Source: Paraoceanicella sp. (GTDB lineage Bacteria > Pseudomonadota > Alphaproteobacteria > Rhodobacterales > Rhodobacteraceae). Taken from it: a DNA stretch of 34,857 nucleotides. Shown piece after piece: positions 1 through 34,857 of this stretch (its first letter is position 1; every line of letters starts with the position of its first letter). The stretch is from the NCBI GenBank assembly GCA_031399375.1, contig JANNOT010000278.1, positions 1-34,857 on the forward strand. Reading direction: 5' to 3'. A program made the translations under genes and the position numbers. The notes below the pieces were generated by a model. That model had not been told where the DNA came from. It did no database searches and saw nothing but the letters and a program-made list of their open reading frames with translations.

Positions 1-2019
1 GACGATGCGGGTGAACGCCTCGCCCCGCGACATCGCATCGATCACGCGGGCATTGTATCCGTCGATGTTGCGCACGCCGAGCTTGGACATCTTGCGGTAG
101 CGCTCCTCCATCTCCGCCACCACCCATTTGAGGGCCACGACGGCCTTCTTGGGGTCCGTCACCACGGGCGAGAGCAGGTGGGGGATGCCGTCATAGACCG
201 AGAGCTCGAGCATCTTGGGGTCGATCATGATCAGCCGGCATTCCTTCGGGCTGAGCCGATAGAGAAGGCTGAGGATCATGGTGTTGATCGCCACCGACTT
301 GCCCGACCCGGTGGTGCCCGCGATCAGGAGGTGCGGCATCCGGGCGAGGTTGGCCACGACCGGCTCGCCGCCGATATCCTTGCCGAGCGCCAGCGGCAGG
401 CGGTGCGCGCTGTCGCCGAAGGCGCGCGAGGCGAGGATCTCGCGCAGGAGCACCCGTTCGCGCCGCGCGTTCGGCAGCTCGATCCCGATCACCGACCGGC
501 CGGGCACGGTCGCGATGCGCGCGGACAGCGCCGACATGGACCGCGCGATGTCGTCGGCCAGCCCGATGACCCGGCTCGCCTTCAGCCCCGGGGCGGGTTC
601 GAGCTCGTAGAGCGTGACCACCGGGCCGGGGCGCACGGCCGTGATCTCACCCCGGATGCCGTAGTCGTCGAGCACGCCCTCCAGCAGGCGGGCGTTCTCC
701 TCCAGCGCCTCCTCGGGCATGGTATGGCGCACGATCTCGGTCGGCGCGGTCAGGAGCGACAGGGGCGGAGCATCGTAGGGCACCGCTTCGGCATCGCCGA
801 GGGCGAGGCGCGGCTGCGCTTCCTCCTGCGCCTTGCGGCTCGGGGCCGGGGGGCGGGGCGGGCGGTGCTGGACGATGGGGCGGGGGGTCTCGAGCCCGTC
901 CTCGCCCGAGGCGGGACCGAGTAGCGGCGGCAGGTCGGCCGCGTCCTCGTCATCGTCGCCAAGCGCCGGCGCGAAGGGCGCGGCGGTCACCACAGGCTCG
1001 CGCCGGGGCGGCCGGGCCTGCGCAGGCAGGACCGCGGATGCGGGACCAGGCAGGGCCGCGTCGGCCCGAAGCCGGGGCCGAGGCGGAGCCGCCACAGGCG
1101 CCGCGCCGTCCGTTGCCCCGCCTGCCACCACACCATCTGCGACCCCGTCGGCCGCCCGCTGGCGTGCCTGGACGGCCCGGGCGATGCGGGCCATCAACTG
1201 GTCGTCATCGGGCCGGTCCTGCTGCCCCGCCAACCGGTCCGGGGCCTGCGCCATCCGGGCCTCGGCCGACCGCGCCAGCCGCTGGGCCGCGCGCACCTCG
1301 CGCCGGGCGATCCTGCGGGCGCGCAGGGCGGCCCCCCCCGCGGACGCACCGGCCAGGGCACCGAAGCCGAGCGCGCGCAGGAGCCGCAGCAGAACCCAGG
1401 CCAGCGCGCGCAACCCGCGCAGGACGATCCGGGCGAGCCCCCGGAACTCCCCCCCGTTCAGCCCAAGCCCGAGCGCCAGCACCAGCACCACCCCCGGCGC
1501 CATGGCGAGGGTCACGAGCTTCAGCGCCGCCCCGGGCTCGCCCGGGACCACGCGCAGCGCCTCGCCCAAAAGCGCGTCCCCAACCATGCCGCCCAGGCCG
1601 AAGCTGTGCGGCCATCCGCCCGGCGGGACATGGGTCGAGAGGAACATGGCGAGCGCGAGCAGGCCGAGGACGGCGAGGAGGAGGCGCGAGAGCACGCGTT
1701 CCTCGCCCCGGTGGACGATGAGGCGCCCGCCCCAGACCAGGAACGCGACCGGAAGCCCCGCCGCCGCCCAGCCCATCGCCACGACCAGCGCCCCTGCCAC
1801 ATGCGCCCCCGCGACACCGAGCAGGTTCTGCGGCGCCGTACCGGTCGCGTGGAACGGCGACGGGTCGGCGGCGGAATAGGACACGAGCATCGCGGCGAAC
1901 ACCCCGCCGAGGGCGGCGAGGGCGAGTCCGATCGCCTCCATCCCGCGCCGGCGCAGGCTTTCCTGGGTGCGTGCATCGACCATCGGCTCTGTCCGCGCGC
2001 GGTTGAACACCAGCGTCAT
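1..2019 (-). CDS. ftsK: DNA translocase FtsK (3' end outside the window)
   Basis: My translation from ATG 2019 (MTLVFNRARTEPMVDARTQESLRRRGMEAIGL...) gives N-terminal TM helices, an Ala/Pro-rich linker and a motor domain with MPHLLIAGTTGSGKSVAINTMILS (Walker A) and IMIDPKMLELSVYDGIPHLL. The start and the motor motifs are in the same frame. It is absent from the ORF track, consistent with no stop before the edge. ATGA overlap with the upstream aminotransferase. Confidence 0.95.
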   Translation of the reverse strand, partial: MTLVFNRARTEPMVDARTQESLRRRGMEAIGLALAALGGVFAAMLVSYSAADPSPFHATGTAPQNLLGVAGAHVAGALVVAMGWAAAGLPVAFLVWGGRLIVHRGEERVLSRLLLAVLGLLALAMFLSTHVPPGGWPHSFGLGGMVGDALLGEALRVVPGEPGAALKLVTLAMAPGVVLVLALGLGLNGGEFRGLARIVLRGLRALAWVLLRLLRALGFGALAGASAGGAALRARRIARREVRAAQRLARSAEARMAQAPDRLAGQQDRPDDDQLMARIARAVQARQRAADGVADGVVAGGATDGAAPVAAPPRPRLRADAALPGPASAVLPAQARPPRREPVVTAAPFAPALGDDDEDAADLPPLLGPASGEDGLETPRPIVQHRPPRPPAPSRKAQEEAQPRLALGDAEAVPYDAPPLSLLTAPTEIVRHTMPEEALEENARLLEGVLDDYGIRGEITAVRPGPVVTLYELEPAPGLKASRVIGLADDIARSMSALSARIATVPGRSVIGIELPNARRERVLLREILASRAFGDSAHRLPLALGKDIGGEPVVANLARMPHLLIAGTTGSGKSVAINTMILSLLYRLSPKECRLIMIDPKMLELSVYDGIPHLLSPVVTDPKKAVVALKWVVAEMEERYRKMSKLGVRNIDGYNARVIDAMSRGEAFTRIV

Positions 2020-3203
2020 GCCCCTGCCCCCAGAACATCGCGGATGGCGGTCAGGCCCCGCTCGACCTCTGCCGCCGGGGCGACGAGCGCCACGCGGACA
2101 TACCCCGCCCCCGGATCCCCGCCACCGACGCGGGGATCGGCGGGGCGCGACAGGTACGAGCCCGGCAGGACCCGCACCCCCGCTTCGCTCCAGAGGGCCC
2201 GCGTTGCCGCGACATCGTCGGGCACCGCGAGCCACAGAAAGAAGCCCGCCCGCGGCGCCTGGTAGCCCGACAGGTTGCCGAGGATCCGGTCGGCGAGGGC
2301 GAATTTCTCGCAATAGAGCGCGCGGCTTTCATCCACATGCGCCTCGTCCGACCAGCAGGCCGCGGCGGCGTGCTGGGCGGGCAACGGCAGCGGCGCCCCG
2401 GCATAGGACCGCAGCCGCCGCAGCGCGGACACGTTGCGCGCGCCCGACGCCAGAAAGCCAGAGCGCAGACCCGGCAGGGACGACCGTTTGGAGAGCGAAT
2501 GGAACGCCACCACCCGCTCCCGATCGCCCCCCGCCTGGAGCGCGCCGGGGGGCGGGGTGTCGCGCCAGATCTCGGAATAGCATTCGTCGGCAAAGATGCG
2601 GAAATCGTGCCGTTCGGCCAGGTCGACAAGCGCCGACCAGTAGGCGGCATCGGCCACCGCCCCCTGCGGATTGGCGGGCGAGCACATGTAGACCGCCTCG
2701 GTCCGGTCGAGCAGGTCGCGGGGCACGGCGTGGAAATCGGGCAGGAAGCCGGTGGCGGGCCCCGCGGGCACATAGACCGGCTCCGCCCCCGCCGTCAGGG
2801 CCGCCACCGCATAACACTGGTAGAACGGATTGGGCAGCAGCACGACGGGCCGCGCCCCCCGCTTCTCTTCCGCCACAAGCGCGAGACAGGCGGCAAAGAG
2901 CCCCTCGCGCGTGCCGTTCAGCGGAAAGATCTCCGTGCCCGGATCGTAGCTGACCCCGTAGCGGCGGGCGAGCCAGGCCGCGATGGCCGCGAGCAGCGCG
3001 GGGTGGCCGTCATTGGGGGGATAGACGCCGTACTCACCGGCATGGGCCGCCAGAACCTCGGCCAGGAATGGCGGCGGGGCATGGGTCGGCTCGCCGATCG
3101 ACATGGACACGGGCGCCGCACCGGGGGTCAGCCCGTCGAGCAGCGCGCGCAGGCGCGGAAAGGCATAGTCCGGCAACTCTGCGTACCGGGCGGGAAACTG
3201 CAT
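2016..3203 (-). CDS. dapC: PLP-dependent aminotransferase class I/II, probably N-succinyldiaminopimelate aminotransferase (DapC-like)
   Basis: Likely start MQFPARYAELPDYAFPRLRALL. Motifs SIGEP, PNPFYQCY, CSPANPQG, ADECYSEI and FHSLSKRSSLPGLRSG (PLP lysine). Translationally coupled to ftsK. Confidence 0.82.
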   Translation of the reverse strand: MQFPARYAELPDYAFPRLRALLDGLTPGAAPVSMSIGEPTHAPPPFLAEVLAAHAGEYGVYPPNDGHPALLAAIAAWLARRYGVSYDPGTEIFPLNGTREGLFAACLALVAEEKRGARPVVLLPNPFYQCYAVAALTAGAEPVYVPAGPATGFLPDFHAVPRDLLDRTEAVYMCSPANPQGAVADAAYWSALVDLAERHDFRIFADECYSEIWRDTPPPGALQAGGDRERVVAFHSLSKRSSLPGLRSGFLASGARNVSALRRLRSYAGAPLPLPAQHAAAACWSDEAHVDESRALYCEKFALADRILGNLSGYQAPRAGFFLWLAVPDDVAATRALWSEAGVRVLPGSYLSRPADPRVGGGDPGAGYVRVALVAPAAEVERGLTAIRDVLGAGA

Positions 3204-3382
3204 CGCACAAGGCCTCAATCCCGGTCGTCTGGCGCGACCAGTTCGAGACAAAGAGTAGCGGTCATGGGGGTCCAGGTCCAGCGATTGCGGGGACCTGGAG
3301 CGCGCGGAATGCGGACAACCCGCGGCTTCACACCGCCGGGCGGCGGGTCTAGTCTCGGGGTCCGTCGCAGAGGAGGACCCCC

Positions 3383-4255
3383 ATGGCATTCGGCACGCGC
3401 ATCCGCACGTTCTTCGAGGGCAGATGGCATGATGGCAATGTCGCCATCCTGCGGGCCGCCGACCACGGGGCTTGGCAGGGCACGATGGTCTTTGACGGGG
3501 CGCGGGCATTCGACGGGGTGACGCCGGATCTCGACCTCCACTGCGCCCGCATCCTGCGCTCGGCGGCAGCGATGGGGCTGGAAGCGAAGGTGACGGCCGA
3601 GGAGATCCACGCCATCGCGCTCGACGGCCTGCGTCCCTACCCCGCCAGTACCGCCGTCTACGTCCGGCCCATGATGTGGTCCCAGGACGGGGCGCCGGGC
3701 TATGTGGCCCCCGATCCCGCCTCCACCGCCTTCGCGCTCTGCCTCGAGGACATCCCGCTTGCCCCCGTCGCGGGGCTCAGCCTCACCGTGTCGCCCTATC
3801 TCCGCCCCCACCCGATGGCGGGGCTGACAGACGCGAAATGTGGCGCGCTCTATGCCAATGCGGGGCGGCTCCTGCGCGAGGCGAAGGCGCGAGGCTTCGA
3901 CAATGCGCTGTCGCTCGACCATACCGGCCATGTGGCGGAAACCGCGACGACGAACGTGTTTGCGGTGCGCGACGGGGTGGTGACCACCCCGGTGCCCAAT
4001 GGCACGTTCCTCGACGGCATTACCCGGCAGCGGGTCATCTCGCTGTTGCGCGGCGAGGGGGTCGAGGTGCGTGAGGTCGCGATGACCGTGGCCGATTTCG
4101 CGGGCGTGGACGAGATCTTCCTGACCGGCAACGCCAACAAGGTCATGCCCGTGACCCGGTTCGAGGACCGCGCCCTGCCGATCGGGCGGGTCTTCACCCT
4201 CGCGCGGTCGCTCTATTGGGACTTCGCCCACCAGACCCGGGCCGCGGCGCAATGA
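3383..4255 (+). CDS. ilvE: Branched-chain amino acid aminotransferase (class IV PLP)
   Basis: Motifs VFDGARAF, LDLHCAR, YVRPM, AK..LY (PLP Lys), ETATTNVF, FLDGITRQRV and EIFLTGN. Strong AGGAGG RBS upstream. Confidence 0.85.
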   Translation: MAFGTRIRTFFEGRWHDGNVAILRAADHGAWQGTMVFDGARAFDGVTPDLDLHCARILRSAAAMGLEAKVTAEEIHAIALDGLRPYPASTAVYVRPMMWSQDGAPGYVAPDPASTAFALCLEDIPLAPVAGLSLTVSPYLRPHPMAGLTDAKCGALYANAGRLLREAKARGFDNALSLDHTGHVAETATTNVFAVRDGVVTTPVPNGTFLDGITRQRVISLLRGEGVEVREVAMTVADFAGVDEIFLTGNANKVMPVTRFEDRALPIGRVFTLARSLYWDFAHQTRAAAQ

Positions 4256-5241
4256 TCACCATGCGTGCGGTCGAGATCACCCGCCCCGGCCCGCCGGACG
4301 TGCTGGTGGCGGGAACGCGGCCGGTGCCGGAACTGGGATACGGCGAGATTCTGATCCGCGTCCATGCCGCGGGCGTGAACCGTCCCGACTGTCTCCAGCG
4401 GGCCGGCGCCTATGCCCCGCCGCCGGGCGCCTCGGACCTGCCGGGGCTAGAGGCGGCGGGCGAGGTCGCAGGCATAGGCCCCGGCGTCACGGACTGGGCC
4501 GTGGGGGACCGGGTCTGCGCCCTACTGCCGGGCGGGGGCTATGCGGATTACGCCGTGACCCAGGCGACCCATGCCCTGCCGATCCCCGCACCCCTGTCGA
4601 TGATCGAGGCGGCCGCGCTCTGCGAGACGTTCTTCACCGTCTGGACCAACGTGTTCGATCGGGCCGGGCTGCAGGCGGGCGAGAGCTTTCTTGTCCATGG
4701 CGGCTCGTCGGGGATCGGGACGACCGCGATCCAGCTCGCCCACGCCTTCGGCGCACGGGTGTTCACGACCGCGGGTTCGGCCGAGAAATGCGTGGCCTGC
4801 GAGGCGCTGGGGGCGGAGCTCGCGGTCAATTACCGCGAGCGCGACTTTGTCGCCGAGGTTCAGGATGCGACCGGCGGGCGCGGCGTGGATGTGATCCTCG
4901 ACATGGTGGGGGGCAGCTACCTGCCCCGCAACCTCAAGGCGCTGGCAGAGGATGGGCGGCTGGTCCAGATCGCGTTCCTTGAGGGGCCGAAGGTCGAGGT
5001 GAACTTCGCCCCCCTGATGGTCCGCCGCCTGACCATCACCGGCTCCACCCTACGCCCGCGCAGCATCGAGGCAAAGACAGCGATCGCCACCGCGCTGCGT
5101 GCCCGGGTCTGGCCGCTGCTGGAGGCGGGACGGATCCGCCCCGTGATGGACCGCACCTATCCCCTGGCCGAGGCGGCGGCGGCCCATGCGCGGATGGAGG
5201 GGTCAGGCCATATCGGCAAGATCGTCCTGACGCTGGTCTGA
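4252..5241 (+). CDS. NAD(P)H-quinone oxidoreductase, PIG3/zeta-crystallin (MDR) family
   Basis: Motifs AAGVNRPDCLQRAG, PGLEAAG, LVHGGSSGIGT, GSTLRPR and HIGKIVL. ATGA overlap with ilvE. Confidence 0.92.
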   Translation: MITMRAVEITRPGPPDVLVAGTRPVPELGYGEILIRVHAAGVNRPDCLQRAGAYAPPPGASDLPGLEAAGEVAGIGPGVTDWAVGDRVCALLPGGGYADYAVTQATHALPIPAPLSMIEAAALCETFFTVWTNVFDRAGLQAGESFLVHGGSSGIGTTAIQLAHAFGARVFTTAGSAEKCVACEALGAELAVNYRERDFVAEVQDATGGRGVDVILDMVGGSYLPRNLKALAEDGRLVQIAFLEGPKVEVNFAPLMVRRLTITGSTLRPRSIEAKTAIATALRARVWPLLEAGRIRPVMDRTYPLAEAAAAHARMEGSGHIGKIVLTLV

Positions 5242-5427
5242 ACGGGGCGGCGACCTGCGGCCGATCTGGTCGGCGATCGCGCGCAATGCCGCGGCGAGGT
5301 GGTGGGCCGAGGCCGTGCACCCGATCTCCTCCGCCTCGGTGGCGGCCCAGATCAGCATGCGCGTCAGCGTCAGCCGACGCATCGCCGCACGGCTGACCCG
5401 CGCGTCATCCGATAAACCCTTGGTCAT
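5203..5427 (-). CDS. Small hypothetical protein (74 aa)
   Basis: MTKGLSDDARVSRAAMRRLTLTRMLIWAATEAEEIGCTASAHHLAAALRAIADQIG... Preceded by a GGGGAGGG RBS, fills an otherwise empty gap and has a helical pattern. Its 3' end overlaps the convergent oxidoreductase by 39 nt. Confidence 0.55.
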   Translation of the reverse strand: MTKGLSDDARVSRAAMRRLTLTRMLIWAATEAEEIGCTASAHHLAAALRAIADQIGRRSPPRSDQRQDDLADMA

Positions 5428-5497
5428 GCAACCCTCCCCGACACCGCAACACGGGGGCACATCCGGCCCTGCAACGGCGCTTACCTGCACGGGACGT

Positions 5498-5515
5498 GGT
5501 TAAGCCGTGGTAACC
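5498..5515. promoter_or_regulatory. Inverted repeat GGTTA-N8-TAACC, CtrA-like site
   Basis: Sequence ggttaagccgtggtaacc; the minus strand reads GTTA-N7-TTAAC, versus the CtrA consensus TTAA-N7-TTAA(C). Lies about 70 bp upstream of the 5427 start. Confidence 0.4.
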
Positions 5516-5524
5516 GCGCGCTCC

Positions 5525-6160
5525 CTACCGGATCGGCGGAACGGCGATGCGGGGCTGGCTGCAATCGCGGGAGACATCGGCGGCGCAGGCACGGGGGGCG
5601 AGGTCGCGGGTCAGGCAGACCCGCAGCTCCGCCACTGCCCCGCCCTGGCAGGTCACCGTGACGCCCGCAGCCGAGAGCGAGGGATTGGCCGCGAGCACCG
5701 CCGCCTCGATCTCGCGCGGGGCGACCTGCCGGGGCGTGGTCGGCGCGGCCAGCAGCGGCGGGACCCGGACCGCGGCAAAGGACCGGCGTGCCGCGGCGAA
5801 ATAGGCCCGCGGGTCGAGGCCCGCACAGCGCCCATGCTTCTGCCACTGGTACCGGGCGAGCCCGCCGCTGCCCATCACGTCCGCCATCGCCGCGGTCTCG
5901 GCCCGGGTCGGGTCGCGCATCCCGGTGCGGCAATAGCTCGGCCAGCCCGCCTCGTATTGCGGCCAGAGGCCGTGGAGCACGAGGCCGCGCCCCGAACCGC
6001 GGTCGCATTCGGGGGCGTCCTCCGCGTCGCCCTCGCGCGCGCACCAGCTCGGCGACCAGCTGAGCGCAAGGACGTAGTAGTCAAAATCCCCGGCCCGCTC
6101 GCCCTCCGCCTCCGCGCGCACGGCCATGAGGCCGAGGAGAAGGACGAGGACGCGCCGCAT
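5525..6160 (-). CDS. Ribonuclease T2 family protein, secreted/periplasmic
   Basis: Signal-peptide-like N-terminus, FDYYVLALSWSP.WC, CAS I LHGLWPQ, CAS II QWQKHG.C, and ELRVCL. Confidence 0.92.
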   Translation of the reverse strand: MRRVLVLLLGLMAVRAEAEGERAGDFDYYVLALSWSPSWCAREGDAEDAPECDRGSGRGLVLHGLWPQYEAGWPSYCRTGMRDPTRAETAAMADVMGSGGLARYQWQKHGRCAGLDPRAYFAAARRSFAAVRVPPLLAAPTTPRQVAPREIEAAVLAANPSLSAAGVTVTCQGGAVAELRVCLTRDLAPRACAADVSRDCSQPRIAVPPIR

Positions 6161-6168
6161 GATACCCC

Positions 6169-6197
6169 TTCCACCCCCCGGGCTTTGGGCCTATATA
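6169..6197 (+). promoter_or_regulatory. Putative sigma70-type promoter for trcR
   Basis: TTCCAC-N17-TATATA in the divergent intergenic region; pattern match only. Confidence 0.35.
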
Positions 6198-6301
6198 GCG
6201 GCTTGATCCCCCTCTCGGAAACAGTCGTCGCGCGCCGCGCCCCCGGTTTTCGCAGTCGGGCGAAGCCTTGTTCGGACCCTTGCGAAAGACGGGAGCGCCC
6301 C

Positions 6302-7093
6302 ATGACCCTGCCCCTGATGCCGAAGGCCACCGCGGTGTGGCTGGTGGAAAACACGACGCTCAGCTTTGCGCAGATCGGGGCGTTCTGCGGGCTGCACGAG
6401 CTTGAGGTCAACGGCATCGCCGACGGCGAGGTGGCGCAGGGCATGAAGGGGTTCGACCCCGTCGTGAACAACCAACTGACGCTCGCCGAGATCCGGCGCT
6501 GCGAGGGCGACACCTCGGCGCGCCTGAAGCTGAAGTACAACGCCGCCGCCGAGGGCGAGGCCAAGCGCAAGGGGCCGCGCTACACCCCCCTCAGCAAGCG
6601 CCAGGATCGCCCCGCCGCCATCGTCTGGCTGGTGAAATACCACCCCGAGCTCGCCGACAGCCAGATCGCAAAGCTCGTGGGCACCACCAAGCCCACGATC
6701 CAGACCATCCGCGACCGCAGCCACTGGAACATCGCCAACATCCAGCCCGTGGATCCGGTGGCGCTCGGCATGTGCAAGCAGTCCGAGCTTGACGACGCCG
6801 TGCGCAAGGCAGGCGCCAAGAAGGCCGCGGCCCAGGAGGCACTGCTGACGCCCGAGGAGCGGATGCGCCTGCTCACGACCGCCCAGTCGCTGAAGGTGCC
6901 TGTGGAGCCGCGTCTGCCCCCCTCCATGAGCGGGCTCGAGAACTTCTCCATGACCGATCCGCGCCACGATCCCCGGGATACCGACGCACCCGAAGATGGC
7001 CGGGGCGAGGGTCGGGGCGATGGGGCGCTGATCGACGCCGACAGCTTCTTCAACCTGCCGCGCGACGACGAGCCCGACGACCAGCCACGCTGA
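6302..7093 (+). CDS. trcR: DUF1013 family cell-cycle transcriptional regulator TrcR
   Basis: PLMPKATAVWLVENTTLSF.QI..FCGLHELEV.GIADGEVA, KGPRYTPLSKRQDRP and LVGTTKPTIQ.IRDRSHWN, characteristic of alphaproteobacterial DUF1013. GGGAG RBS before ATG 6302. Confidence 0.92.
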   Translation: MTLPLMPKATAVWLVENTTLSFAQIGAFCGLHELEVNGIADGEVAQGMKGFDPVVNNQLTLAEIRRCEGDTSARLKLKYNAAAEGEAKRKGPRYTPLSKRQDRPAAIVWLVKYHPELADSQIAKLVGTTKPTIQTIRDRSHWNIANIQPVDPVALGMCKQSELDDAVRKAGAKKAAAQEALLTPEERMRLLTTAQSLKVPVEPRLPPSMSGLENFSMTDPRHDPRDTDAPEDGRGEGRGDGALIDADSFFNLPRDDEPDDQPR

Positions 7094-7111
7094 TCGCCGC
7101 GCACCGCGCCG

Positions 7112-8041
7112 ATGGACGGGCTGCGCCCTCCCCAGCCGCGCTCGTCCCTGCGCCAGAACCGCGGGCCGGGCCTGTCTGACAACATGCGTGGCGCCGCGTT
7201 CATGGCGACGGCGATGGCGGGGTTCACGTTCAACGACGCCCTGATGAAGCATGTGCTGGGCGAGATGGGCGTGTTCCAGGCGATGCTCCTGCGCGGGATC
7301 GCCGCGACCTTGATCATCGCGGTGCTGGCCTGGCGGCAGGGTGCACTCGCGGCACTGCCGCCGCGGCGCGAGCGCGCCCGGATCGCCTGGCGCTCGCTGG
7401 GCGAGATCGGGGCGACGGTCCTCTTCCTGTCGGCGCTTGCGCTGCTGCCCTTTGCGACCACCTCGGCGATCATCCAGGCGCTGCCGCTCGCGGTGACGCT
7501 GGCCGCGGCCGCGTTCCTGGGCGAGCCTGTGGGGATCAGGCGGCTCGGGGCCATCGTGGCGGGGTTTTGCGGCGTGCTCCTGATCGTGCGGCCGGGCACG
7601 GACGGGTTCAACGCCGCGGCGCTTCTGGCACTCGGCTCGGTCGCCTGCATCGTGCTGCGCGATCTGGCCACCCGGGGGCTGGCAGAGGGGACGCCCTCGC
7701 TTCTCGTCGCCCTTGCGACCGCGGTCACGATCACCCTGACGGGCGGCATCGGGACGCTGGTGGCCGAGACCTGGGTGCCCGTAACGCCGGTGCTCGCCGT
7801 CTCGCTCCTTATCGCAGCAGGGTTCCTGATCGTGGGATATCTTTTCAGCGTCAAGGCGATGCGGGTGGGCGACATCGACGCCGTCGCCCCGTTCCGCTAC
7901 ACCGCCCTGGTCTGGGCCATGCTCATCGGGCTCTTCGTCTTCGGCGAGATACCCGACGCCTGGATGCTGGCCGGCAGCGCCGTGATCGTCGCGGCCGGGC
8001 TCTTCACCCTCGCCCGCGGACAGGGCACGCCGCCGGCCTAA
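7112..8041 (+). CDS. DMT/EamA family transporter
   Basis: About 10 hydrophobic helices; FLGEPVG.RR, GVLLIVRPG, VAPFRYT.LVW and FGEIP. The start could be 7184. Confidence 0.9.
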   Translation: MDGLRPPQPRSSLRQNRGPGLSDNMRGAAFMATAMAGFTFNDALMKHVLGEMGVFQAMLLRGIAATLIIAVLAWRQGALAALPPRRERARIAWRSLGEIGATVLFLSALALLPFATTSAIIQALPLAVTLAAAAFLGEPVGIRRLGAIVAGFCGVLLIVRPGTDGFNAAALLALGSVACIVLRDLATRGLAEGTPSLLVALATAVTITLTGGIGTLVAETWVPVTPVLAVSLLIAAGFLIVGYLFSVKAMRVGDIDAVAPFRYTALVWAMLIGLFVFGEIPDAWMLAGSAVIVAAGLFTLARGQGTPPA

Positions 8042-8044
8042 GCC

Positions 8045-11000
8045 CTATTCGGCCGCGAGCGGCAGCGGCGCGGGATGGGTCCGCACCGGCGTGCCGGGTT
8101 CCGCCGTCTGATAGGGCGGTTGCGCCAGCCCGGGTTCGTCGGGCGCGTTCGGCTTCATCGCCCAGGCAAAGAACCGGCCCACCAGGTGGCTGAAATCGTC
8201 GATCAGCGTGTAGAGCGACGGGATGAAGATCAGCGAGAGCACGGTGGACACCAGAAGCCCCCCGATCACTGCGATCGCCATGGGCGCACGGAATTCGCCA
8301 CCCTCGCCGCTGCCAAGCGCCGAGGGGAGCATGCCCGCGACCATGGCAAGCGTGGTCATCACGATGGGCCGCGCGCGCTTGCGCCCTGCATCGATGATCG
8401 CATCGCGCTGGGGTACGCCGTGGCGCTCCTGTTCCACGGCGAAATCGACCAGCATGATCGTGTTCTTGGTCACGATCCCCATCAGCATCAGGATCCCGAT
8501 CACCACGGGCATGGAGATCGCGTTGTTGGTCAGCTGAAGCCCGAGCACGACCCCGCCCACCGACAGCGGCAGCGCCATCAGGATGGTCATGGGCAGGAAG
8601 ACGCTGTGGAAGAGCAGGATCAGGACCACGAGCACCATCATGATCCCCGCCCCCATGGCCTGGGCAAAGCCGCCGAACACCTCGGCCTGGATCTCGGCAT
8701 CGCCGGTCTCCTGAATGCGCACGCCCGCGGGGAGGCCGTTTTCGGCGACGATCGCCTGGATGCGCGCGGCCCCCGTGCCGATCTCCTCGCCCGGCGCCAT
8801 GTCGGTGCCCACGGTGACCTGGCGTTCGCGGTCGAAGCGGTTGATCGTCGTCGCCCCCTCGCCGAACGAGATATCGGCGACGGCCGACAGCGGGACCGAC
8901 GCACCGGACGTCATGGTGACGCGCAGGTTGGCGATGGTGTCCAGCTCGTTGCGCGCATCCTCGGCCAGCTGCACCCGGATCGGTACCTGGCGGGTGCCGA
9001 TGTCGAACTTGGCAAGGTTCTGGTCCACATCGCCGATGGTGGCGACGCGGACGGTCTCGGAGATCGTCGCGGTGGCGATGCCCATGTCGGCGGCAAGATC
9101 GGTGCGCGGCAGGATGCGGATCTCGCCCCGCTCGAACGACGCGTCGGCCGAGGGGTTGGCGAACAGCGCATCGCGGCGCATCGCGGCCTCGATCATCTTG
9201 GCCCCTTCGGCCACGGCCTCGCCATCGGTCCCCAGCACGCTGATGGACAGCGGGCGCTCGCCCCGGTCGTTCACGTAGTAGAACCGGATGTCGGGAATGG
9301 CCGCGATCCGCCGGGCCACCTCGCCCTCGATCTCTTCCTGCGTCCGATCGCGCTCGCCCTTGCGGCTGAGGTTCACGATCACGCTGGCGCGCGCGATGTC
9401 GAGCGTACCGGTGGGGCTTGCCCCCCCGATGACGAAGACGTTCTCCACTTCGGGGATTTCACGCAGAGACCGGGCCACCTCGTCGGTCGCGGCATTGGTG
9501 TCGTCGAGCGTCGAGCCGGGTGGAAGCTCGATGGACGTCACGATGCGCGACACATCCTCCTTGGGGATGAAGCCGGTGGGCAGGAACCCGACGGAATAGA
9601 TCGACACACCAAAGAGCCCGACCCCGACCGCAAAGGTCAGCCAGCGCCAGCGCAGCGTCCAGCCGAGAAATGCGGTGTAGACACGGGTGATCGCACCCTC
9701 GCGCTCCTCGGGGTGCCCGGTCGCGCGCATGTAGTAGGCCGCGAGCATCGGCGTGATCAGGCGTGCGACCAGAAGCGAGAAGAACACCGCCACGGCGACG
9801 GTCAAGCCGAACTGCTTGAAGTACTGGCCGGGGATCCCGCCCATGAAGCTGACGGGGGCAAAGACCGCAATGATGGTGAACGTGATCGCGATGACCGCAA
9901 GGCCGATCTCGTCCGCCGCCTCCATCGAGGCGCGATAGGGCGATTTTCCCATGCGGATATGCCGAACGATGTTCTCGATCTCCACGATCGCGTCATCGAC
10001 CAGGATCCCCGTGACCAGCGTGATGGCGAGCAGGCTGACGAGGTTGAGCGAGAAGCCCATCATGCTCATCGCCCAAAAGGTCGGGATGGCGGCGAGCGGC
10101 AGGGTGATCGCGGCGATCGCGGTCGCCCGCCAGTCGCGCAGGAACAGGAGCACCACGATGACCGCGAGCACCGCGCCCTCGATCAGGGTCATCATCGCGG
10201 ATTCGTAATTGCCGTAGGTCGACGTGACGGAATCGTCGATCCGGGTGAAGGTGACGTCGGGGTAGCGTTCCGCGAGCGCGGCCACCTGCGTGTCAGCGAT
10301 GCGCGAGACGGTGGCGTCCGACGCCCCCTTGGACCGATAGATCGAAAAGCTCACGACCGGCTCGCCGTTCAGCCGGGCGAAGGAACGCGGCTCCTCCCAC
10401 CCGTCGGTGACGGTGCCGAGCTCTGCCAGGCGGACCGTGCGGCCACCGGGGACCACGATGGTGGTCTGGGCCAGGTCCTCGACCGTCGCGGCCGAGCCGA
10501 GCGTGCGGATCGTCTGCTCGCGGCCGCCGAAATCACCGCGGCCGCCCGACAGGTTGATGTTGGTCGCGCGCAGCTGCTCGCTGACCGAGGCCGCGGTGAT
10601 CCCCAGGGCCATCAGCCGGTCGGGATCGAGGTCGATGGCAATCTCGCGCGTCACGCCGCCCAGCCGCTCGACCTTGCCGACACCCTTCAGCCCCTGAAGG
10701 TCGCGCATCACCACGTCGTCGACGAACCAGGACAGCTCCTCGGGCGTCATGCCGGGCGACGACGCGCCATAGGTGACGATCGCCTGCCCCTCGATGTCGA
10801 TGCGGCTGATGATCGGTTCCTCGACCGTCTGGGGCAGGTCGGAGCGGATCTTCTCGATCGCGTCCTTCACGTCGTTCAGCGCGCGGTCGGTGTCGATCTC
10901 GATCTGGAACTCGGCGACGGTGGTGGACTGGCCGTCGGTGACGGTCGAATTGATGTGCTTGACGCCCGAGATGCCCGCGACCGCATCCTCGACCTTCTTG

Positions 11001-11197
11001 GTAACCTGCGCCTCCAGCTCGCTCGGCGCCACGCCCACGTCCGAGACGGTGACCGAGACCACGGGCACGTCGATATTGGGGAACCGCGTGATGGGCAGGG
11101 TCTGGAAGCTGAAATAGCCCAGCACAACCAGGACGAAAAAGAGCAGGACGGGCGGGACGGGATTGCGGATCGCCCAGGCGGAGAAGTTCCAGTTCAC
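8045..11197 (-). CDS. RND efflux permease, AcrB/AcrD/AcrF family
   Basis: 1050 aa with GTG start. Proton-relay motifs GILVDDAIVEIENI, GIVTKNTIMLVDF and RARPIVMT. Confidence 0.95.
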   Translation of the reverse strand: MNWNFSAWAIRNPVPPVLLFFVLVVLGYFSFQTLPITRFPNIDVPVVSVTVSDVGVAPSELEAQVTKKVEDAVAGISGVKHINSTVTDGQSTTVAEFQIEIDTDRALNDVKDAIEKIRSDLPQTVEEPIISRIDIEGQAIVTYGASSPGMTPEELSWFVDDVVMRDLQGLKGVGKVERLGGVTREIAIDLDPDRLMALGITAASVSEQLRATNINLSGGRGDFGGREQTIRTLGSAATVEDLAQTTIVVPGGRTVRLAELGTVTDGWEEPRSFARLNGEPVVSFSIYRSKGASDATVSRIADTQVAALAERYPDVTFTRIDDSVTSTYGNYESAMMTLIEGAVLAVIVVLLFLRDWRATAIAAITLPLAAIPTFWAMSMMGFSLNLVSLLAITLVTGILVDDAIVEIENIVRHIRMGKSPYRASMEAADEIGLAVIAITFTIIAVFAPVSFMGGIPGQYFKQFGLTVAVAVFFSLLVARLITPMLAAYYMRATGHPEEREGAITRVYTAFLGWTLRWRWLTFAVGVGLFGVSIYSVGFLPTGFIPKEDVSRIVTSIELPPGSTLDDTNAATDEVARSLREIPEVENVFVIGGASPTGTLDIARASVIVNLSRKGERDRTQEEIEGEVARRIAAIPDIRFYYVNDRGERPLSISVLGTDGEAVAEGAKMIEAAMRRDALFANPSADASFERGEIRILPRTDLAADMGIATATISETVRVATIGDVDQNLAKFDIGTRQVPIRVQLAEDARNELDTIANLRVTMTSGASVPLSAVADISFGEGATTINRFDRERQVTVGTDMAPGEEIGTGAARIQAIVAENGLPAGVRIQETGDAEIQAEVFGGFAQAMGAGIMMVLVVLILLFHSVFLPMTILMALPLSVGGVVLGLQLTNNAISMPVVIGILMLMGIVTKNTIMLVDFAVEQERHGVPQRDAIIDAGRKRARPIVMTTLAMVAGMLPSALGSGEGGEFRAPMAIAVIGGLLVSTVLSLIFIPSLYTLIDDFSHLVGRFFAWAMKPNAPDEPGLAQPPYQTAEPGTPVRTHPAPLPLAAE

Positions 11198-12354
11198 TGT
11201 GTGACCTCCTTGCGGTCCAGCACGACGGGCGTCACCGTATCCCCGTCCTGGACGAATGTTCCCGCACGCAGCACCACGACCTCACCCTCGGCCAGCCCCT
11301 CGACGATCTCGACCCGGCGCGGTGCGCGCAGGCCGATGCGGACATCGCGCGTCTCGATCCTGCCGTCGCGGACCACCTGGATCTGCGGCGCGGCCCCGTT
11401 GCCGAGCACGGCCGATGTCGGGACAACGACCGCGGTCGTGCGCGCAAGCTCGATGTCGCCGCGCCCGAACGCACCGATCTTGAGATTGGCGTCCGACGGC
11501 AGGGCGATGCGCACCTCGCCCAGCCGCGATGCGGGATCCACCCGCGGGGGGACGAGCCGGACGGTGCCCGTCACGGGGGTGTCGGTGCCCGACGGGGTCA
11601 GCACGACCTCCATCCCCGGGCGCAGGCGGACGAGATCGACCTCGGTCACCTCGGCCGCAAGCTCCACCATCCCGTCGCGCGCGAGGGTGAAGAGCGGGTC
11701 GGCCTGGGACGACACGATGGTCCCGATCCGCGCGGCGCGGGTCAGGATCACGCCGGCGGACGGCGCCCGCAGGTCCGTCTTTGACCGGCGCAGCGCAATC
11801 TCGCGCCGCGTCGCCTCGGTCACGGCCTTGCCCGCCTGGGCAGCCACCAGCCCCTGCCGCGCCGAGGCGAGTTGGGCGGCCGCAACGGCCGCCGCCGCCT
11901 CGCGCTCGTCGAGCACCTGGGACGCGGTCACACCCCGGCTTTCCAGGCTGCGCGCCCGCTCGAAGGCGAGGTCGGCCTCCACCTTCGATGCCTCGGCCTC
12001 GGCGATCCGGCTTTCGGCCTGGGCGATCTCCGCCTCGGCCCGCGCCAGCTCGGAGGCGTTCTGCAGCAGCTCGATCTCCAGCGTGTCGGGATCGAGCCGG
12101 GCGAGCACCTGCCCGGCCGCGACCACGTCGCCGACATCGGCCAGAAGGTCGAGCAGGCGCAGGCCGCTCACATCCACGCCCACCAGCACCTCGTCGCGTG
12201 CGACCAGCGTGCCGGTGACCCGCAGCGTTTCGGCAATCTCCTCGCGCTCGACCTCCACCACGGAGATCGAGGGCGGCTTCGGCGCCGTGTCCTGGGCGCG
12301 CAGCGGCAGCGCCGCCGCGACCAGGAGCGACAGGGTCGGAAGGAAGCGGATCAT
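11194..12354 (-). CDS. RND periplasmic adaptor (membrane fusion protein)
   Basis: Signal peptide, lipoyl halves (DVGDVVAAGQVLARLD; LRAPSAGVI), alpha-hairpin coiled coil and GLAEGEVVV. 4-nt overlaps with both neighbours. Confidence 0.93.
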   Translation of the reverse strand: MIRFLPTLSLLVAAALPLRAQDTAPKPPSISVVEVEREEIAETLRVTGTLVARDEVLVGVDVSGLRLLDLLADVGDVVAAGQVLARLDPDTLEIELLQNASELARAEAEIAQAESRIAEAEASKVEADLAFERARSLESRGVTASQVLDEREAAAAVAAAQLASARQGLVAAQAGKAVTEATRREIALRRSKTDLRAPSAGVILTRAARIGTIVSSQADPLFTLARDGMVELAAEVTEVDLVRLRPGMEVVLTPSGTDTPVTGTVRLVPPRVDPASRLGEVRIALPSDANLKIGAFGRGDIELARTTAVVVPTSAVLGNGAAPQIQVVRDGRIETRDVRIGLRAPRRVEIVEGLAEGEVVVLRAGTFVQDGDTVTPVVLDRKEVTQ

Positions 12355-13010
12355 CCAAGCCTCCGGTCTGCATGTTCTACGGGCCTGAGCAGGGTTTCCG
12401 TCACGCAGCGCAACATGGGTTCGATACGCGCGCGGGTCAGCATCGGATCAAAGGCGCGGCGGATCACGATCCCCTCGGCGAACGCCATGAGCATCGAGAT
12501 GGTCGGGCAGAGATCGACGCCCGCGGCGACCTCGCCTGCGTCCTGGGCCGCGGCGAGGGTCAGGTGAAGCTGGTCGCGGACGGCGACCTCGTTGCACAGG
12601 AACGTCTCGCCAATGGCGGTGTTGCGCATGCCCTCGGACATGACCTCGAGCGCGAGCGCCGTCGCCCCGGGGCGCTCCATCTCCTCGAAATAGGCGAGGG
12701 CCGCGGCCACCACGCGGTCGACCACGCTGCCCGGCCCCTCGAGCCGCTGGAGCACGGTGAACGCGCGGCGGCGCTCGTCCTCGGCAATGGCCGCGATGAT
12801 CTCTTCCTTGGACCGGAAATAGCGATAGAGCGCACCGGGGCTCATCCGCGCCTCGGCGCAGATGGTGTGCATCGAGGCGCCGTGGAAGCCCTCGCGCACG
12901 AAGGCGCGCTCGGCTGCCTCGAGGATTTGCCGCCGCCGCTGGTCGCGCACGGACTCGGCGTCGGTCTGCACCACCTCCGGCACCACCGGCCCGTCCGCCG
13001 ACAAGCTCAT
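12351..13010 (-). CDS. TetR/AcrR family transcriptional regulator
   Basis: HTH RRRQILEAAERAFVREGFHGASMHTICAEARMSPGALYRYFRSKEEII. Start taken at MSLSADG. Confidence 0.92.
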   Translation of the reverse strand: MSLSADGPVVPEVVQTDAESVRDQRRRQILEAAERAFVREGFHGASMHTICAEARMSPGALYRYFRSKEEIIAAIAEDERRRAFTVLQRLEGPGSVVDRVVAAALAYFEEMERPGATALALEVMSEGMRNTAIGETFLCNEVAVRDQLHLTLAAAQDAGEVAAGVDLCPTISMLMAFAEGIVIRRAFDPMLTRARIEPMLRCVTETLLRPVEHADRRLG

Positions 13011-13039
13011 CGCCTTGCCCCCACCATGTTCCTCAGACC

Positions 13040-13094
13040 CCGAGAATGATCGTTCGCTCTCGGCAAAATGTGGGCGTCCGGGGGCGGGCGTCAA
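13040..13094 (-). promoter_or_regulatory. Promoter and imperfect palindromic TetR operator of the tetR-MFP-RND operon
   Basis: Minus-strand TTGACG (13094-13089) and CATTTT (13070-13065), immediately followed by the palindrome CCGAGAATGATCGTTCGCTCTCGG (13040-13063). Confidence 0.55.
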
Positions 13095-13219
13095 GCGCTG
13101 ACTGCGCCATTGCCCCAAAAATGCCGCGACGCGGGCCTGGCAGCGCCCGAATCCGCCCTGGTCGGCTGACCGCTTGCGATCCAGCGGGGCAGGACCGCCG
13201 AATCAGGCGGGCATCAAGA

Positions 13220-13238
13220 CTTTACGCGGGCTTTACGC
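13220..13238 (+). promoter_or_regulatory. Putative KdpE binding site
   Basis: Direct repeat CTTTACGC-ggg-CTTTACGC with an 11-bp period, upstream of the kdp operon; resembles the TTTA-repeat box of OmpR-family KdpE. Confidence 0.65.
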
Positions 13239-13326
13239 CGACGCCCCGCGACCCGAATGGCGGGCCGCGACCCGAGGGGCTATCCCCAGCCCGCCGATAC
13301 GCCCCATCCCGGGGTGGGAGAGGGCC

Positions 13327-13410
13327 ATGCTGACCGTCATCTACGCCATCGCGCTTGTCGCGGGCTTCGTCGCCTGCCTCGGCCTCGTGCGCCTGTGCGC
13401 CCGGCTCTGA
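13327..13410 (+). CDS. 27-aa single-helix membrane peptide leading the kdp operon
   Basis: MLTVIYAIALVAGFVACLGLVRLCARL with a GGGAGAGGG RBS and GC-rich third positions. Its stop runs into the kdpF RBS (TGAGGAGGG). Confidence 0.7.
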   Translation: MLTVIYAIALVAGFVACLGLVRLCARL

Positions 13411-13421
13411 GGAGGGCGGAC

Positions 13422-13511
13422 ATGCTGATCGAATGGGGCCTCGGCGGCCTTCTGGCCGTCGGTTTCGTCATCTATCTCGGCTACGCGCTCGCGCGGCCCG
13501 AGCGTTTCTGA
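13422..13511 (+). CDS. kdpF: K+-transporting ATPase subunit F
   Basis: MLIEWGLGGLLAVGFVIYLGYALARPERF, ending in the YL.YAL.RPERF signature; directly upstream of kdpA. Confidence 0.9.
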   Translation: MLIEWGLGGLLAVGFVIYLGYALARPERF

Positions 13512-13524
13512 GGGAGGGGGCGCC

Positions 13525-15252
13525 ATGGCCGGCGATCTGGTTGAACTCGCGCTCTTTGTCCTGGCGTTCGGGCTCGGGGCCGTCGGCCTCGGCTGGTGGA
13601 TGGCCATCATCTTCGACCCCGGGGCGGGACGGGCCGCGCACTTCGCGGCGCTGGGGCGGATCGAGGGCGCGGTGACGCGCGCGTTCGGTGCGGACCCCTC
13701 CATCAACCAGGGCTGGGCGGCCTATGCCCGCGCGGCGATCCTGTTCAACCTCGCGGGCGCGGCGCTGATCTACGCGATCCTGCTGACCCAACCCTGGCAC
13801 CCGTGGAATCCACAGGGCATGGCCGCGGTCAGCCCCGCGATGGCCTTCAACATCGCCGTCAGCTTCGTGACGAACACCAACTGGCAGTCCTACGGGGGCG
13901 AGACGACGCTGAGCTATTTCAGCCAGATGGCGGGCCTGACGGTCCAGAACTTCCTGTCCGCAGGCACCGGGATCGCCGTCGGCGTCGCGGTGATCCGCGG
14001 ATTTGCGCGGACAGAGACGCAGGGTCTCGGCAATTTCTGGCTCGACCTGGTGCGGGCGGTGCTCTGGCTGCTCCTGCCGCTGTCGATCGCCATGGCGCTG
14101 GTCCTGATCGCCTGCGGCGTGCCGCAGAACCTGTCGGCATACACCGAGGCGACGACGCTCGAGGGCGCGCGCCAGATCATCGCCCAGGGACCGGCCGCGT
14201 CCCAGATCGCGATCAAGCAGCTCGGCACCAATGGCGGGGGCTTTTTCAACGTCAATTCGGCCCACCCGTTCGAGAATCCCGAGGCGATCTCGAACTTCCT
14301 CCAGACCTGGGCGATCCTCGTGATCCCCGCCGCGTTCTGCGTCCTGTTCGGCCGCATGGTCCAGGACGCGCGCCAGGGACGCGCGATCCTCGCCGCGATG
14401 GCGATCCTGCTGGCGGTCGGCTTCGGCGCGATCTGGGCGGCCGAAGCGGCGGGCAACCCGCTTCTCGCCCCGGTGCTCGCCGACGGCGCGGCAAACATGG
14501 AGGGCAAGGAGGTCCGGTTCGGCACCATGTCCTCGGCGCTCTGGGCCGCGGCGACGACGGCCGCGTCCAACGGGTCGGTGAATGGGATGCATGACAGCCT
14601 GACCCCGCTCGGCGGGCTCGACACGCTTCTGAACATCATGCTGGGCGAGATCATCTTCGGCGGCGTCGGCGCAGGCTTCTACGGCATGCTGCTCTTTGTC
14701 GTGCTGACGGTCTTCGTCGCGGGGCTGATGGTCGGGCGCACGCCCGAATACCTGGGCAAGAAGATCGAGGCCCGCGAGGTCAAGCTGGCCATGATCGCGT
14801 TCCTCTCCACCCCGCTCGGGACGCTGGTGGGCGCGGGCCTCGCGGCCGTGGTCCCGGTCGCGGTCGCGGCGGTGCAGGATCCCGGGCCGCACGGGCTGAC
14901 GGAGATCCTCTATGCCTATGCCTCGGCCACCGGCAACAACGGCTCGGCCTTCGGCGGCTACGGCGCGGGATCGACCTGGCACCTGACCGCCCAGGGGATC
15001 TGCATGCTCCTCGGCCGCTACGCGATCATCGTGCCGCTCCTGGCCATCGCGGGCGCGCTCGCGGCCAAGCGGCGGGTGGCGGTCACGGCGGGGACCTTTC
15101 CCACCCATGGCAGCCTGTTCGTCGGCCTGCTGATCGGGGTCATCCTGATCCTGGGCGGGCTCACCTTCTTTCCCGCCCTCGCCCTCGGCCCGGTGGCCGA
15201 GCATCTGGCGATGACCGCGGGCCAGACCTTCGGCGCCGTCGGCGCGGAATGA
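13525..15252 (+). CDS. kdpA: K+-transporting ATPase subunit A
   Basis: Filter segments [25 protein letters not shown] and NNGSAF; also MEGKEVRFG and [11 protein letters not shown]. Confidence 0.97.
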
Positions 15253-17297
15253 GGATCCCAGACATGCCCCATCCGACCCCGGCCGTCCGCGGCCTTCTCG
15301 ACCCCGCGCTGGTAGGTCCCGCCCTGCGCGCCGCGTTCGTCAAGCTCGACCCACGCCACATGGTGCGCAACCCGGTCATGATGGTGACCGAGGTGGTCGC
15401 CGCCCTCGCCACCCTGCTCGCGGTGCTCGGGGCGGATGGCGTGGACCGCAGCCTCCTGATCCAGCTCGCGATCTGGCTCTGGATCACCGTCCTCTTCGCC
15501 ACCTTTGCCGAGGCACTGGCCGAGGGGCGTGGCAAGGCCCGCGCCGACAGCCTGCGCGCGACCCAGGGCGAGACCATGGCCCTGCGCCTCGCCAGCCCCG
15601 ATGCCACATCGGGCGCGCGCGTATCGAGCCGGGCGCTCAAGCGCGGCGATCTGGTGCGCGCGGTGGCGGGCGAGGTCATCCCCGCCGATGGCGAGGTGAT
15701 CGGCGGCATCGCGGCCGTGGACGAAAGTGCGATCACCGGCGAAAGCGCGCCGGTGATCCGCGAGGCGGGGGGGGACCGGTCGGCCGTGACTGGAGGCACG
15801 CGGGTCGTGTCGGACCAGCTCGTCATCCGGGTGACCCAGACCCCCGGGGACAGCTTTCTCGACCGCATGATCGCCATGGTCGAGGGGGCGGATCGCCGGC
15901 GCACACCCAACGAGGTGGCACTTTCGATCCTGCTGACCGGGCTCACGCTGATCTTCGTGCTCGTCTGCGCGACGCTCCAGCCCTTTGCCATATTTTCCGG
16001 CGGCGCGATCCCGGTCGCCTTCCTGCTCGCCCTCTTCGTCACCCTGATCCCCACGACCATCGGCGGGCTTCTGTCGGCAATCGGCATCGCAGGCATGGAC
16101 CGGCTGGTGAAGGAGAACGTCATCGCCAAATCGGGGCGCGCGGTGGAGGCGGCGGGGGATGTCGACACGCTCCTGATCGACAAGACCGGGACGATCACGC
16201 TGGGCAACCGGATGGCCGAGATGTTCATCCCCGCGCCCGGCATCGCGGCCGAGCGGCTCGCCCGGGTGGCGCGCGAGGCGTCGATGGGCGATCCCACCCC
16301 CGAGGGCACGTCGGTCGTCGCACTCGCCGAACGGCTGGGCGCGCGGGATGCGGTCGCCCAGGGGACCGTCATCGCCTTTTCCGCCGAGACCCGGCTCTCG
16401 GGCCTCGATCTGGGGCAGCGCCGGGTGCGCAAGGGGGCGGTTGACAGCCTCGGCGCCTGGGTCCGCGGACAGGGTGGCGCGCTCCCCGCCGCGGTCCAGC
16501 AGGCGGCCGCGGAGGTGGCGCGCACCGGCGGCACGCCGCTGGCGGTGGCCGAGGGGGCGGAGGTGCTCGGGATCATCCATCTCAAGGACATCGTGAAGCC
16601 GGGGATCAAGACCCGCTTCGCCCAGCTTCGCCGCATGGGCGTGCGCACGGTGATGATCACCGGCGACAACCCCCTGACCGCGGCGGCCATCGCGGCCGAG
16701 GCCGGGGTGGACGATTATCTGGCCGAGGCGACACCCGAACGGAAGCTCGAACTCATCCGGGCCGAGCAGGCCAAGGGGCACATGGTCGCCATGTGCGGCG
16801 ACGGGGCGAACGATGCGCCCGCCCTCGCCCAGGCCGATGTCGGGGTCGCGATGAATGACGGGACCCCGGCGGCCAAGGAGGCCGCGAACCTCATCGACCT
16901 CGACAGCGACCCCACCAAGCTCCTTGCCGTCGTGAACGTGGGCAAGCAGCTGCTGATCAGCCGGGGCGCGCTGACCACGTTCTCGCTCGCCAACGACGTC
17001 GCGAAGTACTTCGCGATCCTGCCCGCGCTCTTCGTGGGCACCTATCCCGGGCTCGCCGCGCTCAACGTCATGGGGCTCGACAGCCCCGGCTCGGCCATCC
17101 TGTCGGCGGTGATCTTCAACGCGCTGGTCATCGTGGCCCTGATCCCGCTGGCGCTGCGCGGCGTCGCCTATCGCCCGGCCTCGGCCGCGGCGATGCTGCG
17201 GCGCAATCTCGCCATCTACGGGCTCGGCGGGCTGATCGTGCCCTTTGTGGGGATCAAGCTCATCGACCTCGCCGTCACAGCCCTCGGGCTTGCCTGA
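15249..17297 (+). CDS. kdpB: K+-transporting ATPase subunit B (P-type ATPase)
   Basis: Motifs [35 protein letters not shown] and ANDVAKYF. The start may be 15264. Confidence 0.97.
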
Positions 17298-17313
17298 GCA
17301 TCGGAGGACGACC

Positions 17314-17880
17314 ATGATTGCCGAACTGCGCCCCGCCATCACGATGACGCTCGCCATGACGCTGCTCACGGGCCTGGCCTACCCGCTTGCCATCACCGGG
17401 ATCGCCCAGACGCTGATGCCGGGGACGTCCGGCGGCTCGCTGGTCGAGCGGGGCGGCAGGATCGTGGGCTCCACCCTGATCGGACAGGGTTTTGCCCGGC
17501 CCGAATACCTCCATGGCCGTCCCGCGGCCGCGGGCTATGACGCGGCGGCGTCCACGGGGACCAACCTGGGGCCGACCAATGCGGGACTGGTGGCCGACGT
17601 GACGGCCCGCGCGGCGCTGGTGGCCGAGACCGACGGGGTGGCCCGCCCCCCGGCCGATCTGGTCACGTCGTCGGGATCTGGGCTCGACCCCCATGTCAGC
17701 CCGGCATCCGCCCGGCTTCAGGCCGCCCGCATCGCCCGCAGCCGCGGCGTGGCGCCCGAGGCCGTGCAGGCGATCCTCGATGCCGCGACCGAGGGATCGG
17801 GCTGGCTGGGTGAGCCCGGGGTGAACGTGCTGCGCGCCAATCTCGCGCTCGACGCCGCCCACCCCGTGCCGAATGGCTGA
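17314..17880 (+). CDS. kdpC: K+-transporting ATPase subunit C
   Basis: LAYPLAITGIAQ, GSTLIGQ.F, NLGPTN, DLVTSSGSGLDPHVS and GEPGVNVL..NLALD; GGAGG RBS. Confidence 0.95.
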   Translation: MIAELRPAITMTLAMTLLTGLAYPLAITGIAQTLMPGTSGGSLVERGGRIVGSTLIGQGFARPEYLHGRPAAAGYDAAASTGTNLGPTNAGLVADVTARAALVAETDGVARPPADLVTSSGSGLDPHVSPASARLQAARIARSRGVAPEAVQAILDAATEGSGWLGEPGVNVLRANLALDAAHPVPNG

Positions 17881-20558
17881 CGCCGAGGGCCGCCCGGATC
17901 CCGAAAGCCTGCTGGCCGAGGTCGAGCGGGCGGGGCGCGGGCGGCTGAAGATCTTCCTCGGCGCCGCGCCCGGCGTGGGCAAGACCTTCGCCATGCTGCG
18001 CGCCGCCCGGGTCGCAAAGCGCGACGGGCTCGACGTGGCGATCGGCGTGGTCGAGACCCATGGGCGGCGCGAGACCGAGCGCCTGCTGATCGGGCTCGAG
18101 ACCGTGCCCCGCAAGGTCATCGCCTATCGCGGCCGGAGCCTGCCGGAGATGGACCTCGACGCCATCCTCGCCCGGCGGCCGCGCCGCGCCCTGGTGGACG
18201 AACTCGCCCATTCCAATGTCGAGGGCAGCCGCCACCCCAAGCGCTGGCAGGATGTCGAGGAACTGCTGGCCGCGGGCATCGACGTGGACACGACGCTGAA
18301 CGTCCAGCACCTCGAAAGCCTCAACGACATCGTGGAGCGCATCACGGGCGTGAAGGTGCGCGAGACCGTGCCCGACGCGGTGCTGGAGGAGGCGGACGAG
18401 ATCGAGGTGGTCGATCTTTCGCCCGAGGACCTCCAGAAGCGGCTGCGGGCGGGCAAGGTCTACGTGCCCGACCAGGCGGAGCGCGCGATCACCCGGTTCT
18501 TCAGCCGCGGCAACCTGACCGCACTGCGCGAGATGGCGCTGCGCGCCGCGGCCGAGCGGGTGGACCGCGAGATGCTCGATTACATGCGCGCCCATGCCGT
18601 GGGCGGCGCCTGGCCGACCCGGGACCGGATCCTGGTGTGCCTGGAGGGGTCCGCCTCGGCCGAGCGGCTGGTGCGCACGGCCAAGCGGATGGCCGAGCGC
18701 AGCCGCGCGCCCTGGATCGTGCTGCACCTGGTCGACAGCCCCGGGGGCGAGGCCGAGGCCGCGGCGGACAAGGCGCTCGCGCTCGCCGAGGCCCTGGGGG
18801 CGGAAACCGAGACCCTGGTGGCCGCGGGGCGTGCGCCGGACGCGATCCTCGATTTCGCCCGGGCGCGCAACGTGACCCGGATCGTGGTCGCGCGGGGCGG
18901 GCGGGCCACGCGCTGGTCGCTCTCGCCCCCGCTGCACCGCGCGCTCATCGCCTTCGGGACCGGGTTCGAGGTGACGGTGGTCGCCGCCGATGACGGCCGC
19001 GATCCCGCCCGCCGCGGCCGTGCCGCGGTGCTGGAACCCGGGCATCTGCGTCCCTACGCCCTGGGCGCGCTCTTTGCCGCGCTCGCCGTGCCCGTCGCCT
19101 GGGGCGTGGACCAGGTCCTGCCGCTCGCCAATCTCAGCCTCGTGTTCCTCAGCGCGGTGCTCGCGACCGCGAGCTTCGGGCGGGTGGGGGCCGCGGTGCT
19201 GACCAGCCTGCTCTCGTTTGCCGCCTACAATTTCTTTTTCACCGAGCCGCGGTTCACCTTCGCCATGACCCAGGGCAGCGACGTGCTGACGCTTGCCTTC
19301 TTCCTTGCGGTCTCCCTGGTGATCGGGGTGCTCGGCGCCCGGCTGAACCGGCAGGTCGCGGCGATGCGCACCGCGGCGCGCCAGACCCGCGCGCTCTACG
19401 AATTCACCCGCCGGGCGTTGACGGCCACGACCGACTACGACATGGCCTGGACGATCGTGAGCCATGTGCACGCCTCGCTCGGCACCGATGCCGTCCTGCT
19501 TGCCCCCGACCCCGATGCGCGGCTGACGGTCGTGGCGGGGATGCCGCCCATCGACACGCTCGACCCCCGGGGCGACGGCGGCGGCGGATTATGCCTGGCG
19601 CCAGCGGACCCGCGCGGGGTGGTCGACCGACACCCTGCCCGCCAGCCCCTGGCTGTTCCTGCCGCTGACCGTGGGGGACCGCGCGCTCGGCGTGCTGGGC
19701 GTCAGCCGCGAGCGGCCGGGGCCGCGGCTCGGGGCGCCCGACCGCCGCCTGCTCGACACCCTCGCCGACCAGGGCGCGCTGATCCTCGAGCGCGGCCGGA
19801 TGATCGCCGAGGCGGCCGAGGCGCAGCGCTACAGCCAGACCGAGCGGCTGCGTACGGCGCTTCTCTCCTCGATCAGCCACGATCTGCGCACCCCGCTCGT
19901 GACCATCATCGGCGCGGTCTCGAGCCTCCAGGCGCTGGGGTCGCAATTGCCTGCGGGGGACCGGGAGGATCTTCTGGACCAGGTCGCGGTCGAGGCCGCG
20001 CGGCTGAACCGCCATATCCAGAACCTGCTCGACATGACGCGACTCGGCTACGGCGCGGTCGCGATCCGGCGCGAGTGGATCGATACCGGCGACCTGATCG
20101 AGAGCGCGCGCGACCGCCTTGCCGCGCGGCTGACCGATGTGCCGGTGACGGTGGAGATCGACCCGGGGGCGGCCCTGATCCACGCCGATCCAACCCTGAT
20201 CGAGCAATGCCTCGTGAACCTTCTCGACAATGCTGCCCGCTACGCCCCGCCCGGCACCGCGGTGGCACTGCGCGCGACCCGCCAGGGCGACATCACGACC
20301 CTCAGCGTCGCCGACCGCGGCCCCGGGGTGGCGCCGGAGCTGCGCGAGCGCATCTTCGAGATGTTCTTCCGGGTCGAGGCCGGGGACCGGCGGGGCGAGG
20401 GCACGGGCCTTGGCCTTGCCATCGTGCGCGGTTTCACCGAGGCCATGGGGGGCAGCGTGCGGGTGGAGGAGGGGCCCGCGGGAGGTGCCGTCTTTGCCAT
20501 CGACCTGCCCCAGCCCGCCCTGCCGGTCCTGCCGCGCGAGACCGCCCATGCCGGATGA
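17873..20558 (+). pseudogene. kdpD: Sensor histidine kinase KdpD with a +1 frameshift at about 19564-19572 (sequencing error or real lesion)
   Basis: The first frame carries LKIFLGAAPGVGKT, LVDELAHSN, HPKRWQDV, the Usp domain and 4 TM helices up to IDTLDPR. The rest of the GAF domain (AWRQRTRAGWSTDTLP.SPWLFLPL), the H-box SISHDLRTPL, NLLDNA and GTGLGL lie in the shifted frame ending at 20558. Confidence 0.9.
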
Positions 20559-21255
20559 GGGGCCCCTGATCCTGGTGGTCGATGACGACCCGGGGATCCG
20601 CAAGTTCCTGCGCATCAGCCTGACCGCCTCGGGCTACCGGGTGGACGAGGCGCGGACGGGTGAGCAGGCGCTCGCCCGCGCGGCGACCGAGGGTCCGGCG
20701 CTCGTCATCCTCGACCTCGGCCTGCCCGACATCGACGGGCGCGCGGTGGTCGAGCGGCTGCGCGCCTGGTCGGCCGCGCCCGTGCTTGTGCTCTCGGTCC
20801 GCTCGGGCGAGGCGGAGAAGGTCGCGGCGCTCGACGCGGGCGCGGATGACTTCGTCGTGAAGCCGTTTGGCATCCGCGAGCTTCTGGCCCGCATCCGCGT
20901 CCTGCTGCGCAGCCGCGCCACCCCGGCCGCCGACAGCCCCGCCGTCCTGCGGCACGAGGGGCTGACGGTCGATCTGGCTGCGCGGACCGTCACGCTCGAC
21001 GGCGCGGGCGTGGCGCTTTCGCGGCGCGAGTTCGACCTGCTGGCACTGCTCGCGCGCAATGCGGGCAAGGTGCTGACCCAGCGGTTCCTGCTGTCCGAGC
21101 TCTGGGGTGCGGCCCATGCCGAGGATACCCAGTACCTCCGGGTCTATGTCGGCCAGCTGCGCCAGAAGCTCGGCGACACCGCGGCGCGCCCGCGCTTCAT
21201 CCGCACCGAGCCCGGGATCGGCTACCGCTTTCCTGGCGACACGCTCAGTCCTTGA
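20548..21255 (+). CDS. kdpE: Response regulator KdpE (OmpR family)
   Basis: LVVDDD, ILDLGLPDIDG, ALDAGADDFVVKPF, YLRVYVGQLRQKL and TEPGIGYRF. Confidence 0.95.
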   Translation: MPDEGPLILVVDDDPGIRKFLRISLTASGYRVDEARTGEQALARAATEGPALVILDLGLPDIDGRAVVERLRAWSAAPVLVLSVRSGEAEKVAALDAGADDFVVKPFGIRELLARIRVLLRSRATPAADSPAVLRHEGLTVDLAARTVTLDGAGVALSRREFDLLALLARNAGKVLTQRFLLSELWGAAHAEDTQYLRVYVGQLRQKLGDTAARPRFIRTEPGIGYRFPGDTLSP

Positions 21256-22126
21256 CCAGAAGGACGAGCGCCCCGAGCGTCGCCGCCGTGCCCAGCAGCA
21301 CCGGTGCTGCGACCCAGCCATGGCCGAGCGCCCCTTCCCACAGCATGACCACGCTGGGCACGAGATAGGTGTAGGCCATGACCTTGGACGAGGGCAGGCG
21401 CAGGCTGGCGAACTGGAGGAGAAAGAAGGTGACGGCCGTCGCCACGACCGCGGTGTAGAGGATCGTGACCCAGACGATCCCCGGCAGCGCCGCCAGATCG
21501 GTCGCCACGAGCGCCCGGGCCCCCCACGCGGCCAGCACGGCGAAGGCCGCGGCAAGCGTGAGGGTGGTGAAGACGAGCACCGGCTCGCCCCGGTTCAGCC
21601 GCCGCACCAGCGGCGTGTAGAGCGCGTGGGCCGCACAGCCGACAAAGAAGATCGCCTCGCCCCGGCCGATCTGGAACGCCAGCACGGCGGGCAAGTCGGC
21701 GCGAAAGATCACCCAGATCGCCCCGACCGCGGCGAGGATCAGCGCGAGCACGATCCGCGTCGTCGGGACCTGCCCCAGCAGCGCCCATCCGAACAGCGCC
21801 GACAATGCGGGGGTCAGGGTGAACACCGCCCCCGTCGCCACCGGATCGGCGATGCGGAGCGCCACGAACATCAGCACGAAATAGATCGCCAGAAGCCCGC
21901 CGAGCAGCGCGTAGCGCCAGGGCGCGCACAGATGTTCGCGCCGCAGGCGTCCCGCGGCCAGCCCCGCCATGATCCCCGTCGCAAGCGCAAACCGCACGGC
22001 GTTCAGCGCCGCGGGATCCATGTGCGGTGCCGCAAGACCACCGAGGCTGAACGATCCCGCGACGAGCAGCGCGAATGCCAGCATGGCGGCATGACCCCGC
22101 AGGGCGTCGGCACGGGTGGTGGTCAT
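21245..22126 (-). CDS. DMT/EamA family transporter
   Basis: 293 aa with about 10 TM helices; LNAVRF and KVMAYTYLVP. Overlaps the kdpE 3' end convergently by 11 nt. Confidence 0.88.
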   Translation of the reverse strand: MTTTRADALRGHAAMLAFALLVAGSFSLGGLAAPHMDPAALNAVRFALATGIMAGLAAGRLRREHLCAPWRYALLGGLLAIYFVLMFVALRIADPVATGAVFTLTPALSALFGWALLGQVPTTRIVLALILAAVGAIWVIFRADLPAVLAFQIGRGEAIFFVGCAAHALYTPLVRRLNRGEPVLVFTTLTLAAAFAVLAAWGARALVATDLAALPGIVWVTILYTAVVATAVTFFLLQFASLRLPSSKVMAYTYLVPSVVMLWEGALGHGWVAAPVLLGTAATLGALVLLVKD

Positions 22127-22192
22127 CGCCCCTCGGGATGCAAGCGCATCCCTTTCTCGCAGGTCGAGCCGCCCGGGGAAAGCCCGTCCCGC

Positions 22193-22462
22193 TCAGCGCG
22201 GCTTCAGGCAGTCATGCATCGTCGCCGTCATTGCGTTGTCAATCTCGAGCATCGCCCGGATCATCTGGGCCGGCGGGACGCCCGGGGTTTCGCGCACCGC
22301 GAGGTGCCTGAGACAGGCGAGACCCGTCAGCGCGAGAGCCCGGTAGATGGCCAGTGCCATCTGCGGCTCGACCGCATCGCGCGTCGCCACCGCCTTGATC
22401 TGCTCGAGGATGGCGGGCATTTCGCCCGCATCGCCGTCCATGAGACGCAAGTCTGACCACAT
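22193..22462 (-). CDS. Small hypothetical protein (82-89 aa; start at 22441 or 22462)
   Basis: MDGDAGEMPAILEQIKAVATRDAVEPQMALAIYRALALTGLACLRHLA... Codons mostly end in G/C, and an AT-richer promoter-like region lies upstream. Confidence 0.5.
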   Translation of the reverse strand: MWSDLRLMDGDAGEMPAILEQIKAVATRDAVEPQMALAIYRALALTGLACLRHLAVRETPGVPPAQMIRAMLEIDNAMTATMHDCLKPR

Positions 22463-22506
22463 GAAGATTTGTCCAACCCTGTGAGCGGAAGCATACAACC
22501 CGACAA

Positions 22507-22534
22507 ATTGTGCATATTCACCGCCGCAGTGCAA
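22507..22534 (-). promoter_or_regulatory. Putative sigma70 promoter for the orphan ORF
   Basis: Minus-strand TTGCAC-N16-CACAAT within a locally AT-richer stretch. Confidence 0.35.
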
Positions 22535-22562
22535 CCTTGACGCGTAGTGTCGGACAGGAATT

Positions 22563-23417
22563 TCACGCTGCGGGAGAACCTGACCAGCTCAGGCGATAGA
22601 ACGCGCATGCGGTCCCGCCAAATACGGCGGCCTTGTCTTTGGGTGCCACAAAATCTTGTGCCATTGCCCACCACGCCCCGTACTCGCCCCGCAGGCGAAC
22701 CACCGGCCAGTCCGATCCCCACATGACCCGTGCGGGTCCGAAGGCGGCGAGGACATGGGCGGCATAGGGCGCGATGTCCGATGCGGTGCTGCCGGGTGCC
22801 GCTTCGGTCCAGAGACCCGAGAGCTTGCAGAACGCGGCCGTTTCCCGCGCCATCCGCGACATGCCGTCCGCCCAGGCGGCCATGGTCGCGGATCCGTCAC
22901 GGATCCCCGGCTTCATCGCGTGGTCGATGACCGCGCGCAGACCGGGGCGGGCGGACAGCACGCGCAGGAAATTCGGCAAGTGCTGCGGAAATCCCAGCGC
23001 GTCGAGGGTCAGACCCCGCTCCTCCAGCGCATCGAAGGCCCAGGCAATGTCGGGGCGCAGCATCCAGTCCAGGTCGGCGATGTCCTGGATCATCGGGCGC
23101 ACGCCCTTGAACTTCGGATGTCGCGCGAGCCGGTCGAGCGCGCGGCGCGCGCCCCTGTCCTCGAAGTCGATCCAGCCCACCACGCCCAGGACCGAGGGCG
23201 TCGCGTCGGCGACCCCCAGCATGTACTCGGTCTCGGCCACGCTCGGCGCGGCCTGGACGAGGACGGTCCCGTCCACCCCCGCGGCGGCAAGCGCAGGCGC
23301 AAGATCGGCGGGGTGGTAGGGGCGGCTCAGGACGGGGTCGTCCTTGGGCATCCAGCCGTAATCGCCGCGTGCGGGGTGCCAGTAGTGCTGGTGGGCATCG
23401 ACGAGACGGGGGGGCAT
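22563..23417 (-). CDS. Amidohydrolase_2 family, L-fuconolactonase-like sugar lactonase
   Basis: VDAHQHYW, GTVLVQAA, GVVGWID, KGVRPMIQ, VIDHAMKP, CKLSGL.TEA and FGPARVMWGSDWPV. TGATG coupling to the upstream AKR. Confidence 0.88.
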   Translation of the reverse strand: MPPRLVDAHQHYWHPARGDYGWMPKDDPVLSRPYHPADLAPALAAAGVDGTVLVQAAPSVAETEYMLGVADATPSVLGVVGWIDFEDRGARRALDRLARHPKFKGVRPMIQDIADLDWMLRPDIAWAFDALEERGLTLDALGFPQHLPNFLRVLSARPGLRAVIDHAMKPGIRDGSATMAAWADGMSRMARETAAFCKLSGLWTEAAPGSTASDIAPYAAHVLAAFGPARVMWGSDWPVVRLRGEYGAWWAMAQDFVAPKDKAAVFGGTACAFYRLSWSGSPAA

Positions 23418-24439
23418 CACGGCGTGGGCGCGTCGGCGCGCAGAAGCCCCTGCGCCTTCAACTCGGCCCAGAGCGCGTCGGGGATCGCCACGTCCATCAC
23501 CGCACGGTTCGCCCGAATCTCGGCCACCGACTGGCCCCCCGGCAGCACGTTGACGACGGCGGGGTGCAGGAGGGGGAAGCGTAGCGCCGCCTCGATCAGC
23601 CGGACGCCGTGGCTCTCGCACACCGCCTCGATGGCCTGCACCCGCGCGATGATCTCGGGCGGCGCGGGGTCGTAGTTGTAATAGGCACCCTGCCGCGGGC
23701 CCGTGGCGAGGATGCCGGAATTGTACGGGCCGCCGAGCACGATCCCGATGCCGCGCCGCTCGCAAAGCGGCAGGAAGCTGTCGAGCGCCGTCTGCTCGAG
23801 GAGGGTGTAGCGCCCGGCGAGGAGGAAGAGGTCGAAATCCCCCCGCTCCGCCAGGGTCTGGCACACCTCCCACTCGTTGATCCCGCCGCCGATCGCCTTC
23901 ACCACGCCCTGGTCGCGCAAGCTCAGGAGCGCGTAGTAGCCGCCCCGCATGAACTGATCGACATAATGGTCGGACCGCGCCTTGGTCCCGTGGGTGAAGA
24001 TGCACAGATCATGGGCATAGAGGATGTCCACCCGGTCGATGCCGAGCCGCTCGAACGAGATCTCGAAGGACCGCATCACCCCGTCATAGGAATAGTCGAA
24101 CACCTCGCGCCGGTTGGGCACGTCGAACCACTTGCCGACGCCCGTGCGCTGGTCCGGCGGGGCGACCTGCATCAGCCGACCGACCTTGGTCGAGATCACG
24201 TAGTCGTCCCGCGTCTTGCCGCGGAGCATGCGGCCGAGCCGCCGCTCCGACAGGCCCAGCCCGTAGAGCGGCGCGGTATCGAAGTAGCGCACGCCCCCCT
24301 CCCACGCCGCCTCGAGCGCCGCATGGGCATCGTCGTCCGACAGCCCGCGATAGAGGTTGCCGAGCGGGGCCGTGCCGCAGCCGAGGGGGGTGAAGTCGAT
24401 CCCCCCGTTCTCGATGCGCTGCCAATGCTGCCTGTCCAT
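23417..24439 (-). CDS. Aldo/keto reductase, D-threo-aldose (L-fucose/L-galactose/D-arabinose) 1-dehydrogenase-like
   Basis: G.GTAPLGNLY, YFDTAPLYGLGLSERRLG, ISTKVGR, FDYSYDGVMRS, LLAGRYTLLEQ and GGPYNSGILA. Confidence 0.88.
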   Translation of the reverse strand: MDRQHWQRIENGGIDFTPLGCGTAPLGNLYRGLSDDDAHAALEAAWEGGVRYFDTAPLYGLGLSERRLGRMLRGKTRDDYVISTKVGRLMQVAPPDQRTGVGKWFDVPNRREVFDYSYDGVMRSFEISFERLGIDRVDILYAHDLCIFTHGTKARSDHYVDQFMRGGYYALLSLRDQGVVKAIGGGINEWEVCQTLAERGDFDLFLLAGRYTLLEQTALDSFLPLCERRGIGIVLGGPYNSGILATGPRQGAYYNYDPAPPEIIARVQAIEAVCESHGVRLIEAALRFPLLHPAVVNVLPGGQSVAEIRANRAVMDVAIPDALWAELKAQGLLRADAPTP

Positions 24440-24529
24440 GGAAGCTCCCCCGATCCTGCCCGCGCTTGCGGCGGCCCGGCCCTTGATCCTACAAGGGGAG
24501 GGGCGGCGCAAGGGTCGGGGGACGGGCGG

Positions 24530-25447
24530 GTGAGCGTCACGATACTGGGGATCTTCGTCGCCGACGTGGCGTTTCGTGCCACCCGCCAACCCGCGATGGG
24601 CGAGACGATCCTGGGCGAGGACTTCAGGCTGGGCCCCGGGGGCAAGGGCTCGAACCAGGCCGTCGCCGCCGCCATGGCCGGGGGTCGGGTCACGTTCCTG
24701 TCCACCATCGGCGCGGACGATTTCGGCGCGATCGCCAAGGCGACCTGGGCGCGGGCCGGGGTGACGCCCCGGGTGCGCGAGCTTGCAGATACCGGCACCG
24801 GGGCTGCCTACATTTTCGTCAGCAGCCAGACCGGCGACAACGCGATCATCGTCTATCCCGGCGCCGCGGGCACGATCACCGCCGCCGATGTCGAGGCAGA
24901 GGCGGCGGCCATTCAGGGCGCGCGGGTGTTCATGACCCAGCTCGAACAGCCCGTCGCCGCCGCACTGCGCGGCCTGCAGATCGCGCGGGACGCGGGCGTC
25001 ACGACCATCCTAAACCCAGCGCCCGCGGCGGTACTGCCGCCCGAAATCTACCCGCTCTGCGACTACCTCACCCCCAACGAGAGCGAGGCGGCCGCCCTGA
25101 CCGGCCTGCCCGTCACCTCGCTGCCCGAGGCGCAGGCGGCGGCGGACGCGTTGCTTGCCCTCGGCGTCGGCGTCGCGGTCGTGACGCTGGGGGCCGAGGG
25201 CGTGCTGCTGCGCGGGCGCGGCATCGACACCCATGTGCCGAGCTTTCGCGTGGGCGCCGTCGTCGACACGACCGGCGCGGGCGATGCCTTCAACGGCGGG
25301 TTTGCCACGGCCCTGGCCGAGGGCGCGGACCCCGTCGCCGCCGCGCGGTTCGGTTGCGCCGTCGCGGGCATCTCGGTCACGCGGTCCGGCACCGCGCCAT
25401 CCATGCCCACGCGCGCCGAGGTGGACGCGCTGCTGAAAGGAGCCTGA
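24530..25447 (+). CDS. rbsK: Ribokinase (PfkB family)
   Basis: GTG start; GETI.G, GPGGKGSNQAVA, QLEQP, ILNPAPA, TPNESEA and DTTGAGDAFNGG. Confidence 0.88.
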   Translation: MSVTILGIFVADVAFRATRQPAMGETILGEDFRLGPGGKGSNQAVAAAMAGGRVTFLSTIGADDFGAIAKATWARAGVTPRVRELADTGTGAAYIFVSSQTGDNAIIVYPGAAGTITAADVEAEAAAIQGARVFMTQLEQPVAAALRGLQIARDAGVTTILNPAPAAVLPPEIYPLCDYLTPNESEAAALTGLPVTSLPEAQAAADALLALGVGVAVVTLGAEGVLLRGRGIDTHVPSFRVGAVVDTTGAGDAFNGGFATALAEGADPVAAARFGCAVAGISVTRSGTAPSMPTRAEVDALLKGA

Positions 25448-25448
25448 G

Positions 25449-25898
25449 ATGCTGAAAGGTCTCGATCCCCTGCTGACCGCCGAGGTGCTCTATGTCCTGC
25501 GCGCCATGGGGCATGGCGACGAGCTGGTGATCTCGGACACCAACTTCCCCGCGGCCTCGGTTGCGGCCACAACGGTGCATGGCGATCTTCTGCGCATCGG
25601 AGCGAACGCGCCCCGCGCCGTGCGGGCGGTCCTGTCGGTGTTCCCGCTCGACAGCTTCGTCGACCACCCCGCGTCGCGGATGGAAGTGGTGGGCGAGCCC
25701 GCCCGGATCGAACCGGTGATGGCCGAGGTTCAGGCCGAGATCGACGCCGCCGAGGGGCGGCCCTGGGCGCTGGGGCCTGTGGAGCGCTTTGCCTTCTACG
25801 ACCGGGCGAAGCAGGCCTTCGCCGTGATCCAGACCGACGAGCGGCGGTTCTACGGTTGCTTCATCCTCAAGAAGGGCGTGATCCCCCCCGACGCTTGA
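25449..25898 (+). CDS. RbsD/FucU family sugar mutarotase
   Basis: MLKGLDPLL, MGHGDELVISDTNFP, VERFAFYDRAK and YGCFILKKGVI; FucU-like. Confidence 0.92.
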   Translation: MLKGLDPLLTAEVLYVLRAMGHGDELVISDTNFPAASVAATTVHGDLLRIGANAPRAVRAVLSVFPLDSFVDHPASRMEVVGEPARIEPVMAEVQAEIDAAEGRPWALGPVERFAFYDRAKQAFAVIQTDERRFYGCFILKKGVIPPDA

Positions 25899-25979
25899 CG
25901 GGACGCCAGACGGGCCGGGCCTTCCCCTTCGTGCGCGGATCCCGTATCTGCCCGGGCGACGGGACAGGCGGGGGCGCGG

Positions 25980-27074
25980 ATGGCCGAACGGTTCGACGTG
26001 GCGATCGTGGGCGGCGGCATCGCGGGCGCCTCGCTCGCCTATTTCCTCGCCCCCGATCGCACGGTCATGCTGCTGGAGGCCGAGGAGCATCTTGGCACCC
26101 AGTCCACTGGGCGCTCGGCTGCCGAATACACCCAGCGGTTCCATTCCCCGGTCGCGGCGCGCCTGACGCGGGCAAGCGCAGGCTTCTTCGCCAGCCCACC
26201 TGACGGCTTCGCGACCATTCCCCTGCTGCGGCGGCGCGGGAACCTGGTGATCGCGGGGCCGGAGAAGGTGGATCGCTTCGCGGCAGTGCTTTCGGCGGAG
26301 ATGGCCGCCGACACGCCCGTCGAACCCCTGACGGTGCAAGCTGCGCAGGAGAAGGTCCCGTTTCTGAACCCCGACTACGTCCGGGGTGCCTTCTACGATC
26401 CCGACTGCTGGGACGTGGAGGTCGAGACGCTGTTCCAGGGCTTCTGGAAAGGCGCCAAGGCCGCGGGGGCCGTACTGCGCACCCGGGCGGGGCTGACCGG
26501 AGCGCGGCATGAGGGCGGCTGGGTACTGGAGACGGCGGCGGGCGAGGTGCGGACGGATATCGTGGTGAATGCCGCGGGGGGTTGGGCGGACCGGGTGGCG
26601 GAGATCCTCGGCGCAGCCCCCCTCGGCCTCGTCCCCCACCGGCGCACGATGATCAGCGTCGCGGCGCCCGGGTACGACGTCGCCGGGATGCCCGAGGTCA
26701 ACGAGGTGGACGAGGCGTTCTATTTCAAGCCCGACGCGGGCCACCTGATCGTGAGCCCAGCCGACGAGACCCCCGTGGCGCCGCATGATGCCTGGGCCGA
26801 GGAGATCGACATCGCCACCGCCGCCTGGCACCTGGGCGAATGCACCACGCTCGATGTCCGGCGCGTGCTGCATTCCTGGGCGGGGCTGCGCACCTTCGCC
26901 GCCGACCGGGTGCCGGTCGTCGGCTTCTCCGCCCGGGTCCACGGCCTCTTCTGGCTCGCGGGCCAGGGCGGGTCCGGGATCCAGACCTCGCCCGCACTGG
27001 GACGGCTCGCGGCGGACATCCTGCTCGGGCGCGCCGCGGACCCCGACCTCTCCCCCGCCCGACTGGGGGGCTGA
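25980..27074 (+). CDS. FAD-dependent D-amino acid dehydrogenase, D-arginine dehydrogenase (DauA)-like
   Basis: GGGIAG dinucleotide fold, STGRSAA.Y, FF.SPP.GF, VVNAAGGWAD, FYFKPDAG, SPADETP, WAGLRTF and FWLAGQGG.GIQTS, as I recall from Pseudomonas DauA. Confidence 0.8.
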   Translation: MAERFDVAIVGGGIAGASLAYFLAPDRTVMLLEAEEHLGTQSTGRSAAEYTQRFHSPVAARLTRASAGFFASPPDGFATIPLLRRRGNLVIAGPEKVDRFAAVLSAEMAADTPVEPLTVQAAQEKVPFLNPDYVRGAFYDPDCWDVEVETLFQGFWKGAKAAGAVLRTRAGLTGARHEGGWVLETAAGEVRTDIVVNAAGGWADRVAEILGAAPLGLVPHRRTMISVAAPGYDVAGMPEVNEVDEAFYFKPDAGHLIVSPADETPVAPHDAWAEEIDIATAAWHLGECTTLDVRRVLHSWAGLRTFAADRVPVVGFSARVHGLFWLAGQGGSGIQTSPALGRLAADILLGRAADPDLSPARLGG

Positions 27075-27075
27075 G

Positions 27076-28011
27076 ATGCGGGTGCACCGGGGCGACCAGG
27101 CGTTCGACCGCGACGGTCTGCTGGGGACGGAGACGGAGATGCCGTTTTCCGGCACCCGCAGCTACATGCGTCGGCGCCTGACGCGCGATCTGACCGGCGT
27201 GAACTACGCCGTGATGGGCATCCCCTCCGACCTCTCCACCTCCGGTCGCCCGGGGGCACGGCTGGGGCCGGAGGCGGTGCGCCGCGCGTCCGCGCAGCTC
27301 AGCTGGGGCGAGGTCTGGCCCTGGGGCTTTGACCCCTTCGACCGGCTGGCGGTGGTGGATTATGGCGACGTGTTCTACCAGCGCGGCCAGCCCGCCCAGA
27401 TGCTGGCGGCGGTCGAGGCGCAGGCGGCCCATGTGCTGGCGCAGAGCACGCGGCTGATCGGGATCGGGGGCGACCACCTCGTCACCCTCCCCCTCCTGCG
27501 CGCGCAGGCGCGGGCGCACGGGCCGCTCGCCCTCATCCAGTTCGACGCGCACCGCGACACGGCGCCGGGGGATTGGGTCGATCACGGATCCTTCGTCACC
27601 CACGCGATGCGCGAGGGGCTGATCGTGGCGGAGGCGTCGATCCAGATCGGGATCCGCACGGCCTATGCGCTCGACGATCCCATCACGGTGCTCCATCGCC
27701 CCGTCGTCCGAACGCTCGGGGTCGCGGGCGTCGCGGCGCGGATCCGGGCGGTCGTGGGCAACCGGCCCGCCTACCTCACCTTCGACATCGACGCGTTCGA
27801 TCCGGCCTTCGCCCCTGGCACCGGGACGCCCGTGGTGGACGGGTTGCTGCCCCATGAGGGGATCGACGTGGTTCGCGCGCTTGCGGGGCTCGACATCGTG
27901 GGCATGGACGTGGTCGAGGTCGCGCCGCCCTACGATCCGGCCGAGACAACGGCGCTGCTCGCTGCGTCGGTGATCCTCGAACACCTCTGCGCCGTGGCAT
28001 CCGCGCGATGA
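27076..28011 (+). CDS. speB: Ureohydrolase, agmatinase (SpeB)-like; substrate uncertain
   Basis: RPGARLGPEAVR.AS, GGDH, FDAHRD, DHGS, TFDIDAFDPAFAPGTGTP and DVVEVAPPYD. All metal ligands are intact. Confidence 0.8.
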   Translation: MRVHRGDQAFDRDGLLGTETEMPFSGTRSYMRRRLTRDLTGVNYAVMGIPSDLSTSGRPGARLGPEAVRRASAQLSWGEVWPWGFDPFDRLAVVDYGDVFYQRGQPAQMLAAVEAQAAHVLAQSTRLIGIGGDHLVTLPLLRAQARAHGPLALIQFDAHRDTAPGDWVDHGSFVTHAMREGLIVAEASIQIGIRTAYALDDPITVLHRPVVRTLGVAGVAARIRAVVGNRPAYLTFDIDAFDPAFAPGTGTPVVDGLLPHEGIDVVRALAGLDIVGMDVVEVAPPYDPAETTALLAASVILEHLCAVASAR

Positions 28012-29705
28012 GGCCGCGGCTCACCATCGATCTTTCCGTCATCGCCGCCAACACGGCCCGGGTGATGGACATCTGCCGTCCGCAGGGGGTCGAGGTCTGG
28101 GGGGTGACCAAGGCCGCCTGCGGCAACCCCGCCGTGGCGCGTGCCATGCTGCGCGGCGGTGCCACGGGGCTTGCCGACAGCCGGCTTGACAACATCCGGC
28201 GGATGCGACGCGGCGGCATCGATGCCCCGGTGATGATGCTGCGCCTGCCCTCGATGTCCGAGGCGGCCGACGTGGTCCGCCTGACCGAGATCAGCCTGAA
28301 TTCCGAGGCCGCGACCCTGCGCGCGCTCGGCGAGGCGGCGGTCGACCAAGGGGTGATCCACGGCGTGCTCGTGATGCTCGAGCTTGGCGACCGGCGTGAG
28401 GGGGCGAGTGCCGAGGAGCTCCCCCGGCTTTGCGCGATTGCCGGCGGAACCGACGGCCTGCGCCTCGCGGGCATCGGCGCCAACTTCATGTGCGCGAACG
28501 GCGTCCTGCCGAGCCTCGCCAAGATGGAGGCGCTGGTGGAGGCGTCCGAGGCGGTGGAACGGGCGCTGGGGGTCCGCGTCGCGATAATCTCCGGCGGCAA
28601 TTCGGCAAACCTGCCGGAGATGGCGGTGGCGCGCCTGCCCCACCGGGTCAACCACCTGCGGGTCGGGGCGGCGATCCTGCGGGGCGAGAACCCGCTGACG
28701 GGCGGTACCCTGCCGGGGATGCGCGACGACGCGTTCCTGCTCGAGGCCGAACTGGTGGAGCTGAAGGACAAGCCCTCCGCCCCCGACGGTATGCTGGGGC
28801 GCGATGCCTTCGGGGGCGTTCCGGTGATCCTGGACCGGGGCACGCGCCGGCGGGGGATCGTCAATCTTGGGCGGGTGGACATCAGCGCAGCCGGGCTTGC
28901 CCCGCGCACCCCCGGGGCGGAGGTGATCAGCGCGTCCTCGGACCATCTTCTCATCGACCTGACCGATGCGGCCGAGATCCGGGTGGGCGACCGGGTCAGC
29001 TTCGGGCTCGACTACGGCGCGCTCGTACAGGCGATGCTGTCACCCTACGTGGACAAAGTGCTGGCGGGGCGGGGCGCGATCGGTGCGGCCCCGCGGAGGA
29101 TCGAGATCGACGCCGACCCGGTGCTTCTCGCCCGGCCCGAGGTTGCGGCGTTCCGCGCGGCCCTGCCCGCGCTCGGCTTTGACGGCGGGGGCGGGGCGGT
29201 GCTGCGGGTCCTGATCACCGCCGACCGGCCCGACCGCCTGCCGGACCTACCCGGCGAGCTCGGCGTGCTCTGGTGCGACAGCGATCCCGGCCCGGTGGCC
29301 ATGCTGCCGGCCGAAAGCGGCGCGCTCTACGGCCTGCGCACCGCCACCCCCGGCCAGGCCGCGATGATCCGCGAGCGGGGCCTGCTCGCCCTGACCATGG
29401 AGGAGATCGACATGGTCGGCGTGCGCGAAACCATCCGCCGCGCCCTTGGCCGCGTGACGGGCAGCACCGACGGCTTCCACCTCGTCCTGCATGCGAGCCT
29501 GGGGCGCGGCATGGATGCGGACCCGCTGGAGGCGGGGCTGAACTGGCGGGAATGCTCGATGGTCATGGAGCGCATCGCCGCGTCACGCGGGCTCCGGACG
29601 ATCACGCTCGCGGGGCTCGGGGCGGAAAGCTCGGGGGCGGCGCTGGCGGTGGCGTTCGGGCATCTTCTGAGCGCGCTCGGCAAGCGTATCCTGCCCGCCG
29701 GGTGA
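28008..29705 (+). CDS. Alanine/ornithine racemase-family PLP enzyme (about aa 1-351) fused to a degenerate arginase-like C-terminal domain
   Basis: N-terminal part: GVTK (K35), LADSRLDNI, MLELGDRREG, GIGANFMC, ISGGNS, NHLRVGAAILRG, AELVELKDKPS, ASSDHLLID and SPYVDK. C-terminal part: LGVLWCD, LYGLR, TMEEID.VG, DGFHL, GLNWRE and ALGKRIL. Confidence 0.85.
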   Translation: MRPRLTIDLSVIAANTARVMDICRPQGVEVWGVTKAACGNPAVARAMLRGGATGLADSRLDNIRRMRRGGIDAPVMMLRLPSMSEAADVVRLTEISLNSEAATLRALGEAAVDQGVIHGVLVMLELGDRREGASAEELPRLCAIAGGTDGLRLAGIGANFMCANGVLPSLAKMEALVEASEAVERALGVRVAIISGGNSANLPEMAVARLPHRVNHLRVGAAILRGENPLTGGTLPGMRDDAFLLEAELVELKDKPSAPDGMLGRDAFGGVPVILDRGTRRRGIVNLGRVDISAAGLAPRTPGAEVISASSDHLLIDLTDAAEIRVGDRVSFGLDYGALVQAMLSPYVDKVLAGRGAIGAAPRRIEIDADPVLLARPEVAAFRAALPALGFDGGGGAVLRVLITADRPDRLPDLPGELGVLWCDSDPGPVAMLPAESGALYGLRTATPGQAAMIRERGLLALTMEEIDMVGVRETIRRALGRVTGSTDGFHLVLHASLGRGMDADPLEAGLNWRECSMVMERIAASRGLRTITLAGLGAESSGAALAVAFGHLLSALGKRILPAG

Positions 29706-29765
29706 CGCCGGACCCGCGCCGCGATGGTCGCACAGGAGGCGGAAGCCGCGGGGGGACGGACGCCC

Positions 29766-31100
29766 TCATCCCAGGCCGTCGAGCGCCGCGCGGAACCGCG
29801 CCGCGACCGTGTCGCGGGCCCTGTGGCGGCCGTCCTGGACCACGTGGCGCCCGGCGGACCACACATCGCGCACGACGCGGTCATCAGCCGCGAAGATCCA
29901 GGCGTCGAGCAGCCCTGGGGGCGGGACGGCGTGGAAGGCGAGCGCCGCGGCGTCGAGCGCCACGAGATCGCCGAGCCGCCCCGGGGCGATGGCGCCCGCG
30001 GGCCGACCGAGCGCCTGCACCCCGCCCGCGAGGATGCGGGTGAAGAGGCTGTGGCCGGTGGAGCCGTCGCCGCCTGCCATCACGGTGCGGGCGATGTCGC
30101 GCTGGCGCTGGGAGTATTCGAGGGTCCGCAATTCCTCGGCCAGGGCGATGCGGACGTTGGAATCCGATCCGATGCCGATGGCGCCCCCCGCGGCCAGAAA
30201 ATCCGGTCCGGGAAAGGGGCCGTCGCCCAGGTTCGCCTCGGTGATCGGGCAGAGCCCCGCGACCGCCCCGGTCCGGGCGAGGCCCGCGGTCTCGGCCGCC
30301 GTCATGTGGGTGGCGTGGATCAGGCACCAGTCCGGCCCGAGGGGAAGGTGGTCGAGCGCCCAGGCGACCGGGCGCGCGCCGAGCCAGGCCTCGACCTCGG
30401 CCACCTCGCGCGGCTGCTCGGCGATATGCATGTGGATGGGCCCCGGGGCATGGGGCAGCACCGCGGCCAGTCCCCCCGGCGTCGTTGCGCGCAGGGAATG
30501 GGGCGCGATGCCGAGCCGGTGGTCGGGGGGCGCCGGATCGGCCGCGAGCCGCTCGACCAGCCGCAGGAATGCCTCGGGCGTGTGCCCGAACGCGCGCTGC
30601 CCCCCGGCCAGCGGCTGGCCGCCGGTGCCGCCATGAGTGTAGAGCACGGGCAGCAGGGTGAGGCCGATCCCCACGGTCGCTGCCGCGGCCCGGATCCGCC
30701 GCGACATCTCGGCCGGATCGGCATAGGGCGTCCCGTCGGGTCGGTGATGGAGGTAGTGGAACTCCGCCACCGCCGCATACCCGGCCTCCAGCATCTCCAG
30801 AAACGTCTGGGCCGCGATGGCCTCGACCGCCTCGGGCGTCAGACGCTCCACGAACCGGTACATCAGGCTGCGCCATGACCAGAAGCTGTCCTGGCCCGCC
30901 CGGACCTCGGTCCGACCGGCCATTGCGCGCTGGAAGCTGTGGGAATGAAGATTGGCAGGGGCCGGCAGCAGGATGCGCACCTGCGCGCCCGCCACACCCG
31001 TCTCGACCCCGGTGATCGTCCCGTCCGCCCCCAGCGTGACCGCGACGTCGCGCACCCATCCACCGGGCAGCAGGGCATGGGTGGCGGTGATGCGGGCCAT
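29766..31100 (-). CDS. hutF: Formimidoylglutamate deiminase
   Basis: NLHSHSFQRAMAG, DSFWSWR..MY, EFHYLHH, APHSLRA, HMHIAEQ, LCPITEANLGDG and GSDSN. Confidence 0.95.
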   Translation of the reverse strand: MARITATHALLPGGWVRDVAVTLGADGTITGVETGVAGAQVRILLPAPANLHSHSFQRAMAGRTEVRAGQDSFWSWRSLMYRFVERLTPEAVEAIAAQTFLEMLEAGYAAVAEFHYLHHRPDGTPYADPAEMSRRIRAAAATVGIGLTLLPVLYTHGGTGGQPLAGGQRAFGHTPEAFLRLVERLAADPAPPDHRLGIAPHSLRATTPGGLAAVLPHAPGPIHMHIAEQPREVAEVEAWLGARPVAWALDHLPLGPDWCLIHATHMTAAETAGLARTGAVAGLCPITEANLGDGPFPGPDFLAAGGAIGIGSDSNVRIALAEELRTLEYSQRQRDIARTVMAGGDGSTGHSLFTRILAGGVQALGRPAGAIAPGRLGDLVALDAAALAFHAVPPPGLLDAWIFAADDRVVRDVWSAGRHVVQDGRHRARDTVAARFRAALDGLG

Positions 31101-31130
31101 CGGCGATCCCTTGCGAGCGTCGGCGGGTCG

Positions 31131-31146
31131 GATATCTATGGACAGG
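31131..31146. promoter_or_regulatory. Putative HutC operator between hutF and hutD
   Basis: ATCTATGGACA (minus strand TGTCCATAGAT), a degenerate TGT-N4-ACA GntR/HutC-type site in the divergent intergenic region. Confidence 0.45.
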
Positions 31147-31178
31147 ACCATTCCCGCTGCCAAGCCCCGGGAGATTTT

Positions 31179-31748
31179 GTGGAGCGGATCGGCCCCGGCG
31201 ATTACCGCCCCCAGCCCTGGCGCAATGGGCGCGGGCTTACCGAGGAGATTGCGCGTTCGCGCCCATCCCTGCCCTCGGGGGCGCCGCTGTGGCGGCTGAG
31301 CCGGGCGGTCGTGGCGGGGGGCGGGCCATTCTCGGTCTTCCCCGAATATCGCCGCTGGCTGACGCTGCTGACCGGGACGGGGCTGCGCCTGACCGGCCCG
31401 GGGCTCGACATCGTGCTGGGGCCAGGCGAGACGGCGGCGTTCGACGGGGCGCTGCCGGTGACGGGGACGCTGACGGGTGGTCCGGTGGAGGTTCTGAACC
31501 TCATGGCCGTGCCAGAGGTCGGGGCGACGGCCGCGGTGGTGCGGCCCGGGATGCGGCTGGCCTGGCGGGCAAGCGGGCGCGGGATGCTCCACGGTGCCGC
31601 GGGTCGGCTCCGGCTCGGCCGGGCCAACCTGCGCGCGGGCGGGACGCTGCTGCTGGATCCCGGCGACGCGGCGACCGTGCTGCCGCTCGGGGGCAGCGGC
31701 TGGGGGGTCTGGGCGGCGGTGGAGGGCGCGGATCATGTCTGGACATGA
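31179..31748 (+). CDS. hutD: HutD/Ves family protein
   Basis: GTG start after GGAGA; PWRNGRGLTEEIA, WRLSRA, GPFSVFP.YRR.LTLL.G.GL.L and LNLM. Confidence 0.88.
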   Translation: MERIGPGDYRPQPWRNGRGLTEEIARSRPSLPSGAPLWRLSRAVVAGGGPFSVFPEYRRWLTLLTGTGLRLTGPGLDIVLGPGETAAFDGALPVTGTLTGGPVEVLNLMAVPEVGATAAVVRPGMRLAWRASGRGMLHGAAGRLRLGRANLRAGGTLLLDPGDAATVLPLGGSGWGVWAAVEGADHVWT

Positions 31749-31750
31749 TC
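31731..31750. promoter_or_regulatory. Putative HutC operator upstream of hutI
   Basis: Near-perfect 20-bp palindrome GATCATGTC-TG-GACATGATC with a TGTCTGGACA core. Confidence 0.6.
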
Positions 31751-31802
31751 CCCCGGCCCCGGGCAGGATGACCGCTCACCCCGCCCCGGGACCCGTCCAC
31801 CC

Positions 31803-33005
31803 ATGCCCCAGGATGCCCTGCTCGTCGATCTCGACGCGGCCACGCTCCGGCCGGGGACTGCGGAGTATGGCCTGATCCCGCGGGCAGCGATCGCGGTCGA
31901 GGGCGGGCGCATCGGCTGGGTGGGGTCCGGGGACGCCGTGCCGGACCAGTGGCAGCACCTGCCGCAGGCGCGCCAGGGCGGGCGGCTGGTCACGCCCGGG
32001 CTGATCGACTGCCATACCCATCTCGTCCATGGCGGGCACCGCGCGCGGGAGTTCGAACAGCGGCTCCGGGGTGCGACCTATGCCGAGATCGCGCGGGCCG
32101 GCGGCGGGATCGTCTCGACGGTCGCTGCGACACGCGACGCCTCCGAGGCAGCGCTCCTGGCCGGTGCCCTGACCCGGGCCGATGCGCTGATCGCAGAGGG
32201 GGTGACGACCATCGAGATCAAGTCGGGCTACGGGCTCGATATCGACACCGAGCTTGCGATGCTGCGGGTCGCGCGCGCGGTCGCGGCAGCACGGCCGATC
32301 CGGGTGCGCACCACCTTCCTCGGCGCCCACGCGGTCCCGGACGGGATGGACGCCGACACCTATATCGACGCGGTCTGCATCCCGGCGCTGGAGGCGGCGG
32401 CGGCGGCGGGGCTGGCCGATGCGGTGGACGGGTTCTGTGAGGGGATCGCGTTCTCGCCCGCCCAGATCGCCCGGGTCTTCCGGCGCGCCCGCGCGCTGGG
32501 GCTGCCGGTCAAGCTCCATGCCGAGCAGCTCTCGACCCTTGGCGGCGCGCGGCTTGCGGCGTCCTTCGGCGCGCTCTCGGCGGATCATCTGGAATATCTC
32601 GATGCCGACGGAATCGCGGCCCTGGCGGCGTCCGGGACGGTCGCCGTCCTGCTGCCGGGCGCGTTCTACACGTTGCGCGAGACGCAGGCCCCGCCGGTCG
32701 CCGCGCTGCGCGCCGCGGGTGTGGCGATGGCGCTCGCGACGGACTGCAACCCCGGCTCCTCGCCGATGACCTCGCTGCTTCTCGCCCTCAACATGGGCTG
32801 CACCCTCTTTCGCCTGACCCCGGACGAGGCGCTGGCGGGGGTCACGCGGACCGCGGCCCGCGCGCTCGGGCTCGAGGATTGCGGGGTCATCGCGCCCGGC
32901 AAGCGCGCCGATCTCTGCGTCTGGGACGTGGAGCATCCGGCCGAGCTTGCGTACCGCATCGGGTTCAACCCGCTCCATCGGCGGATCTTCGGGGGCAGCG
33001 CATGA
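31803..33005 (+). CDS. hutI: Imidazolonepropionase
   Basis: [46 protein letters not shown] and [10 protein letters not shown]. Confidence 0.96.
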
Positions 33006-34522
33006 TCCTGATGCCAGGCGAGGCGACGCTCGCCGACCTCGCCCGCGTGTGGTGGGGGGGCGAGGCGGTGGCGCTCGACCCCGCCTGTCGTCCAGGGGTC
33101 GAACGCGCGGCGGCAGCCGTCGCCGCGGCGGTCGCGGGCGGGGCAGCGGTCTACGGCGTCAACACCGGCTTTGGCAAGCTGGCGAGCGTCAGGATCGCGC
33201 CCGCGGACACGGCGACGCTCCAGCGCAACCTGATCCGGTCCCATTGCGCCGGGGTGGGGGCACCGATGCCGGTCCGGGTCGTGCGGCTGATGATGGCGCT
33301 GAAACTGCTGTCGCTGGGGCGCGGCGCGTCGGGCGTGCGCTGGGCGCTGATCGCGCTGATCGAAGGGATGCTTGCCCGCGGCGTCACTCCCGTGGTCCCT
33401 GCCCAGGGGTCGGTCGGTGCCTCCGGCGACCTCGCGCCCCTGGCGCATATGACGGCGGTGATGATCGGCGAAGGGACGGCCGAGATCGGCGGGGTCGCGA
33501 TGCCCGGGGCGGCGGCATTGGCGGCGGCGGGGCTGTCGCCCGTGCCGCTGGGGGCCAAGGAGGGCCTCGCCTTCATCAAGGGGACGCAGTTTTCGACGTC
33601 CTATGCGCTCGCGGGCCTCTTCGAGGGCTGGCGGGCGGCGGAGGGGGCGCTCGTGACCTCGGCCCTGTCCACGGATGCCATCATGGGCTCCACCGCGCCG
33701 CTTCACCCCGAGATCCACGCGCTGCGCGGTCACCGGGGGCAGATCGAGGCGGCAGCGGCGCTGCGCGCGCTGCTGGAGGGCTCGGCCATCCGCGACAGCC
33801 ACCGCGAGGGGGACGCGCGGGTGCAGGATCCCTACTGCATCCGCTGTCAGCCCCAGGTGACGGGTGCCGCCATGGACCTGATGCGCCAGGCGGGGAGCAC
33901 ACTGGCGATCGAGGCCAATGCGGCCACCGACAACCCGCTCGTGCTCGGGGATGCGATCGTGTCGGGCGGCAATTTCCACGCCGAACCCGTGGCCTTCGCC
34001 GCCGACATGCTCGCCCTCGCCATCGCCGAGGTGGGGGCGATCGCGCAGCGCCGGGTGGCGCTGATGGTGGATCCCGCGCTCAGCTTCGACCTGCCGCCGT
34101 TCCTCACGCCGGACCCCGGCCTCAACTCCGGCTTCATGATCGCCGAGGTGACGGCGGCGGCGCTGATGAGCGAGAACAAGCAGCGCGCCGCCCCCTGTTC
34201 GACCGACAGCACGCCCACGTCGGCCAATCAGGAGGACCATGTGAGCATGGCCGCCCATGGCGCGCGTCGCCTGGTGGAGATGAACGCGAACCTCGCGCGC
34301 ATCCTCGGCATCGAGCTGCTCTGCGCGGCGCAAGGTGTGGAGTTCCGCGCGCCCCTGACCACCTCCGCCCCCCTCGCCCGGGTGCTGACGCGGGTCAGGG
34401 CCGACGTGCCGCCGCTCGGCCCCGACCGCTACATGGCGGACGATCTTGAGGCAGGCGCCGCCCTGATCCGCAGCGGCGCGGTGGTGCAGGCGGCGGGGAT
34501 TCCGCTGGTCCCGCCCCTGTGA
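33002..34522 (+). CDS. hutH: Histidine ammonia-lyase
   Basis: [25 protein letters not shown] (MIO-forming ASG), [19 protein letters not shown] and [13 protein letters not shown] overlap with hutI. Confidence 0.96.
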
Positions 34523-34637
34523 CGACCATGGCGGACCGGGCCGGGGTGCGGCGTGGACCGGCCATGCCCGGCGCCCCCGGCCCGGCCGCAGCGCCCGGCG
34601 CGGCCGCTTTTTCCCCCGCGCCCCGCGGGCCGCGCCC

Positions 34638-34857
34638 ATGATGCCGGTCGTGGTCGAGCCGAGCGACGGTCCCGTGGTGCTCGGCATGCCTCATGTGGGA
34701 ACCTGGCTGCCCGAGGACGTGGCAGAGGCCCTGAACCCGCGCGGTCGCCTGCTGCGCGACACCGACTGGCATGTCAATCGGCTCTATGCCGGGCTCCTGC
34801 CCTCGGCCACCACGGTGCGCGCGACCTTCCACCGCTATGTGATCGACGCGAACCGCG
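34638..34857 (+). CDS. hutG: N-formylglutamate deformylase/amidohydrolase (partial, runs off the right edge)
   Basis: My translation: MMPVVVEPSDGPVVLGMPHVGTWLP...DTDWHVNRLY...RATFHRYVIDANR, containing the family motifs PH.G, DTDWH and RYVID.NR. Confidence 0.92.
   Translation, partial: MMPVVVEPSDGPVVLGMPHVGTWLPEDVAEALNPRGRLLRDTDWHVNRLYAGLLPSATTVRATFHRYVIDANR

Follow-up and report, generated by a model that had tools for sequence, protein, structure and literature searches.

The window analysed here (the whole 34,857-nucleotide stretch of a Paraoceanicella sp. contig) carries, at 28008..29705 on the + strand, a gene for a 565-residue protein that fuses an OrnR-type PLP racemase to a pseudo-arginase domain, and sequence comparison supports the view that this C-terminal tail is a pseudo-enzyme under purifying selection. 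We give an even chance to the explanation as a whole, in which an active racemase, a metal-less trimerising tail and L-arginine held at the tail interface would combine to tune arginine racemisation. In line with the first-pass annotation, which knew of no characterised example, our literature search found no published description of a racemase-arginase fusion, most subscription journals lying outside its scope. The roles of metal-free arginase proteins have been called elusive (PMC11271267; for Oda, PMC12826042).

The racemase domain and the eroded arginase tail

A single open frame spans 28008-29705, its start overlapping the stop of an upstream ureohydrolase gene within the ATGA at 28008-28011. 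GC3 is 0.90-0.93 throughout the gene, tail included, and a scan for promoters and terminators returned nothing beyond chance. Because 234 full-length relatives have the same architecture, the fusion is not an assembly artefact. Database labels for these proteins read 'alanine racemase', 'ornithine racemase' or 'arginase', and mislead for most members.

Residues 1-351 (28008..29060, +) form the complete fold-III PLP racemase module that had been proposed from motifs: they match Pfam Ala_racemase_N (E 1.8e-28) and superimpose on the alanine racemase 5yyc (structure alignment, Z 30.6, rmsd 3.4, 331 aligned residues). The AlphaFold model of the full protein (pLDDT 91.1, pTM 0.88) returned racemase-fold matches only, among the Foldseek matches listed. 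By alignment, K35 of GVTK (28110..28112, +) is the PLP Schiff-base lysine, equivalent to OrnR Lys36, and C162 of GANFMC (28491..28493, +) the catalytic cysteine, equivalent to OrnR Cys164 (PMC13397332), while SPYVDK occupies aa 345-350. OrnR (Salmonella STM2358), in which PLP-binding Arg129/Arg220 and Asn161 stand alongside the Lys/Cys acid-base pair, and C. sticklandii Orr share with the fusion the fold, this pair and R130, N159, R218 and Y347; the catalytic Tyr of arginine or broad-spectrum Tyr/Lys racemases (ArgR, LysR, BsrV) is replaced here by the OrnR Cys (PMC13397332), and identity to 4dza and 4beu is 14-16%. All OrnR-type catalytic residues are thus present, K35, R130, N159, C162 and R218 being conserved in 231-234 of the 234 fusions, and the domain is likely to be active as a Lys/Cys PLP racemase. 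By contrast, the known OrnR/Orr enzymes are single-domain proteins (~355 aa), and unlike them the fusion has D-arginine catabolic neighbours and scores below the cut-off of the NCBIfam Orr family (NF040742, E 6e-97, 324.8 bits against a curated cut-off of 480). The OrnR paper makes no mention of an arginase or a fusion (PMC13397332).

The tail (aa 360-565, 29085..29702, +) has the RocF-type arginase fold that had been suspected. Its best PDB sequence matches are the RocF-type arginases 2ef4, 2eiv and 1cev (E 4e-8), residues 363-562 of the AlphaFold model align with Thermus arginase 2eiv in a wide structure alignment (Z 21.3, rmsd 2.6, 198 aligned), and every motif pairing named earlier holds; folded alone from the single sequence, the tail reached a pLDDT of 39.8. 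With RocF arginases (B. caldovelox 1cev/3cev; T. thermophilus 2eiv) it shares fold and trimer interface, as well as both acids of the external L-arginine site. Unlike them, it is fused to a racemase, is some 100 residues shorter (~200 aa versus 299) and has lost five of six Mn ligands, which bears out the earlier reading of a short domain with its ligands largely replaced: only D424 (B. caldovelox D122) is left, H99, H124, D126, D226 and D228 having become R407, D426, G428 or a gap, H495 and S497. The substrate loop carrying the catalytic His, H139, is deleted, and the substrate-binding E271 is G536.

Despite this loss, selection still acts on the tail. Identity to eight clade members is 59-67% for tail aa 436-562 versus 58-61% for the racemase, and dN lies well below dS in the C-terminal half of the tail (e.g. 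0.17 versus 0.58), a comparison that is only a rough guide because dS is near saturation and GC3 is ~0.9. It is very improbable that the tail is a functionless, decaying remnant or has gained a new metal-free catalytic activity. Decay would fit the progressive shortening from ~300 to 200 aa, the fast divergence of the N-terminal half (31-40% identity) and the dispensability for growth of the non-catalytic Oda ARG domain (PMC12826042). It does not, however, fit the low dN in the C-terminal half or an interface invariant in 234 proteins from several phyla, and new catalysis is at odds with an old active site that holds no conserved polar residue.

A 2022 study by Mothersole reportedly concerned Oda, an ornithine decarboxylase/arginase. 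This Fusobacterium protein (PDB 8d27; PMC12826042) likewise joins a PLP ornithine enzyme to a conserved arginase domain at its C terminus, which has lost activity in some lineages. The N-terminal domain of Oda is a decarboxylase, whereas ours is a racemase, and Oda lost two Asp ligands, compared with five ligands and whole loops here. Oda is a closer precedent than the MfmAB pair invoked by the first-pass annotation, which had missed both Oda and the D-arginine context. MetCaCb/MfmAB (PMC11271267) also includes a metal-free pseudo-enzyme of the arginase family with a role in assembly; MetCb, however, is a separate paralogue that binds its active twin, whereas here an unrelated enzyme carries the dead domain, which is predicted to associate with itself.

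Retained interface residues and a candidate arginine site

We took the positions that never vary among 30 dereplicated stand-alone arginases (B. caldovelox numbering) and scored their retention in the family of at least 234 full-length fusions. Any given Mn ligand survives in 55-154 of 234 proteins; H139 persists in 17 and E271 in 31. By contrast, D199 is kept in 233 of 234, and R249, E250 and E256 in all 234 (here D468, R514, E515 and E521); even among fusions with at most one Mn ligand, 99 of 100 keep both D199 and E256. These residues fall in two segments of the predicted trimer interface, T463-D468 (TMEEID, 29394..29411, +), in which D468 equals B. caldovelox D199 and human D204, and the R514-E521 helix (29547..29570, +), in which R514/E515 equal human R255/E256, an intersubunit pair (PMC12902588, PMC7925462), and E521 equals B. 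caldovelox E256 and human E262. A third predicted interface segment is the C-terminal GKRIL (29679..29693, +). Where the Bacillus helix has H252, this protein has S517; the His is retained by 123 of the 234 fusions.

The tail modelled as a homotrimer scored 0.93 against 0.00 for the best control, with pLDDT of at least 91 and at least 95% of contacts agreeing between runs, residues 463-468 contacting 514-521 and 560-562. Solved pairs attained the score mark in 20 of 30 cases and single chains in 1 of 23, three-copy models lying outside the predictor's calibration, and the pass may stem from likeness to solved arginase trimers. Taking model and conservation together, the oligomerisation module suggested by the first-pass annotation gains support, and we consider it highly probable that the tail trimerises via the old arginase interface. 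With tail trimers tying racemase dimers together, a hexamer or a larger assembly would result.

In human arginase, R308 pairs with two acids of the neighbouring subunit, E262 and D204. The B. caldovelox enzyme, which has no R308 equivalent, binds free L-arginine at that site (PMC7925462); we found no literature passages naming Asp199 or Glu256 of the latter. By this analogy we lean slightly towards free L-arginine being held at the D468/E521 interface site, and not in the old active site, which makes an arginine-sensor role of the tail plausible. L-arginine between tail subunits might then tune the assembly or activity of the racemase.

Possible, though on balance improbable, is a purely structural role, in which the tail trimer stabilises or orders racemase dimers and binds no ligand, protein side chains satisfying the acidic pair. 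The strongly conserved polar tail residues all lie within the modelled interface, and trimer structure alone could account for the conservation of D468, R514, E515 and E521 because all four make direct subunit contacts in the model. Moreover, new salt bridges are possible from basic residues 559/560 and from the fusion-typical E465 (in 96 of 102 fusions versus 3 of 30 stand-alone arginases), the pocket may be occupied or remodelled by R560 or E465 in the model, and in mammalian arginases these acids have a structural use (PMC7925462). Against this role, the R308 position is I, L or V and never Arg in 234 of 234 fusions, a lack shared with the Bacillus enzyme and its bound free arginine. In addition, E521 and D468 are near-invariant among fusions less than 50% identical, and the loci lie among arginine-pathway genes.

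Gene neighbourhood and the racemase substrate

Directly upstream lie a DauA-like FAD D-arginine dehydrogenase gene (25980..27074, +; 3nyc DauA E 4.3e-77, next family E 9e-21) and, one base on, the overlapping ureohydrolase gene (27076..28011, +), which encodes an agmatinase-type enzyme with all six metal ligands (NF002564, 374.8 bits, cut-off 302; 4dz4 E 3e-84). The same two accompany the fusion at L012-L015, whereas L048 and L092-L094 carry a 2-ketoarginine decarboxylase (NF005712, 778-784 bits, cut-off 500), a guanidinobutyrase (3nio E 4e-159), Rid, an aldehyde dehydrogenase and a Lys/Arg/Orn-type ABC transporter. In the DNA examined, several contigs being short, 6 of 23 fusion loci had no arginine or ornithine catabolic neighbour. 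P. aeruginosa DauA and DauB convert D-arginine to L-arginine, whereas the operon racemase here would drive L-arginine to D-arginine for catabolism. The downstream enzyme families of the Pseudomonas D-arginine route (DauA, 2-ketoarginine decarboxylase, guanidinobutyrase) are the same as those beside the fusions (DauA, Rid: PMC5619798).

On the basis of the DauA-like dehydrogenase, ureohydrolases and 2-ketoarginine decarboxylase nearby, arginine racemisation is likely, and we think it reasonably probable that arginine is the main substrate; the racemase would likely turn L-arginine into D-arginine for the adjacent dehydrogenase and ureohydrolase. In aerobic bacteria, the gene would thereby provide the racemisation of arginine that delivers substrate to D-arginine dehydrogenase. 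Against this, characterised OrnR favours ornithine, with far lower activity towards arginine (PMC13397332). The Paraoceanicella genome also gave no AruI over cut-off, and it carries an unassigned fold-III decarboxylase (C154) from which the agmatinase-type neighbour could be supplied along a different path.

Ornithine is a possible but less probable substrate, compatible with either role of the tail: D-ornithine would be oxidised by the DauA-like enzyme to pyrroline-2-carboxylate and pass on to proline and glutamate. The active site is of the OrnR type, DauA-type enzymes accept D-ornithine and D-lysine, in L012 the genes flanking the fusion include PutA and a pyrroline-2-carboxylate reductase (over cut-off), and the Paraoceanicella genome itself has homologues of both. 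However, the 2-ketoarginine decarboxylase and guanidinobutyrase of L048 and L092-L094 require a guanidino substrate, and no arginase for converting L-arginine to ornithine was found in this genome (92.9% complete), where RocF, SpeA, AstA, ArcA, OKR_DC and AruI all gave nothing over cut-off. In addition, the Tyr after the catalytic Cys is Ala, Val or Thr in 96 of 98 matched members of this clade, a possible pocket change. OraE and Ord had no match in this genome, in which the fusion lies outside an ornithine-fermentation cluster and not beside DokD.

The first-pass annotation also suggested that the tail docks the adjacent ureohydrolase; the two would form a mixed oligomer, as MetCb does with MetCa, channelling D-arginine. 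The gene overlap, the direct adjacency of a ureohydrolase at 8 of 23 loci and the MetCaCb precedent (PMC11271267) speak for this. We nevertheless regard it as very unlikely, and comparison of the loci does not support it: ureohydrolases are directly adjacent at only those 8, they are of two types (agmatinase and guanidinobutyrase, mutually 35-39% identical), and they lack D199, R249 and E256. Furthermore, the five ornithine-cluster fusions have the same tail interface with no ureohydrolase alongside, and the close paralogy of MetCa and MetCb (34% identical) has no parallel between tail and neighbour.

The fusion family as a graded series

The survey of homologues proposed by the first-pass annotation turned up a family that runs from a fully intact arginase in P0139, which passes the arginase cut-off, to the eroded tail seen here, with Mn ligands lost variably and the full ligand set changing state at least five times on the tail tree. 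A single branch of that tree (94/98) contains all 37 fused tails, alongside stand-alone P0375 and P0376, and a single origin of the fusion is neither demonstrated nor rejected (p-AU 0.07 on the racemase tree). Unfused neighbouring orr-rocF pairs occur in L026 and L041, and deep fusion members lie in ornithine-fermentation clusters (ord-ortAB-oraSE). We infer that an adjoining orr-rocF pair fused into a two-enzyme arginase/ornithine racemase, and that the hydrolase site later eroded on several occasions without loss of the interface. In this aerobic clade the racemase would lose its substrate to any arginase that was still active, which fits the deepest erosion being found there.

The family thus preserves successive steps in nature, starting with separate genes, passing by way of an intact fusion and ending with a remnant of 200 residues. 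Since it singles out exactly four conserved residues, the role of such metal-free domains is testable with few point mutants. Tentatively, and with less than even confidence, the protein may be an arginine-gated arginine racemase, in which a dead arginase, kept only for its arginine pocket at the interface, activates or builds a dimer-plus-trimer racemase cage under abundant L-arginine, at the entry of alphaproteobacterial L-to-D-arginine catabolism. If so, an allosteric site would have outlived its active site and been transplanted onto another enzyme, and living organisms would still show every step between the gene pair and the eroded sensor.

No full-length fusion occurs in 40 close relatives, and 400 genomes of the class yielded one full-length match and one racemase match within a 649-codon frame. 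The tail is dispensable in relatives, because tail-less racemases adjoin this clade (L018 and L044, the latter near a Lys/Arg/Orn transporter) and most Orr enzymes have no tail.

The fusion and its racemase half

The first-pass annotation had described the gene at 28008..29705 (+) as a racemase continuing into an arginase-like tail, and profile, PDB and structural matches showed this description to be correct. The frame is free of stops and translates into 565 residues. Residues 1-351 match the NCBIfam ornithine racemase Orr (E 6e-97; 324.8 bits, below the cut-off of 480), while for residues 352-565 the match to Pfam Arginase is weak (E 7e-4), with further matches to TIGR01229 RocF (E 1.7e-6) and to solved Bacillus and Thermus arginases (E 4e-8). 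An AlphaFold model of the full protein (43-row alignment; mean pLDDT 91.1, pTM 0.88) bore out the arginase fold expected for the tail, with model residues 363-562 superimposing on 2eiv (Z 21.3, rmsd 2.6 over 198 residues).

We gathered the family from two homologue searches and one representative search (best 120, 150 and 120 matches listed) and found at least 254 proteins in which the racemase is followed by a long extension. The tail profile matched 247 of them; the other 7 carry other domains, duplications or a frameshift. Removal of 13 short or motif-less rows left 234 fusions of at least 540 aa (541 to about 750 aa), through a filter that forces G558 and I561 but not D468, R514, E515, E521 or the Mn-ligand positions. 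Named hosts include Alphaproteobacteria, Desulfobacterota, a spirochaete and Deltaproteobacteria, and within the window's class the gene is rare and patchy. Orr-type racemases also occur with other partners (2,4-diaminopentanoate dehydrogenase, D-Ala-D-Ala dipeptidase and a D-Ala-D-Ala ligase-like ATP-grasp protein, in the homologues P0133, P0153 and P0193) or as a tandem duplication (P0101/P0121).

OrnR catalysis relies on Lys36 and Cys164, with Arg129, Asn161 and Arg220 (PMC13397332). Because the equivalents K35, C162, R130, N159 and R218 are all present in the window protein and kept across the 234 fusions (K35 in 231, with 3 gaps; the other four in 234 each), the racemase domain looks active, judging from these residues. 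The characterised OrnR prefers ornithine, arginine being a weak substrate (PMC13397332); the words 'arginase' and 'fusion' are absent from the text of that paper. In Fusobacterium Oda, a PLP ornithine decarboxylase is joined to an arginase domain which stays conserved despite being non-functional (PMC12826042). Dead arginases attached to PLP ornithine enzymes are therefore already known, although Oda is a decarboxylase and not a racemase. Searches of the main text of papers, mostly from open-access journals, found no published description of a racemase fused to an arginase domain. The racemase-pseudo-arginase fusion is real and conserved.

Residues kept in the tail and the trimer model

We counted retention (B. 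caldovelox numbering, n=234 fusions) at positions that are all invariant in 30 dereplicated stand-alone arginases (from 120). The Mn ligands were kept unevenly (H99 in 55, D122 in 154, H124 in 80, D126 in 55, D226 in 112, D228 in 81), as were H139 (17) and E271 (31); all six ligands occur in 21/234 fusions and at most one in 100/234. Versions with intact ligands, envisaged in the first-pass annotation, do exist: P0139, P0267 and P0268 keep all six plus H139 and E271, and the arginase part of P0139 is complete (E 1.5e-79 to 1cev, over the TIGR01229 cut-off). In a 50-row tail tree, 37/37 fused tails form a single branch (94/98) that also encloses two stand-alone proteins, and the full ligand set switches state at least five times. 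Two loci, L026 and L041, have a separate orr and then a directly adjoining intact rocF. The stand-alone intact or near-intact arginases P0375, P0376 and P0377, which nest inside the fused-tail clade, are either split-off tails or pre-fusion relatives.

D199 is kept in 233/234 fusions and R249, E250 and E256 in 234/234 each, all four being present in 48/48 fusion rows less than 50% identical. Their window-protein equivalents, D468, R514, E515 and E521, align pairwise with D204, R255, E256 and E262 of human arginase 1. Garcia in 2015 is said to have identified Asp199 and Glu256 as allosteric arginine ligands. In human arginase the partners of R308 are E262 and, in the neighbouring subunit, D204; B. 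caldovelox arginase, which has no R308, binds free L-arginine in that interface (3CEV; PMC7925462); R255-E256 is an intersubunit pair (PMC12902588). The R308 position is never Arg in the fusions (217 I, 10 L, 7 V; n=234). Identity to eight clade members is 59-67% in the C-terminal half of the tail (436-562), 58-61% in the racemase and 31-40% in the N-terminal half of the tail; in the closest pairs the C-terminal half has dN of about 0.12-0.21 versus dS of 0.56-1.1.

Three copies of residues 360-565, modelled as a complex from a 150-row alignment, scored 0.93 versus 0.00 for the best of 3 controls (contact agreement between runs at least 95%; pLDDT at least 91), and passed a mark reached by 20/30 solved pairs and 1/23 single chains in a calibration on two copies rather than three. 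The tightest contacts join T463, M464, E465 and D468 of one copy to R514, E515, S517, M518, E521, R560, I561 and L562 of the next. Within aa 436-562, conservation averages 0.62 over the 32 interface positions and 0.48 over the remaining 95. Since arginase trimers are solved, the pass may reflect mere likeness to them; the modelled contacts would also fit a purely structural role, and the model is silent on ligand binding. We regard a trimerising pseudo-arginase as fairly secure, and arginine sensing by the tail and arginine racemisation by the enzyme as plausible; the latter two are directly testable.

The suggestion that the tail docks on the adjacent ureohydrolase (27076..28011, +) was not upheld, and we consider it very improbable. 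At 199/249/250/256 the window's ureohydrolase has R/H/E/R and other fusion-adjacent ones R/G/D/R, W/I/Q/R or W/P/Q/R, where the tail has D/R/E/E. These neighbours are of two types, 35-39% identical to each other, and directly adjoin the fusion in only 8/23 loci; the precedent for an inactive ureohydrolase partner, metformin hydrolase MetCa/MetCb, involves paralogues of the same clade (PMC11271267).

Gene neighbourhoods and flanking genes

In the window a DauA-like gene (25980..27074, +; 3nyc match, E 4e-77), the agmatinase-type ureohydrolase, which has all six ligands, and the fusion abut or overlap. We compared 25 fusion loci, or 23 after removal of two duplicates. The window's DauA-like and agmatinase-type pair recurs in 4/23 (L012-L015), with pyrroline-2-carboxylate reductase and PutA also in L012, and L101 has a DauA-like gene near the fusion. 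Five loci (L048, L092, L093, L094, L098) hold a guanidinobutyrase-type gene, accompanied by 2-ketoarginine decarboxylase in 4, Rid in 3, and aldehyde dehydrogenase plus D-amino-acid dehydrogenase in 2. Ornithine-fermentation clusters hold another 5/23 (L016, L017, L027, L076, L105); a D-amino-acid dehydrogenase accompanies the fusion in L019 and a Lys/Arg/Orn-type transporter in L103, and in 6/23, several on short DNA, no relevant neighbour genes were seen. None of RocF, AruI, SpeA, AstA, ArcA or OKR decarboxylase was over cut-off in the window's own genome (92.9% complete).

On the basis of these neighbourhoods and gene absences, the deep fusion members, in ornithine-fermentation clusters, are predicted ornithine racemases, and the window's clade probably came to serve arginine catabolism by way of D-arginine. 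Agmatinase-type enzymes include ones with D-arginase activity. As no AruI passed its cut-off in the genome, D-arginine or 2-ketoarginine may be the substrate of the window's ureohydrolase, a reaction that would lead through pyrroline-2-carboxylate to proline; DauA converts D-arginine to 2-ketoarginine, Rid assisting (PMC5619798).

A MATE-family transporter gene lies upstream of the fusion in five clade loci (L013, L014, L015, L095, L101). In a record titled Roseovarius, an alphaproteobacterium, the fusion accompanies a complete ord-ortAB-oraSE-orf ornithine-fermentation cluster (L016:7988-13848). The DauA-like, ureohydrolase and fusion genes at L014:7804-8849 and L015:3478-9396 contain frameshifts, which are likely assembly errors.

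Upstream of the operon, 22563..25898 holds a sugar-catabolism-type cluster not seen beside other fusion loci: amidohydrolase and aldo-keto reductase genes (-), and PfkB kinase and FucU-like mutarotase genes (+), this plus-strand pair ending 81 bases short of the DauA-like gene. On the other side, histidine utilisation genes (29766..34522) follow immediately downstream of the fusion: hutF (-), then hutD, hutI and hutH (+). The histidine ammonia-lyase encoded by hutH (33002..34522, +) has AFIKGTQ, against ALLNGTQ in P. putida HAL (1gkm), with a Lys replacing a normally conserved Asn that has a role near the MIO cofactor; this is either a natural change or a sequencing error.
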